Counted from the first letter of the stretch, positions 1 to 64,000 are shown. The stretch is 64,000 nucleotides of DNA from Vicinamibacteria bacterium (GCA_036556965.1 DATBIO010000289.1:964-64963); one strand, 5' to 3'. Numbers and translations: made by a program. The notes: a model not told the origin generated them from the sequence alone.

Positions 1-1542
1 CTCTGCGATCACGGAGAGGGCGGCGGCGTTGCCGGGGTCCGCCGCGGCGACCGCCTGCGCGCGGCGAACGGCCGCGCGGTAGTCGCGCGCGTCGAGGAGG
101 CGCCGCGCCTCCGCCAGGGTGGGCCCGTGGTCCGCGGCCGGGGGCACGGTGGTCGGCGGGCCCGTGATGGGCGGCGCGGTGATGACGGGCGTCTCCGGCG
201 CGAGGGAGACGGACGTCGTCTGTTCCGTCCCGTCGTCGAGGACGCGGTAGGCGACCACGCCCACGGCGGCCAGGGCGGCCACGGCCGCGCCGGCCACGAG
301 CAGCGTTCGCGGCGCCACCGCCTGCGCCGCAGGCCGCGGCGCGAGGGAAGGGGGCTCGGGAGGCGGCGGCGCCGCGGGCCGGACCGTCTCTCCCGGGCGC
401 AGCGTGGCCACGGGCTCCGGGCGCACGGTGGGGGCCGGCGGCGGCGGGGTGGAGAACGCGCGCTCGGCGCGCACCGTGGCCGCCGCCTGTGGGCGCGCGG
501 ACGCCGGCGGCTCGTGTCGCACCGTGACCACGGGGGCGGCGAGGGTCTCCGGGGCGGGGAGCAGGGGGGCGACCGGCGCCGCCGCCGCGCGCGCAAAGCC
601 GGGCACGGGTCCGCTCGGCAGCGGCGCGGACGACCCTGGGGGCGGATGGGGAGGCCCCGACGGCATCGGCGGGTGTGAACCCGACGCAAACGGCGGGGGC
701 GCCGGCAGCGTCACGCTGCCCAGCGCCGCGCGCACCTCGCGCAGGGCCGCGCGCACGGCCCCCGCGTCGGGGAAGCGGTCGGTGCGGGCCTTGGCCAGCG
801 CCCTTGCCACCAGGGCGTAGAGGGGGGCGGGCAGGCCCGGGGCCAGGCCCTCCAGGGGCGCGGGGTCGTCCTGCACCACCTTGAACAGCACGGCGTGCAG
901 GGCGTTGGCCTCGAAGGCCTTCTGGTAGGCGAGCACCTCGTAGAAGACGGCGCCGAGGGCGAACACGTCGGTCTCGGGCGTGGCCTTCTCGCCCCTCACC
1001 TGCTCCGGGGCCATGTAGTTGGGCGTGCCCATGACCATGCCCGCCCGCGTCATCTCGGAGGCGGCCAGGCGCGCCAGGCCGAAGTCCATGATCTTGACCT
1101 GGCCCCCGTGCAGCACGTGGATGTTGGCGGGCTTGAGGTCGCGGTGGACGATGCCCTTGGCGTGGGCGAAGGCCAGCCCGTCCGCGATCTGCTCCATGAG
1201 CGAGAGCCGATCGCCCAGGGTCAGGGGAGCGCGGGAGACGATCAGCTCCTTGAGGTCGTTGCCCTCCAGCAGCTCCATGGCCATGTAGGCCTGGCCCTGC
1301 TCCTCGCCGAAGTCGTGGACGGTGACGATGTTGGGGTGGTTGAGCCGGGCGGCGGACTGCGCCTCGCGGTGGAAGCGCTGGCGCAGCTCCTCGTCGGCGC
1401 CGATGGCCGCCGACATGGTCTTGATGGCGACCTCGCGCCCCAGCACGGGGTCGTGGGCGCGGAACACCTCGCCCATGGCCCCCTGGCCGATTCGGGCGAC
1501 GACCTCGTACTTGCCGAGGCGCCGCACCGGCGCGTCCGCCAT
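1..1542 (-). CDS. Hanks-type Ser/Thr protein kinase, partial. Kinase domain, then a Pro-rich linker, one TM helix and a TPR-like periplasmic C-terminus that runs off the window start.
   Basis: Reverse-complement translation from ATG at 1542 gives MADAPVRRLGKYEVVARIGQGAMGEVFRAHDPVLGREVAIK (Gly-loop and VAIK Lys). HRDLKPANI and DFG motifs lie near 1100-1180. A hydrophobic segment LVAGAAVAALAAVGVVAY lies near 245-300. The ORF continues past position 1. It is absent from the ORF track because it has no stop inside the window. Confidence 0.85.
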   Translation of the reverse strand, partial: MADAPVRRLGKYEVVARIGQGAMGEVFRAHDPVLGREVAIKTMSAAIGADEELRQRFHREAQSAARLNHPNIVTVHDFGEEQGQAYMAMELLEGNDLKELIVSRAPLTLGDRLSLMEQIADGLAFAHAKGIVHRDLKPANIHVLHGGQVKIMDFGLARLAASEMTRAGMVMGTPNYMAPEQVRGEKATPETDVFALGAVFYEVLAYQKAFEANALHAVLFKVVQDDPAPLEGLAPGLPAPLYALVARALAKARTDRFPDAGAVRAALREVRAALGSVTLPAPPPFASGSHPPMPSGPPHPPPGSSAPLPSGPVPGFARAAAAPVAPLLPAPETLAAPVVTVRHEPPASARPQAAATVRAERAFSTPPPPAPTVRPEPVATLRPGETVRPAAPPPPEPPSLAPRPAAQAVAPRTLLVAGAAVAALAAVGVVAYRVLDDGTEQTTSVSLAPETPVITAPPITGPPTTVPPAADHGPTLAEARRLLDARDYRAAVRRAQAVAAADPGNAAALSVIAE

Positions 1543-1558
1543 GGATCAGGGTCCCGCG

Positions 1559-3040
1559 CTAGAACGCGTAGTCGATGCCGATCACCGGCGCCACCTTGAA
1601 GCTCAGGCCGCTGTCGCTGAGGGGGAAGATCACGTGCGCGTTGATGAGCAGGGTCTTGGCCACGTTGAGCTTGAAGCCCGCCACCCCGATGAGCAGGTTG
1701 ACGTCCGAGTTGCGCTCCACGAGGTCCACCGTCTGGCGCGTGGCCACCAGGGAGGGGCCGCCGTTGACGGCGCGGTACGGGAAGTCCCGCGGGACCAGCT
1801 CGAAGCGGTCCACGTCCTGCAGCCAGCGGCCGACGAGGTCGAAGTCGAGGCTCAGCCGCGGGGAGACGCCGGCCACGAAGCCGACGACGTAGTTGAACTC
1901 GTCGGGGACCTCGAGGTTGGGCACGACCACGCCGGGGTCCTGGCCGCGGAACACCGTGTCGTAGGCGTCGGTCGCCCCCGTGGTGGGGGTGGGCACGTCG
2001 TCGCCGAGGGCGAAGGTCCCGAGCGACTCGCTCAGGCCGCCGCTCGAGAACGTGTAACCGAGGTTCACGTGGGGCGAGAACTTCCCGTAGTCCCCGGAAT
2101 AGTAGACGGAGGCCTTGAACTGCGTGGCCCCCGTGCCCAGGAGGTCGTCCTCGTCGCCGGTGGGCAGGCGGAGGTCGAGGCCCAGGGCGAGGCCGCCGCC
2201 GGGCTGGGGCCAGAAGTTGTACTTGGCCCGGAACAGGATGTCGCCGATACCGCTGGCCGACCCGGACTCCGTGGAGATCCGGTGGTCGGGGTCGCCCCCC
2301 ACGCCCGCGAAGGTGTGGATGCTGGTGTTGGCGCCGCTGCCCAGGCGGTCCAGCGTCGACTCCATGGTGGCGTCGAGCTCCACGCTCACGATGGGGATGG
2401 CCACCGAGACGTCGAGCTGGTTGGTGAGCCCGTAGTTGGCGAAGAAGGACACCGTCTGCGTGCGCGCCTCCAGGAAGAGCGTGGTCGCCACGAGGTCGCT
2501 CTCGAAGGACGGGTTGGCGTCCACCGTCGGCACGGGGGCGGTGGGCGGGGTCCCGTCCGGCGTCTGCCCCGGGCAGCACTCGTTGTGCCGCAGCTGGAAC
2601 AGGATGTCGCCGTCGTCGAGGTCCAGCCCCTGGAAGCTGTCGAACTCCACGCGCTGGTAGTTCACTCCCGCGCTGAAGCGGTTCTTGCCGATGGTCAACG
2701 CGCGCTCCGCGAACGCGGGCCCGAAGTTGCCCGAGCTGCGCCGGGGGAAGAACCCGGGAGGCTCCAGGGTGTAGGTGAAGCCGCCCGAGGAGGAGCCGGT
2801 GGGGAAGGTCGAGAGCTCCGACACGATGGCGCCGTTGAGGGCGTAGGGCGCCACGAGCTGGGCCGCGGACGGGAGGAAGTGGGCCTCGTGCGGGTTCCCC
2901 GCCACGTTGCCCACCGTGGAGGGCATGGTCACCGCCTCCGAGAGGAGGCGTGGCAGCAGCTCGGCCAGCGTTTGCGCCCCGCTCTCCGCGGCGAGCCCGG
3001 AGAGGACGACCCCGAGGACGAGGCTGTATCGAAGCGACAT
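1559..3040 (-). CDS. Outer-membrane beta-barrel protein, MetA-pathway/phenol-degradation-like OMP, with a signal peptide.
   Basis: 493 aa. N-terminal signal peptide MSLRYSLVLGVVLSGLAAESGAQT. Alternating amphipathic beta-strand pattern, Gly/Tyr/Phe-rich, C-terminal ...GIDYAF ending in Phe, which is typical for OMP targeting. Confidence 0.65.
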   Translation of the reverse strand: MSLRYSLVLGVVLSGLAAESGAQTLAELLPRLLSEAVTMPSTVGNVAGNPHEAHFLPSAAQLVAPYALNGAIVSELSTFPTGSSSGGFTYTLEPPGFFPRRSSGNFGPAFAERALTIGKNRFSAGVNYQRVEFDSFQGLDLDDGDILFQLRHNECCPGQTPDGTPPTAPVPTVDANPSFESDLVATTLFLEARTQTVSFFANYGLTNQLDVSVAIPIVSVELDATMESTLDRLGSGANTSIHTFAGVGGDPDHRISTESGSASGIGDILFRAKYNFWPQPGGGLALGLDLRLPTGDEDDLLGTGATQFKASVYYSGDYGKFSPHVNLGYTFSSGGLSESLGTFALGDDVPTPTTGATDAYDTVFRGQDPGVVVPNLEVPDEFNYVVGFVAGVSPRLSLDFDLVGRWLQDVDRFELVPRDFPYRAVNGGPSLVATRQTVDLVERNSDVNLLIGVAGFKLNVAKTLLINAHVIFPLSDSGLSFKVAPVIGIDYAF

Positions 3041-3116
3041 GCGCGTGCCTCCGGTCGGTTGATGCGGTGGCCCGACGGCCGTTGCGTGGCACTCTAACAG
3101 AGGCCCCGCCGTGCTG

Positions 3117-5828
3117 TCATGGCACGGGCGGCGCCGCGGCCGACGTGTAGAGGGCGTTGAGGAAGGGAATGTAGGTCGACCAGCTCTGGCCGCGGTACTG
3201 CGGACGGAACCCGAACAGCACCACGCGGCCCTTGCCCAGCGGCACCTCGGCCAGGGCCGTCTTCCCGTGCAGGGCGGCCCCCCCGGACAGCCACCCGGAG
3301 AGGAGCAGGTCGGCCTCCGGGTACCAGGCCACCGACCGGCCTCCGCGCAGCGAGAAGGCGGGCGAGGCCTCGAACCACACGGGGACGCTCTCGGGCAGAC
3401 CGTGGCTCAGCGGGCTCTCCGGGTCGAAGCGTGCCTGCAGCAGCGATCCCGGGCAGTCCACCTCGTCCGTTCCGTCCGCGCGGCCCTCTCCCTGGGCGAG
3501 CACGTTGCTCACGGGCAGGGCCAGCTCCTCGATGGCGAAGTCGGAGGCGGAGTCCAGGGCCACCAGCGTGCCTCCCTCCTCCACGAAGGCCTTGAGCGCG
3601 CGCGCCCCCTCCCGCCCCAGGCCGCCCGTGTACTCCGGAGGCAGCGAGCCCGCGGGGTGGCCGGTCAGGATCTGCTCCGCGCGCTGGTCGGGGAGCACGA
3701 TGGCGTCGAAGCGGTCGCGCAGCCGGCCCGCCCGCACGTCGGCGTCGTGCAGGGTCGTGTAGGGGACCTCCATCTGCTTCTCGAAGAGGAAGCGCGTCCA
3801 GCCCTCGTCCATGGAGGCCAGCCAGGATTGATAAAGCCCCACGCGCGGGGGCTTCAGCAGGAGGGTGCGCGGCTCCCCGCGCAGGAGGCCCACCTGGAGG
3901 CCGAGGTCCCGGGCCAGGGGCTCCACCTGCCGGCGGGCGGAGAAAGGGGCCAGGAGCGTGCCCGCCGGGTACCGGCGCCGGCCCTCCACGTGCTCGGCCA
4001 GCAGCCAGCGCATGGGGACGCCCGCCCGCTGCAGGCGGCCCAGGGCGACGAGGTCGCCCGTCCGGTGTCCGAGGGCAAGGTAGCGGCCGCGTCCGCGCTC
4101 CACCGTGCCCGGGGGCACGCTCACCACGGCCACCGGCTCCAGCGCCGCCTCGAAGGGCGCGTCCACCGTCACCGTCTCCACCCCCATCAGGAGGGGCAGG
4201 GTGTGCGCGGTCACGTCGTAGGGACGCTGCACGGGTCCGCCCGCGAAGGGGCGGAGCGTGGGATAGCGCTGCCGCTCGAGCACCGTCTTGGCGAAGGAGC
4301 TGAAGGGCTGGGCCATGAGCACCACGTGGCTGCCCGCGGGGAACCGGCGCCCCGCGGCCTCGAACGGCTTGCGCGCGCGGTGCACCTCCACTCCTCCCGT
4401 GCGCAGCACGCGCAGGAGGCTCGCCGCGGCGTGGGGGTCGGCGGGAGCCGCGGGGAAGACGAAGGCGAAGGGCTGGGTCCGCTGCGCGGCGCGGCGGCTC
4501 ACGTCGTAGGCCGTGCGCAGCCAGTAGGCCCGGTTGCCGGCGGCGTGCTCGAGGAGGGCCCGCGTGGCGGAGCGCTGGTAGGCGATCACGTCGCGTAGCC
4601 GCCAGGTGCCCCCCGACCAGGGCAGGGGCAGGCGCGCGGAGCGCAGGCGGGGATCGAAGCCCTCCTCGCGCCGCAGGTCGCCGAAGGGCACCTCCAGGGG
4701 CGTGGCCATGCGCGCGGAGGCGGACTCGCTCAGCACGCGCACCCCGCCGTGCGTGTGCGGGTACGCGCGCGCGGGCGCCCAGGCGTCGAAGAGGGCGCCC
4801 GTCACCACGCCCCCCTTGCCCTCGCCGGTCAGGCGGGCGGCGATGTGCGCGCCCAGGCCGTTGACGGCGGCGATGAGGGCGGAGTCCACGTTGGGCTCCC
4901 ACGGGTCCAGGTAGGGCGGCACGAACAGGCGGGCCCCGCGCGCGCCCATCTGGTGGAGGTCGTGCACCACCTGCGGCCGCCAGCGGTCGTACACGTGCGC
5001 CACCGTGAGGCGGCTCTCCTCCTGCGAGAACATGTACCAGTCGCGGTTGTTGTCGTGGCCGACGTACTTCTGGTAGAGGAAGGGCAGCCGGCACCCCGCT
5101 TCGTCCCCGCAGCCGGATCCCTCGTAGGGCGTGCCCAGCACCCGGCGGTACCACTCCGTGACCTTCTGCGTCCCGTCCGGGTTGTGGGAGGGCAGGAGGA
5201 CGACCACCACCTCCTCCAGGAGGGAGCGCACCGCGGGATCGTCGCCAGCGGCCAGCTCGTAGGCGGTGAGCATCGCGGTGTGGGGCGCCCCCACTTCCGT
5301 GGAGTGGATGCCGTGGTGCAGGGCCACCACCACCTTTCCTCGGGCGATCACGCGCTCCGCCTCCTCGGGGGGAAGGGTGCGCGGATCGAACAGCCGCAGG
5401 TTGTCCTGGCGGATCGCCTCCAGGCGCGCCATGTTGGCCTCGGAGCTGATCACCGCGACCAGGAAGGGCAGGCCCTCCGTGGTCTTGCCCACCTCCTCCA
5501 CGCTCACTCGCGGCGAGGCGGCATCGAGCCGTCGGAAGTAGCCGGCGATCTGGTGCCAGTCGGCCAGGACGCGGTCCTCGCCCGGCTCGAAGCCGAGGAC
5601 GGAGGCGGGGCTGGGGACCTCGGCCGCGGCGGGCGCGCCGAGGGCGAGGAGCAGGAGCAGGAGGAGCGCGATCACGGGGCCAGCAGACCACACGCCGTCG
5701 CGGGGGCGCAAGGCCTCGCGCGCGAATGGAAACGCTCCGGCCCGGGCCCCACGCCCGCGCGCGCGACTAGAATCCGCCCATCCGTCTCCGACCCCGGTGG
5801 GGCCGCCCCGGCGGCCCGCACCGTGCAC
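3117..5828 (-). CDS. Large secreted M14-family zinc carboxypeptidase. Start uncertain; it is probably nearer 5700.
   Basis: HGIHSTE (HxxE zinc ligands) and a downstream His are typical of the M14 peptidase fold. A signal-like segment [21 protein letters not shown] is present. The product is about 880-900 aa. The ATG at 5828 would overlap the mscL promoter region, so the true start may be an internal GTG. Confidence 0.7.
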
Positions 5829-5862
5829 GGCGCCGTTTCACGGAAAGGAGCGTCCCGTGGGC

Positions 5863-6297
5863 ATGCTCGGCGAGTTCAAGCAGTTCGCGATGCGCGGGAA
5901 CGTCATCGACCTCGCGGTGGGAGTGGTCATCGGCTCGGCCTTCGGGCGCATCGTGAGCTCGCTCGTGGACGACATCCTGATGCCCCCCATCGGCCTCCTG
6001 CTGGGCGGCATCGACTTCTCCAACTTCTTCATCGACCTGTCCGGCCGCAGCTTCGCCACCCTGGCCGAGGCGCGCGCGGCGGGCGTCCCCACCCTGCGCT
6101 ACGGAGTGTTCATCAACGCCCTGATCAGCTTCGTGATCGTGGCCTTCGCCGTCTTCCTGGTGGTGAAGCAGATGAACCGCTTCTTCCCCAAGCCCGCGGC
6201 GCCGGTGACGCGCGACTGCCCGCAGTGCCTCTCCGTCATCCCCGCCCGGGCCCGCCGCTGCGCGCACTGCTGCGTGGAGGTTCCCGCCGCGGCCTGA
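5863..6297 (+). CDS. mscL: Large-conductance mechanosensitive channel MscL.
   Basis: [59 protein letters not shown] is a near-consensus MscL N-terminus. RBS aaggag at 5845-5850. A GTG at 5857 is an alternative start. Confidence 0.9.
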
Positions 6298-6306
6298 GGG
6301 CCGGCC

Positions 6307-7378
6307 TCAGACGCGCAGGAGGAGGGCGCCCCAGCCCAGGCCCGCGCCGAAGGCGACCATGAGGACGAGGTCGCCCGCGCGCAACCGGCCCTGGCGCGCG
6401 CACTCGTCCCAGAGGAGGGGGATGGTGGCGGCGGTGGTGTTGCCGTAACGCTCGATGTTGTGCACGACCTTGTCGTCGGGCAGGCCGAGCGCCTTCGCGC
6501 AGTACTCGTTGATGCGCTTGTTGGCCTGGTGCATGAGGACCAGGGAGAGGTCACCGGGCGCCACCGCGTTGCGGCGGAGGACCTCCTGGGCCACCTCCAC
6601 CATGCGGGTGGTGGCCATCTTGAAGACGTAGCGCCCGTCCATGACCGGGATGTGGTCCCCCCGCCGGAACTGCTCGGGGTCCGTGTAGGGGCGGTGCTTG
6701 AACCCGGTGCCCGGCACGTAGAGCTTGTCGTAGTCGGCGCCGTCCGCGTGCAGCTGGCAGTCGAGCACGCCGCGCCCGTCCTCCGTGGCGCGCAGGACCA
6801 CCGCCGCCCCCGCGTCCCCGAAGAGGACGGTGAGGTGCCGGAACCGCGTGTTCCAGGCGTACTCCTCCGGGGTGGGGGGCACCTCGCCGCGGCCCATCAT
6901 GTAGTCCCAGTTGGCCTGCGTCCACGGCATGAAGCCGGTGTGGATCTCCGCGCCCACGAGGAGGGCGGTCCGCGCCAGCCCCGCCCGCAGGTGCGCGTCC
7001 ACGAGCTGCATGCCGTAGAGGAACCCCACGCACTGTTGGCGGATGTCGAAGCACGGCACCTGCCGGAGGCCCAGCTTCGCCTGGAGGAGGCCGCCGTTGC
7101 CCGGGAAGAAGTGGTCGGGGGTCATGGTGGCGAAGACCACCAGGTCCACTTCCTCCTTCGCCACTCCGCCCATCTCCAGGGCCCGCTGCGCGGCCTCCAC
7201 GCCCAGGTCGGTGGTGGCCACCCCCCTCTCCACGAAGCGCCGGCTCTCCACCCCGCTGCGCTCGCGGATCCACGCGTCGGTGGTGTCCATGATGCGCGCC
7301 AGCATGTCGTTGGTGACGACGGTGTCGGGGATGGCCGAGCCGCTCCCCACGATGACCGACCGCGGCATCGCTCCTCCT
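6307..7378 (-). CDS. 3-oxoacyl-ACP synthase III (KAS III/FabH-like) paralog with an insertion.
   Basis: MPRSVIVGSGSAIPDTVVTNDMLARIMDTTDAWIRERSGV and the C-terminal HQANKRI...[11 protein letters not shown] follow the FabH family pattern. A roughly 30-aa insert (MPWTQANWDYMMGRGEVPPTPEEYAWNTRFRH) is present. RBS gcaggaggag lies just upstream of ATG 7378. A second, canonical fabH is at 39011-40009. Confidence 0.8.
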
Positions 7379-7426
7379 GCTCCGCATTCTAGGCCGCGTC
7401 CGCGCTCCAGGGTATCCTCCACGCCC

Positions 7427-8125
7427 GTGCCCGCGTCCATCAGCGTGGTCGTCCCCATGTACAACGAGGAGGAGTACCTCCCGCTCACGGTGGCGGCGGT
7501 GCGCGGCGTGCTCGAGGACATGCGTGCGGACTGGGAGCTGGTCATCGTGGACGACGCCTCCACGGACGGGACGGGGGCGGCGGCCGACGAGGCCGCCCGC
7601 GCCGAGCCCCGCGTGCGCGTGCTGCACAACCCCCGGAACCTGACCCTGGGGGGCAGCCTGCGCGCGGCCTACGCCCTGGCCAGCAAGGACCTGGTCCTGT
7701 ACACCGACGCCGACCTGCCCTTCGACTTCCAGGAGGTGCCGCGGGCGGTGCGGCTCCTCGAGTACCAGCGCGCGGACGTGCTCTCCGCCTATCGCTTCCA
7801 CCGCACGGCGGAAGGCCCACGCCGGGCCCTCTACACCTTCGCCTACAACGAGCTCATCCGCGCCCTCTTCGACCTCGGGGTCAAGGACGTCAACTTCTCC
7901 TTCAAGCTCTTCCGGCGCGCGCTCCTGCAGCGCATCGAGCTCAAGAGCAACGGCAGCTTCATCGACGTGGAGTTCCTGGTGCGCGCCAAGAACGCGGGGG
8001 CCCACATCATCCAGATCGGGGTCGACTACTTCCCGCGCACGAGGGGCGTGTCCACCCTCTCCTCCTGGCGCGTGATCGGCAACATCCTCAGGGAGATGCG
8101 GCAGCTGCGGGCCGAGCTGAAGTAG
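7427..8125 (+). CDS. Family 2 glycosyltransferase (dolichol-P-mannose / polyprenol-P sugar synthase-like).
   Basis: ISVVVPMYNEEEYLPLTV...VIVDDASTDGT...YTDADL are GT2 DxD-type motifs. The GTG start at 7427 was chosen because the ATG at 7043 would completely overlap the divergent fabH-like gene. Confidence 0.75.
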   Translation: MPASISVVVPMYNEEEYLPLTVAAVRGVLEDMRADWELVIVDDASTDGTGAAADEAARAEPRVRVLHNPRNLTLGGSLRAAYALASKDLVLYTDADLPFDFQEVPRAVRLLEYQRADVLSAYRFHRTAEGPRRALYTFAYNELIRALFDLGVKDVNFSFKLFRRALLQRIELKSNGSFIDVEFLVRAKNAGAHIIQIGVDYFPRTRGVSTLSSWRVIGNILREMRQLRAELK

Positions 8126-8240
8126 GCGGCGCCGGCTCCCTCCCGCGGGATTTCGGGGAGAGGTCGTTGCCCGGCAGCCGCCGGGCGTGGTATTCAAGCC
8201 CGCGACGACCCCGTAACGCTCCGGCCGGCCGCCCGCGCGC

Positions 8241-8269
8241 GTCCGCCGGGAGTGGATCCCGGCGCGGAC
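8241..8269. repeat. Short palindromic hairpin motif (core GGGAGTGGATCCC), copy 1, in the 5' leader of the DUF4388 gene.
   Basis: gtccgccgggagtggatcccggcgcggac: an 11-bp stem with a GTGGA loop. The identical 13-nt core recurs at about 9886. Confidence 0.4.
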
Positions 8270-8300
8270 GCTCAGAGGACCCTCCAGGGGGCAACGCGAC

Positions 8301-9842
8301 GTGCTGACCGATCTCTCCGTCACTCCCTTCGCCGAGGCCCTGCGCCAGCTCTCCGCCGAGGAGAGGACGGGCGACCTCCAGGTGCGCGCGGGCAAGGCCG
8401 TCAAGACGCTGTTCTTCGACCACGGGCGCGTGGTCTTCGCGGGCAGCAACCTCAAGAAGGACCGCCTGGGCGAGGCCCTGGTGGCCCTGGGCCGCATCAC
8501 CGACGCCGATTTCGAGACGGCCTCGCGCCTCATGAAGGAGCACAAGCGCCGCTTCGGGGAGGCCCTGGTGCAGGCGGGGGTCATGGACGCCAAGGAGCTG
8601 GGGGGAGCGGTGGCCCGCCAGGTCAAGCAGATCGTGCTCTCGCTCTTCCCGCTGGAGGAGGGGCTGGCCTCCTTCGAGGAGCGGCCGAGCACCATCCCCC
8701 TCGAGTACATGGTGAGCATCTCCGTGCACCGCATGCTCTACGTGGGCATCCGGACCATGAAGAGCCACGACCTCCTGGTGGCCGGCCTGGGCGACCTCGA
8801 CCGCTGGGTCACGGTGGCGGCGGTGCCGCCCTTCTCGTTCGGCGTGCGCAAGTGCTCGGCGGAGGAGAGGGAGGTGCTGGAGCAGGCGCGGCGCCGGGTG
8901 ACGCTGCGCCGCCTGGCCTGGGCCCCCGGCGGGCTCGCCACCTCGCGCTTGCGGGCCGCCTACGCGTTCCTGGCCTCGGGGGTGCTCCAGGACGCGGAGA
9001 AGCCGGGGGCGCCGCCCGAGCTGCCCGTGCAGATGGAGACGAGCACGTTCCTGCTCTCCGCGCTGCGCCACCAGCCCGCCCCCACCGGCCAGGAGGCGAT
9101 CCGCCAGGAGGTGGCGGCCGAGCTCGAGCGCTCCGCCCACCTCGATCGCGAGGCCTGGCTGAAGGTCTCGCGCGCGGCGCCGCGCGAGGACCTGGTGCGC
9201 GCCCTGGAGGAGAAGATGGAGCGCTACCACGCCCTGCGCGAGGCGGCGGGCGACGACGCCCTGCGCACGGACATCGACGTGGTCCTCGGCCGCGCCTCCT
9301 CCATGCTGCGCCTGGCGCGCCAGGCGCCCGCGTCCGCCGCCGCCCCGGCCGTGCCCGCCCCCGCGGACACGCCCCCGCCGGCCTCCCCCGAGCCCGCCGC
9401 CCCCCCCCGTCCGCGGGCCACGCTCCCCACGGGCGGCATGACGGGCAGCGCGCAGATCGAGCACCTCATGATGGAAGGACACATCCGGATGACGGTGTCC
9501 GACTACGCCAACGCGGTGAAGGTGTACGACCGGCTGGTCAAGGTGCAGCCGGACGTGGCCGCCCACCGCGTCAAGCTGGCCATCGCCATGGCCTGCCACC
9601 CGCCCCTGGCCAAGCAGGCGGAGCGCGAGTTCTACGAGGCCCTGCGCCTCGAGCCCAACAACGCCGATCTCCACTACCAGTTCGGCCTGTACTACCGGAA
9701 GATGAAGGTGCGCTCCCGGGCCATCGCCGAGATGCAGGCGGCGGTCCGGCTCAACCCGCGCCACCGGGCGGCCCGCGAGGAGCTCGAGATCCTCTCGCCG
9801 CGCGATTCCGCGCTGACCAGCATCCGGAAGCTCTTCAAATAG
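8301..9842 (+). CDS. DUF4388-domain protein with a C-terminal TPR region.
   Basis: The N-terminus LTDLSVTPFAEALRQLSAEERTGDLQVRAGKAVKTLFFDHGRVVFAGSN resembles the DUF4388 family common in myxobacteria. The C-terminus has TPR-like helices (YANAVKVYDRLVKVQPDVAAHRVKLAIA...YQFGLYY). GTG start. Confidence 0.6.
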   Translation: MLTDLSVTPFAEALRQLSAEERTGDLQVRAGKAVKTLFFDHGRVVFAGSNLKKDRLGEALVALGRITDADFETASRLMKEHKRRFGEALVQAGVMDAKELGGAVARQVKQIVLSLFPLEEGLASFEERPSTIPLEYMVSISVHRMLYVGIRTMKSHDLLVAGLGDLDRWVTVAAVPPFSFGVRKCSAEEREVLEQARRRVTLRRLAWAPGGLATSRLRAAYAFLASGVLQDAEKPGAPPELPVQMETSTFLLSALRHQPAPTGQEAIRQEVAAELERSAHLDREAWLKVSRAAPREDLVRALEEKMERYHALREAAGDDALRTDIDVVLGRASSMLRLARQAPASAAAPAVPAPADTPPPASPEPAAPPRPRATLPTGGMTGSAQIEHLMMEGHIRMTVSDYANAVKVYDRLVKVQPDVAAHRVKLAIAMACHPPLAKQAEREFYEALRLEPNNADLHYQFGLYYRKMKVRSRAIAEMQAAVRLNPRHRAAREELEILSPRDSALTSIRKLFK

Positions 9843-9879
9843 GTCGGCGTCCTCGCTCCGCGTCGCGCATCGTGCAAGC

Positions 9880-9908
9880 GCCTCGGCGGGAGTGGATCCC
9901 GCCTCGGC
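9880..9908. repeat. Short palindromic hairpin motif (core GGGAGTGGATCCC), copy 2, 3' of the DUF4388 gene.
   Basis: cctcggcgggagtggatcccgcctcggcg: a 7-8-bp stem with the same loop. About 40 nt after the stop at 9842. No T-tract. Confidence 0.4.
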
Positions 9909-9967
9909 GACCCGGAGGAGACGCTCCGCTACGGAAAACGCCGGGTCGGCGCGCCCCCGGACGTTGC

Positions 9968-10447
9968 TCAGCTGATCTCGAACGACTCCTCGCCCGCCTT
10001 GGCCCCTCCGAGCCAGATCTCGAGGCGGTGCGTGCCCGTGCTCCAGGCGCTCGTGTCCTTGGCCCGCAGGTTGACGGCGGTGGCGGCGGGCGGCACCACG
10101 AGCTTCTCTTCCCCCACCTGCTCCCCGCGCGGCCCGAAGAACACGAGGCGGACCTCGGTGCCCGGAGAGATGGGGGTGGTCTTGACCGACACGAACACGG
10201 GATCGCCCCTCTTGAAGGAGCTGGCGGCCTCGGCCACCGTCCCATCGGGGGCGAGGCTGCGTCCGAGGGCCACGGCCTCGATGGCCATCTCGCGCACGGC
10301 GGCGGGCGGGGTGGTGGCCCCCCCGGCATCCGCCACCGGGGCGGCCGCGGTCGAAGCGGGGGGGGCGGCGGTGTCCCGCGCCGAGCCGCTGCACGCCGCG
10401 GTCAGACCCGCGAGAACGGCCGGGCAGCACAGAAGGCGGATCTTCAT
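9968..10447 (-). CDS. Small lipoprotein, hypothetical.
   Basis: MKIRLLCCPAVLAGLTAAC has a lipobox (LTAAC), followed by an Ala/Pro-rich linker. Confidence 0.55.
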   Translation of the reverse strand: MKIRLLCCPAVLAGLTAACSGSARDTAAPPASTAAAPVADAGGATTPPAAVREMAIEAVALGRSLAPDGTVAEAASSFKRGDPVFVSVKTTPISPGTEVRLVFFGPRGEQVGEEKLVVPPAATAVNLRAKDTSAWSTGTHRLEIWLGGAKAGEESFEIS

Positions 10448-10490
10448 GGCGAGCCTCCTCTGCTTCCAGTCTAGGAGGGGCGGGAGGGGC

Positions 10491-11603
10491 CTACCACGGC
10501 CGGGTGAGGAATTCGTACACGAGCATGGTGCCCAGGAAGACGAGGACCAGGGTGGCCTCGTGGGGCGCCCGGGCCTTGAAGCGGTGCCACAGCCAGGCCG
10601 CCAGGTAGCAGGTGAGCACGATGCCCATCAGCACCATGGCGCCCTGGGCCAGGGTGAGGGTACCCGCCAGCCCGGCCAGGGGGGCCCCCGTGAGGACGCC
10701 TCCGTAGAGCAGGTACAGGTGGAGCACGTAGACCAGCAGCGTCTCGTGGCCGAGCAGGGCGAGCGCCCGCATCCCGCGCCAGTTGCGGTCGGCGGCCGCT
10801 TCCACGAGGCGGAGCAGGAGCAACAGGCCGCCCAGCCGGATGAGCGCGTATCCGGGGGACACGCCCCAGAAGTCCACCTGCCCGCGGAGGGCGAGGGCCA
10901 CCAGCACCCCGAGCCCGATCAGGAGCGAGCCGCCCACCACCGCGCGGCGCTTGCGCGTCGCCTCCTCCTGCCGGCCCAGGGCCGCGCCCGCCACCGTCCC
11001 CCCGAGCACGAAGGCGGCGAAGGGGAAGATGGGGAAGCGCGAGGGCGCCACGCGCTGGTCCAGGTAGGCGCCCAGGAAAAGGGGCACGCGGCTCGACAGC
11101 TCCGCCTCCCAGACCAGCGGTCCCAGCGCGAGCACGGCCACCGCGGAGGCGGCGGCGGCCAGGATCCAGCGGCGTCCGAAGACCCACTGCAGGAGCAGCA
11201 CGAAGAGCTGGCTCACCGCGATCACCTGGAGCGCGTTGCAGGCGAAGAACTCGGCGAGCTGGTGGTGGGTGGCTTCGTTGGCCGTCTTCCAGACGGAGAG
11301 GAACGGGAGGTGCAGCGCATAGCCCACGCCGAGCACGAAGAGCAGGCGGCGGGCGCGGCGGAAGCTGGCCTTGAGGGAGAGGGGGGCGCGCGGCAGGCCG
11401 GCCACGAAGCCCGAGGCGAAGAGGAAGCCCGGCGCCGTCGAGCCGTGGAAGATGAGCTGGAGCTGGTAGGGCCCGGAGGCCACGATGGCGGGCCGGAGCA
11501 GGGTGTCGAGGGTGTGGCCCTGCGTCATCACCAGGGCCATGAGCCCGCGGAAGGCGTCGATGTAGATCTCGCGGTTCTTGCGGGGATGACGCCGGCGCTC
11601 CAC
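10491..11603 (-). CDS. Integral membrane acyltransferase, family 3 / HGSNAT-like.
   Basis: IDAFRGLMALVMTQGH is the N-terminal motif of the acyltransferase_3/DUF1624 family, followed by about 10 TM segments. Confidence 0.6.
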   Translation of the reverse strand: MERRRHPRKNREIYIDAFRGLMALVMTQGHTLDTLLRPAIVASGPYQLQLIFHGSTAPGFLFASGFVAGLPRAPLSLKASFRRARRLLFVLGVGYALHLPFLSVWKTANEATHHQLAEFFACNALQVIAVSQLFVLLLQWVFGRRWILAAAASAVAVLALGPLVWEAELSSRVPLFLGAYLDQRVAPSRFPIFPFAAFVLGGTVAGAALGRQEEATRKRRAVVGGSLLIGLGVLVALALRGQVDFWGVSPGYALIRLGGLLLLLRLVEAAADRNWRGMRALALLGHETLLVYVLHLYLLYGGVLTGAPLAGLAGTLTLAQGAMVLMGIVLTCYLAAWLWHRFKARAPHEATLVLVFLGTMLVYEFLTRPW

Positions 11604-11669
11604 CCCGTCCCACGCGGGGGCCCTCTGTGCGGGCCCGGCCGTCTCCCGAGGCAGCGGGGAAGCCGTGGC

Positions 11670-12332
11670 TCAGACCGTGAGGGGACTCGACTCCGCCGCG
11701 CGGCGGACGTGCTCGAGCAGCATCGACTCGGGTCCCGCGCCCACGAACTCCACGGTCTCGCCCACCACCGTCTTGGGCACGGAGGACACCCGGTAGCGCT
11801 GCGCGAGTTCGGGGTACCCGGTCACCTCCACCCCGTCCGCGGTGACGAGGTCGCTCTCGATGGCGAACCGGTAGGCCAGGCGGACGGCCCGCGGGCAGTA
11901 GGGGCAGGTCGGCGTGGAGAAGACCTGGATGTGGACGGGGCGGGGGAGGTCCCGCAGGCCGGCCCGCGTGTCCTCCTCGAGGCCGCTGTCCCCCTGCGAG
12001 ACGTCCAGCACCGCGTCGAGCAGGGTGCCGAACTCGTAGCCCGACGGCATCCCGTAGAACCGCACGCCGTAGTCCTTCTCCTTGCCCAGGACGGCCACCG
12101 CGGGGATGCGCGCGATCTTCAGCTCCTCCACGCGCGCGGTGTCGAGCACGAAGTTGTACGGTTCCGCGGAGAGCCGCGCGTCGAGGAGGGCCAGCTCCTC
12201 GACCAGGCGCCGGACCTGCTCGGTCTCCGGGTCGGCCAGGGCCTGGCTGAACACGGCCAGCCGCACGTCCTGCTTCAGGCCTTCGAACCGCTTCTGGATC
12301 TCCGCCGTCAGCTCGTCCGTGAGCAGGGCCAT
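11670..12332 (-). CDS. Thioredoxin-fold protein-disulfide oxidoreductase-like protein.
   Basis: A CPYC active-site motif (FSTPTCPYCPRAV) sits in the second of two thioredoxin-like halves. Confidence 0.65.
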   Translation of the reverse strand: MALLTDELTAEIQKRFEGLKQDVRLAVFSQALADPETEQVRRLVEELALLDARLSAEPYNFVLDTARVEELKIARIPAVAVLGKEKDYGVRFYGMPSGYEFGTLLDAVLDVSQGDSGLEEDTRAGLRDLPRPVHIQVFSTPTCPYCPRAVRLAYRFAIESDLVTADGVEVTGYPELAQRYRVSSVPKTVVGETVEFVGAGPESMLLEHVRRAAESSPLTV

Positions 12333-12369
12333 GGCGTGGAACGGCAGTATAGCGCCCGGCGGCGGAGGG

Positions 12370-13700
12370 CTAGACCCAGGACGGGAACCACGTCCACGGG
12401 CGCACGCGGTCGAACACCGTGAAGTAGTACCAGGAAGCGGGCACGGGCAGCGCGGCCAGGAAGGGCAGGAAGAAGAAGAAGAGCAGGACCACGGCGCCCA
12501 CGTAGCCCTTGGCCAGGGGCGCCGCCCGGCCCTCCCAGCCGCGCTCCAGGATCAGGCCGAGGCTCAGGCAGGCGTAGGGGATGGCCTCGAAGAGGTAGTG
12601 GCTGTAGTTGAGCGTGCGCGGGGCGATGCCCCAGGGAAGGTAGAGGCAGAGGAAGCCCGCCCCGCAGAAGACCCGCCGCGGGTCGCGGTGGCGCAGCCCG
12701 GTGACGAGCGCCCACAGCGTCGCGGGCACGGAGGCCCACCACAGCGCGGGGTTCCCGATGGCGACCACGCCGCGGATGGTCTCCTCCACCTGGCGGAAGA
12801 AGTACCAGGTGGGCCGCGCCAGCAGGGGCCAGGTGTACCAGGCGCTGAAGTACGGGTGCTCGGCCCTCAGGTCGGCGTGGTAGCGCCAGATGGCCTTCGT
12901 GTAGGCGGGCAGGTTGCCGATGGCGTTGCCCTGCGCCATCCAGGGCACGTAGCTCAGCACGTAGACGGCCAGGGGCAGGGCGCCGAAGGCGAGGGCGGCG
13001 AGGGCCAGCTCCCGCGGGCGGGCCAGCCGCCGCCCGCGCACGACCAGGAGGACGAGGCCGAGGAAGCCCGCCGCCCACAGGCTGGTCCAGCGCGTGGAGA
13101 GGGCGAGGCCCAGGAAGAGGCCGGCCGCCGTCATGGCCCCCGGCGGCAGGCGCTCCTCGCGCACCGATCGCACCACGAAATAGGCGGCGGTGACCTGGAA
13201 GAGCACGGCGAAGATGTTGGTCATGGCGATGCGGCTCTGCACCAGGTAGACGCCGTCGCAGAGGAGCAGGAGCGCGGCCAGCAGCGCCGCGCGCCGGGTG
13301 GGGAGGACGCGGCGCGCGAGGAGGTAGAAGACGGGGGCCAGGGCCACCCCGGCCAGGGCCGGCATCAGGCGCCAGGCCCACGGCTCGTAGCCGAAGAGCC
13401 AGACGCCGACGGCGATCAGCAGCTTGGCGGTGGGCGGGTGGACCCACTCCGTGGGCGTGCGGCCCTCGAGGTACTCGAGCGCGGTCTTGGCGTGGTAGAC
13501 CTCGTCGAAGTACTCCTCGCCGGGGACCCCGAGTCCGGGCAGGCGGAAGAGCGCCGCCGCCAGGGCCAGCGCGAGCGCGACGACGGCGTCGCCGCGGGCG
13601 GCCGTGGGCGCGGGGGCCGGGGCGGGGGCCGGTCGCGCCCCGGCCGCCGGCTCGCGGGGCGAGCGTGCGCGCCGCCGCCGCTGCGCCGCCGCGCTCAGTC
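12370..13700 (-). CDS. PMT/GT39-family membrane glycosyltransferase. Start codon unresolved.
   Basis: EEYFDEVYHAKTALEYL (the DE motif of the dolichyl-phosphate-mannose protein mannosyltransferase family) follows a first TM segment VVALALALAAALF and many further TM helices. There is no ATG/GTG/TTG in frame between TM1 and the upstream gene stop. The only in-frame codon at the junction is a CTG overlapping the TGA at 13695-13697. Confidence 0.6.
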
Positions 13701-15275
13701 GCCGGTACCCGCGCCCTTCAGCAGGTCGAGGGCGTAAGCGATCGGGATGCCGAAGGAGTTGCCGCCGAAGCGGGAGAGGACCGCGTACTCCACGGCGATC
13801 ACCTGGCCGTGCTTGTTGAACACGGGGCCTCCGCTGCCGCCCTGGGTGGTGGCCGCGTCGAAGACGATGTCGGTGCTGGTCACGTCGCCGATGTGGCCCT
13901 GGGTGGTGGAGGGCCGGATCAGCCCCTGCACGCTGAGCGCCTCCGTCACGCGGCCGGTGTCGGGGCCGTGCGACTCCAGGATCTGCCGGACGAGCGAGGT
14001 CTCCGCCTTGGCCAGCAGGGCCTCGAGGCCGGCGGGGTAGCCCACCACGACCACGGGCTGGCCGGGCACGGCGCCGGCGAGGGCCTTGGCCAGCGGCAGC
14101 ACCGGGATGCGCCGGCCCCCGAGGTCTTCCCCCTGCAGCAGGGCGAGGTCCACCTTGTCCGCCCGGCGCACCATCGTGAGCGCGAAGGGCTGCCGCTGCC
14201 CGGGGAAGAAGGCGCGCAGCGCCAGGCGGTGCGGCGTGAACCCGGCGTGCTCGAGCGCCTCCGCCGCCTGGTCGTTCCACCACGGCTCGGCCACGTGCCG
14301 GTTGGTCAGGATCAGCCCGCGGCCGTCCACCAGGAACCCCGTGCCGTAGTAGTCCACCGAGTGCACGGGCCCGTTGCCCTCGGTGCCCAGGGCCGCCCCG
14401 CCGTCACCCTGGCGGGCAGGCGCGCCCGACTCCGTCAGCCGGACGCGCAGCGGCCGCCCTTCGGCGTCGCGGAAGCCGTAGGAGCCCTGGATGAGACAGA
14501 CGCCGGCCCCGTATTGCCGGATGATGTTCTCTCCCGCCGCCCGCTCCGTCTCGAGCTGGTGGATGCGCGTGCGCGTGGTCTCCAGGGCCTCGCGCAGGAT
14601 CTGTGCCTCGCCCGTGGCCGCCTCCGCGATGCGGCCTTCGAGCTCCTCCTCGCGGGCGTGGAAGGCCTGCAGGGTGTCCTCGACCTCGCGGCGCGCCACG
14701 TGGGCCTTCTGCCGCTCCGCCTCCACCCGCGCCTCCAGGAGCCGCCGCTCGACCTCTCCCGCCTTCATGTCGCGCTGCAGGCTGCCGATCTGCTCGCGCA
14801 TGCGCGCGTTCTCGCGCCAGGCCCACAAGGCCACCGCCGCCAGCAGGACGGCGAGCACGGTCAGCGTGCGCTGGAAGGTGCGGCTGGTGCGGGTGACCGC
14901 GCGGAACACGGCGGTGTCGGACAGGCGGCGGAACTGGCTGGTCACGCCGGTGAACTCCGCGCGCCGGCGGTCCTCGCGCAGGACGCGCAGGCGGGGACCG
15001 CCCGCGCCCAACTCGAGCACGTCGCCCTCGTGCAGCACCACCTCGTGCACCGACTGGCCGTCCACGAAGGTCCCGCGGCCGGAGCCGCTGTCCAGCGCCA
15101 CCACCTGGTGGCCGCGGTGGTAGAGCAGGCAATGGCGGGGCGCCGTGCCGGGCAGGACCACGTCGGCGTCCGCATCGGAGCCGAGGGTGGCGGGCAGGCG
15201 CGACAGGGTGGAGCGGGCGACGGGCACGTCGCCGCTCAGGTGCACGAGGACGACGCCCGGCGGCTCGTGGATCAT
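13695..15275 (-). CDS. FHA-domain, transmembrane, coiled-coil, trypsin-like (S1) serine protease fusion protein.
   Basis: N-terminal FHA domain (SDADADVVLPGTAPRHCLLYHRGHQVVALDSGSGRGTFVDGQSV). A TM segment LTVLAVLLAAVALWAW. A long coiled coil. A C-terminal S1 protease with TNRHV (His), D and GGSGGPV (Ser). The ATG overlaps the stop of the upstream lipoprotein (ATGA). Confidence 0.8.
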   Translation of the reverse strand: MIHEPPGVVLVHLSGDVPVARSTLSRLPATLGSDADADVVLPGTAPRHCLLYHRGHQVVALDSGSGRGTFVDGQSVHEVVLHEGDVLELGAGGPRLRVLREDRRRAEFTGVTSQFRRLSDTAVFRAVTRTSRTFQRTLTVLAVLLAAVALWAWRENARMREQIGSLQRDMKAGEVERRLLEARVEAERQKAHVARREVEDTLQAFHAREEELEGRIAEAATGEAQILREALETTRTRIHQLETERAAGENIIRQYGAGVCLIQGSYGFRDAEGRPLRVRLTESGAPARQGDGGAALGTEGNGPVHSVDYYGTGFLVDGRGLILTNRHVAEPWWNDQAAEALEHAGFTPHRLALRAFFPGQRQPFALTMVRRADKVDLALLQGEDLGGRRIPVLPLAKALAGAVPGQPVVVVGYPAGLEALLAKAETSLVRQILESHGPDTGRVTEALSVQGLIRPSTTQGHIGDVTSTDIVFDAATTQGGSGGPVFNKHGQVIAVEYAVLSRFGGNSFGIPIAYALDLLKGAGTGD

Positions 15276-15814
15276 GGCCGCGCCACGCCCGCGCCGGGCG
15301 CCACCACCGTGGCCCCGCCCTGCTCCTCCTGCACGCCGCGCGCGCCCAGGCGCCGCTCGATGCCCGTGGAGACGAACTTGCTCCAGGAGGACGGCCCGAT
15401 GCGCAGGAAGACCTCGACGTTGGCGTCCTTCCACTGGGGGTGGGCGAACATGCCTTCCACGGCCCCGCCGGAGTAGTAGCGCGCGTCCGACTTCAGCACC
15501 ACCAGGACCTCGGGACCGGGTCCCAGGGGACGGTCGGAGGCGGTGAGCGGCTTCCAGTCCGAGCCCCAGGTGGCGGTCTCGCCCTGGCGGCGGAAGGTCG
15601 CGGTGGCCTGCACCGAGCGGAGCACGTGCGGCCCCTTGTTGCGCACGTGGAGCCGCACCACGGGGGCCAGGTACTGGGTGGTCCCGGAAGGCCGGTCCAG
15701 GGCCCAGTAGGTCTCCACGCCGCTCACCTCCAGCTCCTGCTGCGGGTCGTAGGAGCGGCAGCCCGGGAGGAGGGCGGCGCACAGGGTCACCAGGAGGCGC
15801 GCGGGGGCGGTCAC
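15272..15814 (-). CDS. Lipoprotein, hypothetical.
   Basis: MTAPARLLVTLCAALLPGC has a lipobox. GTG start. Stop overlaps the next gene start. Confidence 0.55.
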   Translation of the reverse strand: MTAPARLLVTLCAALLPGCRSYDPQQELEVSGVETYWALDRPSGTTQYLAPVVRLHVRNKGPHVLRSVQATATFRRQGETATWGSDWKPLTASDRPLGPGPEVLVVLKSDARYYSGGAVEGMFAHPQWKDANVEVFLRIGPSSWSKFVSTGIERRLGARGVQEEQGGATVVAPGAGVARP

Positions 15815-15961
15815 GTGTCGATGCCTTCATCCTGATTGTACGGAAGGCGGGCCGCCACGTTGACATCTCGAAAACGGCGTCGCTATGATGGCCTCCCCGG
15901 GCCGGCCGCCTTGCGTATCCGCTGCGGCCGCGAGCCGCACAAACCAACGGAGTCCATCCGA

Positions 15962-16945
15962 ATGATCGAGGTCACCAGCCTCACCAAGCGTTACGGCCGC
16001 CACACCGCCGTGGACGGGGTCTCCTTCACCGTGAACAAGGGCGAGATCCTGGGCTTCCTCGGGCCGAACGGCGCGGGCAAGACCACCACCATGCGCATCC
16101 TGACCTGCTACCTCCCCCCCACCGAGGGCACGGCGCGGGTGGCCGGCTACGACGTGTTCGCACAACCCCTGGAGGTGAAGCGCCGCGTGGGCTACATCCC
16201 CGAGACGCCGCCCCTCTACCCCGACATGGACGTGGTGGGCTTCCTCGACTTCTGCGCGCGCATCAAGGGCGTGGCCGCGGGCGCGCGCAAGGCGCGCATC
16301 GAGGAGGCCATGGAGAAGACGCGCACGTCGGACGTGCGTGCCAAGCTCATCGGCCGGCTCTCCAAGGGCTACCGGCAGCGGGTGGGCCTGGCCCAGGCCA
16401 TCCTGGCCAACCCCGAGGTGCTCATCCTCGACGAGCCCACGGCCGGCCTGGACCCCAAGCAGATCATCGAGACGCGCGAGCTCATCCGGGGCCTGGGCGG
16501 CGAGCACACCATCGTCCTCTCCACGCACATCCTGCCCGAGGTCTCCATGACCTGCTCCCGCGTGGTGATCATCAACAAGGGCAAGGTGGTGGCGGAAGAC
16601 ACCACCGACGCCCTGGCCCGCCGGCTGCACGGCGCGGCGTCGCTGCGCGTGGAGGCGCGCGGGGAGGAAGCGGCCCTGGTGGCGCGCGTGCGCGGCGTCC
16701 CCGGGGTGGCCGCGGTGCGGTCGCGGCCGGCGCCCGCGGCGGGGGTGGCCGCCCTGGAGGTGGACCCCGTGGCCGGGGAGGACGTCCGCGCGCCGCTGGC
16801 GCGGGCGGTGGTCGAGGGGGGGTTCGACCTGCTCGCCCTGGCCCAGAGCACGGTGAGCCTGGAAGAGGTCTTCCTCTCCCTCACCACCACGGAGGCGGCG
16901 GAGGCGCCGGCGGCGCCCGGGCCCACGGCGGAGGTGACGGCATGA
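15962..16945 (+). CDS. ABC transporter ATP-binding protein (GldA-like).
   Basis: MIEVTSLTKRYGRHTAVDGVSFTVNKGEILGFLGPNGAGKTTT (Walker A) ...LSKGYRQRVGLAQA (signature) ...LILDEPTAGLD (Walker B). Confidence 0.85.
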   Translation: MIEVTSLTKRYGRHTAVDGVSFTVNKGEILGFLGPNGAGKTTTMRILTCYLPPTEGTARVAGYDVFAQPLEVKRRVGYIPETPPLYPDMDVVGFLDFCARIKGVAAGARKARIEEAMEKTRTSDVRAKLIGRLSKGYRQRVGLAQAILANPEVLILDEPTAGLDPKQIIETRELIRGLGGEHTIVLSTHILPEVSMTCSRVVIINKGKVVAEDTTDALARRLHGAASLRVEARGEEAALVARVRGVPGVAAVRSRPAPAAGVAALEVDPVAGEDVRAPLARAVVEGGFDLLALAQSTVSLEEVFLSLTTTEAAEAPAAPGPTAEVTA

Positions 16946-17733
16946 CCGCCCTGAACAACGTGTGGGCCATCGTGCGCAAGGAGGGGCACCACTACTTCGG
17001 CAGCCCCATCGCCTACGTGGCCCTCTTCGTGTGGGCCATGCTCTTCGGTCTCTTCTACTACTTCGCCTTCAGCGTCTTCCTGCGCCAGTCCATGGCCATG
17101 GCCCAGCAGATGGAGTTCGGGGGGGGGCCGAAGATGTCGCTGAACGAGTGGCTGATCCGCCCCGTGATGCACAACATGGCCGTGGTGGCCCTCTTCATCG
17201 CCCCCATGCTGACCATGCGCCTCTTCGCGGAGGAGAAGCGCCAGGGCACCATCGAGCTGCTCGCCACCTCGCCCATCACCGACCTGCAGGTCGTGCTCGG
17301 CAAGTTCCTGGCCGCGGCCGGGCTCTACGCGCTGATGATCGTCTCCGGCGCCCTGAACCTCGTCCCCCTCTGGTACTACGCGAGCGTGGACCCGGAGTGG
17401 AAGCCGGTGCTCACGGGGGCGTTCGGCCTCTTCCTCCTCGGGAGCTGCTTCATCGCCCTGGGCCTCTTCGTCTCCACCCTGACCCGGAACCAGATCATCG
17501 CCGCCATCCTCTCCTTCTGCCTGTTCCTCGGCATCTGGACGCTGGGCTGGGCCGACGATCCCGGCGCCTCCACCTTCATGAAGGCGGTGGCCTACCTCGG
17601 CGTGACCACCCACATGGAGGAGCTGGGCAAGGGGGTGATCGACCTGAAGGACGTGGTGTTCTACCTGAGCTTCATCGGGTTCGGCCTCTTCCTGGCCCAG
17701 CAGTCGGTGCAGAGCCAGCGGTGGCGGGCATGA
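16942..17733 (+). CDS. ABC-2-type permease (GldF-like).
   Basis: Six TM helices. 4-nt overlap with the upstream ATPase. Confidence 0.75.
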   Translation: MTALNNVWAIVRKEGHHYFGSPIAYVALFVWAMLFGLFYYFAFSVFLRQSMAMAQQMEFGGGPKMSLNEWLIRPVMHNMAVVALFIAPMLTMRLFAEEKRQGTIELLATSPITDLQVVLGKFLAAAGLYALMIVSGALNLVPLWYYASVDPEWKPVLTGAFGLFLLGSCFIALGLFVSTLTRNQIIAAILSFCLFLGIWTLGWADDPGASTFMKAVAYLGVTTHMEELGKGVIDLKDVVFYLSFIGFGLFLAQQSVQSQRWRA

Positions 17734-19316
17734 GGGTCCTCGACCGGCTCGTCGACTTCCTGGCCGTCCTCGGCTTCCTGGTCATCGTGGGGGCGCGCGC
17801 CTGGCAGCAGTACGGCAAGGTGCTGCCCGGCCGCTTCGAGTACTACCTGGGCGCGGGCCTCTTCCTGGTGGTGCTCCAGGTCCTCCTGCGCTGGGACCGC
17901 ATCGTGGCCCGGCTGGGCCGCCGCCAGATGAAGTACGGCGGCAACATGACCGTCCTCATCCTGGGGGTGCTCGGCGTGCTGGGCCTCCTCAACCACCTGG
18001 CCGCCCGGCGCAGCGTGCGCTGGGACCTCACCAAGGGCCAGCGCTACTCGCTCTCCGACCAGAGCCGCAAGGTGCTCGCTTCCCTGAAGGAGGACGTGCG
18101 CATCGTCTACTTCCAGCGCTCGCTCGAGATGGGGGCCGGCCGCGACCGGCTCTCCCAGTACGAGACGGCCTCGCCCCGCGTCAAGGTCGAGTACGTGGAC
18201 CCCGTGCAGAACCCGGCGCGGGCGCAGGCCTACGACGTGCGCGGCCCCTGGCCCATCATCGTGGTGGAAAAGGGCGACCGGCGCGAGCGCGTCACCAACG
18301 ACACCGAGCAGGACCTGACCAACGCCTTCCTGAAGGTGACGCGCGAGGGACGCAAGACCGTCTGCTTCGTGTACGGCCAGGGGGAGCGCGACATCGAGGA
18401 CGGCTCCGACCGCGGCTACTCGTCGGCCAAGGCGGTGCTGGCCAAGAACCAGTACGAGACGAAGAAGGTCCTGCTGGCGCGGGAGGCGGACGTGCCCGCG
18501 GACTGCACGGTGGTGGTGGTGCCGGGACCGGAGAAGGACCTCCTTCCCGCCTCCCTCGAGGCGCTGCGCCGCTACGTCAAGGGCGCGGGCAAGGTCATGG
18601 TCATGCTGGAGCCGCCCGTCCAGGGCGACGTGGACGGCGTGGTCGGCCTCCTCAAGGAGTGGAACCTGGAGGCGGGCAGGGACGTGGTGGTGGACGTCTC
18701 GCCCATGGGACAGCTCTTCGGCACCGGGCCCTTCACGCCGGTGGTGGCCCAGTACCCGTACCACGAGATCACCAAGGATTTCCGGGTGATGACGGCGTTC
18801 CACGTGACGCGCAGCCTGCAGGTGGGCACGGGCACGCTGGAGGGCGTGACCCCGCAGGCGCTCCTGGAGACGTCGGAGGCCTCGTGGGCGGAGACCGACC
18901 TGACCCTCAAGGACGCGAAGATGGACGAGGGGAAGGACCGCCAGGGGCCGATCGCGCTGGGCGCGGTGGCCACCGTGGCCGCCCCCTCCGCCGCCCCCGG
19001 TCCGTCCCCCGCCCCGTCGCCGTCGCCCGCGGAGGAGGCGGCGCCGCGGCGCGAGGGGCGCGTGGCCGCCTTCGGCGACAGCGACTTCGCCAGCAACGCC
19101 CTGCTCGGCTTCCAGGGGAACCAGGACTTCTTCTTGAACACGGTGGCGTGGCTGGCCGAGGACGCCGACCTCATCTCCATCCGGCCCCGCGAGCCGGAGG
19201 ACCAGCGCCTGTTCCTCACGCGCGGGCAGCAGCAGAACGTGGCCCTGCTCGCTCTGGTGCTGCTGCCCGGCCTCTTCGTGGCCCTCGGCGCGTGGAGCTG
19301 GTGGAAGCGCCGCTAG
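17730..19316 (+). CDS. GldG-like ABC-associated periplasmic component.
   Basis: N- and C-terminal TM anchors flank a large periplasmic domain with a Pro/Ala/Ser linker. The domain order matches the Gldg family. ATGA overlap with the permease. Confidence 0.7.
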   Translation: MRVLDRLVDFLAVLGFLVIVGARAWQQYGKVLPGRFEYYLGAGLFLVVLQVLLRWDRIVARLGRRQMKYGGNMTVLILGVLGVLGLLNHLAARRSVRWDLTKGQRYSLSDQSRKVLASLKEDVRIVYFQRSLEMGAGRDRLSQYETASPRVKVEYVDPVQNPARAQAYDVRGPWPIIVVEKGDRRERVTNDTEQDLTNAFLKVTREGRKTVCFVYGQGERDIEDGSDRGYSSAKAVLAKNQYETKKVLLAREADVPADCTVVVVPGPEKDLLPASLEALRRYVKGAGKVMVMLEPPVQGDVDGVVGLLKEWNLEAGRDVVVDVSPMGQLFGTGPFTPVVAQYPYHEITKDFRVMTAFHVTRSLQVGTGTLEGVTPQALLETSEASWAETDLTLKDAKMDEGKDRQGPIALGAVATVAAPSAAPGPSPAPSPSPAEEAAPRREGRVAAFGDSDFASNALLGFQGNQDFFLNTVAWLAEDADLISIRPREPEDQRLFLTRGQQQNVALLALVLLPGLFVALGAWSWWKRR

Positions 19317-19356
19317 CGCCCGCGGGGGCGCGGCGGGAGCGAGGACGCCCGAGATC

Positions 19357-20715
19357 ATGAAGCAGTTCTGGAAGACGGGGCTGGTGCTCCTGGTGCTCAT
19401 CGGGCTGGGCGCCTACATGTGGTTCGTCGAGCGCAAGAGGCCGGACGCCGACGACAAGCCCAAGGAGAAGGCGGTCACCCTGGACAAGGCCAAGGCCCGG
19501 GAGATCGTGCTGGCCCGTGCGGGAGGCGAGGAGATCCGCCTCGTCCGCCAGGGTGACGCGTGGCGGATGACGGCGCCCCAGGACGTGCCCGCGGACGCCA
19601 GCGCGGTGGACGCCATCCTGGGCAGCCTGGAGTCGCTCGACGCGGAGGAGGTGGTGACGGAGAGCGCCACCGACGTCGCGCAGTTCGGACTGGAGCCGCC
19701 CCGGGTGGCGGTGACGGTCACCCTGGAGGACGCCGGGCCCGCCCGGCTCCACCTGGGCGGCAAGACCCCCGACGAGGGCGCCCTCTACGCGCGCATCCCC
19801 GACCGGCCGCGGGTCTTCACGGTGGCCGGCTACCTGGAGGGCAGCTTCGACAAGCAGCCGTTCGACCTGCGCGACCGCGACGTCCTGCACGTGAAGCGCG
19901 ACGCGGTCACGCGCCTGGCCGCCACCGGGGACCCCGGACCCTTCACCCTCGTGCGCGACGCGCGGGGGGAGTGGGCCTTCGCCGCCCCCGTGTCCACGCG
20001 CGCCGGCCGCTGGACGGTGGACGGCCTCCTGGGCACCCTGGAAGGACTGCGCATGGAGAAGGTGGTCTCGGAGACGCCCGCGGCCGGGGACCTGAAGGCC
20101 TGGGGCCTCGATCCCCCCGCGCGCACGGTCACGGTCACCCTCGCCGACGGCGTCACGCGCACCCTCGAGATCGGGGCCGCCGATGCCGACAAGAAGCGCT
20201 ACGCACGCGTGGCGGGGGTGCCCCTCGTGGTCCTCATCCCGCCCGCCCTCGCCGACGACCTGGCCAAGGGCATGGCGGAGTACCGCGCCAAGCGGCTGCT
20301 GGACGTGGCCACCTACGAGGTCCAGGCCATCGAGGTGGAGACGCCGGCGGGCAAACGGGCGTACCAGCGCTCGTCCGTCAAGGACAAGGACGGCGTGGAC
20401 AGCTACACGTGGAAGCGCACCGCCCCCGACGCCAAGGACGTGGCGACGAGCGCGGTGCAGGACCTGCTCTTCGAGGTGGGCGGGGTGGAGGCGCTGGAGT
20501 TCGTGGACCGGCCGCAGGCCCCCGCCGCCTACGGGCTGGAGGCGCCCGCGGTCAAGGTCACCCTGCGCCACGACACGGAGCAGAAGCCGCCCGTCTGGTT
20601 CGCGCTCGGCCGCAGGGACGGCGCGGTGTACGCTCGACGCATGGACGACGAGGCCGTGCTCAAGCTGGACCCGGCCAAGGCCGAGGGGCTGATCAAGAAG
20701 CTCGGCGAGCTTTGA
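19357..20715 (+). CDS. DUF4340-domain protein, the usual partner of GldG-type ABC systems.
   Basis: N-terminal TM anchor, then repeated roughly 100-aa modules with (F)GL(D/E)PP motifs (FGLEPPRVAVTVTL, WGLDPPARTVTVTL, YGLEAPAVKVTL). Confidence 0.65.
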   Translation: MKQFWKTGLVLLVLIGLGAYMWFVERKRPDADDKPKEKAVTLDKAKAREIVLARAGGEEIRLVRQGDAWRMTAPQDVPADASAVDAILGSLESLDAEEVVTESATDVAQFGLEPPRVAVTVTLEDAGPARLHLGGKTPDEGALYARIPDRPRVFTVAGYLEGSFDKQPFDLRDRDVLHVKRDAVTRLAATGDPGPFTLVRDARGEWAFAAPVSTRAGRWTVDGLLGTLEGLRMEKVVSETPAAGDLKAWGLDPPARTVTVTLADGVTRTLEIGAADADKKRYARVAGVPLVVLIPPALADDLAKGMAEYRAKRLLDVATYEVQAIEVETPAGKRAYQRSSVKDKDGVDSYTWKRTAPDAKDVATSAVQDLLFEVGGVEALEFVDRPQAPAAYGLEAPAVKVTLRHDTEQKPPVWFALGRRDGAVYARRMDDEAVLKLDPAKAEGLIKKLGEL

Positions 20716-21272
20716 GCGAGGACGCCTACCGGGAGAGCGCGGCCGCCTACGCGCTGGGTGCTCTCGACCCGGGCGAGCGCGCGGCCTTCGAGGCGCACCT
20801 GGAGGCGGGATGCGCATCCTGCGCCGACGAGGTGGACGCCCACCACGATGCGTTGCTGGCCCTGGCCCAGGCCGGGCCCACGCCCGCGCTCCATCCCGCC
20901 ATCCGGCAGCAGGCCCTCGACCTCCGCCTGGCCCCGACGGTGCCCGTGGAGGTCGGGGCCTATGCCTGGGAAGAGGTGGTCCCGGGGGTGCGCCTGCACG
21001 TCCTGCGGGAGGAGCCGGCACGCGGCCTCCGCGCCTGCCTGGTCTGGGCGGAGCCCGGCGCCCGCACCCCCCGGCACCGCCACCACGGTGACGAGGTCAT
21101 CCTGCTCCTGAAGGGCGGGCTCCGTGACGACCGCGGCACCTACGGGCCGGGCCAGATCTGCCGCAGCCGGGCCGGCTCCGTGCACGCGGAGGAGGCCCTG
21201 CCCGGAGAGGACTGCGTGTGCCTGGTCCTCTACTACGGCCCGCTCGAGGTGTTGGAGGAGGCCGACGCCTAG
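20712..21272 (+). CDS. ChrR-like anti-sigma factor with a cupin domain. No ECF sigma partner nearby.
   Basis: ERAAFEAHLEAGCASCADEV is the HxxxCxxC zinc motif of ChrR/RsrA-type anti-sigma factors. The C-terminal half has a cupin-like beta pattern (HRHHGDEVILLLKG). TTG start overlapping the DUF4340 stop (TTGA). Confidence 0.6.
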   Translation: MSEDAYRESAAAYALGALDPGERAAFEAHLEAGCASCADEVDAHHDALLALAQAGPTPALHPAIRQQALDLRLAPTVPVEVGAYAWEEVVPGVRLHVLREEPARGLRACLVWAEPGARTPRHRHHGDEVILLLKGGLRDDRGTYGPGQICRSRAGSVHAEEALPGEDCVCLVLYYGPLEVLEEADA

Positions 21273-21290
21273 CGCCGACCCCCGGACGCC

Positions 21291-21893
21291 CTAGGGCTTC
21301 GCGGCGGGCGCGGGCCGGGCGGGCGCCTTCTCCCCCACCACCCGGGCCGACTTGATGAGCACCGGGGTCACGGGCACGTCGTCGTGGGGAGGCCGGCTGG
21401 TGGTGTCCACGGCCACGATGCGATCCACCACGTCCATCCCCTCCGCCACCGAGGCGAACACCGCGTACCCCGCCCCGCCGATCCCGTAGTCGAGCCGGTG
21501 GTTGTCCTTGACGTTGATGAAGAACTGCGCGGTGGCGCTGTTGGGGTCCGCCGTGCGCGCCATGGCCACCGTGCCCCGGTTGTTGCGCAACCCGTTCTTG
21601 GCTTCGTTGACGATGGCGGCCGCGGTCGGCCGCTGCTTCATGTTGGGGTCGAAACCGCCGCCCTGGACCATGAAGTTGGGGATGACGCGGTGGAAGATGG
21701 TCCCGTCGTAGTGCCCCTTGCGCACGTAGCTCAGGAAGTTCTTCACCGAGACCGGCGCCTTCTGGGCCTCGAGGCTGAGGACGATGCGGCCGAGGCTGGT
21801 CTCCAGCGCCACCTGGGGGCCGGCCGGGGAGGCCGCGGGCGCGGGGGCCGGGCTCTGCAGGACGGCGGCGAGGGCGAGGGCAGTGGCGATCAT
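21291..21893 (-). CDS. ppiA: Cyclophilin-type peptidyl-prolyl cis-trans isomerase, secreted.
   Basis: HRVIPNFMVQGGGFDP...GTVAMARTADPNSATAQFFINV is a cyclophilin signature, with an N-terminal signal peptide. Confidence 0.85.
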   Translation of the reverse strand: MIATALALAAVLQSPAPAPAASPAGPQVALETSLGRIVLSLEAQKAPVSVKNFLSYVRKGHYDGTIFHRVIPNFMVQGGGFDPNMKQRPTAAAIVNEAKNGLRNNRGTVAMARTADPNSATAQFFINVKDNHRLDYGIGGAGYAVFASVAEGMDVVDRIVAVDTTSRPPHDDVPVTPVLIKSARVVGEKAPARPAPAAKP

Positions 21894-21959
21894 CGGGTTT
21901 GTCTCCTTCGTGACTCCCCGATCTTAGCCTTCCCGGCCTGCTAGAATCGCGCGGGCGCG

Positions 21960-23378
21960 ATGGTCCTCTTCAACTACTCGACCAAGGAGCTGACGGCCAA
22001 GATCGTCTACTACGGGCCGGGCCTGTGCGGGAAGACCACCAACCTGCAGTGGGTCCACGAGAAGCTGCCCATCAAGAACAAGGGCAAGATGCTCTCCCTG
22101 GCCACGGAGACGGACCGCACCCTGTTCTTCGACTTCCTCCCCATCGAGCTGGGCACCATCCGGGGCATGAAGACGCGGGTCCAGCTCTACACGGTGCCGG
22201 GCCAGGTCTTCTACAACGCCACCCGGCGCATGGTGCTCAAGGGTGCCGACTGCGTGGTCTTCGTGGCCGACAGCCAGGAGCCCATGCTGGAGGCCAACGT
22301 CGAGAGCTGGGAGAACATGCGCCAGAACCTGGAGGCGAACGAGATCAAGCCGGACGAGATCCCGGTCGTCTTCCAGTACAACAAGCGCGATCTGCCCAAC
22401 GCCCTGCCCCTCGAGATCCTGAACGAGCGGCTCAACCCCCGCGGCATGCCGTTCCACGAAGCGGTGGCGATCAAGGGCATGGGCGTGGAGGAGTCGCTCA
22501 AGACCGCCACCGCCCTGGTCTTCCGGGCCCTGGCCGGGAAGTACGGCACGCCCGGGGAGGCGGCGGCCATGTCCTCCCGGGGCTCGGGCTCGGGCTCGGG
22601 CGGCACGGCGCCCATCCCGACCCCCCCCGCGGCCGCCGCGCCGCCCGCCCCCGCCGCGGCGCCGGCCCGCGCCCCGGCCCCGCCGCCGCCGCTTCCGCCC
22701 CCGCCCGCCCCCGCGGAGGCGGACGACCTCCTGGACGGGCTCGAGATCCACCCCCACCCCGAGGCGGTGGTGGAGGAGGAGCTGTCCCTGGACGACGACG
22801 TCGCGCCGGCGGCCGCGTCCGCCCGACCGCGGCCGGGCGCGCGGGACACCGTGGCCAGCCCCCCGCGCGAGGCGGAGGAGATCCGGCGCCGGATCCGCAC
22901 GCCCACCTACGAGCCCGAGGTCTTCGAGGCCATCGACGACGAGGAGGAGGACATCGAGGAGCTGACCCTCGACGCAGTGGGCCCCGGCCGCGCCGCGGCG
23001 GGGCCCTTCACGCGGGTGGCGGAGCCGCCCGCCCTCGCCGACGACACCAGCTTCAACCTCGACTTCGACGGCGACGCCCCCGAGCCCCCCCTTCCCTCGG
23101 TTTCCGCGGTGAGGAGCGCCCCTCCCGCGCCGCTGCGCTCCGTGACGCCCGCGGCCTACGAGCTGGAGGAGGAAGCGGACGAGGCTTCGGCAGCTCCCTC
23201 CACGCTGCCGCCGTCGCGCGCGCTGGCCGCGGCGGTGGTGGAGGCCTCTCTCGACGTGCCCGCGGGCGGCGAGGAGGAGACCACGGTGGAGGTCCCCGTC
23301 CGCCTGTCCGTCCCGCGCGGGGTGCGCGAGCTGCGCATCAACCTGCGCCTGGTGGTCCGCCTCGACGTGAAGGAGTGA
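21960..23378 (+). CDS. MglA-like Ras-family small GTPase with a roughly 270-aa low-complexity C-terminal extension.
   Basis: Residues 1-195 (MVLFNYSTKELTAKIVYYGPGLCGKTTNLQWVH...LSLATETDRTLFFDFLPIE...LYTVPGQVFY...QYNKRDLPNA) align along their length with MglA, including the P-loop, the switch TxT region and the PGQ motif. This is followed by a Pro/Ala/Glu/Asp-rich tail to 472 aa. Confidence 0.8.
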   Translation: MVLFNYSTKELTAKIVYYGPGLCGKTTNLQWVHEKLPIKNKGKMLSLATETDRTLFFDFLPIELGTIRGMKTRVQLYTVPGQVFYNATRRMVLKGADCVVFVADSQEPMLEANVESWENMRQNLEANEIKPDEIPVVFQYNKRDLPNALPLEILNERLNPRGMPFHEAVAIKGMGVEESLKTATALVFRALAGKYGTPGEAAAMSSRGSGSGSGGTAPIPTPPAAAAPPAPAAAPARAPAPPPPLPPPPAPAEADDLLDGLEIHPHPEAVVEEELSLDDDVAPAAASARPRPGARDTVASPPREAEEIRRRIRTPTYEPEVFEAIDDEEEDIEELTLDAVGPGRAAAGPFTRVAEPPALADDTSFNLDFDGDAPEPPLPSVSAVRSAPPAPLRSVTPAAYELEEEADEASAAPSTLPPSRALAAAVVEASLDVPAGGEEETTVEVPVRLSVPRGVRELRINLRLVVRLDVKE

Positions 23379-23385
23379 TCCGCCC

Positions 23386-24402
23386 CTAGAGCAGCCCGCC
23401 CTCCACGAGCTGGCGGGCGAGCAGCCGGGCCATCTCGCGGTGGCCGCCCACGCTCAAGTGCAGGGCGTCGATGAAGTCGGCCTCGTTCTCCACCTCGGTC
23501 CCCGCTTCCAGCCGCTCCGTACGCAGCAGGGGGACGCCCAGCCGCGCCGCGGTCTCGCGCTGCGCGTCGGCGTAGGGGTGGCGGAAGGCGGGCTCGCCCG
23601 GCCGCCGGCGGTGGGGGAGCGCGACGAAGACGGGGACCACGCCGCGCCCGCGGCACTCCGCCACCATGGCCTCGAGGTTCCTCACGTAGTCGGGCAGCGG
23701 CACGCGCGGCACCTTGGGCGTGTCCTGGGGCAGACGGGTCAGCGACCGGAGGTAGGCGCCCTTGAGGGCGCGGTAGACGTAGAGGCGGTCGAGGGCGGTC
23801 TGCACGGGCTGGAGGGCGCGCAGGCGCCGGTCGTATTCCGCGTCCGTGACCGGACGCGGCGTGGTGTCGTTCCAGCCGATGCAGATGGTGGCCACGTCCA
23901 CGCCGGCCTGGGGGAGCAGGCGCCGCAGGAGGCGGAGCGACTGGTGGCTGGTGTAGCCGGTCACGCCCGCGTTGAGCGCCTCCACGCCCCGGCCCTCCAG
24001 CGCCCGGCCGAGGACGGCGGCGTAGGTCTCGTCGTCCCCCACGCCGTAGCCGAAGGTGATGGAGTCGCCGAAGCAGGCCACCCGCCGCCGGCCGGGCGGC
24101 CGCGGCACGCGCACGGGCCCTCCGCGCAGCCCCAGCTCGTTGATGGTGACGGGACGGCCCAGGAAGTCTCCGCGGAACCCCGGGCGCGGTGACCAGAACA
24201 GGTCGGGATCGGGCCGCATGAACGGGAACGTGATGTCCACGTCGATGCGGCGCAGGAGGATGCGGGGCTTCTCGGGGGCCTGCACGCCCACCACTCGCAG
24301 CACGCCCTCCGCCAGGACGAAGAAGCCGGCCACGATGACGGCGGAGAAGAGGAGCGAGCGCCGGGTGGAGAACCGGGGGGGCGCGGCGGCGGGCGGCGGC
24401 AC
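23386..24402 (-). CDS. SGNH/GDSL-family hydrolase, membrane-anchored.
   Basis: VACFGDSITFG is the GDSL block I (Ser nucleophile). An N-terminal TM segment. A C-terminal DxxH-like region DALHLSVGGH. Confidence 0.7.
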   Translation of the reverse strand: MPPPAAAPPRFSTRRSLLFSAVIVAGFFVLAEGVLRVVGVQAPEKPRILLRRIDVDITFPFMRPDPDLFWSPRPGFRGDFLGRPVTINELGLRGGPVRVPRPPGRRRVACFGDSITFGYGVGDDETYAAVLGRALEGRGVEALNAGVTGYTSHQSLRLLRRLLPQAGVDVATICIGWNDTTPRPVTDAEYDRRLRALQPVQTALDRLYVYRALKGAYLRSLTRLPQDTPKVPRVPLPDYVRNLEAMVAECRGRGVVPVFVALPHRRRPGEPAFRHPYADAQRETAARLGVPLLRTERLEAGTEVENEADFIDALHLSVGGHREMARLLARQLVEGGLL

Positions 24403-24458
24403 GCGGGCGGATGTTACGCGATGTGCGCGACGGCATCGGCGTCCATAATCAGCGGCCC

Positions 24459-26585
24459 ATGTCCGGCGCGCGCGCGGCCCTGCTCGCCCTGCTCCTCTAC
24501 CTGGCCCTGGCCGTGGCCGCGACCTGGCCGCTGGGGGCGCGCGCCGCGGACCACGTCTACGGTCTCGGCACGCCGCCCTTGAACGTCTGGGCCATGGCCT
24601 GGGTGCGCCACCAGCTCCCGCGCGATCCCCTCCACCTCTTCGACGCCAACGCCTTCCACCCCTATCGCCACAGCCTGGCCTTCTCCGAGCACCTCCTGGT
24701 CCCCACCCTCCTGGGCCTGCCCGTGGCGTCCCTCACCGGGAACGACGTCCTTGCCCACAACGTCGTGGAGATCCTGAGCCTGGCCCTGGCCGGGCTGGGC
24801 GCGTTCCTCCTCGCGCGCGCCCTCACCGCCGATCCCCTGGCCTCGGTGGGGGCGGGCGTCCTCTACGCCTTCCACACCTGGAACATCAACGAGCTGATCC
24901 GGATCCAGATCGTCTCCAACCAGTGGTTCCCGTTCCTCCTCCACGCCCTGCTCCGGTACTTCCGCGCGCCGTCGTGGCCCCGCGCGGGCGCGGCCGCCGG
25001 GTTCGCCCTCCTGCAGGCGTGGAGCGGGATGTACTGGGCGCTGTACCTGCCGCTCCTCGTGGTACCCGCCGCCGCCTTCCTCCAGTGGCGGCACCGTCTG
25101 CCCCTCCGTGCCCTCCGCCCCCTCCTGGCCGCGCTCGCCGTCACGGCGGTGGCGGGGGCCTCGCTCCTCGTGCCCTACGTAGCCACGGCGCGCACGCTGG
25201 GCTTCGCGCGGCCGGCGCCGCCGCCCGTCGCCCTCGACCGCTACCTCGACGTGCTCCCCGGCAACGCCCTGGCCGGCCTGCTCGGCATCGGGCGCCCCAA
25301 CGAGAACGCCGCCCACTTCCTGGGGTTCGCCGGCATGGCGCTGGGCCTGTGCGCCCTGCTGGCGCCGCGCCGCCGCCTGCCCCCCGCCCTGGCCGCCGCG
25401 CGCCCGTTGCTCGCGATGCTCGTGCTGGGCGGCGTGCTGCTGAGCCTGGGCACGCGCGTGGTGATAGGCGGCCACGACCTCGCACCGGGGCCCTACGCCG
25501 CCCTGCGCGCGTGGGTGCCGGGCTTCCGCAACGTCCGCTACCCGGAGCGCTTCGCGCTCTTCGCGGTGCTGGGCCTGGCCCCCCTGGTGGCGGGCGCCCT
25601 CGTCCTCCTCCGGGCGTGGGTGGGGCGCGCGGGCGTGGCCGCGCTCACCGCCCTGTTGTTCCTGGAGCACCTGTCCACGCCCCTGCCCCTCGTCCCCCTG
25701 CCGGTGGGCGCGCTGGTGCCCGCGGTCTACCCCTGGCTGCGCTCCGCGGACGGCGTGCGGGTGGTGGCGCAGGTCCCGGGCGCGAACTACCGGATGGAGC
25801 GGGCGGAGGCCATCCCCATGTACCTCTCCACGCACCACTGGAAGCGGACGGTGCAGGGCTTCACCGGCTACAGCCCGCCCGCGACGCACTACGCCCGCTG
25901 GCAGATCCTCCAGTACCCGGCGCCGCATGCCCTGCGCTTCCTCGACCGCTTCGGCGTGGACGCCGTCGTGGTCGCGCCCGGCGCGCCGCTTCCCCCCCTC
26001 GAGGGCTCGCCGTGGGAGATCGCGCGACGCTTCGAGGACGGCTACGCCGTGCTGCGCCACCAGGGGCCGCGCGCCGCTCCCTTCGCGCCGCCCGCCGACG
26101 GGCATCCCGGGCTGAGCGAGGTGGCGCGGGCGGGCTGGCGCGTGCGCGCGTCCCGGCCGGGAGCCGCCCGCGCCCTCGACGGCGATCCGGGGACGGAGTG
26201 GAGCACGGTGCGGTCGACGCGCGAGGACAACTACTTCCGCGTGGTCCTGCCCGCCCCCGTGCGCCTGGCCCGGGTCAGCGTCGCCGTCCACCCGCCGTTC
26301 CAGTGGCCGACGGGCTTGACCCTGAGCGGCCTCACCGCGGAGGGGACGTGGACGCCGCTGCCCTACGACCGCGAGGCGGCCTACGACGGCCTGTGCGCCT
26401 GGCTGCTGCACCGCCCGCGCGCGGCCCGCCTCGACATCGACCTCGCGCCCACGCTGGTCCGCGGCCTGCGCCTCGACACCCGTGGCGACGACTTCGAGCT
26501 GCCGTGGACCATGGCCGAGCTGCGGCTCTACGAGCCCGCCGCCGGCTACTCCGCGGCGGGGATGGCGGCCACCGCCGAGCGCTGA
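24459..26585 (+). CDS. Polytopic membrane protein (probable lipid-linked glycosyltransferase) with a C-terminal F5/8 type C (discoidin) domain.
   Basis: More than 10 TM helices in the N-terminal 400 aa. The C-terminus has RALDGDPGTEWS, typical of discoidin/NedA-like carbohydrate-binding domains. Confidence 0.55.
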   Translation: MSGARAALLALLLYLALAVAATWPLGARAADHVYGLGTPPLNVWAMAWVRHQLPRDPLHLFDANAFHPYRHSLAFSEHLLVPTLLGLPVASLTGNDVLAHNVVEILSLALAGLGAFLLARALTADPLASVGAGVLYAFHTWNINELIRIQIVSNQWFPFLLHALLRYFRAPSWPRAGAAAGFALLQAWSGMYWALYLPLLVVPAAAFLQWRHRLPLRALRPLLAALAVTAVAGASLLVPYVATARTLGFARPAPPPVALDRYLDVLPGNALAGLLGIGRPNENAAHFLGFAGMALGLCALLAPRRRLPPALAAARPLLAMLVLGGVLLSLGTRVVIGGHDLAPGPYAALRAWVPGFRNVRYPERFALFAVLGLAPLVAGALVLLRAWVGRAGVAALTALLFLEHLSTPLPLVPLPVGALVPAVYPWLRSADGVRVVAQVPGANYRMERAEAIPMYLSTHHWKRTVQGFTGYSPPATHYARWQILQYPAPHALRFLDRFGVDAVVVAPGAPLPPLEGSPWEIARRFEDGYAVLRHQGPRAAPFAPPADGHPGLSEVARAGWRVRASRPGAARALDGDPGTEWSTVRSTREDNYFRVVLPAPVRLARVSVAVHPPFQWPTGLTLSGLTAEGTWTPLPYDREAAYDGLCAWLLHRPRAARLDIDLAPTLVRGLRLDTRGDDFELPWTMAELRLYEPAAGYSAAGMAATAER

Positions 26586-27439
26586 ACGTCGTCGTAGCGC
26601 ACGGCGGACACGTCGAAGGACTCGATGTTGGCGCGCAGGCGATCCAGGGCCTGGTGGAAGGGGGGGAGGGTCTTGCGCTGGCGGGTCAGGGGCGTGGTGC
26701 GCGCGAGCACGTAGTTCTTCACGAAGGGGTGGCGGATGCCGCGCTTCTTGAGGCGGGCCACCACGTCGGCCAGCGCCTCGTCCGCCGCCTTCACCTTGCC
26801 CGCGCGCTCCTCGCGCTCGGGCAGGGTGTCCCGGAAGCGGCCCTTGAGGAACGCGTCCACGCGCTTGAGCAGGGGGGCGAAGGCGCCGCCCGCGAAGCGC
26901 CGGTTCTCCTCGTAGATGACGCCGAGGGTGATGTAGTGGGGGGCCTCGAACTGGAAGGCGTAGTCCTCCTCGCTGCCCTTCGGCTCCTGCTCGGCCAGGG
27001 CGCGGTACATGCGGATGACCTCCAGCGACTTCTCCTTGAGGTTGTGCGCCTTCTCCGTGTTGAGGGCGAGGATCTGGAAGGCCACTTCCGTCTCGGGGAT
27101 GACGATGGCCGGCACCCACTCCGCCTTGAGCCGCTGCAGCGCCCTCAGGCGGTGGTGCCCGTTCGGCGTCCAGTAGGTGCGGGGGGCGGGGGAGACGGCC
27201 ACGATGGGGTCCACGAACCGGTCCAGGCGCTTCACCACGTCCTGCAGGCGCTTGGCGTGCGTAGGGGAGAGGTCGCGCTGGTAGGGCGTCGGCGCCACCT
27301 GCTCGATGGGGAGCAGGGCGAAGACCTGCCAGTGGCCGCCCACCGGCTCGCGGTAGACGGCCAGGGCCTGCCCGCCGTCGCGTGCCACCTGCTGCGCGAG
27401 GGCGGCGGCGGCCGGAGAGGGCGTGCCCGGAGTCGGCAT
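26546..27439 (-). CDS. ParB/Sulfiredoxin (ParB N-terminal nuclease-like) domain protein.
   Basis: LLPIEQVAPTPYQRDLSPTHAKRL ... TYWTPNGHHRLRALQRL matches the ParB/Srx fold motifs (the core GxxR segment). Start taken at MPTPGTP. The ATG at 27499 is an alternative. The 3' end overlaps the convergent upstream gene by about 40 nt. Confidence 0.55.
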   Translation of the reverse strand: MPTPGTPSPAAAALAQQVARDGGQALAVYREPVGGHWQVFALLPIEQVAPTPYQRDLSPTHAKRLQDVVKRLDRFVDPIVAVSPAPRTYWTPNGHHRLRALQRLKAEWVPAIVIPETEVAFQILALNTEKAHNLKEKSLEVIRMYRALAEQEPKGSEEDYAFQFEAPHYITLGVIYEENRRFAGGAFAPLLKRVDAFLKGRFRDTLPEREERAGKVKAADEALADVVARLKKRGIRHPFVKNYVLARTTPLTRQRKTLPPFHQALDRLRANIESFDVSAVRYDDVQRSAVAAIPAAE

Positions 27440-27520
27440 GCGCGAGGCTACCACGCGCGTTGACCCTTCCCCGAGTGCCGTTGTAGTCTGCGCGCTCACC
27501 GAAGGAACGAGGAGACGAGT

Positions 27521-27940
27521 ATGGCCGACCGAGACGAAGGAGAAGCTGGAGAACGCGCCAAGGTCCGGGCCCAGCAGCGCGCGGAAGAGCGCAAGGCGCA
27601 GATCGAGACCAAGCTCGCCGCCGACCTGAAGAAGGCGGAAGACGACATGGCCAAGACCAAGGTCGAGGGCGAGAAGAAGATCGCCGAGCTCGAGGCCCGC
27701 CTCCAGGCCGACATCAAGAAGCTCACCGAGGACATGGAGAAGGTCAAGAGCCAGGCGGGAGACAAGAAGACCGCCATCGAGAAGAAGCTCGACGAGGACA
27801 CCAAGAAGGCCACGGCCACCATCGAGCGGCTGAAGCAGCAGGCCAAGGAACGCATCGAACAGGTGGTGGCCGCCGCGGCCGGCGGTGGCGGCGCGGCGCC
27901 GGCGGCGAAGGAAGGGGCGGGGAAGGCGGCCTCGGCCTGA
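27521..27940 (+). CDS. Lys/Glu-rich coiled-coil protein (phasin/LEA/apolipoprotein-like).
   Basis: 139 aa, nearly all predicted helix, KxxE heptad-like repeats (KLAADLKKAEDDMAKTKVEGEKKIAELEARLQADIKKLTEDMEKVK). Confidence 0.45.
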   Translation: MADRDEGEAGERAKVRAQQRAEERKAQIETKLAADLKKAEDDMAKTKVEGEKKIAELEARLQADIKKLTEDMEKVKSQAGDKKTAIEKKLDEDTKKATATIERLKQQAKERIEQVVAAAAGGGGAAPAAKEGAGKAASA

Positions 27941-27963
27941 AACGGGCCGCGCTCGGCGCGGTC

Positions 27964-30567
27964 GTGGCCGGGCTGATCTGGCCTGGCGCGGCGCCGGCGC
28001 AGCTCGAGCCGACGCACCTCGACCGCGGGGCGGTGGGCCTGGGTCTGGCCCTGCGCCGGCTCGGCACCACCGCCCGTGTCCTCTACGTCACCGCGCACCC
28101 CGACGACGAGCACAACGGGGTGCTCGTGCGCCTCGCGCGCGGGCGCGGCCTGCGCACCGCCCTCTTCACCCTCACGCGCGGCGAGGGGGGCCAGAACGAG
28201 GTCGGGCCCGAGCTCTTCGACGCGCTGGGCGTGCTGCGCACGGAGGAGCTGCTGGCCGTCCACCGCCACGACGGGGTGGAGCAGCTCTTCGGGAACGCCT
28301 ACGAGTTCGGCTACTCGTACAGCGTGGAGGAGAGCTTCGCGCGCTGGGGCAAGGAGGAGACCCTCGGCGACGTGGTGGGCGCGGTGCGCGCCTTCCGCCC
28401 CGACGTCATCCTGACCCTGGGCCTGGACGCGCAGGCGGGCGGGCTGCACCACCAGGCCGCGGCGCGCCTCGCCGTCCTGGCCTTCCGCGCCGCCGCCGAC
28501 CCCGCGCGCTTCCCGGAGCAGATCCGCGACGGCCTCCGTCCCTGGCAGGCGCGCAAGGTGTACCAGGGCGGCGTGGGCGGCTCGTCCTTCACGGGAGCGG
28601 GGGCGGCGGTGGCGGAGCCGACCGGCGACTACGATCCCCTGCTCGGCATGTCCCCCCAGGAGCTGGGCAGTCGCGCCCGCACCGCGCACCGCTCGCAGCG
28701 CGTGCGGCATCTCTTCGTGCGGCCGGGCCCTGCGTCCGGCACCTACTCCCTGGTGGACAGCGAGCCCGTGGTGCGCTGGCCGGAGGCGGACATCCTTCAA
28801 GGCATCGACGCCTCGCTGGCCGGGCTCGCCCGCTTCGCGGGCGCGGAGGCGCCCTCGTCGGTCGAGCTGGGGGAGCCCCTGCGCGGGCTCCAGGGGGAGG
28901 CGGACGCGGCGCGCGCGTCCTTCGATGCGCAGGCGCCCGGGAAGTCGGCGGGGCCGGTGGCCGCCTACCTCGCGCGCGTCCGCCAGGCCCGGGCCGACCT
29001 GCGCGCCCGCGGCGCCCCCGCGGACATCCTCGAGCGCCTGGACGACGAGGAGGGCGACGCCATGGCCGCCTTGGCCCTCGCCCACGGTTTCGACGGCGAG
29101 GCGGTGACCGAGGACCCGCTCGTGGTCCCCGGCCAGCGCGTGGTGGTCGGTACGCGCCTGTGGAACCAGGGCACGGCGCCGCTGGCCGTGGAGGAGTGGC
29201 GCCTGGAGGCGGCGTCCGGCTGGGCGGTGGAGAGGCTCGAAGGAGCGGAGGCGCCGCTGGCCCCGGGACAGACGGCGAGCGCGCGGTTCGCCCTCACCGT
29301 GGCTCCCCAGGCGCGGCCCACGCAGCCCTACTGGCACAAGGACCCCGCTCGTGACCGCAACGTCCTCGACGTCCCCGCCTGCCGGAGCCTGCCCTTCTGC
29401 CCGCCCGTGGCGCGCATGGTCGTTTCCTTCCGGTCGGGGGAGACCTCCGCCCTCCTGTCGCGGCCCGTGCTCTGGCGCGGGCAGGGCGCGGCCGGAGGCG
29501 AGGCCCAGGCGGAGCTCAACGTGGTGCCCGCGCTCGACGTGCGGATGACCCCCGCCGTGCTGGTTGCCGCGGGAAGAGCGCCGCTCACTCTCACCGTCAC
29601 CGTGGTGAACAACCGCCCGGGCCCGGCGGCGGCCCGGGTGCGCGTCGTGTCCCCCGCCGGCTGGCGCGCGGAGCCCCCCGACGCGCCGCTCTCCTTCCGG
29701 CGCGAGGGCGAGACGCTGGCCACGCGCTTCTCCCTGAGGGGACCGGCGCGGCCGCCGCCGGGGGCCCTGGCCGTCGGCGCCCTGGCCGAGCTGGAGGGCC
29801 GCTCCCACGGCGAAGGCGCCCAGGTCGTGGCCTACCCCCACGTGCAGGAGCGCCGGTTGTACCGCCCGGCCTCGGCGCGCCTGCTCGTCCTCCCCGTGGC
29901 CGTGCGCCCACGCGTGTCGGCGGGGTACGTGATGGGCACCGGCGACGACGTCCCCGCGGCGCTCGCCCAGCTCGGCGTGCCCGTGACCCTCCTGGACGCC
30001 GACGCCCTGGCCTTCGGCGACCTGCGCCGCTTCACCACCATCGTGCTCGGCGTGCGCGCCTACGAGCGCGCGGACGTCCGTGCGAACCAGGGGCGGCTCA
30101 TGGCCTACGTCGAGCGGGGGGGAAACCTCGTCGTCCAGTACAACCGCGTGGACTTCAACTTCGCCGGGCGGCCGCCCCTCCGCCTGCCCGACCCTCTCCC
30201 CGACAGCCCCTTCGCGCCGTACCCGGCCGCGGTCTCGGGACGCCGTGTCACCGACGAGACGGCCCCGGTGAAGTCCCTCCTGCCCGCGCACCCCTTGCTG
30301 ACCACGCCCAACGTCCTGGACGGGGCGGACTGGGAGGGCTGGGTGCAGGAGCGGGGACTGCAGTTCCTGGACGCGCGCGACGCGCGCTACCGCAACCTGC
30401 TCTCGATGCGCGATCCCTTTCCCCTGAACGCCGACGAGCACGAGGGCGCGCTGGTGGAGGCCACCGTGGGGCGCGGAACCTGGACCTACGTCGGCTTCGG
30501 CCTCTTCCGCCAGCTCCCCGCCGGCGTGCCCGGCGCCTACCGGCTCCTGGCCAACCTCGTCCGCTGA
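27964..30567 (+). CDS. PIG-L/LmbE-family N-acetylglucosaminyl deacetylase fused to a large C-terminal domain (ThuA/class-I amidotransferase-like).
   Basis: ARVLYVTAHPDDEHNG is the PIG-L zinc motif (HPDDE). 867 aa. A possible true start is CTG 27937 (KRAALGAVVAGLIWPGAAPAQ is signal-like). Confidence 0.7.
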   Translation: MAGLIWPGAAPAQLEPTHLDRGAVGLGLALRRLGTTARVLYVTAHPDDEHNGVLVRLARGRGLRTALFTLTRGEGGQNEVGPELFDALGVLRTEELLAVHRHDGVEQLFGNAYEFGYSYSVEESFARWGKEETLGDVVGAVRAFRPDVILTLGLDAQAGGLHHQAAARLAVLAFRAAADPARFPEQIRDGLRPWQARKVYQGGVGGSSFTGAGAAVAEPTGDYDPLLGMSPQELGSRARTAHRSQRVRHLFVRPGPASGTYSLVDSEPVVRWPEADILQGIDASLAGLARFAGAEAPSSVELGEPLRGLQGEADAARASFDAQAPGKSAGPVAAYLARVRQARADLRARGAPADILERLDDEEGDAMAALALAHGFDGEAVTEDPLVVPGQRVVVGTRLWNQGTAPLAVEEWRLEAASGWAVERLEGAEAPLAPGQTASARFALTVAPQARPTQPYWHKDPARDRNVLDVPACRSLPFCPPVARMVVSFRSGETSALLSRPVLWRGQGAAGGEAQAELNVVPALDVRMTPAVLVAAGRAPLTLTVTVVNNRPGPAAARVRVVSPAGWRAEPPDAPLSFRREGETLATRFSLRGPARPPPGALAVGALAELEGRSHGEGAQVVAYPHVQERRLYRPASARLLVLPVAVRPRVSAGYVMGTGDDVPAALAQLGVPVTLLDADALAFGDLRRFTTIVLGVRAYERADVRANQGRLMAYVERGGNLVVQYNRVDFNFAGRPPLRLPDPLPDSPFAPYPAAVSGRRVTDETAPVKSLLPAHPLLTTPNVLDGADWEGWVQERGLQFLDARDARYRNLLSMRDPFPLNADEHEGALVEATVGRGTWTYVGFGLFRQLPAGVPGAYRLLANLVR

Positions 30568-30583
30568 GGGACCGGGTCTCGAC

Positions 30584-31801
30584 CTAGCGCCGCAGGCGGC
30601 GGCTGCCCTTGCCGTCCCCGACCGCGGGCGGCGGTCCGCCCGGTCGCGGCAGCAGGCTGGCGCGGCGCAGGGCGTCCTCGCCGAAGCGCCTGGCCACCAC
30701 GTCGCGCACGCGGTCGGCCGCGCCCGGCGCCGGGGGGAACAGGTCGAGCTGCGGCGCGCCGAAGTTCGAGGCGGACACTCCCAGCAGGCGCACGCGCCGC
30801 TCCCCGTGCGCGCGGGCGAAGAGGGCGGAGGCCGCGGAGAAGAGCACGTCACCGGCATCGGTCGGCTCGTCCAGGGTGAGGGCGCGGGTGATGGTGCGGA
30901 AGTCCTCGTCGCGGTACTTCAGGGTCACGGTGCGCCCGCGCACGCCGTGGCCGCGCAGGCGGCGCGCCACCCCGTCGCACAGCTCCAGCAGCGTCTGCCG
31001 CAGGCGCTCGCGGTCGGCGGTGTCGGTATCGAAGGTGTGCTCGTGGCCGATGCTCTTGGCGTCCGCGGAGTCGCCGAGCACGGGCCGTTCGTCGAGGCCC
31101 TGGGCCAGGGTGACGAGGTCGTGCCCGTGCGTGCCCAGCCGGCGCTCCAGGCGCGCAAGGTCCAGCGCGGCCAGGGCCCCGATGGTCGTCACTCCCAGCT
31201 TCATCAGGGTCTCTTCCGTCTTGGGCCCGACTCCCCACAGCCGGCGGATGGGAAGGGGGGCCAGGAAGGCGGCCTCCGTGCCCGGCTCCACCACCACCAG
31301 CCCGTCGGGCTTGCGCATCTCGGACGCGATCTTCGCCACCAGCTTCGAGGTGGCCAGGCCCACGGATGCGGTCAGGCCGCCCGTCTCGTCGCGCACGGCG
31401 TCCTTCAGGGCGCGGGCGATGGTCTCCCCGTCGCCCAGGGCCCGCCGGCTGTGGGTGACGTCGAGGAACGCCTCGTCGATGGACAGCGGCTCCACCTGGT
31501 CGGTGAAGCGACGGAGGATGGCCATCACCTGCGTGGAGACGGCCGCGTACTTCTCCATGTCCGGGCGCACGTAGACGCCCCGGGGGCAGCGGCGCCAGGC
31601 CTCCGAGATGGGCATGGCGCTGGCCACGCCGAACCGGCGCGCCTCGTAGGAGGCGGTGGCCACCACGCCGCGGCCCCTGCCCCCCCGCGGGTCGGCCCCC
31701 ACGATGACCGGCTTGCCGCGCAGCTCCGGGCGGTCCCGCTGCTCGATGGCGGCGTAGAAGGCGTCCATGTCCACGTGGAGGACGGCGCGCGGCATGGGCA
31801 C
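30584..31801 (-). CDS. dinB: DNA polymerase IV (Y-family).
   Basis: VLHVDMDAFYAAIEQRDRPELRGKPVIVGA ... SIDEAFLDVT are Y-family polymerase motifs. Confidence 0.9.
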   Translation of the reverse strand: MPMPRAVLHVDMDAFYAAIEQRDRPELRGKPVIVGADPRGGRGRGVVATASYEARRFGVASAMPISEAWRRCPRGVYVRPDMEKYAAVSTQVMAILRRFTDQVEPLSIDEAFLDVTHSRRALGDGETIARALKDAVRDETGGLTASVGLATSKLVAKIASEMRKPDGLVVVEPGTEAAFLAPLPIRRLWGVGPKTEETLMKLGVTTIGALAALDLARLERRLGTHGHDLVTLAQGLDERPVLGDSADAKSIGHEHTFDTDTADRERLRQTLLELCDGVARRLRGHGVRGRTVTLKYRDEDFRTITRALTLDEPTDAGDVLFSAASALFARAHGERRVRLLGVSASNFGAPQLDLFPPAPGAADRVRDVVARRFGEDALRRASLLPRPGGPPPAVGDGKGSRRLRR

Positions 31802-31825
31802 GATTCTAGGGAGGCGGCCGGGCGT

Positions 31826-32104
31826 CTAGTGTCCGAACGTCCGGCAGGCGTGGCTCTGCACGCACGGCTTGTCCGGCTCCATGAGGCAGCGCTCGCCTCC
31901 GCTCCCGGGACCCAGCACCTGGAGGGCGGGGTGGGTGTGGAGGTGAAGGACCGGGGTCCCCGCGGGGGCCGACCGCTGCTGCAGGCCCGCCACCGCCGCC
32001 TCCAGGGCGGCCACGCGCGTCTCCAGGTCGCCGGGGGCGCGCGGCGTCCCCGCCACCTGGGAGAGGACCTCGTCGCGCAGCTTCTGGATCCGGCTCTCGT
32101 CCAC
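31826..32104 (-). CDS. Small hypothetical protein with N-terminal amphipathic helices and a C-terminal Cys/His-rich motif. Possible BMC cargo or accessory.
   Basis: 92 aa. SRIQKLRDEVLSQVAG and LETRVAALEAAVAGLQ are amphipathic. The C-terminus is HLHTHP...CLMEPDKPCVQSHACRTFGH. It lies immediately downstream of the BMC-P genes on the same strand. Confidence 0.4.
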   Translation of the reverse strand: MDESRIQKLRDEVLSQVAGTPRAPGDLETRVAALEAAVAGLQQRSAPAGTPVLHLHTHPALQVLGPGSGGERCLMEPDKPCVQSHACRTFGH

Positions 32105-32113
32105 GTCCCGATC

Positions 32114-32383
32114 CTACGCCCGCTCCACGGCGTCCACCACGCCCAGGACGGCGGCGTCCACCGCGGCCAGGCCGCGGTTCAGCACCTGCATGGCCGACTT
32201 GCCGTCCATGGTGAGGAGGACGCGGTCGCCGAGGCCGGCGTCCACGCCGTCCACCGCCACCACCACGCCGCCGCGCTCGTTGCCGTCCAGGTCGAGGGGC
32301 TGGACGAGCAGGAGCTTGGCCCCCTCGAGCTTCGCGTTCTTCTGCGTGGCCACCACGTTGCCCACCACCCTGCCGATCAGCAT
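32114..32383 (-). CDS. BMC vertex protein (BMC-P, EutN/CcmL family), copy 3.
   Basis: MLIGRVVGNVVATQKNAKLEGAKLLLVQP...VAVDGVDAGLGDRVLL is the Pfam EutN_CcmL pattern. Confidence 0.85.
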   Translation of the reverse strand: MLIGRVVGNVVATQKNAKLEGAKLLLVQPLDLDGNERGGVVVAVDGVDAGLGDRVLLTMDGKSAMQVLNRGLAAVDAAVLGVVDAVERA

Positions 32384-32386
32384 CCG

Positions 32387-32653
32387 CTACCCGCGGTGCC
32401 AGTGGTCCACGATGGCCACGATGGCGGCATCCGTGGGCACCTCCCTGGGCAGGAAGGGCAGGGCGGCCTCGCGGCCGCGCACGTAGAAGACGTCTTCCCC
32501 CGCTCCCGCCCCCACGGAGTCCACCGCCACCAGCGGCCTTCCCGACGGGGACCGGTCGGTGTTGAGGGGCTGGATCACGAGCAGGGTCGTGTCCGCGAGG
32601 CCCGGGTCCTTGCGCGTGCAGACCACGGTGCCGGCGACGCGCGCCAGCAGCAT
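32387..32653 (-). CDS. BMC vertex protein (BMC-P, EutN/CcmL family), copy 2.
   Basis: MLLARVAGTVVCTRKDPGLADTTLLVIQP...VAVDSVGAGAGEDVFYV. Confidence 0.85.
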   Translation of the reverse strand: MLLARVAGTVVCTRKDPGLADTTLLVIQPLNTDRSPSGRPLVAVDSVGAGAGEDVFYVRGREAALPFLPREVPTDAAIVAIVDHWHRG

Positions 32654-32919
32654 CAGGCCATCTCGACGGTGTCGATGACGCCCACGATGGCCGCGTCCAC
32701 CGGGCAGTCCTTCTGCCCGACGGCCATGCGCGCGGAGGACCCGCTGACGATCAGCACCCGGTCGCCGAAGCCGGCGTCCACCGTGTCCACCGCCACCACG
32801 TAGGCGGGCTCGTCCTTGCCGGACGGGTCGGTGGTGCGCGCCACCAGGAGCTTCGCTCCCACCAGCTTGTCGTCCTTGCGGGTGGCGACAACCGTGCCGA
32901 CCACCCGAGCCAGGAGCAT
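32653..32919 (-). CDS. BMC vertex protein (BMC-P, EutN/CcmL family), copy 1.
   Basis: MLLARVVGTVVATRKDDKLVGAKLLVAR...VAVDTVDAGFGDRVLIV. 1-nt overlap with copy 2. Confidence 0.85.
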   Translation of the reverse strand: MLLARVVGTVVATRKDDKLVGAKLLVARTTDPSGKDEPAYVVAVDTVDAGFGDRVLIVSGSSARMAVGQKDCPVDAAIVGVIDTVEMA

Positions 32920-32932
32920 GACGGCCGAGCGC

Positions 32933-33217
32933 TTACTTGGAGCCCTTGCCGATGGGCAGCACGTCCTCGAGGTTGGCGTGGGGCCGCGGAATCACGTGCA
33001 CCGACACCAGCTCGCCCACCCGCCGCGCGGCCGCCGCCCCCGCGTCGGTGGCGGCCTTCACCGCGGCCACGTCCCCGCGCACGAGGGCCGTCACGTAGCC
33101 CGACCCGATCTTCTCGTAGCCCACCAGCGTCACCTTGGCCGCCTTCACCATGGCGTCGGCGGCCTCGATCATGGCCACCAGACCCCTGGTCTCGATCATC
33201 CCCAGCGCTTCGCCCAT
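32933..33217 (-). CDS. BMC hexamer shell protein (BMC-H, PduA/CcmK family).
   Basis: [80 protein letters not shown] is near-identical in pattern to PduA and to Haliangium-type BMC-H. Confidence 0.9.
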
Positions 33218-33293
33218 GGTGCCTCCCTCAAACCGCGGCCACGTCGTTTTGCGAGAGCCTGACTCTGGCGCGCCGGCGCCGGCAAGTCAAGCC

Positions 33294-34040
33294 TCAGCGG
33301 CGGAAGCGCTCGACGGCCTCCGTCACCAGACGGACCAGCTCCGCGCGCGAGAGCACGACGTCCCCGGCCGCGGCCATGGCCTCCGGAGCGCACACGGGAG
33401 GAGGGTAGCCGGCGCGGGCCTGGGCCGCGCGCAGGCGCTCGACGTCACCCTGGTCGAGGGCCATGTCGCGCCCGAGCAGGCGGGTGACCAGGCTGACCCG
33501 CGCCACCTGCTCGAGGGTCTCCATCCGCTCCCAGGCCCGGAAGACGTCCTCCCCCACCGCCAGCGCGCCGTGGTTGGCCATGAGCACGGCCTGCGCCTCG
33601 CAGATGGCGGCGGACACGTTGTCGGCCAGCTCGGTGGTGGAGGGCATTCCGTAGGGGATGACGGGCACCGGGCCCAGGGTCACCACCGCCTCCGCGGTGA
33701 GGGGCCGGTCGAGGGGGATGCCCGCCACGGCGAAGCCGGTGGCGGTGGGGGGGTGAGCGTGCACCACGGCCTGGACGTCCGGCCGCCGGCGGTACACGGC
33801 CAGGTGCATGAGGATCTCCGTCGACGCGCGCCCGCCGTCCAGGGGCCGGCCCTCGAGGTCGGTGCGCACGATGCGGTCGCTGGAGAGGAACCCCTTGCAG
33901 GTGGCGGCGGGCGTCACCAGGAGGGCGGAGCCGACGCGCACGGAGACGTTGCCCTCGTTGCCGCCGATGAGGCCGCGCGCGTAGAGGCGCCGTCCCACCT
34001 CCACGATGTCCGCCCGCGCCTGCGCCTCGAGCAGGCTCAC
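33294..34040 (-). CDS. Class II aldolase/adducin-family protein (fuculose/rhamnulose-1-P aldolase-like) with a C-terminal encapsulation-peptide-like helix.
   Basis: NEGNVSVR, LMHLAVY and VVHAHPP are class II aldolase Zn ligands. The C-terminal about 20 aa, LSRAELVRLVTEAVERFRR, form an amphipathic helix after a Pro/Ala linker. Confidence 0.85.
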   Translation of the reverse strand: MSLLEAQARADIVEVGRRLYARGLIGGNEGNVSVRVGSALLVTPAATCKGFLSSDRIVRTDLEGRPLDGGRASTEILMHLAVYRRRPDVQAVVHAHPPTATGFAVAGIPLDRPLTAEAVVTLGPVPVIPYGMPSTTELADNVSAAICEAQAVLMANHGALAVGEDVFRAWERMETLEQVARVSLVTRLLGRDMALDQGDVERLRAAQARAGYPPPVCAPEAMAAAGDVVLSRAELVRLVTEAVERFRR

Positions 34041-34327
34041 GGGGCGGGCAGCAGCGGGAACGCGCGGTCGCGGCAGGCGGCGGAGCAGAAGTACTCGTCG
34101 CGCCCGCCGATGGTGGCCACCAGCGCGCGCGCACGGGGCACGAAGGTGTTGCAGACGCGGTCGCGCACCATGTCCACGCCCGCGGAGGCGGGCTCCACCA
34201 GGCCCTGCAGCAGGCCCTGCGTGAAGCGCGCGAGCAGCCGGGCCAGCAGGAGGAGCGAGACCACGCGCAGCAGGATCGAGAGCAGCATCGAGCCCGCAGG
34301 ATAGTGCCCGCTCTCGGCGGGCGTCAA
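34037..34327 (-). CDS. Small membrane-anchored YHS/TRASH-like metal-binding domain protein.
   Basis: TM helix LLSILLRVVSLLLLARLLA, then DRVCNTFVPRARALVATIGGRDEYFCSAACRDRA (the YHS pattern D-x-V-C...Y-F-C-S..C). ATGA-type overlap with the aldolase start. Confidence 0.5.
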   Translation of the reverse strand: MTPAESGHYPAGSMLLSILLRVVSLLLLARLLARFTQGLLQGLVEPASAGVDMVRDRVCNTFVPRARALVATIGGRDEYFCSAACRDRAFPLLPAP

Positions 34328-34353
34328 CGCTTCCCGGAGGGAGGGGGGCCGGC

Positions 34354-35544
34354 TCAGCGCTCGTCCAGGGGCACGTAGCGGACGTCGCGGGGTCCGATGT
34401 ACTCGCTCTCCGGCCGGATGAGCTTGTTGTTGGCCGCCTGCTCGAGGGCGTGGGCCGTCCAGCCCGCCATGCGCGACACGGCGAAGATGGGGGTGAAGAG
34501 GTCGGTGGGGATGCCCATCACGTGGTACAGCGACGCGGAGTAGAGGTCCACGTTGGCGTAGAGCCCCTTGGCCTCGCGCACCAGCGCCTCCACGCGGGAG
34601 GTCATCTCGAACCAGCGCGTGTCGCGCGCCTCCTCGCCCATCTGGCGGGCCAGCCGGCGGAGGTGGGTGGCGCGCGGGTCCTCCGTGCGGTAGACGGCGT
34701 GGCCGAAGCCCATCACCTTGCGGCGCGCGGCCAGGGCCTCCGTGATCCAGCCCTCCGTGCGCTCCACCGCGCCGATGCGCTCCAGCATCTGCATGACCGC
34801 CTCGTTGGCCCCGCCGTGCAGGGGACCCTTGAGGGTGCAGACGGCGGCGGTGACGGCGCCGTGCAGGTCGGCCAGGGTGGAGGCGGCCACGCGCGCGGTG
34901 AAGGTGGAGGCGTTGAACTCGTGGTCGGCGTGGAGGATGAGGGCCACGTCCATGGCCCGCTCCGCGCTGGGGCGCGGGCGCTCGCCCCCGAGCATGTAGA
35001 GGAAGTTGGCGGCGTGGCCCAGCTGCGCGTCGGGGCTCACGGGGATGCGGCCCCCCCGGATGCGGTCGATGGCCGCCACCAGGGTGGCCGTCTGCGCCAC
35101 CAGCCGCACCGCCTTGCGCGGTCGCGCCTCCTCCCCGTCGTCGCCCGCGTCGGGGTCGAAGGATCCGAGGGCGGAGAGGCCGGTGCGCAGCGCGTCCATG
35201 GGGTGGGCGGAGCGGGGCAGGCCGCGCAGGATGCCGTAGACCTCGTCGGGGACGGCGCGCGCCCGCGCCAGCTCGGCGCGGAAGGCCTGGAGCTGGGGGC
35301 GGGTGGGGAGCCCCCCGCGGTGGAGGAGGTAGACCGTCTCCTCGAAGGTGCTGTGCTCGGCCAGCTCGTGGATGTCGATGCCGCGGTAGCTGAGCACCCC
35401 CCGCGCGCCGTCGATGGTGCAGACCGCGCTCTGGCCCGCGACCACGTTGCGCAGCCCGGCCGCCTGCTCCTTCACCGCCTCCGCCATGCCGCCGTGCCTC
35501 CCCGTCGCTGAACGATTATTCAGACCGGAGACGGGGCGGGTCAA
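34354..35544 (-). CDS. gltA: Citrate synthase (type I / 2-methylcitrate synthase-like). The start may be the internal ATG near 35487.
   Basis: GIDIHELAEHSTFEETVYLL ... HADHEFNASTFTARV ... GFGHAVY...DPRA are citrate synthase catalytic His/Asp blocks. Confidence 0.85.
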   Translation of the reverse strand: MTRPVSGLNNRSATGRHGGMAEAVKEQAAGLRNVVAGQSAVCTIDGARGVLSYRGIDIHELAEHSTFEETVYLLHRGGLPTRPQLQAFRAELARARAVPDEVYGILRGLPRSAHPMDALRTGLSALGSFDPDAGDDGEEARPRKAVRLVAQTATLVAAIDRIRGGRIPVSPDAQLGHAANFLYMLGGERPRPSAERAMDVALILHADHEFNASTFTARVAASTLADLHGAVTAAVCTLKGPLHGGANEAVMQMLERIGAVERTEGWITEALAARRKVMGFGHAVYRTEDPRATHLRRLARQMGEEARDTRWFEMTSRVEALVREAKGLYANVDLYSASLYHVMGIPTDLFTPIFAVSRMAGWTAHALEQAANNKLIRPESEYIGPRDVRYVPLDER

Positions 35545-35579
35545 GCCGGGATTACAATCGCGGCCACCGCGGAGGGCGC

Positions 35580-36041
35580 ATGATCCGCCTGCAGCGCATC
35601 CTGGTCCCCACCGACTTCTCGGAGAGCGCGCGCCTGGCCTTCCGCTACGGGCTGTCCTTCGCCGAGGAGTACGGGGCGGAGCTGCTCATCCTCCACGTGG
35701 TGGAGGTGCTGCCCGGCGGCTACGCGGCCGACCTCTTCCCCGTGCCCATGGCCGAGGTCTTCCGCGAGGTCTCCGCCTACGCCCAGGGGGAGGTGGGGCG
35801 GCTGGCCGAGGCCGCCGCCGCGCGCGCGGTGGCCGCGCGCACGCTGGTCGCGCACGGCAAGCCGGCGGGGGAGATCGTGCGCGTGGCCCGCGAGGAGCAG
35901 GTGGACATGATCGTGCTGGGCACGCACGGCAAGGGCCTCCTCGACACCGCCCTCTTCGGCTCCACCACCGAGCGCGTGGTGCGCAAGGCGCCCTGTCCCG
36001 TCCTCACCTGCCGGCCCGCCGAGCACGACTTCGTGGACTGA
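35580..36041 (+). CDS. Universal stress protein UspA family.
   Basis: ILVPTDFSESARLAFRYG...MIVLGTHGKGLLDTALFGSTTERVVRKAPCPVL. Confidence 0.85.
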   Translation: MIRLQRILVPTDFSESARLAFRYGLSFAEEYGAELLILHVVEVLPGGYAADLFPVPMAEVFREVSAYAQGEVGRLAEAAAARAVAARTLVAHGKPAGEIVRVAREEQVDMIVLGTHGKGLLDTALFGSTTERVVRKAPCPVLTCRPAEHDFVD

Positions 36042-36043
36042 CC

Positions 36044-36682
36044 TCAGTTCGCTCCCGCCCCCGCGCCCGCGGCGGGGGCCAGGTGGTCCAGGGTGACGGT
36101 GACGAACCCGAGGCTCGCCACGCCCGCGCAGCCCAGGACGACCGTCTGGTCGGGCCGCCTCCACACGACCTCCTCGCCCTTGAGCGACGCTCCCGTGGCG
36201 CGCCGCTGGTCGGGCGCGGAGTAGCGCTCGCTGAGCGCCTTCTCCAGGTCGGAGCAGGTCGCCGGCCCCGGCTTGAGGGCGGTGAGGTGGACGCGGTTGA
36301 GCGCGTTCTTCTCGAACCCGAACAGCACGCGGAAGGTGGCGCCGTCGGCCTCGTAGGCGGGGATGGAGAGGTCGCTCACGCCCGCGGGCAGCATGGAGTC
36401 GTGCTGGGGCTGGGCGAAGCCCGCCGGCTTGCCGCGCTGCGCCTCGCGGGGGAACGCGGCCATCACCTGGGCGCGCGTCATCCCCCAGCGCGCCTCCCTC
36501 CACACGGCGGGCGGGGTGGGCGACGGCACCGGGCTGGGAGACGCGGGCAGCGTCGTGGGGGCGGGCGCGGTGGTGGCCGGGGCCTGCTGCGCGACGGGGG
36601 GCGGCTCGGCCTTCTTCGTGCAGGCGGCAGGCAGGAAGGAGGCCGCCACGAGGGGGAGGGCCACGCGACGCGGATGCTTCAT
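36044..36682 (-). CDS. Lipoprotein, hypothetical.
   Basis: MKHPRRVALPLVAASFLPAAC has a lipobox, then a Pro/Thr/Ala-rich linker. Confidence 0.55.
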   Translation of the reverse strand: MKHPRRVALPLVAASFLPAACTKKAEPPPVAQQAPATTAPAPTTLPASPSPVPSPTPPAVWREARWGMTRAQVMAAFPREAQRGKPAGFAQPQHDSMLPAGVSDLSIPAYEADGATFRVLFGFEKNALNRVHLTALKPGPATCSDLEKALSERYSAPDQRRATGASLKGEEVVWRRPDQTVVLGCAGVASLGFVTVTLDHLAPAAGAGAGAN

Positions 36683-36747
36683 GGCCGCCGAGCCTACCCC
36701 CACTGCGGCGTTCCGGGAACCCCCGCGGGCGCCTTCCCCGGCGGGGG

Positions 36748-37206
36748 TCAGTCCAGGAAGCCCTGCCGCACGCAGTGGATGTAGTCGGTATAGGCGGGCG
36801 TCGCGCCGTCCTGCCGCACGGCCAGGGCCGCCTGGCCCCGGTGGTAGGACGAGTGGAGCACCACGTGCATCAGGACGTCGCCCACCGTGCTCGACCAGGG
36901 CTCGCCCCTGCTGTTGACGTAGGCGACCGCGCGCGCGACGTCCCCGGGAGCCAGCGCGGCCAGGTAGTCGCGCCACGCCTGCCCCACCTCCTGGAGGGCG
37001 GCCGCGCAGGCGTCCGCTCCGAGCTCCGGCCACACGGCCAGGGGCGAAGGCTCGCCGCGCAGGCGCGCCAGCCACAGGCGCTCGGCGCCGGCCACGTGCG
37101 CGAGCAGGCGCAGGGCGGGTGCCGACGCGCGCGCCGCCCCCAGCGCCTCGCGGTTGGCCCACCGGTTGTACGCGAAGAGGCGGCTCAGCTGCTCGGCGTG
37201 GTCCAT
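36748..37206 (-). CDS. DinB_2/YfiT-family (DinB/YfiT-like metal-dependent thiol transferase fold) protein.
   Basis: MDHAEQLSRLFAYNRWANREAL ... VLMHVVLHSSYHRGQ is a four-helix-bundle His triad pattern (H..H..H). Confidence 0.7.
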   Translation of the reverse strand: MDHAEQLSRLFAYNRWANREALGAARASAPALRLLAHVAGAERLWLARLRGEPSPLAVWPELGADACAAALQEVGQAWRDYLAALAPGDVARAVAYVNSRGEPWSSTVGDVLMHVVLHSSYHRGQAALAVRQDGATPAYTDYIHCVRQGFLD

Positions 37207-38153
37207 CGCGCGATGCGGTAGTAACGGGCGGGCAGCCCTCCGACCACCCGCTCGTCCTGGAAGGACATGCCCAGCCGCTCCATGACGCGGAAGGAAGCCG
37301 CGTTGGGAGGGTCGGCGCCGGCCAGTATCACGTCCAGGCCGCCCTCCTCGAAGCCGAAGCGGAGCACGGCCCGCGCCGCCTCCGTGGCCAGGCCCTGCTT
37401 CCATTGAGCGGGGTCGAGGGCGTAGAGCAGCTCGACCTCGTCCGCCTCGCCGAACGGGCGGAGGCCGGCGAAGCCGGCGAGGCGCGCCGGGTCGTCGCGG
37501 CGCGCCACCGCGAAATGTCCGAAGCCGCGGTCGCGGAAGCCCTCGATGCTGGCCGCGATCAGGGCGCGGACGGTGGCCCGCGCCACCGGCTGTCCGTCCC
37601 ACAGGTACCGGCCGACCGCGGGGTGGTTGAACAGGCGCAGGAGCGGCTCCTCGTGGCCCCAGTGGAAGGGCAGCAGGCCGAGGCGCTCGGTGGTGAGCAG
37701 CGGCCCCCGCGCCCCGCGCGCCCGCGAGAGGTCGCGCAGGAGGCCCGCGATCTCCGCCCGGTGGGCGTCGTCGTGGCCGGCCATCAGGCGCGGGAGGTCG
37801 CCCAGGCGCACGCGGCCCACGCCCTCCTGCTCCCCCGCGCGCTCGAGGTCCGCCGCGGAGAGCGAGAGCAGCGTGGCCACGTTGGCGCGGCGGGCGCTCT
37901 GGAACGCGCGCACGCCCTCGGCCAGGGAGCGCGCGCGGTAGTCGCGCTCGCGCGCCACCCTCGCGCCGTCGAAGTCCGGGAGGAAGGGCTGGGCTTCGCG
38001 GAGCAGGCGCTCGATGCGCACGGAGAAGCCCTCGCGCTCGAGGTCGGCCAGGTGCCATGCGTGCTCCACGAGGGAGAAGCCCCCGGCGCCGTCGCGCACC
38101 AGGCCCCAGTCGGGCCCCACCTCCTCCCCCCGCTGCCGGAGCTCGTCGGGCAT
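37185..38153 (-). CDS. DinB_2-family domain fused to a GNAT N-acetyltransferase domain.
   Basis: The N-terminal half has FSLVEHAWHLADLEREGF...MAGHDDAHRAEI (DinB_2-like). The C-terminal half has GFGHFAVARRDD...ELLYALDPAQWKQGLATEAARAVLRFGFEEGGLDVIL (GNAT motifs A/B). Start at ATG 38153. 22-nt overlap with the previous gene. Confidence 0.65.
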   Translation of the reverse strand: MPDELRQRGEEVGPDWGLVRDGAGGFSLVEHAWHLADLEREGFSVRIERLLREAQPFLPDFDGARVARERDYRARSLAEGVRAFQSARRANVATLLSLSAADLERAGEQEGVGRVRLGDLPRLMAGHDDAHRAEIAGLLRDLSRARGARGPLLTTERLGLLPFHWGHEEPLLRLFNHPAVGRYLWDGQPVARATVRALIAASIEGFRDRGFGHFAVARRDDPARLAGFAGLRPFGEADEVELLYALDPAQWKQGLATEAARAVLRFGFEEGGLDVILAGADPPNAASFRVMERLGMSFQDERVVGGLPARYYRIARWTTPSS

Positions 38154-38185
38154 GGCGGCCAGGGTCTCGGGCCGCACGGCCGCGC

Positions 38186-38713
38186 TCACGCCCAGCCCTG
38201 TCGCTCCCGCAGCGACGTGATGTGGGCCACGTGGTGCCGGCCGTGCCACGCGTAGAGGGCGAGGGCGCGCGTCAGCGGGTACGGACCGCTCACGGGATGG
38301 TGGAAGGCGCGCTGCCACTCGTCGCCGTCGAGCGCCCGCAGCATCAGGGTCCAGCGCCGGTGCAGGGCCTCCAGGAGGTCGAGGGACAGCGCGGGGTCGG
38401 CGGTGCGCGCGTCGGGCAGCTCGGCCCACCGCCCCTCCTCGTAGGGCTTGATGGTCGGCGCCTCCTCGGTGAGGGCGAGGCGGAAGCGCACGTAGGCGTT
38501 GATGTGGCTGTCCGGGACGTGGTGCACGACCTGCCGCACCGTCCATCCTCCGGGACGGTAGGGCGTGTCGAGCCGGGCCGCGTCCAGGCCCGCCACCGCC
38601 GCGCGCAGGCGCGCCGGCGCCTCCTCGATCTGGCCGATCAGGACGCCGCGCTCGGCGGCGGTGACGGTCTCCGGCGGCTGGAAGGGGCCCACGGGATAAC
38701 GGAGGTCGGACAT
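38186..38713 (-). CDS. DinB_2/YfiT-family putative metal-dependent hydrolase/thiol transferase.
   Basis: MSDLRYPVGPFQPPETVTAAERGVLIGQIEEAPARLRAAVAGLDAARLDTPYRPGGWTVRQVVHHVPDSHINAYVRF ... HHVAHITSL matches YfiT/BstA-like proteins. Confidence 0.7.
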   Translation of the reverse strand: MSDLRYPVGPFQPPETVTAAERGVLIGQIEEAPARLRAAVAGLDAARLDTPYRPGGWTVRQVVHHVPDSHINAYVRFRLALTEEAPTIKPYEEGRWAELPDARTADPALSLDLLEALHRRWTLMLRALDGDEWQRAFHHPVSGPYPLTRALALYAWHGRHHVAHITSLRERQGWA

Positions 38714-39010
38714 GGCATCTCCTCTGTGCGGCGGCCCCCGGCCAGCGCGGTGGCCGGGCCCGGGCCGCGGCGGACGCCGCCCGTCACGGACAGGGGAAGG
38801 TCGAACACGCGCTACCCGAGTGCTCCTACGACCTCGGCGCGGAAAGGTTCCGAGCCGGGGCTCAACCGCACGACGCCGGCGCAACGGGGCCCGGCTCGGA
38901 GGCAGCCGCCCCGGCTCCGCCAGGCCTTGGCGTCATTGTCCACCGCGTTGGCGGTTGCCGCGAAGGCACGGCGTCGGCCCCGGCCGTCGCTCGCGGGGCG
39001 CCTCCTCCGC

Positions 39011-40009
39011 TCAGCACCAGTTGACGCCGGACCAGCGGATGAGCGTGGCGCCCACGGTGAATCCGGCTCCCACGGCGGCGATGAGGACGAGGTCGTCCCG
39101 GTGCAGCCGGCCCTGGTCGAGGGCGGTGCCCAGGGCCAGGGGGATGGTGGCGGCGGTGGTGTTGCCGTACTCGCCGATGTTCTTCACCACGCGCTCGTCG
39201 GGGAGGCCCAGGCGGTCCTTGGCCGCGTCGATGATGCGCAGGTTGGCCTGGTGGGCCACGAAGAGGTCCAGCTCGTCGGGGGTCACCCCGTTGCGCTCGA
39301 GCAGCTTCAGGCTGACCTCGGCGAACTTGCGCACCGCGTACTTGAAGACGAACTGGCCGTCCTGCCGGATGACGTGCATGCGCGCGGCCACCGTCTCCGC
39401 GGTGGCGGGCCGCAGGCTGCCCCCGGCGGGCATGTACAGGTGGCCGGCCCCCGTACCGTCCACCTCGTGCAGGAAGTCGATGATCCCGCTGCCGTCCGCG
39501 GAGGGCTCGAGCAGCACCGCCCCCGCCCCGTCGCCGAAGAGCACGCAGGTCGTGCGGTCGTGGTAGTCGAGGATGGAGGTCATGACGTCGGCCCCCACCA
39601 CCAGCACCTTGGTGTGCGTGCCCGCGAGCACGAACTGCGCCCCCACGGTGAGGGCGTAGACGAAGCCCGAGCAGGCGGCGGAGACGTCGAAGCCCCAGGC
39701 CCGCGTGGCCTTCAGCTTCTCCTGGACGAGGCAGGCGGTGGCGGGGAAGAGCATGTCCGGGGTGACGGTGGCCACGATGATGAGGTCCACCTCGTCCGGG
39801 CCGATGCCGCGGAGCTCCAGGGCCTGGCGCGCCGCGCGCACGGCCAGCTCGCTGGTGCCCGTGCCCGGCTCCACCACGTGCCGCTGCCGTATGCCCGTGC
39901 GCGTGCGGATCCACTCGTCGGAGGTGTCGACGAACTTCTCGAGGTCGGCGTTGGTGACGATGCGGTCGGGCACGTATCGCCCGACCGAGGTGATGGCGGC
40001 GCGCGGCAT
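39011..40009 (-). CDS. fabH: 3-oxoacyl-ACP synthase III.
   Basis: [28 protein letters not shown]...AACSGF...HQANLRII...[12 protein letters not shown]. Canonical length of 332 aa. Confidence 0.9.
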
Positions 40010-40067
40010 GCGCCGCTATTACAGCGAAGAGGCTCCACCGCCGCAAGCGTGGAAGAATGGATCCGCC

Positions 40068-41315
40068 GTGCCGCTCCTCTTCACCCTCGCCGCGCGCAAC
40101 CTCTTCCGCCACACGCGGCGCACGGTCCTCACCGTGAGCGCGCTCGCCCTGGGGGTGGCCCTCATGGTGCTGGGGCGCGCCTGGACGGCGGCCATGGAGA
40201 CGGCGGTGGTGACGCCGGCCAAGGACTCCACCCTGGGCCACGTCCAGCTCTACGCGCGGGACGCCGCCGCCGACGAGGGCGGCCACGTGTCGTTCATCAT
40301 GCCGCACAACAACTACCGGCTCCTCCAGGAGCCGCGCGCCCTCATCGCGCAGGTCCTGCAACGCGAGCCGCGCCTGGCCGCCGGCCTCGCCCGCCTGACC
40401 ATGGGGGCGCTGCTCTCGTCGGGCGAGGCCTCGATGGAGGGCCTCCTCATCGGCATCGATCCCGCCGCCCGTCCCGCCGTCTATCCCGCCCTGGGCCTGC
40501 GCGCGGGCCGGCACTTCGAGGCCGGCGAGAAGGGCGCGCTGCTGAACGCGGGCGTGGCCCGCCGCCTCGGCGTGGGCCCCGGCGACGACGTGGTGGCCCT
40601 GGGCAACACCACCGACGGCCGCCTGAGCGCGGCGCGGCTCAAGGTCACCGGCATCTGGCGCGTGAAAGGGCTCGAGGCCTACGAGTGGGGAGCCTGCTAC
40701 GCGGACCTGGCGGTGGTGCAGGAGCTGCTCGACGTGGGCGACGAGGCCGGGGTCCTCATCTTCCGGCAGACGGACCCCCGCCTGCCCGCTCCCCCCATCG
40801 CGGAGTCGCTGGCCCGCGCCCTGCCGCGGGTGGAGGCCCACACCTGGGAGGACATGGGGGGTCCCTTCATCGGCGGCATGATGCTCACCCGCTTCATCGC
40901 CTCCATCACCGACGTGCTGATGGCCCTGATCGTGGCCGCCGGCGTCATGAACACCGCCCTCATGTCCGTGTTCGAACGCACGCGCGAGATCGGCACCCTG
41001 CGCGCGGTCGGGTCGCGCCGCCGCCGCGTGCTGTCGCTGTTCCTCCTGGAGGCCCTCCTGCTGGGCGGAGCGGGCGGCCTGCTGGGCGGGGCGGGCGGGG
41101 TGGGGCTGGTGACGGTGCTGGGCCACACCGGCATCCCCGCCTTCAGCGAGGCCCAGCGCTATTCCTACGGCGGCGACGCGCTGTTCCCCCGCGTCGACTG
41201 GGGCGACGCCGCGCGCGTGCCCGCCGCCATGACCCTGGTCTGCCTGGCGGCCGCCCTCGGCCCCGCGGTGCTGGCCTCCCGCCTTCGCCCGGCGGAGGCG
41301 CTGCGTTACGTGTGA
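40068..41315 (+). CDS. FtsX-family ABC permease (LolC/E-, MacB-like), copy 1.
   Basis: PLLFTLAARNLFRHTRRTVLT is the N-terminal TM helix. A large periplasmic domain follows, then the C-terminal FtsX 3-TM bundle (ALMSVFERTREIGTLRAVGSRR). GTG start at 40068, chosen to avoid overlap with the fabH start. Confidence 0.75.
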   Translation: MPLLFTLAARNLFRHTRRTVLTVSALALGVALMVLGRAWTAAMETAVVTPAKDSTLGHVQLYARDAAADEGGHVSFIMPHNNYRLLQEPRALIAQVLQREPRLAAGLARLTMGALLSSGEASMEGLLIGIDPAARPAVYPALGLRAGRHFEAGEKGALLNAGVARRLGVGPGDDVVALGNTTDGRLSAARLKVTGIWRVKGLEAYEWGACYADLAVVQELLDVGDEAGVLIFRQTDPRLPAPPIAESLARALPRVEAHTWEDMGGPFIGGMMLTRFIASITDVLMALIVAAGVMNTALMSVFERTREIGTLRAVGSRRRRVLSLFLLEALLLGGAGGLLGGAGGVGLVTVLGHTGIPAFSEAQRYSYGGDALFPRVDWGDAARVPAAMTLVCLAAALGPAVLASRLRPAEALRYV

Positions 41316-42331
41316 AGGGCAACGACCGGCCCAGGGGAGCCCGTGGCGGGAGACGGCGCCTGTGGCTCGCCGCCGCGAGCGTGGTGGTGGCGGCCGCCGC
41401 CGTCAACGGGCTGGCCTACCGGCACGCCCACGCCCTGGGCCACTTCTCGCAGGGGGGCGCACGCACGCCGCGCGCGGAGGCCCTGACCGCGCTCCAGAAG
41501 GCCCGTGTGCTGCTCGTGGGACCGAACCTTCCCAAGCCGCGGAACCGGCGCACGCCGCGTGACCTCGGCCTGGCCTTCGAGCGGCATGCCTTCCCCGGCG
41601 CCTTCGGCGACGAGATCGAGGCCTGGCTCGTGCCCGGCCCTCCCGGGGCCGGCCTGGTAGTGCTGTTCCACGGGCACGCGTCCGCGAAGGACTCGCTGCT
41701 CCCGGCCGCGCGCGAGCTCCACCGCATGGGGTACGCCACCCTCCTGGTGGATTTCCACGGCAGCGGCGGCTCGAGCGGCAACCGGACCAGCATCGGCTTC
41801 CACGAGGCGCAGGACGTCTCCGCCGCCTATCGGTACGCGGCGGGCCTTCCCGGCCCGCCGCGGATCGCGCTCTACGGGCAGTCGATGGGCGCCGCCGCCG
41901 TCCTGCGCGCGGCGGCGCGGGAGGGCCTCGAGCCGCACGCGATCATCCTGGAGACGCCCTTCGACCGCTTGCGCACCACGGTCGCACACCGCTTCCGGAG
42001 CCTGCGCGTCCCCGCGGTCCTGGTCCCCGTGATGCTCTTCTGGGGTGGCGTCCAGCAGGGCTTCGACCCCTTCGCCCACAACCCCGTCGAGTACGCGCGG
42101 AGCGTCGCCGTCCCCGCGCTGCTGATGGCGGGCGACCGCGACCCCTGGGTCTCGGTGGAGGAGTCCCGGTCGATCCTGGAGGCGTTGCGGGGACCCCGGG
42201 AGCTGGTGCTCTTCGCCGGCCTCCCTCACGTGTCGCTTCTCGCCGCCCGCCCCGCGCAGTGGCGGACGGCAATGGCCGGCTTCCTCCGCCGGTCGCTGGG
42301 AGGCCACGGGGAAAGCCGTCCGGCGGCATGA
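41312..42331 (+). CDS. Membrane-anchored alpha/beta hydrolase.
   Basis: LYGQSMGAAAV (GxSxG) plus Asp/His downstream. An N-terminal TM segment. GTGA overlap with the upstream gene. Confidence 0.7.
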   Translation: MKGNDRPRGARGGRRRLWLAAASVVVAAAAVNGLAYRHAHALGHFSQGGARTPRAEALTALQKARVLLVGPNLPKPRNRRTPRDLGLAFERHAFPGAFGDEIEAWLVPGPPGAGLVVLFHGHASAKDSLLPAARELHRMGYATLLVDFHGSGGSSGNRTSIGFHEAQDVSAAYRYAAGLPGPPRIALYGQSMGAAAVLRAAAREGLEPHAIILETPFDRLRTTVAHRFRSLRVPAVLVPVMLFWGGVQQGFDPFAHNPVEYARSVAVPALLMAGDRDPWVSVEESRSILEALRGPRELVLFAGLPHVSLLAARPAQWRTAMAGFLRRSLGGHGESRPAA

Positions 42332-43602
42332 CGTCCCTCCTCGCCGTCGCCTTCCGCAACCTGCTGCGCGCCAAGCGCCGCAACCTGCTCACCGGCGGCA
42401 CCATGGCCCTCGGGAGCGCCGCGCTCGTGGTGGGCAGCGGGCTCACCGCCGGCATCGAGCGGCAGCTCACCTCCAACCTCATCGCGACCCAGACCGGCCA
42501 CCTGCAGGTGGTGGCGCGCCCGCACGACTTCGTGCCCCAGAACAGCCCCTTCGACGCCTACGGCCAGGACCTGGTCCCCGACGCCGTGGGCCTGGCCCGG
42601 CGCATCGAGGAGGCGGGGGGCGCGGCGGGCGTGGTGCGGGCCGTGCCCTACCTCTACGGGCGCGGGACGGCGCTGGCCGGGCACCGCTCCAGCCTGGCCA
42701 GCGTGATCGGGGTCCTGCCCGAGCGCGAGCCCGAGCTGCGCCGCGCCCACCCGCCGCAGCAGGGGTCGTACCTGCCCGCGGACGATCCCCTCGCCGCGTA
42801 CGTGGCGGCGCCCCTGGCCGGCAAGCTCCGTCTCGTCCCCGGCGACACCCTGTCCTTCGTGGTGCAGACGCCCGAGGGGGCGGTGAACTCGGTGGACGGC
42901 ATCGTGTGCGGTGTCTTCGCCAAGGGCGCCCCCTGGTTCGACAACGCGGTCTACGTCCCCCTGGCCCTGGCCCAGTCCCTGTACGGCTGGGAGGGCGGCG
43001 GCACCAACGTCAAGGTGACGTTGGCTCGGGGCTCGCCGCGCGCGGCCCGCGCCGCCCGTCCCGCGGTGCAGGCCCTGGTGGCGGCGGCGGGCCCGGCGCC
43101 GGCGACGGGCACCGCGGTGCGCGTGGAGACCTACGACGAGGCGGGGCGGTTCTCGTTCGCCATCGTGCAGGCGAACGGCACCGCGCTCTTCATCCTGTCC
43201 TCCTTCCTCTTCGCCGCGGCCGCGGTGGGGGTGGTGAACGGCATGCTCATGAGCGTGCACGAGCGCACGCGCGAGATCGGCACCGTGCGCGCGCTCGGCA
43301 TGCGGCGGCGCGCGGTCATCCGCCTCTTCCTGCTGGAGGGCCTCGCCCTGGGCCTGGTGGCGGCGGCGGTGGGCATCACCGCGGGGAGCGCTTTCGTCCT
43401 CCACCTCGGACGGGAGGGGATACCCATGAACACCATGACCCTGGCCTGGATGGCGGGGGGCGACCGCCTGGTGCCCGTGCTCCGCGCGGCCTCGGTGGCC
43501 ACCGCGGGCGCCGCCATCGCCGCGCTCTCCGTGCTGGCCGCCGTCTATCCCGCCTGGACGGCCAGCCGCCTGCAGCCGCGCGAGGCCCTCCACCATGTCT
43601 GA
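42328..43602 (+). CDS. FtsX-family ABC permease, copy 2.
   Basis: MTSLLAVAFRNLLRAKRRNLLT ... MSVHERTREIGTVRALGMRR. ATGA overlap. Confidence 0.75.
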   Translation: MTSLLAVAFRNLLRAKRRNLLTGGTMALGSAALVVGSGLTAGIERQLTSNLIATQTGHLQVVARPHDFVPQNSPFDAYGQDLVPDAVGLARRIEEAGGAAGVVRAVPYLYGRGTALAGHRSSLASVIGVLPEREPELRRAHPPQQGSYLPADDPLAAYVAAPLAGKLRLVPGDTLSFVVQTPEGAVNSVDGIVCGVFAKGAPWFDNAVYVPLALAQSLYGWEGGGTNVKVTLARGSPRAARAARPAVQALVAAAGPAPATGTAVRVETYDEAGRFSFAIVQANGTALFILSSFLFAAAAVGVVNGMLMSVHERTREIGTVRALGMRRRAVIRLFLLEGLALGLVAAAVGITAGSAFVLHLGREGIPMNTMTLAWMAGGDRLVPVLRAASVATAGAAIAALSVLAAVYPAWTASRLQPREALHHV

Positions 43603-45676
43603 GGCCGTGCCCGGCGCCGCGCGCCGCCTGTTCCTCCTCGGCTTCCTCACCCTCTTCCTGGAGCTGGCCCTCATCCGCTACCTGGCGGGCACCATCTGGA
43701 ACCTCGGCTATTTCCCCAACCTCGTCCTCCTCGCGGTGTTCGTGGGGATGGGGGCGGGGTTCGTCCTGCACGACCGCCTCGGCGACCGGACCTCGCGCGC
43801 CCTGTACGGCGCGGTTCCCCTGGCCACCCTGGGGCTGGCCCTCCTCGTGGAGGTGGTGCGCCCGTCGGTTCCCGGGTTCGGCTCCTCCTCGGGATCGCTG
43901 GGGGGAGAGCTGTTCTTCACGGGCGTGCCCACGGGCACGCGCCAGGGAGCGCTTCCCTTCCTGCTCTGGTTCGGGGGAGTGACGGCGCTCTTCGCGCTCC
44001 TCGCGCAGCGCACCGCCACCTACTTCCGCCTCTTCCCGCCCCTGCGCGCCTACACCCTGGACATCGCGGGCTCCTGCGCGGGCATCCTCGCCTTCATGGC
44101 CGCCAGCGCCCTGGAGCTGCCGGCCTCCGTCTGGTTCCTCGCCGGCGCCGGTCTCTGCGCCTCCGCCGACGTGGGCGCGGTGTCGCGGCGCCTGGCGCGC
44201 GCCCTGCCCCTGGTGGCCCTGGCCGCCCTGGCCGAGCGGCAGGACGTCCGCCTGACCGCCGACCCCGGCTTCGCGGGGACGCGCGAGACGCGCTGGTCGC
44301 CCTACCAGAAGGTCGAGTACAGCGAGACGCCGCAGTGGCGGGCGCTCTTCGTGAACGGCATCGCCCACCAGTTCATGCAGCCGCGGGAGGCCATCCTCCG
44401 CTCCTACTACATGGTCCCCTTCCGCCACCGCGCCGCCCGCGGGCTGCCCGCGGGACGCGTCCTCGTGATCGGCGCGGGCAGCGGCAACGACGTGGCCGCC
44501 GCCCTCCTCGCCGCCGCCGAGCGCGTGGACGCGGTGGAGATCGACCCCGTCATCGCGCGGCTGGGGCGGCGCCGGCACCCCGTGCGGCCCTACGCCGACC
44601 CCCGCGTCCGCCTGATCGTGGACGACGGCCGGGCCGTTCTCACGCGCAGCCGGGAGCGCTACGACGTCATCGTGTTCGCGCTCACCGACTCGCTGGTCAA
44701 GGTCAGCCCCATGGCCCAGCTGCGCCTGGAGAACTACCTCTACACGCAGGAGTCGCTGCGGCGGGCCTACGACCTGCTCGACCCGCGCGGGCAGATGGTC
44801 GTCTACAACTACTACCGCGTGCCCTGGCTGGTGGAGAAGTACCGCCTGGCCCTGCAGGCGGCCACGGGCAAGCCGCCGCTGACCGTCCACCAGGAGGCGG
44901 GGGGCTTCGCCATGATGCTGACGGGGCCGGACACGCCGCCCGGCCCCGTGCCGCCGCCTTCCCCCGAGGTGCTGGAGGTCGCGCGCGACGACTGGCCGTT
45001 CCCCTACCTGCGCCACCGCGGCGTGCCCCGTCTCTACGCCGGGGCCCTGGGCCTGATGGCCGCGCTGGTGGCGCTCTTCGCGCTCGTGCTCCACCGGCTC
45101 GAGCGCCGCTCCGGGGGGCCGGTGGCCCCCGCCCGGATGAAGGCCGCCTTCGTGCTCATGGGGACGGCCTTCCTGCTCCTGGAGACCAAGGGGGTCATCC
45201 AGTTCAGCCTGCTCTTCGGGACCACCTGGCTCAACAGCTCGCTGGTCTTCCTGGCCGTGCTCGTCCTCGTCCTGGCCGCCAACGCCACCGCGGCCCGGGT
45301 GCGCCACCCGCTCGCCCTGGCCGCGGCCTGCGGGCTGCTGCTCCTCTCGTGCGCCGCCGCCCTCGTGGTGCCCCTCGGGCTCCTCCTCGAGCTCGAGCGG
45401 CCCCTGTCCCGCTTCGTGGGCGCGGCCCTGCTCATCTTCGCGCCCATCTACTTCGCCAACCTGGTCTTCAGCGTCGCCTTCCGCGGCCAGCGCATGGCCG
45501 CGCACCTCTTCGGCTGGAACCTCCTGGGGGCCGCCCTGGGCGGGCTCCTGGAGTACGCGAGCATGTCCGTCGGCTACCGCGCGCTCTCCGTGCTGGTGGC
45601 CGTCCTCTACGCCGCCTCCGCGGCGCTGGTGGTGCGCGAGCGGCGGGCGCCCGCCTCCGCGGAGGAGGCGGCGTGA
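43595..45676 (+). CDS. Polytopic membrane protein with an embedded spermidine synthase-like (aminopropyltransferase / class I SAM-MTase fold) domain.
   Basis: The central region has RVLVIGAGSGNDV...RYDVIVFALTDS, as in SpeE-family proteins. It is flanked by about 6 N-terminal and about 5 C-terminal TM helices. 8-nt overlap upstream. Confidence 0.6.
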   Translation: MSEAVPGAARRLFLLGFLTLFLELALIRYLAGTIWNLGYFPNLVLLAVFVGMGAGFVLHDRLGDRTSRALYGAVPLATLGLALLVEVVRPSVPGFGSSSGSLGGELFFTGVPTGTRQGALPFLLWFGGVTALFALLAQRTATYFRLFPPLRAYTLDIAGSCAGILAFMAASALELPASVWFLAGAGLCASADVGAVSRRLARALPLVALAALAERQDVRLTADPGFAGTRETRWSPYQKVEYSETPQWRALFVNGIAHQFMQPREAILRSYYMVPFRHRAARGLPAGRVLVIGAGSGNDVAAALLAAAERVDAVEIDPVIARLGRRRHPVRPYADPRVRLIVDDGRAVLTRSRERYDVIVFALTDSLVKVSPMAQLRLENYLYTQESLRRAYDLLDPRGQMVVYNYYRVPWLVEKYRLALQAATGKPPLTVHQEAGGFAMMLTGPDTPPGPVPPPSPEVLEVARDDWPFPYLRHRGVPRLYAGALGLMAALVALFALVLHRLERRSGGPVAPARMKAAFVLMGTAFLLLETKGVIQFSLLFGTTWLNSSLVFLAVLVLVLAANATAARVRHPLALAAACGLLLLSCAAALVVPLGLLLELERPLSRFVGAALLIFAPIYFANLVFSVAFRGQRMAAHLFGWNLLGAALGGLLEYASMSVGYRALSVLVAVLYAASAALVVRERRAPASAEEAA

Positions 45677-46389
45677 GGCCGGCCCTGGCCGCGCTCCTCG
45701 CCGTGGCTCCGCCCGACGCCACCGCGATCCTGGCGCGCGCCCAGGCGGTGGTGCTGGGGGAGAGCGCCACCTACACCCTGCGCATGACCGTGGACCGTCC
45801 GGGCAAGGCGGCCCGCGTGGTGGAGATGAAGGGCTGGAAGAAGGGGGACACCCTCGGCCGCGTGCGCTACACGAGCCCGCCCAAGGAGCGTGGGACGGGA
45901 TACCTGCGCGCCGGCGGCAACACCTGGCTCTACCTTCCCAGCGCGGAGAAGGTGGTGCGGGTGGGGCCGAAGCAGAACTTCGGGGGCGGCGACTTCAGCA
46001 ACGCCGACATCTTCCGGCTGTCGCTCACCAGCGACTACGCGGCCACCCTGGCCGGCGAGGAGGTGGTGGAGGGCGAGGGCTGCTGGCGCCTGGAGCTCAA
46101 GGCCCGGGACCGGTCGGTGGCCTACGACCGCGTCGTCTACTGGGTACGCAGGGACGGAACCGACTACCCGGTGCGGGCGGACTACCACACGCTGTCGGGG
46201 CGCCGCCTGAAGTGGCTGGTGCTGTCGGAGGTGAGGCGCCTGGGGGGGCGCGCGCGTCCCACGCGGCTGGTCATGGAGAGCGCGCTCGAGCCGGGTGCGC
46301 GCACGGAGGTGCAGTTCCTGGCCATCCAGGACGGCGTGACCCTGGACGACCGGCTCTTCACGCCGTCCGCCCTGGAGAGGGGCGAGTGA
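45673..46389 (+). CDS. LolA-like outer-membrane lipoprotein-sorting / lipid-carrier family protein.
   Basis: Signal peptide, then an unclosed beta-barrel pattern (TYTLRMTVDRPGKAARVVEMKGWKKGDTLGRVRYTSPPKERGTGYL...TWLYLPS). GTGA overlap. Confidence 0.6.
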   Translation: MRPALAALLAVAPPDATAILARAQAVVLGESATYTLRMTVDRPGKAARVVEMKGWKKGDTLGRVRYTSPPKERGTGYLRAGGNTWLYLPSAEKVVRVGPKQNFGGGDFSNADIFRLSLTSDYAATLAGEEVVEGEGCWRLELKARDRSVAYDRVVYWVRRDGTDYPVRADYHTLSGRRLKWLVLSEVRRLGGRARPTRLVMESALEPGARTEVQFLAIQDGVTLDDRLFTPSALERGE

Positions 46390-47564
46390 GGACGGCGGCC
46401 GTCCTCCTGGCCCTGGCCGCGGCCGCGCCCGCCCACGCCCAGTCGCGCGAGGTGGAGGTGGGGGTGGAGGAGTTCGCCTACCGCACCGCGGAGACCCCGC
46501 TCAACCGCGCCAACGTGCTCGGGCTGGCGGCCACGGAGCACCTCCTGCGCGGCGTGCTCAACTGGCGCGAGACGCACGGCGCCTTCCGGGCCGTCTTCCG
46601 CGGTTACCTGGAGCACCGGCCGGCCGCCGCCGCGGAGGCCACCGACTGGAACGCGCGCCAGGCCTACGCGCAGTACGCCTTCGGCGAGCTGCTCACCGTG
46701 CGCGCGGGCAAGCAGCGCGTGGCCTGGGGCAGCGGCTTCGCCTGGAACCCGACCAACCGCATCGAGCCGCCCAAGAACCCCCTCAACACCAGCCTGGAGC
46801 AGGAAGGGGCGCGGGGCCTCCGCCTCGACGTGGTGCCCGCGCCCTGGGTGGGCATCGTGGTGGTGGCGGCGTGGAACGACACGACCCTGCGCGACCTGCC
46901 CTTCGAGACGGCGCGCCCCCCGCGGCGCACGGGGGCCTCGCGCGCGCGCTTCCTCGTGGGCGAGACCGACCTGGCGGTGGTGGTCTCGGGGGGCAAGGGC
47001 CAGCGCACCCTGTGGGGGCTCGACCTGGCGCGCGGGGTGGGGGCGGGGATCACCGCCCACCTGGAGGCATCGGCCTACCGGGGCGCGGAGCTGTTCCCGC
47101 CACGGGAGGGCGAGCTGTTCACGCGCGTGGCCGCCGGCCTGCTGCGGACCCTCGGATCCAGCCAGACGGTGGCCCTCGAGTACTTCTGGAACGAGGAGGG
47201 CCTCGACGACGCCGGGATGGCCGCCTACCGCGCCACCCTCGACGCCCTGTGGGAGAGCGGCCGCACCGAGGAGTACGCGGTGGCGGCCGCCCGTCCCTAC
47301 GCGGGCGGCATGGGCCTGCGCCGCCACTACCTGCACGCCTCGTGGGGACACGGGCAGGCGGGGGGACGCTGGAGCTTCGCCGCGCGCCTCGTGGCCGGCC
47401 TCGACGACGGCGGCTTCGCGCTGACCCCCGGCGTCACCTTCGCGCCCCGCGGCGACCTCACCCTGCAGCTCGACCTCGTGCTGCCCGGGGGGCCCGCGGA
47501 CAGCGAGTACCGGCTGGCCCCGGTGCGCGGGGGCCTCCAGGCCCGCGCGCGCTACCTCTTCTGA
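46386..47564 (+). CDS. Outer-membrane beta-barrel protein.
   Basis: Signal peptide AAVLLALAAAAPAHAQ. Alternating-residue strands. Ends in ...ARARYLF (C-terminal Phe). GTGA overlap. Confidence 0.6.
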   Translation: MRTAAVLLALAAAAPAHAQSREVEVGVEEFAYRTAETPLNRANVLGLAATEHLLRGVLNWRETHGAFRAVFRGYLEHRPAAAAEATDWNARQAYAQYAFGELLTVRAGKQRVAWGSGFAWNPTNRIEPPKNPLNTSLEQEGARGLRLDVVPAPWVGIVVVAAWNDTTLRDLPFETARPPRRTGASRARFLVGETDLAVVVSGGKGQRTLWGLDLARGVGAGITAHLEASAYRGAELFPPREGELFTRVAAGLLRTLGSSQTVALEYFWNEEGLDDAGMAAYRATLDALWESGRTEEYAVAAARPYAGGMGLRRHYLHASWGHGQAGGRWSFAARLVAGLDDGGFALTPGVTFAPRGDLTLQLDLVLPGGPADSEYRLAPVRGGLQARARYLF

Positions 47565-47565
47565 G

Positions 47566-48249
47566 ATGGCCTCCGTCCGCCTGGAGAACGTCAGCAAGGA
47601 GTACGCGCTGGGACAAACGCGCGTGCCCGCCGTGTGCGGGGTGAGCCTGGAAGTCGAGCCCGGGGAGTTCATGGCGGTGGCGGGCCCGTCGGGATCGGGG
47701 AAGTCGACCCTCCTGAACCTCATCGGCTGCCTGGACCAGCCCACCAGCGGCCGCGTGCTCATCGGGGGAACGGACGTGGCCACCCTGGACGACGACGGCC
47801 TGAGCGACCTGCGCGCGCGCACGCTGGGCTTCATCTTCCAGACGTTCAACCTGATCCCCGTGCTCTCCGCCATCGAGAACGTCGAGTTCCCGCTCCTCGT
47901 CCGGCACGGGGCCCACGACGGCGGCCGCGCGGGCGCGCGCGCACGCGCGCGCCGCGCCCTGGAGGAAGTGGGCCTGGCCGACTTCGCCCGCCACCGCCCG
48001 GACGAGCTCTCCGGGGGGCAGCGGCAGCGCGTGGCGGTGGCGCGCGCCCTCTGCACGGATCCCCTCATCGTCCTGGCCGACGAGCCCACGGCCAACCTGG
48101 ACTCCGCCACCGGGGAGGCCATCGTGGGCCTGATGCTCGAGATCAACCGGCGCGACGGCACCACCTTCATCTTCTCGACCCACGACCCCAAGGTGATGGA
48201 GAAGGCGCGGCGCGTGGTGCGCCTGGCCGACGGAGCCGTGGTGCCATAA
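47566..48249 (+). CDS. ABC transporter ATP-binding protein, LolD/MacB type.
   Basis: GPSGSGKSTLLN (Walker A), LSGGQRQRVAVARAL, LADEPTANLD. Confidence 0.85.
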   Translation: MASVRLENVSKEYALGQTRVPAVCGVSLEVEPGEFMAVAGPSGSGKSTLLNLIGCLDQPTSGRVLIGGTDVATLDDDGLSDLRARTLGFIFQTFNLIPVLSAIENVEFPLLVRHGAHDGGRAGARARARRALEEVGLADFARHRPDELSGGQRQRVAVARALCTDPLIVLADEPTANLDSATGEAIVGLMLEINRRDGTTFIFSTHDPKVMEKARRVVRLADGAVVP

Positions 48250-48258
48250 TCCGGAGGA

Positions 48259-48699
48259 GTGCGCTCCTTCCCCGTGAACCCGGAGGACGTGATCCGCGTC
48301 ATGGAGGAGCACGTTCCCTTCAACCGCTACCTCGGCATGCGCGGGGAGTCGGTGGGGGTGGGCAAGGGCGTGCTCGTGCTGCCCGTCCGCCCGGAGTTCG
48401 TGGGCGACCCGCGGCGGCCGGCCCTGCACGGGGGCGTGCTCTCCAGCCTCATCGACACCGCGGGCGGGGTGGCGGCGTGGACGGCCCTGGGGCCGGGCGA
48501 GTCGGTGTCCACGGTGGACCTGCGCGTGGACTACCTGGAGCCCGCGGGCCTGGGCGGCCCCCTCCGCGCGGAGGCGGAGCTGGTGCGCAAGGGCAAGCGC
48601 GTGTGCCACGTGCGCGTGGCGGTGACGCAGGACGGGGCGCTGGTGGCGGAGGGGCGCGCCGTCTACAGCATCCACCGCCGCCGCCCGGACGCCGGATGA
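48259..48699 (+). CDS. Hotdog-fold acyl-CoA thioesterase (PaaI/4HBT family).
   Basis: ALHGGVLSSLIDTAGGVAAW ... VRVAVTQDGALVAEGRAVY. Confidence 0.75.
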   Translation: MRSFPVNPEDVIRVMEEHVPFNRYLGMRGESVGVGKGVLVLPVRPEFVGDPRRPALHGGVLSSLIDTAGGVAAWTALGPGESVSTVDLRVDYLEPAGLGGPLRAEAELVRKGKRVCHVRVAVTQDGALVAEGRAVYSIHRRRPDAG

Positions 48700-49109
48700 T
48701 CGCGCTGCCGCTGGCCGCCCCGCCCCTCGTGCCCTGCACGCAGTGCGCGAAGTGCTGCACCTACGTGGCCGTGGGCATCAACGCCCCGCGCGGCGTCCGC
48801 GGGGTGACCGAGATCCTCTGGTACCTGTACCACGACGGCGTCAGCGTCTACCGCGACGGCTCCGGGGAGTGGTCGGTGGTCTTCGCCACCCGCTGCCGGC
48901 ACCTGCAGGACGACCTCCTCTGCGGCATCTACGAGCGGCGTCCCCACGTCTGCCGCACCTTCGACAACACCACCTGCGAGGTCAACAGCGAAGGGGGGAC
49001 CAGCTTCGAGACGCCCGGCGCCTTCCTGGAGTGGGTGCGCCGGCGGCGTCCGAGGCTCTTCCGCAGCCTCCCCGCGCACCTCCCGGCGCCCGCCGCCCTC
49101 GCGCGGTGA
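48696..49109 (+). CDS. YkgJ-family (UPF0153) Cys-cluster zinc/iron-chelating domain protein.
   Basis: CTQCAKCC ... CRHLQDDLLCGIYERRPHVCRTF. ATGA overlap. Confidence 0.7.
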   Translation: MIALPLAAPPLVPCTQCAKCCTYVAVGINAPRGVRGVTEILWYLYHDGVSVYRDGSGEWSVVFATRCRHLQDDLLCGIYERRPHVCRTFDNTTCEVNSEGGTSFETPGAFLEWVRRRRPRLFRSLPAHLPAPAALAR

Positions 49110-50101
49110 GGGTCCTGGTCGTCGGGGGCACCCGCTTCCTGGGCCTGCACGTGGTGTGGCGCCTGCTGGCCCTCGGGCACGCGGTCACCCTCTTCAACCG
49201 TGGCACCCGCGCCGACCCCTTCGGCGCCCGCGTGGAGCGCGCCCGCGGCGACCGCACGGCGGGCGACCTGGGCCGGTGGCTGCGGGGCCGCCGCTTCGAC
49301 GCCGTGGTGGACCTCGCCGCCTACGAGGCGCGCGACGCCGAGGAGGTCGTGCACGACCTCGACGGCGGCCACTACGTGGTGATCAGCACGGGGCAGGTGT
49401 ACCTGGTGCGCGAGGGGTGCCCGCGGCCGGCGCGCGAGGAGGACTACGAGGGGCCGCTCCTGCCCGAGCCGCCGCGTGACCACGCCGACCACCGCGAGTG
49501 GGCCTACGGGATGGGGAAGCGCGGGGTGGAAGACGCCCTTTCCGCCGCCCCCGGCCTCCCCTCCACGCGGCTCCGCATCCCCATGGTGAACGGGCCCGGC
49601 GACTACCTGCGCCGCCTCGAGGGCTACCTGTGGAGGCTGACCGACGGGGGGCCCCTCGTCCTCCCGGACGGCGGCGGCCATCGCCTGCGCCACGTCTACG
49701 TGGCCGACGTGGCGGCGGCGGTGGTGGCCCTCCTGGGGCGGGAGGCGGCGTTCGGCCGCGCCTACAACCTGTGCCAGCCGGAAACGCCCACCCTGGTCGA
49801 AGTGCTGCGGCTGGTCGCCGGCCTGCTGGGCGGCACGCCGCGGCTGGTGGCGGTGCCGCGGGCGGCGCTGGAGGCGGCGGGGCTCGACCCCGTGGCGGTG
49901 TCGCCGTTCAGCGGGCGGTGGATGTCCTTCCTCGAGCCGGGCCGCGCCGAGCGCGAGCTGGGCTTCCGCGCCACGCCCCTCGAGGCCTACCTGCGCGTGG
50001 TGGTGGACGCTTTCCTCTCCGCCGCGCCCGCGGAGCCTCCGCCGGCCTACGCCGGCCGTGCGCGCGAGGTGGAGCTGGCCGGCCGCGCGCCGGGGGCCTG
50101 A
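49106..50101 (+). CDS. NAD-dependent epimerase/dehydratase (SDR-family).
   Basis: VLVVGGTRFLGLHVV (Rossmann GxxGxxG) ... YxxxK region AYGMGKRG. GTGA overlap. Confidence 0.75.
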   Translation: MRVLVVGGTRFLGLHVVWRLLALGHAVTLFNRGTRADPFGARVERARGDRTAGDLGRWLRGRRFDAVVDLAAYEARDAEEVVHDLDGGHYVVISTGQVYLVREGCPRPAREEDYEGPLLPEPPRDHADHREWAYGMGKRGVEDALSAAPGLPSTRLRIPMVNGPGDYLRRLEGYLWRLTDGGPLVLPDGGGHRLRHVYVADVAAAVVALLGREAAFGRAYNLCQPETPTLVEVLRLVAGLLGGTPRLVAVPRAALEAAGLDPVAVSPFSGRWMSFLEPGRAERELGFRATPLEAYLRVVVDAFLSAAPAEPPPAYAGRAREVELAGRAPGA

Positions 50102-50123
50102 GGGCGCAACCGCGCCCGGGCGC

Positions 50124-50996
50124 TCAGCCCCCCAGGCGCTTCTGGGCCTCCTCGATCTCCCGTCTCTGCTTCTCGGAGACCTCGGGGAAGCGGAGGTTCA
50201 GCCCCTCCAGCGTCTCCACGATGATGTCGGCCACCGCCATCCGCATGAACCACTTGCTGTCCGCGGGCACCACGTACCACGGGGCGTGGTCGGTGCTGGT
50301 GTGCCGGATCATGTCCTCGTAGGCCTGCATGTAGCGGTCCCAGTGCTGGGACTGGTCGAGGTCGCCCAGCGAGAACTTCCAGTTCTTGTCCGGGTCCTCC
50401 AGGCGCTGGAGGAAGCGCTTCCTCTGCTCCTCGCGCGAGACGTTCAGGAAGAACTTGCGCACCACGGTGCCGCTGCGGTCGAGGTGGCGCTCGAAGGCGT
50501 TGATGTCCTCGAAGCGCTCCTGCCAGACGCCCTCCCCGACCCTCTCCGCGGGCAGCTTCTGCGCGGCCAGGATCTCGGGGTGGACGCGGACGATCAGCAC
50601 CTCCTCGTAGTAGGAGCGGTTGAAGATGCCGATGCGGCCGCGCTCCGGCGTGCGCACGGCGGTGCGCCAGAGGAAGTCGTGGTCCAGCTCCTCGTCGCTC
50701 GGCTGCTTGAAGGAGTAGACCTGGCAGCCCATGGGGTTCACCCCCGACATCACGTGCTCGATGGTGCTGTCCTTGCCCGCGGCGTCCATGGCCTGGAACA
50801 CGAGGAGGAGCGCCCACCGGTCGGAGGCGTACAGCAGCTCCTGCTGTTCCCTGATCATCTTGACGCCGCGCTCGAGCTCCTCCTTGCCCTCCTTCTTGGA
50901 GGTGAAGGGGCCGGTGTCGGCGGGGTCGTGGTCCTTGAGCCGGAAGCTGCCGTCCGCCGGGGCGCGGTACTTGCCGGTGTCGACGCGCAGTCCCAT
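50124..50996 (-). CDS. Polyphosphate kinase 2 (PPK2) family protein.
   Basis: LLLVFQAMDAAGKDSTIEHVMSGVNPMGCQVYSFKQPSDEE (Walker A-like P-loop of PPK2) ... FNRSYYEEVLIVRVH. Confidence 0.85.
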   Translation of the reverse strand: MGLRVDTGKYRAPADGSFRLKDHDPADTGPFTSKKEGKEELERGVKMIREQQELLYASDRWALLLVFQAMDAAGKDSTIEHVMSGVNPMGCQVYSFKQPSDEELDHDFLWRTAVRTPERGRIGIFNRSYYEEVLIVRVHPEILAAQKLPAERVGEGVWQERFEDINAFERHLDRSGTVVRKFFLNVSREEQRKRFLQRLEDPDKNWKFSLGDLDQSQHWDRYMQAYEDMIRHTSTDHAPWYVVPADSKWFMRMAVADIIVETLEGLNLRFPEVSEKQRREIEEAQKRLGG

Positions 50997-50998
50997 GG

Positions 50999-51922
50999 CT
51001 ACCTCAGCATCAGCTCGCGGAAGTCGGGCGGCCGGGGCGTCGCCTCCCCGGACTTCGCCTTCTCCACCGCGAACTCCGCCATCTTCTCCACCGCCCAGGG
51101 GAAGTGCGCGTCCTTCAGCGAGCGCTGGTCGAGGTCGGGGGTGTAGTTCGTGAGGTCGATGCCGTAGAACTTCCCGTCCTTCACCGCGAACTCCAGCGCG
51201 TTCATGTCGTAGCCGAGGGCGCGGTTGAAGAGGAGCGACAGCTCCTCCGCCTCGTCGCGCAGGCTGCGGGGCAGGATGTCGTAGTCCTGGTTGTAGCCCC
51301 CCAGCCCTCCGGGGGCGGGGTCGTAGCGGATGGCGCGCGCCCAGCGCCGCCCGATGGTGGGCACCCGGATGTAGGTGTCCCAGGTGATGAACTCCTGCAG
51401 CATCATCGTCTTCTGTCCCGACCCGTTGTAGTTGTGCAGCAGCTCGTCCAGGGAGTGGATCTTGTAGACGTCCTTCCATCCCCCGCCGAAGGCCGGCTTC
51501 ATGATGCAGGGCGTGCCCACGTAGTCCAGGTAGCGCTCGAAGTCGGTGGGCCACAGGTTGCGCAGGCTCTCCGCGTTCACGTCCTCGACGTACTCCCGGT
51601 TGGGCAGGACCACCGTCCGGGGCTCGGCGATGCCCAGCTTCTCCGCCACCGCGTAGCCGAAGAACTTGTCGTCCGCGGAGCGCCAGAACACGTTGTTGAT
51701 GCAGTAGGTGCCCTGGAGGGCGGCCATCTTCAGGTACACCGCGTAATAGGGCACCTCGTGGCTCATGCGGTCGAGCACGACGCGGTAGGGCACGGGCTCG
51801 TTCAGGGTGGTGCCCCCGAGCTGCACGAACTCCGCGGACACCCCGGCGTCCATGGAGTTGACCTTGGCGATGAAGGCGTCGGGGAACGAGTTCTCCCGGC
51901 CGCGCAGGACGCCCACGCGCAT
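50999..51922 (-). CDS. ATP-grasp-like protein (RimK / glutathione-synthetase-like fold), tightly linked to PPK2.
   Basis: 307 aa. Pattern of pre-ATP-grasp plus ATP-grasp (VVLPNREYVEDVNAESL ... CIMKPAFGGGWKDVYKI ... MLQEF). The family assignment is tentative. Confidence 0.5.
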   Translation of the reverse strand: MRVGVLRGRENSFPDAFIAKVNSMDAGVSAEFVQLGGTTLNEPVPYRVVLDRMSHEVPYYAVYLKMAALQGTYCINNVFWRSADDKFFGYAVAEKLGIAEPRTVVLPNREYVEDVNAESLRNLWPTDFERYLDYVGTPCIMKPAFGGGWKDVYKIHSLDELLHNYNGSGQKTMMLQEFITWDTYIRVPTIGRRWARAIRYDPAPGGLGGYNQDYDILPRSLRDEAEELSLLFNRALGYDMNALEFAVKDGKFYGIDLTNYTPDLDQRSLKDAHFPWAVEKMAEFAVEKAKSGEATPRPPDFRELMLR

Positions 51923-51971
51923 GCGACCTCCGATCAGTAGGGGGCGCGCATCATACCCCCGGCCCGAGGGC

Positions 51972-52766
51972 TCAGGCCAGGGTGGCCAGGAAGGGGAGGA
52001 GGGCGGCGTTGAAGGCGGGCGCGTTCTCGAGGTTGGACAGGTGGCCCGCCGCGGGCACCTCCTGGAAGCGCGCCCCCGCGATGCCCTCGGCCCAGCCGCC
52101 CATCTCCGCGGGGGTGCTGAGGACGTCCTCCGCGCCGCAGAGCACGAGGGTGGGGACGCGGATCTCGCGCAGGGTGGAGGTGGAATCCGCGCGCGCGGCG
52201 AGGCCGGCGAGGGCGTCGGCGAGGGCCGCGGGATCCGCGGCCAGGACCATGTCGCGCACGCGCGCCGCCAGCTCCGGCCGGTCGCGGCGCGTGGTCTCGC
52301 CGAGCAGCCGGGGCAGCATCTCCTCCGCCACCGCCGCGGACCCTTCCCTCCGCGCGCGCTCGGCGAGCGAGGCGCGCCCGGCGCGCCCTTCGGCCGTGTC
52401 GGCCACGCAGCGCGTGTCCGCCAGGACGAGCGCGCGCAGGAGCGTGGGGTGACGCCGCACGAGGGCGAAGGCGGCGTAGCCTCCCATGGAGAGACCGCAG
52501 ACCGCGGCCGTCTCGAAGCCGAGGTGGCGCAGGAGGAAGGCCGCGTCCTCCGCGATGCGCTCCATGCTCAACAGCCCCTCGCCCCGTGCCGAGCCCCCGA
52601 ACCCCCGGGCGTCCATGCGCACCACGCTGTGGCTCGGGGCCAGGGCGGCGGCCTGGGCCTCCCACATGGCGGAGTGGAGGGGGAAGGCGTGCAGGAAGAG
52701 GACGGCCGGCCCCGCGCCGCGCACGTCGTAGGCGACGCGCGCCCCGTCCACGGACAGCGTCCTCAC
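51972..52766 (-). CDS. Alpha/beta hydrolase (3-oxoadipate enol-lactonase-like).
   Basis: VLFLHAFPLHSAMW ... VCGLSMGGYAA (GxSxG) ... AGHLSNLE. Confidence 0.8.
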   Translation of the reverse strand: MRTLSVDGARVAYDVRGAGPAVLFLHAFPLHSAMWEAQAAALAPSHSVVRMDARGFGGSARGEGLLSMERIAEDAAFLLRHLGFETAAVCGLSMGGYAAFALVRRHPTLLRALVLADTRCVADTAEGRAGRASLAERARREGSAAVAEEMLPRLLGETTRRDRPELAARVRDMVLAADPAALADALAGLAARADSTSTLREIRVPTLVLCGAEDVLSTPAEMGGWAEGIAGARFQEVPAAGHLSNLENAPAFNAALLPFLATLA

Positions 52767-52788
52767 CCCGAGAGCTTAGCAGCGACGG

Positions 52789-53775
52789 CTAGCGGCGGCG
52801 GGAGGCGCGGCGCACGGTCGCCTTGGTGCGCGCCGACTGCGCGCGCGCCTTCGCCTTCACCGCCGGCTTCTTGCTCGCCGTCCGGGCCTTGGCCCGTAAT
52901 GCAGGCCGGGACCGCGCGGAGCGCGATCCCGAGAGCCGCGCGGAGCGCGCGGCGGTGGCCTTCGTCCGGCGGGAGCTCCGGCGCGCGCTGGTGAGCGTGC
53001 GCGTCACGCGCGCGTGGCGCCCGCTCTTGAGGCGCGCGCGCCGCGGGGGCGGCGCGGGCTTGGGCAGATGGAAGGCGGACGTCGTGTCCTTCACCAGCTG
53101 GTGGATCTTGCGCACGTAGCCCCGCGTCTCGCCGTAGGGCGGGATGCCCTTGTGGCGGGCCACCACGGTGGGCCCCGCGTTGTACCCGGCCAGGGCGAGG
53201 GCGACGTTGCCGTTGAAGCGGTCGAGGAGCTGGCTCAGGTACTTGGTGCCCGCGAGCACGTTCTCGCGCGGGTCGGTGGGGTCCTTCACCCCGAGCCAGC
53301 TCGCGGTACGGGGCATGAGCTGCATGAGCCCCTGCGCGCCCACCGGCGAGACGGCGTCCGGATCGAACTGCGACTCGGTCTGGATGACGGCGCGTATGAG
53401 CTCGGCGCTGATGCCGTTGAGGAGCGCGGCCTCCTGGATGATCGCGTCGAGGGCCGCCTCTTCGTCCTCGTAGTCCCCCGGATCGTCGCCCCCCTCGGGC
53501 GGCGCCACCCGGAAGTCGTCGGTGGTCACGTCCACCTGCTCCTCGTGTGCGGCCTGCCGCGCACGGGCGAGCACACCTCCCCCCGCCGCCAGCGTGGCCA
53601 GGAGGCCGGCGCCCGCGAGCAGCCGCTTGCGGCGGTCGCCCTTGCGCCTCTCCCTGGCCGCCGGATAGATGCTGGCAGTCCGACGACGGTCGACGTTGCG
53701 CCTCTCCCCGCTGGGTGGCTGCATGTCCCCTCCTGAGAGCAGACGGACGTCCGTCTGGGCCGGCGGGGAGCGCAT
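52789..53775 (-). CDS. Lytic transglycosylase (SLT domain) with a highly basic Ala/Lys/Arg-rich C-terminal tail.
   Basis: AVIQTESQFDPDAVSPVGAQGLMQLMP ... AGYNAGP is the SLT catalytic Glu block. The C-terminal about 90 aa are K/R/A/S/T repeats (histone-H1-like). Start uncertain. Confidence 0.7.
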   Translation of the reverse strand: MRSPPAQTDVRLLSGGDMQPPSGERRNVDRRRTASIYPAARERRKGDRRKRLLAGAGLLATLAAGGGVLARARQAAHEEQVDVTTDDFRVAPPEGGDDPGDYEDEEAALDAIIQEAALLNGISAELIRAVIQTESQFDPDAVSPVGAQGLMQLMPRTASWLGVKDPTDPRENVLAGTKYLSQLLDRFNGNVALALAGYNAGPTVVARHKGIPPYGETRGYVRKIHQLVKDTTSAFHLPKPAPPPRRARLKSGRHARVTRTLTSARRSSRRTKATAARSARLSGSRSARSRPALRAKARTASKKPAVKAKARAQSARTKATVRRASRRR

Positions 53776-53952
53776 CTTTGGATCCCGGGTGAAGCCGATG
53801 AGTGCAAACGTCTTTGAATGAGCGGCTTATGAAGCTCGGGTCGTTCCGCGACTCCCGTGGCGCGGCTCCCTCTCAGACCTGCGAAGATCGTGCCCGGCGG
53901 CCTTGCCGCGCCGGAAGCCCGAGTGGCACGATACGGGCTTCCGGAGGCGCCC

Positions 53953-54312
53953 ATGGCCGAGCGGCTGGCGAGCTACGAGGAGTTCTGGCCGTTCTACGTG
54001 TCGCAACACATGAAGCCGTCCACCCGCGCCTTGCACTTCGCCGGCACCACGGCCGTCCTCGGGGCGCTGGTCGCGGGGGTCCTGGTGTCGCCGTGGTGGT
54101 TCGTGGCCGCCCCCGCTTGCGGGTACGCCCCGGCCTGGGTGGGCCACTTCTTCTTCGAGAAGAACCGGCCGGCCACCTTCACCTATCCGTGGTGGTCGCT
54201 GCGCGGGGACTTCCGGATGTACCGGCTCACCTGGCTCGGGCGCATGGGTCCGGAGCTCCAGCGTGCCGCCCGCCTCTACCCGAGCGCCGCCCCCGCGGCC
54301 GCCGGTGGCTGA
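53953..54312 (+). CDS. DUF962 (Mpo1-like) membrane protein.
   Basis: MAERLASYEEFWPFYVSQHMKPSTRALHFAGT ... HFFFEKNRPATFTYPWWS. RBS ggagg at 53944. Confidence 0.7.
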   Translation: MAERLASYEEFWPFYVSQHMKPSTRALHFAGTTAVLGALVAGVLVSPWWFVAAPACGYAPAWVGHFFFEKNRPATFTYPWWSLRGDFRMYRLTWLGRMGPELQRAARLYPSAAPAAAGG

Positions 54313-55627
54313 GCCGCCCGCGGCGCCGCGCGCCGCTTTCGCCCTCTTCGTCCTCTTCCTCGCCAACACCCTGAACTTCTTCGACCGCACCGTCCTCTCC
54401 GCGGTGGTCGAGCCGCTGCGCAAGGAATGGGCGCTGAGCGACGGCGCCGTGGGATGGCTGGGCACCGCCTTCACCCTGCTCTACGCCGTGGTCGGCCTGC
54501 CCCTGGGCCACCTCGCCGACACCGGCCGGCGCACGACCCTGCTCTTCGCCGGCTCCTTCCTGTGGAGCCTGATGACGGCCCTGTCGGGCCTGGCCGCATC
54601 CTTCCGGTCGCTGTTCGCCGCGCGCCTGCTGGTGGGCGTGGGCGAGGCGGCGTGCGCCCCCGCCTCCAACTCGCTCCTGGCCGACCTGTTCCCGCCCGCG
54701 CAGCGCGGGCGGGCCACCGCCGTCTTCATGCTCGGCCTGCCCGTGGGGCTCGGCCTGAGCTACGCGGTGAGCGGCGCGGTGGCGCAGGAATGGGGCTGGC
54801 GCGCGACCTTCTTCGTGGCGGGGGTGCCCGGCCTCTTCCTGTCCTTCCTCTGCCTCCTCCTTCCGGAGCCGCCGCGCGGCGGCGCGGAGGACGTGGCGGT
54901 GGGTGCGCGCCGGCGTCCGGGCTCGGCCCTCGCCCTGCTCCTGCGCTCGCCCACCTTCGTGCTCGTCGTCGTCTCCGGCGCCCTCCACAACTTCAACATG
55001 TACGCGCTCTCGACCTTCCTGCCCGCCTTCCTCTCCCGGCACCACGGCCTGAGCGTGCGCGGCGCCGGGCTCGTCTCGGGCCTGGTCTTCGGCGTCGTGG
55101 GCGGGCTCGGCATGCTGATGGGCGGGCTGCTCGCGGACCGCGTGGCCGCGCGGCGGGAGGCGGGACGGCTCCTCGCCGGCGCGGCGTGCCTGGGCGCCTC
55201 CGTGCCGCTGCTGCTGGCCATGCTGGGCCAGGCGCCGGGCGCGCGGGCCCCTCTCGTCCTCCTCCTCGCGCTGTCCGTGCTGGCGCTGTACGCGTACTAC
55301 GCCCCCGTGTACGCCACCCTCCAGGAGATCGTGGAGCCCGCGCTGCGCGGCACGGCCATGGCCGTGTACTTCTTCGCCATGTACCTCCTGGGTGCCTCGC
55401 TGGGCCCGGTGGGCCTGGGGCTGCTCTCGGACGCCCTGGCCGCGCGCGCCGCCGTGGAGATGGGGCTCGCGCCGGGGGCGGAGGCGGCGCGGGCGGCCGG
55501 CCTCCATCGCGCGTTCTTCGTGGTGCCGCTGCTGGGCCTGGTCCTGTTCGCGGTGCTCCTGCTCGCGGCGCGGACGCTCCCCCGCGACCGGCGGGAGCTG
55601 CGCGCGTGGATGGAAACGGCCGCCTAG
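54305..55627 (+). CDS. MFS transporter.
   Basis: 12 TM segments. FLANTLNFFDRTVLSAV is MFS motif A-like (GLPLGHLADTGRR). GTG start overlapping the previous stop. Confidence 0.8.
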   Translation: MAEPPAAPRAAFALFVLFLANTLNFFDRTVLSAVVEPLRKEWALSDGAVGWLGTAFTLLYAVVGLPLGHLADTGRRTTLLFAGSFLWSLMTALSGLAASFRSLFAARLLVGVGEAACAPASNSLLADLFPPAQRGRATAVFMLGLPVGLGLSYAVSGAVAQEWGWRATFFVAGVPGLFLSFLCLLLPEPPRGGAEDVAVGARRRPGSALALLLRSPTFVLVVVSGALHNFNMYALSTFLPAFLSRHHGLSVRGAGLVSGLVFGVVGGLGMLMGGLLADRVAARREAGRLLAGAACLGASVPLLLAMLGQAPGARAPLVLLLALSVLALYAYYAPVYATLQEIVEPALRGTAMAVYFFAMYLLGASLGPVGLGLLSDALAARAAVEMGLAPGAEAARAAGLHRAFFVVPLLGLVLFAVLLLAARTLPRDRRELRAWMETAA

Positions 55628-55664
55628 GGCGCGCCGGCGGGAGCGCGCGGCGCGCCGCTCGCCC

Positions 55665-56309
55665 TCAGCCCTGTTCCGGCGGGAAGTCGAAGCCGAAGGA
55701 GCGCGACAGGCCGCGGCTCTGGATCCCGACCTGCACCTCGAGCCCGGGCGCCGCGTCCTGGACCCACACCACCGCGCCCCGGAAGGAGCGGGTCCCCGCG
55801 CGCAGGTGCAGGTGGCTGCCCATGGGCGGCCGCTGGGAGAGCGAGAGGGCGGCGCCGTTACGGCTGAGCGTGATGATGGCGCCACTCTCCTCGAACGGCT
55901 GCCCGGAGGCGTCCACGCCGGACAGGGTGACGGGCAGGTAGACGGTCACGCGGTCGCCGCGGCGGCGCGCCTCGCGACCCTCGGGGGTCTCCTGCCGGGC
56001 CACGAACTCCGCCAGCCGCCGGCGCTCGTCCGGCGTCACGTCCAGGAACTGGCAGCCGGCCCCGATGCCCTCCTGCACGTAGAGCACGCGGGCGCCGACG
56101 GTGAGGGGCTCCTCGCCCGGCTCCAGGCGGAAGGTGAGGACCAGGAGCTCGGGCAGGGCGGCCAGGACCTCGAGGAAGGCGCCCCCGGCGCTGATCTCGG
56201 CGAGGCGGGCCCGGAGGGGCAGGCCGTGGCTCGTGCACTCGACTTCCCGGACGAGCGGGACGCGTGGATCTCGCCGGCGTTCGACGCCCATTCCCGCCGC
56301 TCCTGCCAT
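55665..56309 (-). CDS. Tandem PilZ-domain (c-di-GMP-binding) protein.
   Basis: RRRDPRVPLVREVEC...ARLAEISAGGAFLE (RxxxR ... D/NxSxxG) and a second module RRRGDRVTVYLPVTLSG...GAIITLSRNGAALS. Confidence 0.65.
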   Translation of the reverse strand: MAGAAGMGVERRRDPRVPLVREVECTSHGLPLRARLAEISAGGAFLEVLAALPELLVLTFRLEPGEEPLTVGARVLYVQEGIGAGCQFLDVTPDERRRLAEFVARQETPEGREARRRGDRVTVYLPVTLSGVDASGQPFEESGAIITLSRNGAALSLSQRPPMGSHLHLRAGTRSFRGAVVWVQDAAPGLEVQVGIQSRGLSRSFGFDFPPEQG

Positions 56310-56378
56310 CTTCGCCGCGCCCTCGAAGCCGAGGGAGGCCGGTAGCAGTGTAGAAGCGCTCCAATTCCGGGTCAAACG

Positions 56379-56408
56379 TTGACACTCGTCGCGGCGGGAC
56401 GTTAGGCT
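56379..56408 (+). promoter_or_regulatory. Sigma70-like promoter candidate for the cupin gene.
   Basis: TTGACA at 56379-56384, a 17-18 nt spacer, TTAGGCT as the -10 region, then RBS GGGGAGG at 56420-56426 and ATG 56434. Confidence 0.4.
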
Positions 56409-56433
56409 GCTTCGGGCCTGGGGAGGTCATTGC

Positions 56434-56925
56434 ATGCGCAAACGGTGGCTCGTGCTCGTGGCCGGCATCCTCGCCTCCGACGTCCACGCCGCACCGAGCA
56501 TGCAGGCCACGCCTGCGCCCGCGCCCTCGCCGGCCGCGTCCCCACGGCCCGTGGGCGGCAAGGACCCCGTCCTCTGGTCCGCCACGGACATCCAGTGGAC
56601 GGATGTCCCCGAGAGCAAGGGCCTCAAGCAGGCGATCCTCTGGGGGGACCCCGCCACCCGCGGCTACGGGGCGCTGAACCGCTGGCCCGCCGGCTTCCAG
56701 CAGCCGCTGCACCACCACACCTTCGACGTCAAGGCGCTCGTGCTCGCGGGCACGCTGGTGATGGCCCTGGAAGGGGCGGCGGCCAAGGAGTTCCCCCCCG
56801 GCTCGTACGTGATGCTGCCGGGGCGCCTCAAGCACACGACAGGGTGCAAGGCGGGCGCGGAGTGCGTGTTCTTCGCGGAGCAGAGCCTGCGCTACGACAT
56901 GGCGGTGGCGGAGCCGGCGAAGTAG
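56434..56925 (+). CDS. Secreted cupin-domain protein (DUF4437-like).
   Basis: Signal peptide MRKRWLVLVAGILASDVHA. Cupin motif HHHTFDVKALVLAGTLV ... PPGSYVMLPG. Confidence 0.65.
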   Translation: MRKRWLVLVAGILASDVHAAPSMQATPAPAPSPAASPRPVGGKDPVLWSATDIQWTDVPESKGLKQAILWGDPATRGYGALNRWPAGFQQPLHHHTFDVKALVLAGTLVMALEGAAAKEFPPGSYVMLPGRLKHTTGCKAGAECVFFAEQSLRYDMAVAEPAK

Positions 56926-56926
56926 C

Positions 56927-58267
56927 TCACTTCCCGCTGACCGTCATCCGCCGCACGCGCAGGGTGGGGGCGGCCGTGGACGAGCGGAAGACCAGGTCGG
57001 ATCCCACCGCGTCCACGTCGAGCAGCATCTGCTTCAGGTTGCCGGCGATGGTGACCTCGCTCACGGGATGGACGAGGACGCCGTTCTCGATCCAGTGCCC
57101 GGCCGCGCCCTGCGAGAAGTCGCCGCTGACCAGGTCCACCCCGAAGCCGATGAGGTCGGTGACGTAGAGGCCGCGCCCGGTGTCGGCCAGTATCTGCTCG
57201 GGGGGGGTGGGGCCCGGCTCCAGGCTGAGGTTGGCCGAGCCCACCCCCGGCTGGCCGCCCACACCGCGCCGGGCGCAGCCCACCGCGCGCGCGCCGATCT
57301 TGCGCGCCGCGTAGCTGTCGCACATGTAGTGCCTCAGCACGCCCTGCTCGATGGGGACGTTGCGGCGGGTGGCCAGTCCCTCTCCGTCGAAGGGCCGCGA
57401 GCCCAAGCCCCGCGGGCGCCGACCGTCGTCCACCACGGTGAGCAGGGGCGAGGCCACCCGCTCGCCCAGGCGGTCCTTCAGGAAGGTCGAGCTGCGGAAG
57501 ACGGCGTAGCCCGAGGTGGCGCGGAAGAGGTGGCCCAGCAGCTCGGCCGCCGTCTCGGGGTCGAAGACCACCGGCACCTCGCAGGTGGGCACCTTGCGCG
57601 CGCCCAGGCGGCGCAGGGTGCGCTCCGCCGCGATGCGCCCCACGTCCTCCGGGGCGAGGAGATCGGCCATGCCGCGACCCGCGCTGTACCAGTAGTCGCG
57701 CTCCATGGCCCCGTCCTTCTCCGCCACGGGAACCACCGAGAACGAAACCGAGGAGGTGCGATACGAGCCGAGGAAGCCCAGGGTGTTGGCGAGGACGATG
57801 GTGTCCTCCCCGCTCGCGTAGGAGGCGCCCTGCGAGTTGGTGATGAGGGGCGAGGCGGCCAGCGCCGCCGCCTCCGCCTGCCGCGCCCGCGCGATGCGCT
57901 CATCGGTGGGCACGGCGGCGGGCGAGGGGTCGAAGAGGCCGAGCTCCACGTCCTCCGCGGGCCCCGTCTCCTCGGGCAGCCCGCCCGCCTCGTCCTCGCC
58001 CGTCACCCGTGCCATGTCCACGGTGTCGCCCACCAGCGAAGCGATGGCCGAGGGCGAGAGGTCGGAGGTATAGGCGGTGGCCGTGCGCCGCCCCACGAAG
58101 ACGCGCAGGCCCAGCCCCTTGCTGCCCGCCTCCTTGAGCGTCTCCACCTCTCCCCTGCGCACGGTCACGGAGAAGTCGGTGCCCTCGGCGATCAGCACGT
58201 CGGCGGCGTCGGCCCCCGTGGCGCGCGCGCGCGCGAGGACGTCGGCGGCGAGGTCGCGGTAGTCCAT
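56927..58267 (-). CDS. pmbA: TldD/PmbA-family metalloprotease (PmbA-like).
   Basis: The length and the C-terminal GxGxDxxSGDFS...GxxIENG blocks match PmbA/TldE. Confidence 0.8.
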   Translation of the reverse strand: MDYRDLAADVLARARATGADAADVLIAEGTDFSVTVRRGEVETLKEAGSKGLGLRVFVGRRTATAYTSDLSPSAIASLVGDTVDMARVTGEDEAGGLPEETGPAEDVELGLFDPSPAAVPTDERIARARQAEAAALAASPLITNSQGASYASGEDTIVLANTLGFLGSYRTSSVSFSVVPVAEKDGAMERDYWYSAGRGMADLLAPEDVGRIAAERTLRRLGARKVPTCEVPVVFDPETAAELLGHLFRATSGYAVFRSSTFLKDRLGERVASPLLTVVDDGRRPRGLGSRPFDGEGLATRRNVPIEQGVLRHYMCDSYAARKIGARAVGCARRGVGGQPGVGSANLSLEPGPTPPEQILADTGRGLYVTDLIGFGVDLVSGDFSQGAAGHWIENGVLVHPVSEVTIAGNLKQMLLDVDAVGSDLVFRSSTAAPTLRVRRMTVSGK

Positions 58268-58290
58268 GATTTGCGCTCTAATCTTGACCC

Positions 58291-59817
<1,527 letters not shown>

Positions 59818-59827
59818 CCGCACCGGG

Positions 59828-61525
59828 GTGGCGCGCCGACGCTGGCTGGCCGGGCTGATCCCGGCCACCCTCGTCGCCTACGGGCTCCTGGCCCAGGGTC
59901 TGGCCCAGCGCGCCTTCGCCGCCTTCGTCGGCTACGAGACCCCCTTCGCTTTCGCCGGCGAAGGCCCGCCCGTGGGCCCGCCCCTCACGCCGCGCGTGGT
60001 CCTGGTGCTGGTGGACGGCCTTGGCTACGCGGCCTCGCGGGACCTGCCCTTCCTCTCCGCCCTGCGCGGGCAGGGGGCCGACTACGAGTGCCGCGTCGGC
60101 CTTCCCTCCCTGTCCCTTCCCGCGCGCGGCGTCATGCTCACCGGCGCCTGGGCCGAGATCCACGGCCAGCCCACCAACATGAAGGCGCGCCCGATGCGGG
60201 TCGAGCACCTCTTCGGCCTGGCCCGGCGCCTGGGCCTGCGCACCGGCCTCAGCGCGCACAAGGGCACGCATACGCTCTTTGCCCCCGTGGACGTCCCCGT
60301 GCGGCTCCCGGAGGAGCCGGAGACGGCCCCCTTCGCCCGCTACGAGGAGGGCTTGCGCGCGGCGCTGGAGGGCGCGCGCGAAGTGCTGCGCGCGGTGCCC
60401 GCGGGCTTCGCCTGGGTGGAGCTGCACATCGCGGACGAGGCGGGGCACAACTGGGGCGCGGCCTCCGCGGAGTACGCGCGCGCCGCCCGCCTCGCCGACG
60501 ACGCGCTGCGCGGCCTCGCCGCGGAGGTGGACCTCGCGCGGGAGACGCTGGTGGTGGTGGGCGACCACGGCCACGTGGACGAGGGAGGCCACGGCGGCGA
60601 CGAAGAGGCGGTGATGACCGTGCCCCTGGTCCTGGCGGGCCGCGGCGTGCGCAGGGGAGCGGGCCGCTGCCGGCACACCGACCTCGCGCCCACCCTGAGC
60701 GCGCTCCTCGGGCTTCCCATTCCTGCCAGCAACCAGGGCCGGCCGCGGGCGGAGGCGCTGGAGGTGGACGATGACGGGCGGCTCCGGCTGCTGCAAGCCA
60801 CGGCCGTCCAGCGCGACGCGTTCCTCGCGCGGTACGCACGGCGCCTGGGCGAGGTGACGGGCGCGCCGCCGGCGACGGCGGCATCGGCGGGGCCCGGTGC
60901 CCAGGGGCGCGCCGGGGACCTCGAGGACGCCGATGCGCGCCTGGCCCGGCTGCGGTCCGCGCGGATCCACGAGCAGCGCGCGCGGCGTCTCCCGCGGGCC
61001 CTGCTCTTCGCCGCCCTGCCCGTCGCCCTCGTGCTCGTGCTCCGTGCCGCGGGCGCGGTCCGGGGGGGAGACCTGCTCATTGGCCTCGACGCCGGTGGGC
61101 TGTCCGCGATCTGCTACTACCTGCTCTTCAGGGTCATCGGGCTGCGCGCCTCCCTCACCGCCGTGAACAAGGACGAGTGGATGGCGGCCTTCTTCAACAA
61201 GGACATGGCGCTGGCCCTGGGTTGTGCGGCCCTGGCCGCGGCGGTGGCATTCGTGTTCGCGCGCCGGCGCGGCCGCGGACCGGGCGAAGCGCTGGTGGTG
61301 TCCTGGCTCGCCGTCCTCGCCCTCGCCTACGTCTTCATCGCGCAGGTCGCCGTCGCCCTCTGGCGCGAGTCCGTGGTCATGTCGTGGCACCTGCCCGACC
61401 TGGCCACGTCGTTCGGGTTCTACCTGGACGCCCTCGCCCTCTTCGCGGCGGCCGTCGGGGGAACGGTCGTCGTTCTCGCCCTGACCGCGTGGGCATGGTG
61501 GACGAGAAGGCGGACCGCGGGGTGA
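59828..61525 (+). CDS. Alkaline-phosphatase-superfamily (type I phosphodiesterase/nucleotide pyrophosphatase-like) domain fused to a C-terminal multi-TM region.
   Basis: VVLVLVDGLGY ... VGDHGH are metal-ligand blocks of the AlkP core. The C-terminal about 170 aa have 5 TM helices. Confidence 0.65.
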   Translation: MARRRWLAGLIPATLVAYGLLAQGLAQRAFAAFVGYETPFAFAGEGPPVGPPLTPRVVLVLVDGLGYAASRDLPFLSALRGQGADYECRVGLPSLSLPARGVMLTGAWAEIHGQPTNMKARPMRVEHLFGLARRLGLRTGLSAHKGTHTLFAPVDVPVRLPEEPETAPFARYEEGLRAALEGAREVLRAVPAGFAWVELHIADEAGHNWGAASAEYARAARLADDALRGLAAEVDLARETLVVVGDHGHVDEGGHGGDEEAVMTVPLVLAGRGVRRGAGRCRHTDLAPTLSALLGLPIPASNQGRPRAEALEVDDDGRLRLLQATAVQRDAFLARYARRLGEVTGAPPATAASAGPGAQGRAGDLEDADARLARLRSARIHEQRARRLPRALLFAALPVALVLVLRAAGAVRGGDLLIGLDAGGLSAICYYLLFRVIGLRASLTAVNKDEWMAAFFNKDMALALGCAALAAAVAFVFARRRGRGPGEALVVSWLAVLALAYVFIAQVAVALWRESVVMSWHLPDLATSFGFYLDALALFAAAVGGTVVVLALTAWAWWTRRRTAG

Positions 61526-61570
61526 CGGGCGCCCCTCCCGCCAGACCGGCCGGCCTCCGCCTCGGCGCGA

Positions 61571-62467
61571 TCAGGCGCGAGGCTTGAGCTCGGCCTCCGG
61601 CGGGAACGAATGGACGGGCACCCGGTGCTGCGCGGGAGGGAGCGCGCCCGTCCGGAGGTAGGCGGCCAGCGCCTGCAGGGCGGGCCCGGTATTGGAGGGC
61701 ATGACCACGGTGGCGGCCAGCTGTCCGGTCAGGACGTGGCGCTGGCCGACGCTGGGCACGCCGTCGATGCCGAGGAACGGCACGCCCCGGGCGCGGGCCG
61801 CGCCCTCGGGCGTCGCCTCGAAGGCCGACCGCGCCCCGCGCGCGATGGCGTCGTCCTGGCCGGCCACGAGGTCGATGGCCACTCCCGCGCTCGTCTTGAG
61901 GCGCAGCCAGCTCCGCACCGCCTTCTCCGCGCTCTCCTCCGTCCAGTGCGCGTCGATCACGACGAGGCGGACCCCGGACCCGGCCAGGACCTCCTCGGTG
62001 GCGTGATGCCTCACCTCGACCACGGGGTTGGCGGTGGGGCCCTGGACGTAGAGGACGGTGCCCCCCGCGGGGAGCAGCGCGCGGATCTGGCGCGCCTGCA
62101 GCCGCCCGATCTCCGCCTGGTCGGAGCCCACGGCGAAGATGGGCAGGGCGGGGAAGTCGGCGCGCAGGCGGTCCACGTCGGCCACGACGCAGTTCAGGAA
62201 GGCCGTGCCCACGCCCGCGTCGGCGGCGCGGCGGGCCAGGCGCTCCATGCCTTCCAGGGCCACCGGCTCCACCAGGATGGCCCGCGGCCGCCCTTCGGCG
62301 TGCACGACCTTGAAGAGCTGCTGGATCTGCAGGACGGCGTTGTTCTCGGCGAAGACCAGCTCCACCGCGAGCCCCAGTCGCGCCGCCGTCTCGCGCGCGT
62401 CCACGGCCTGGAGCTGCTGGAACTCGTTCACGCGGTCGGGGAGGCTGATCACCACCTTGTCGGCCAT
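61571..62467 (-). CDS. Periplasmic-binding-protein/LacI-type sugar-binding-domain protein without an HTH.
   Basis: Type I PBP fold pattern (ILVEPVALEGMERLARRAADAGVGTAFLN ... TVLYVQGPTANPVVEVR). There is no N-terminal HTH and no obvious signal peptide. Confidence 0.55.
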   Translation of the reverse strand: MADKVVISLPDRVNEFQQLQAVDARETAARLGLAVELVFAENNAVLQIQQLFKVVHAEGRPRAILVEPVALEGMERLARRAADAGVGTAFLNCVVADVDRLRADFPALPIFAVGSDQAEIGRLQARQIRALLPAGGTVLYVQGPTANPVVEVRHHATEEVLAGSGVRLVVIDAHWTEESAEKAVRSWLRLKTSAGVAIDLVAGQDDAIARGARSAFEATPEGAARARGVPFLGIDGVPSVGQRHVLTGQLAATVVMPSNTGPALQALAAYLRTGALPPAQHRVPVHSFPPEAELKPRA

Positions 62468-62473
62468 GGCGCC

Positions 62474-63889
62474 CTACTGCCTCGTACCGCCGACGGTGAT
62501 CTCGGAGACGAGGAGGGTGGGCAGGCCCACGCCGACGGGCACGTGCTGCCCCGCCTTGGAGCACACGCCCACGCCCTCGTCGAGGCTCAGGTCGTGGCCG
62601 ATGCGCGTCACCCGGGTGAGGATGTCGGGGCCGTTGCCGATGAGGGTGGCTCCCACCACGGGCCGCGTCACCCGGCCGTCCTCGATGAGGTAGGCCTCGG
62701 TGGCGGAGAACACGAACTTGCCGCTGGTGATGTCCACCTGGCCCCCTCCGAAGTGCTTGGCGTACAGGCCGCGCGGCACGGAACGGATGATGTCGGCGGG
62801 GTCGTCCTGGCCCGCGAGCATGAAGGTGTTGGTCATGCGCGGCATGGGGATGGACGCGTAGCTCTGCCGGCGGCCGTTCCCGGTGGCGGGCATGCCCATG
62901 AGGCCGCTGTTGAGCCGGTCCTGCAGGTAGCCGCGCAGGATCCCGTCCTCGATGAGCACGGTGCGGCCCGGGACGTTGCCCTCGTCGTCGACGTTCAGGC
63001 TGCCGCGCCTCTCCGCGATGGAGCCGTCGTCCACAACCGTGACCCCGGGGGCGGCCACGCGCTGGCCGATGCGGCCGCTGAAGGCGGAGGTGCCCTTGCG
63101 GTTGAAGTCCCCCTCCAGGCCGTGGCCCACCGCCTCGTGGAGGAGGATGCCGGGCCAGCCCGGGCCGAGGACGACGGGCATGGGCCCCGCGGGCGCCTCC
63201 GCCGCCCCCAGCAGGTTCACGGCCATGCGCGCGGCCTCGCGCGCGAAGTGCTCGGGGGGTCTGCTCTCGAAGAACTCCGGACCCAGCCGCCCGCCGCCCC
63301 CCGCCGAGCCCTCGCGGCGCACGCCGCCCTCGGCGGCGATCACGGAGACGCGGATGGAGAACAGGGGCTGCACGTCCTCCACCAGGATGCCGGCGGAGTT
63401 GGCGATGCGGACCTGCTTCACCTCCTCGCCCAGGGTGGCGATGACCCGTTCCACGCGCGGGTCGAAGGCGCGCGCCGCGCGGTCGGCCCGCTCCAGGAGC
63501 GCGATGCGGTCGAGCAGGGCCAGGGGGCCGAGGGCGCGCTCCGCGTAGCGGCGCGTGACGGGGGCGGGGGAGACCGACTGCGGGGGAGCGGTCCGGCTGT
63601 CCGCCGCGATGTGGGCCGCCGTGTCCGCGGCCCGGGCCATGGCCTCCCACGACAGGTCGTCGGTGTAGGCGTAGCCCGTGCGCTCGCCGCTCACCACGCG
63701 CACCCCCAGCCCGCAGGACACGCCCGCGGAGGCGGTGCGGATGATGCCCTCCTCCAGCAGCAGCGAGGACGTCCGCTGGTGCTCGAAGTAGAGGTCGGCG
63801 AAGTCCCCGCCGCGGGCGAGGGCACGGGAGAGGAGGCGTTCCATCTCCCCCACGGGGACGTCGGAGGGGGTGCGCGCGCGGTCGTCCAT
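62474..63889 (-). CDS. tldD: TldD metalloprotease.
   Basis: HEAVGHGLEGDFNRKGTSAF is the TldD HExxxH zinc motif. 2-6 nt from the PBP-like gene. Start taken at MDDRART. Confidence 0.85.
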   Translation of the reverse strand: MDDRARTPSDVPVGEMERLLSRALARGGDFADLYFEHQRTSSLLLEEGIIRTASAGVSCGLGVRVVSGERTGYAYTDDLSWEAMARAADTAAHIAADSRTAPPQSVSPAPVTRRYAERALGPLALLDRIALLERADRAARAFDPRVERVIATLGEEVKQVRIANSAGILVEDVQPLFSIRVSVIAAEGGVRREGSAGGGGRLGPEFFESRPPEHFAREAARMAVNLLGAAEAPAGPMPVVLGPGWPGILLHEAVGHGLEGDFNRKGTSAFSGRIGQRVAAPGVTVVDDGSIAERRGSLNVDDEGNVPGRTVLIEDGILRGYLQDRLNSGLMGMPATGNGRRQSYASIPMPRMTNTFMLAGQDDPADIIRSVPRGLYAKHFGGGQVDITSGKFVFSATEAYLIEDGRVTRPVVGATLIGNGPDILTRVTRIGHDLSLDEGVGVCSKAGQHVPVGVGLPTLLVSEITVGGTRQ

Positions 63890-64000
63890 TGGCCCAATAT
63901 AACCGGGGCGGCTAGAGTAGCTCGCCCGGGCATGTGCGGAATCAGCGGCATCGTCGACTTCCGGCACCCGCCCGAGGGCCCCCTGCTCGGGCGGATGAGC

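Follow-up and report, generated by a model that had tools for sequence, protein, structure and literature searches.

How is a membrane glycosyltransferase made from a gene that has no canonical start codon? The question is raised by three chained genes on the minus strand of a 64,000-nt stretch of DNA (the window) from an uncultured soil acidobacterium (Vicinamibacteria), which encode, in 5′ to 3′ order, a lipoprotein, a membrane-anchored serine protease and a GT39/PMT-like glycosyltransferase (Table 1). A preliminary description of the window had proposed this chain, and the ORF coordinates bear it out, including the ATGA tetranucleotide in which the lipoprotein stop (TGA, 15274-15272) overlaps the protease start (ATG, 15275-15273). 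A TACAAT box located 20 nt 5′ of the lipoprotein GTG is a candidate promoter for the lipoprotein/protease/glycosyltransferase unit. The glycosyltransferase is probably either weakly translated from a CTG codon or recently switched off.

Table 1. Features of the lipoprotein/protease/glycosyltransferase locus, in coordinates of the window.
Feature	Position	Strand	Basis
TACAAT, -10-like box	15835..15840	-	sequence read and hexamer scan; consensus match only
Lipoprotein gene, GTG start, 180 aa	15272..15814	-	ORF call
Membrane-anchored HtrA-like serine protease gene, 526 aa	13695..15275	-	ORF, Pfam, AF2, fold search
Protease FHA-fold domain, predicted cytoplasmic, aa 8-100	14976..15254	-	Pfam, alignment, AF2
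Protease single TM helix, aa 133-152	14820..14879	-	hydropathy scan; within AF2 helix 132-218
Protease helical/coiled-coil stalk, predicted periplasmic, aa 153-258	14502..14819	-	AF2; weak coiled-coil-type Pfam matches
Chymotrypsin-fold protease domain, aa 259-520	13716..14501	-	Pfam, AF2, triad alignment
CTGA junction, proposed reinitiation site	13695..13698	-	sequence; orthologue junctions; NCBI-source record
Arg/Ala/Pro-rich stretch, CTG to TM1, 37 codons, 92% GC	13585..13695	-	sequence
GT39/PMT-like GT-C glycosyltransferase, 442 codons from CTG	12370..13698	-	Pfam, alignments
First canonical in-frame glycosyltransferase start, ATG, codon 112	13363..13365	-	start scan; JGI gene calls
PDO-type protein disulfide oxidoreductase gene, CPYC motif, downstream of the glycosyltransferase	11670..12332	-	NCBIfam TIGR02187

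Identity of the three chained genes

The glycosyltransferase had been described as a GT39-like enzyme with a DE motif, and this identity holds. It matches Pfam PMT (PF02366, 85.4 bits, cutoff 22.7, E 6e-24) and PMT_4TMC (PF16192, 43.5 bits, cutoff 32.4, E 3e-11), the architecture of actinobacterial Pmt (GT39; M. tuberculosis Rv1002c and S. coelicolor Pmt) and fungal Pmt1/Pmt4, and its alignment to solved fungal PMTs spans TM1 and the FDEVYH loop. As in Pmts, TM1 (about aa 39-55, numbered from the CTG) precedes a periplasmic loop with the DE motif (D65-E66, 13506-13501, in FDEVYHA, which aligns to FDEVHFGK of the solved PMT 9i5k) and a VHPPxxK motif; the latter reads VHPPTAK, with its His and Lys, and both catalytic-loop motifs are intact. 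In S. coelicolor Pmt, residues of loop 1 and an Arg at the start of TM1, R82, are essential (PMC8698208). At the cytoplasmic base of TM1, the Arg of an R-D pair, a column at least 97% conserved in 118 homologues and kept in 9i5k, is Gly in the window (RGD), while the adjacent R35 is retained; judged by position, the Gly would be equivalent to R82.

A MIR domain is missing, as in bacterial Pmts, and, as in Pmt systems, a polyprenyl-phosphate glycosyltransferase-like GT2 (resembling ArnC, DPMS and GtrB) is encoded 4 kb away. A lipoprotein is encoded beside the enzyme, and mycobacterial Pmt substrates include lipoproteins (PMC5673659). Unlike Pmts, the enzyme comes from an acidobacterium, is shorter (413-442 aa), has no canonical start, carries the Gly at the base of TM1 and reaches 112 bits against the NCBIfam Pmt equivalog NF058602 (cutoff 800). 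These scores make it a relative of Pmt, not an equivalog.

The layout given for the protease in the preliminary description, with an FHA domain, a TM helix, a coiled coil and an S1 domain with intact triad, is supported by Pfam, hydropathy and AlphaFold2. Pfam matches comprise FHA at aa 30-90 (PF00498, 39.2 bits, E 9.7e-10) and Trypsin_2 at aa 311-495 (E 5e-20); the model (mean pLDDT 85) consists of an FHA beta-sandwich (8-100, strands with pLDDT above 90), a long helix (132-258, modelled as helices 132-218 and 221-258) and the protease domain (259-520). The triad H327/D376/S481 (GGSGGP) is invariant in 41 homologues. Chymotrypsin fold, triad and GxSGGP are shared with the HtrA/DegP/DegS proteases (S1C), and fold matches include HtrA1, DegP and Deg proteases, the best Foldseek matches being HtrA protease domains with a TM-score of about 0.75. 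DegS likewise has an N-terminal membrane anchor. Unlike HtrA/DegP, the protease has no PDZ domain detectable with Pfam, ending 6 residues past the protease domain in the model, and carries instead a coiled-coil stalk of ~105 residues and a predicted cytoplasmic FHA-fold domain; it scores 42 bits where the NCBIfam HtrA cutoff is 416.

The FHA-fold domain had been viewed as a possible input for Ser/Thr-kinase signalling, a view that the sequences contradict. Where the canonical motifs are GR, SxxH and NG (as defined in PMC3162421, with alignment to GarA and Rv1747), the window has GS, APRH and RGT. In 118 family members the GR Arg is replaced by Ser in 115 and the SxxH Ser by Ala in 105, and the NG Asn column, Arg in the window, has L, R, Q, E and A as its five commonest residues. 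Phosphothreonine-contact residues are thus absent family-wide; in L009, the closest orthologue, the protease has no FHA module at all; and in the window, said to be rich in such kinases, scanning all six frames for motifs and the largest ORFs with Pfam turned up only one Pkinase domain, at the low-coordinate end. On its motif residues, the domain is not a canonical phosphothreonine reader. Yop-YscD_cpl also matches the region (33.3 bits, cutoff 33.2). The likeness to the cytoplasmic domains of T3SS MxiG-N/YscD, FHA folds that do not bind phosphothreonine, extends to an N-terminal cytoplasmic FHA fold in a single-pass inner-membrane protein and to an incomplete GR/SxxH/NG set (PMC3162421); unlike these, the window domain belongs to a protease where theirs belongs to a ring component of a secretion system, and there is no T3SS context.

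The lipoprotein carries the signal peptide MTAPARLLVTLCAALLPG-C19 (LLPGC), with Cys19 invariant in 41 sequences; Pro at lipobox position -2 is atypical. Pfam and NCBIfam searches gave no match, and its 206 homologues, one from a Vicinamibacteria MAG, are, where named, only hypothetical proteins. The AlphaFold2 model (pLDDT 87.5) is an Ig-like beta-sandwich whose fold matches are generic beta-sandwiches only.

The protease-glycosyltransferase junction

ATG, GTG and TTG are absent from the glycosyltransferase frame between 14280 and 13365, and from every frame between the protease stop and a point beyond the DE motif. The near-cognates in the glycosyltransferase frame are CTG 13698-13696, which overlaps the protease stop (TGA, 13697-13695), ACG 13605-13603 and CTGs within TM1. 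The codon scan thereby confirms that the gene has no canonical start, and that the only near-cognate codon at the junction is the CTG in the cTGA overlap. The Arg/Ala/Pro-rich stretch before TM1 is open in all frames, so that at 92% GC the open frame is uninformative by itself; the stretch, if translated, is an N-terminal cytoplasmic tail, and otherwise an untranslated spacer. N-terminal tails of homologues range from 5 to about 40 residues, so that a tail of this length is tolerated. The junction RNA (201 nt) is predicted to be strongly structured (-127 kcal/mol, z -2.3), and the junction contains neither a -10 box, in the sequence as read, nor a terminator-like site. With no alternative entry point and a very stable junction RNA, independent 30S entry is disfavoured and entry by the terminating ribosome favoured.

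The junction is covered by 13-15 population contigs, drawn from separate JGI samples as well as one Logan run. Together with the NCBI MAG contig they are base-for-base identical there except for one synonymous SNP, without any indel or start-restoring variant at the junction; the startless allele is fixed in every sampled contig. The missing start is not an assembly error, and the sequencing error or frameshift previously considered at about 13690-13705 is excluded. The SNP (13666, in 8/15 contigs) is the sole polymorphism of the Arg/Ala/Pro-rich stretch and changes the third base of extension codon 11, synonymously in the glycosyltransferase frame. Over the gene, 5 polymorphisms are synonymous and 2 non-synonymous (one of these 23 nt from a contig end) versus about 10:10 in neighbouring genes, in a small sample; the binomial P for at least 5/7 synonymous is ~0.02 if ~28% of random changes are synonymous, both figures being our own estimates. 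At columns at least 97% conserved, the window enzyme deviates 8 times and sister lineages 9 and 6 times. The glycosyltransferase therefore looks constrained, which argues against an old pseudogene. Annotations of the gene differ: the NCBI-source record, on the same 65,009-bp contig, has a 442-aa CTG-start product beginning MSAAAQ, while JGI callers (at least 9 automated annotations) place a 331-aa product at ATG 13365, without TM1, DE motif and loop 1.

The comparison uses related genome loci, 40 in all, chosen by glycosyltransferase similarity. In every short-read orthologue the glycosyltransferase start is canonical (ATG/GTG/TTG). It overlaps the protease stop in six loci, as ATGA (L024, L038), GTGA (L023, L028, L031) or TTGA (L033), each followed by AGC; the window reads CTGAGC. 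No consistent Shine-Dalgarno sequence precedes these overlaps. CTGA also occurs in L009 and L010, yet both use separate downstream starts; in all three it arises simply from a last protease codon with C in third position, and the window CTG could thus be incidental. In L009, the closest relative, GGAG-N9-GTG, a GTG with a Shine-Dalgarno, stands where the window has G/C-rich repeats encoding APAPAPAP. Canonical starts are hence present in orthologues and missing in the window, an outcome that, by the reasoning of the preliminary description, speaks for a pseudogene or an error. The MFD-series MAGs, presumably nanopore-derived, stand apart: glycosyltransferase matches are broken in L041 (with a 1-nt indel after ATG), L043, L048 and L049, and in L016 the protease reads in frame straight into the glycosyltransferase.

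Routes to a glycosyltransferase product

Three routes had been suggested, namely a coupled non-canonical start, a start far upstream inside the protease gene and a frameshift. The orthologue comparison best supports the CTG at the stop overlap. Rare non-canonical starts such as CUG and AUU are known. The lipoprotein, protease and glycosyltransferase genes would form one transcription unit in which translation passes along the genes through stop/start overlaps of 4 nt, a normal ATGA serving between lipoprotein and protease. At the second junction the customary A/G/T-TGA overlap would have become CTGA, the closest relative's separate downstream start being absent, and ribosomes ending at the protease UGA would most likely reinitiate on the overlapping CUG. 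The output, at a low level, would be a full-length GT-C enzyme of 442 aa that begins with an Arg-rich cytoplasmic tail of 38 residues and for which EPAAGAR, PAPAPAPAPTAAR and GDAVVALALALAAALFR are predicted peptides. Overlaps of -4 nt support termination-reinitiation coupling (PMC10666635), and this geometry is present; as in the trpB-trpA ATGA, stop and start overlap within a tetranucleotide of the form NTGA. Unlike trpB-trpA, the window has no canonical back-up start and its N is C, where the six orthologues have A, G or T, and this makes the start a near-cognate, used in E. coli at 1-2% of AUG (10.1101/063800). Both the poor initiation at CUG and the loss of the near-invariant Arg at the base of TM1 weaken this reading. 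Weak CUG initiation by termination-reinitiation coupling nevertheless appears to be the best reading, at roughly even chances. That the glycosyltransferase is under purifying selection, with the CUG in the protease stop as its sole usable start and its synthesis a low fixed fraction of protease output, is a proposal that we put somewhat short of even.

The main rival, possible if doubtful, is a recent loss of function, in which remodelling of the GC-rich low-complexity 5′ region destroyed an ancestral start like the L009 GTG with its GGAG. Useful amounts of the enzyme would then no longer be produced, and the gene would be silenced or a pseudogene too young to have gathered stops and frameshifts. 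Canonical starts in every short-read orthologue and none here, the replacement of GGAG-N9-GTG by G/C-rich repeats and the missing Arg beside TM1 all agree with this; in a 74% GC genome, moreover, an unselected 442-codon frame can stay open long and long spurious ORFs are common, and genes turn over in the locus (protease, FHA module and PDO gene are variable). However, the startless allele is fixed and later polymorphisms of the glycosyltransferase are mainly synonymous (5:2, neighbours 10:10), conserved-site changes are not in excess of sister lineages, and DE and VHPPTAK are intact. The presence of the gene in 40/40 loci is a weak point on the same side, since these were selected by glycosyltransferase similarity.

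Initiation at ACG 13605-13603, seven codons before TM1, or at another non-canonical codon is improbable. This ACG is the sole other near-cognate before TM1, would give a 7-residue tail as in L046 and L023, and ACG initiates measurably in E. coli (10.1101/063800); yet it has no Shine-Dalgarno-like sequence in front, is buried in a very stable GC-rich structure, and lies 90 nt from the protease stop, with reinitiation distance limits in the literature conflicting with one another (PMC10666635). Codons outside the near-cognate group reach 0.1-1% of AUG in E. coli (10.1101/063800). It is highly unlikely that the 331-aa protein is the real product, even though ATG 13365 is the first canonical in-frame start and the choice of at least nine automated annotations: without TM1, the DE motif and the loop-1 His/Lys required in characterised PMTs (PMC8698208), its remaining helices would be topologically inverted, homologues have 399-440 aa (one exception, 475 aa), and both polymorphisms in the 110 upstream codons, excluding those near contig ends, are synonymous. 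An artefact concealing a true GTG or ATG in the 92% GC stretch has a very slim chance; assemblies L054, L057 and L059 break 61-144 nt past the protease stop, which suggests poor coverage, but the contigs that agree there come from different samples and pipelines. We attach equally little probability to initiation at the GTGs 14283/14280 within the protease gene, or to a -1 frameshift fusion with the protease. The frame is open back to 14283 and L016 shows in-frame read-through, but it is implausible that 195 codons would overlap the highly conserved protease core, the protease frame has no X XXY YYZ slippery site, a fusion would place the N-terminus of TM1 outside and hence the DE loop in the cytoplasm, and L016 belongs to the series in which other MAGs have broken matches.

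A variable envelope locus in Vicinamibacteria

Throughout the 40 loci the glycosyltransferase keeps two constant partners, the lipoprotein and an HGSNAT-like membrane acyltransferase, and the three constitute a conserved Vicinamibacteria envelope locus beside a GldG-type ABC system; no described function was found for it. The variable parts are the protease, its FHA module and the PDO gene. The protease lies between lipoprotein and glycosyltransferase in 17/40 loci (a fragment stands at the contig start of an 18th) and is missing in about 19, where the lipoprotein gene is directly 5′ of the glycosyltransferase. The PDO gene (TIGR02187, 231 bits, above cutoff), with its own TATACT box (12351-12346) 13 nt 5′ of the ATG, occurs in 17/18 protease-containing loci versus 2/19 without protease; the two genes are an optional pair. 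Going by gene content, the protease counts as accessory in this locus. The suggestion of coordinated processing by protease and glycosyltransferase is supported only in part.

We infer that the glycosyltransferase would take its sugar from a polyprenyl-phosphate donor, for which the ArnC/DPMS-type enzyme 4 kb away is a candidate synthase, and transfer it to an acceptor in the periplasm, for which the co-conserved lipoprotein is a possibility. The protease may act as a PDZ-less HtrA-like enzyme that is tethered to the inner membrane and borne on a helical stalk some 105 residues long, with the FHA-fold domain serving as a phosphate-blind interaction module instead of a kinase read-out. The motif columns suggest that the FHA module of this large protease family is not built for phosphothreonine reading, which corrects a tempting over-reading. 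Automated callers disagree on the same DNA (331 aa and 442 aa), and the shorter call would put a catalytically dead protein in databases.

The startless glycosyltransferase is a modest curiosity. If the coupled reading is true, it would be a natural case of obligate coupling via a near-cognate start, beside orthologues with AUGA, GUGA and UUGA at that site. If CUG is used, window and orthologues would form a natural A/G/T/C series at one NTGA junction, with which the latitude that termination-reinitiation allows in start-codon choice could be tested outside E. coli.

A glycosyltransferase frame without a standard start codon

The three chained minus-strand genes lie in DNA of 73.7% GC. In the frame of the GT39/PMT-like glycosyltransferase (GT), no ATG, GTG or TTG codon occurs between 14280 and 13365, and in any frame these trinucleotides number zero between the protease stop and a point beyond the catalytic loop. 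The only near-cognate codons of the GT frame ahead of the first membrane helix (TM1) are the CTG at the protease stop and an ACG further downstream. The codon scan of the GT frame and the all-frame check therefore bear out the preliminary description of a startless glycosyltransferase gene. The 37 codons ahead of TM1 have a GC content of 92% and are open in all frames, so that an open frame across this stretch is uninformative by itself. Opposite the real genes, the plus strand carries very long Arg/Gly/Ala/Pro-rich ORFs of 551-807 aa (9999-12422, 12082-13737 and 13665-15476), which are a by-product of the 74% GC and not genes. A rough gene list based on GC3, drawn up across the window to spot other startless genes, was too uninformative for use.

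Features of the lipoprotein-protease-GT locus and its surroundings
Feature	Position	Strand	Basis or remark
Lipoprotein ORF, 180 aa, GTG start	15814..15272	-	ORF call
Protease ORF, 526 aa	15275..13695	-	ATG overlaps lipoprotein TGA as ATGA
Near-cognate CTG	13698-13696	-	Three bases in common with the protease stop
Protease TGA stop	13697-13695	-	GT frame continues directly after
GT-frame peptides EPAAGAR and PAPAPAPAPTAAR			Encoded upstream of ACG
Near-cognate ACG	13605-13603	-	
GT-frame peptide GDAVVALALALAAALFR			Compatible with an ACG start
GT frame end, TAG	12372-12370	-	
TATACT box ahead of PDO gene	12346-12351	-	Sequence match
GT2 resembling polyprenyl-phosphate glycosyltransferases	~7394-8125	+	ArnC 8.5e-15, DPMS 3e-11, GtrB-like sll0501
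Ser/Thr protein kinase domain	1-1500	-	Pfam Pkinase, 1.5e-50

The GT matches the Pfam families PMT and PMT_4TMC and can be aligned over TM1 and the FDEVYH loop with fungal PMTs of solved structure; its score is far under the NCBIfam Pmt equivalog cutoff. Homologues are 399-440 aa long (one has 475 aa), start 5-40 residues ahead of TM1 and, where the organism is named, come from Vicinamibacteria or Acidobacteriota.

The missing start is not an artefact. Separate JGI samples and a single Logan run yielded sixteen contigs of the window's own population; the source samples include JGI 3300036836, 3300036847, 3300036837, 3300060353 and SRR35940837. Of these contigs, 13-15 cover the junction, none with an indel or start-creating variant there, and the assemblies that cross the 92% GC stretch agree with the window. 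The independent assemblies L054, L057 and L059 end 61-144 nt past the protease stop (window 13619-13634 region), within this stretch, a pattern that points to a drop in short-read coverage. Two further population contigs have ends that are ~80-90% identical to the window with indels, in ABC transporter genes (L056, window 16274-16564; L060, window 17678-17730). These ends look like chimeric joins with a related strain and are left out of the SNP counts.

Protease-GT junctions in related genomes

The comparison set comprised 40 species-level genomes. The GT start shares bases with the protease stop in six loci, as ATGA, GTGA or TTGA, and in others an ATG or GTG lies 8-60 nt downstream of it; the junction is evolutionarily labile. 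The closest relative (L009, 76% identity) has a CTGA junction and, 60 nt after it, GGAG-N9-GTG. The window has the same CTGA, but G/C-rich repeats encoding APAPAPAP occupy the position of that start. No short-read orthologue lacks a start, and a degenerate-pattern scan of metagenomes for EEYFDEVYHAKTALEYLEG found no relatives between 77% and 100% identity, recovering three distant loci only, all with canonical starts.

Four apparently startless orthologues belong to MFD-series MAGs, which we take to be nanopore-derived and indel-prone, and were treated as indel artefacts: in L041 a 1-nt indel follows the ATG; L043, L048 and L049 give fragmentary tblastn matches to the GT and, in two cases, to neighbouring genes also. 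In another MFD-series MAG (L016:~3000-5853) no stop separates the protease and GT frames, predicting a protease-GT fusion; this was likewise set aside as an artefact, the likely cause being a 1-nt indel error, and L024 has ATGA there.

In L010, L011, L017 and L025 a TATACT or TATAAT box 9 nt ahead of the GT start suggests a promoter that would give a leaderless or near-leaderless mRNA. Such boxes precede start codons by 9-13 nt, frequently as part of CGCTATACT; this suggests that they are Vicinamibacteria promoters of leaderless or very short-leader mRNAs; within the window, GCTATAMT occurs once vs 0.04 times expected.

Possible routes to a glycosyltransferase product

In the junction sequence as read, no promoter-like box is visible and there is no terminator-like site. 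A very stable fold is predicted for the junction RNA, and its stop and start are arranged as in the six orthologues whose GT starts overlap the protease stop. Together these features make CUG reinitiation the simplest route to the full-length enzyme: ribosomes terminating at the protease UGA would reinitiate on the overlapping CUG. Overlaps of the -4 type are a classic setting for termination-reinitiation (PMC10666635), and in E. coli CUG has 1-2% of the activity of AUG (10.1101/063800). We give CUG-coupled initiation of the GT an even chance. The NCBI-source record of the same 65,009-bp contig lists a 442-aa product from CTG 13698-13696. JGI pipelines call a 331-aa GT from ATG 13365, a product predicted to be inactive because it is devoid of TM1, of the DE motif (D65-E66 in the FDEVYH loop) and of the loop-1 His and Lys. 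A protease-GT fusion through a -1 frameshift was rejected: the search for a slippery heptamer was negative, and the topology of such a fusion is inconsistent.

Recent loss of function is the main rival, with a somewhat lower probability. The window GT deviates 8 times, and two sister lineages 9 and 6 times, at columns whose conservation among 118 homologues reaches 97% or more. Its population polymorphisms comprise 5 synonymous vs 2 non-synonymous changes, one of the latter 23 nt from a contig end, while neighbouring genes stand at ~10:10; the 5:2 ratio gives p ~0.02 if ~28% of random changes are synonymous, both figures being our own estimates. Over the 113 nt from stop to TM1 the population varies at one site, 13666 (A/T on the minus strand; 8 contigs out of 15 carry the variant), where the change is synonymous and affects the third position of codon 11 in the putative N-terminal extension. 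From these conserved columns and small sets of polymorphisms, the GT gene is probably alive. The smallness of the samples points the other way, as does a substitution in the R-D pair that is near-invariant at the TM1 base: the window GT has Gly36 for Arg, with an adjacent Arg retained. S. coelicolor Pmt requires an Arg where TM1 begins (PMC8698208), and we infer that the substituted residue occupies the same position. The probability left over beside CUG-coupled initiation and loss of function is shared by initiation at another near-cognate codon, a truncated product, an error, and a start far upstream or a frameshift.

A depletion of in-frame GTG over GT codons 39-111 (none of 7 Val codons), weighed as possible evidence that internal starts are selected against, is not meaningful (p ~0.03); orthologues favour GTC in this region (82 GTG vs 129 GTC), and 3 of 36 have no GTG.

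The protease, the lipoprotein and the locus as a whole

The protease matches Pfam FHA (aa 30-90) and Trypsin_2 (aa 311-495) and has a single TM segment (133-152), the triad H327/D376/S481 and no PDZ domain. Its AF2 model (pLDDT 85) runs from an FHA sandwich through a disordered linker and a helix (132-258) to an HtrA-like protease domain. By sequence comparison this architecture is not rare: among the best 120 of 1,632 matches, which are 479-545 aa long, all but two combine FHA and Trypsin_2. Canonical FHA domains contact phosphothreonine via GR, SxxH and NG motifs (PMC3162421). Aligned to GarA and Rv1747, the window domain has GS, A-P-R-H and R-G-T at these positions; across 118 family members the GR Arg is replaced by Ser in 115 and the SxxH Ser by Ala in 105, and the NG Asn position is most commonly L, R, Q, E or A. 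The closest orthologue (L009:3703-4941, 412 aa) begins with the TM/coiled-coil region and lacks the entire FHA module. The preliminary description had called the window rich in Ser/Thr kinases and proposed that FHA-kinase signalling could be coupled to proteolysis. Searches by motif and, among the largest ORFs, by Pfam profile detected one such kinase; with the phosphothreonine-contact motifs absent and L009 devoid of the module, that coupling is not supported. For the FHA-like domain, the phosphate-blind FHA folds of MxiG and YscD are a better comparison than a kinase read-out. The one kinase domain found lies ~12 kb away from the protease gene.

The first ORF product is supported as a lipoprotein by its signal peptide and by Cys19, which does not vary across 41 sequences. 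It matches neither Pfam nor NCBIfam, and its family comprises at least 206 proteins from metagenomes and MAGs; the few named members, which include one from a Vicinamibacteria MAG, are annotated as hypothetical. The AF2 model (pLDDT 87.5) is a generic Ig-like beta-sandwich, and a fold search for function returned generic Ig-like sandwiches only (TM-scores <=0.43). Many homologues carry Pro/Ser/Ala-rich C-terminal tails such as PSPSPSPS (alignment A1, columns 215-259), a type of segment that is O-glycosylated in actinobacteria; the tail of the window's own lipoprotein has one Thr and zero Ser.

The related genomes share, as constant elements, a divergent ABC-2/GldG-like/DUF4340 transporter, the lipoprotein, the GT and an HGSNAT-like acyltransferase. 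Seventeen loci contain the protease, and an 18th has a contig-start fragment of it; in about 19 it is missing, and the lipoprotein gene there is immediately followed by the GT. Among the 40 related loci L009-L049, the thioredoxin-fold oxidoreductase of the protein disulfide oxidoreductase (PDO) type accompanies the protease in 17 of 18 loci and occurs in 2 of 19 without it, a joint gain and loss that may reflect functional linkage or simply clade structure. The P0003 comparison locus (77% GT identity) has no protease gene. The GT2 lies ~4 kb from the GT-C enzyme, has a counterpart near L009, and is a candidate synthase that could supply the lipid-linked sugar donor.

Overall, it is reasonable to infer a role of the locus in modifying an envelope protein, possibly the lipoprotein. 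The missing start is real and reproducible and has already been settled one way by one public annotation; the startless GT is a modest curiosity in translation initiation rather than a new system.
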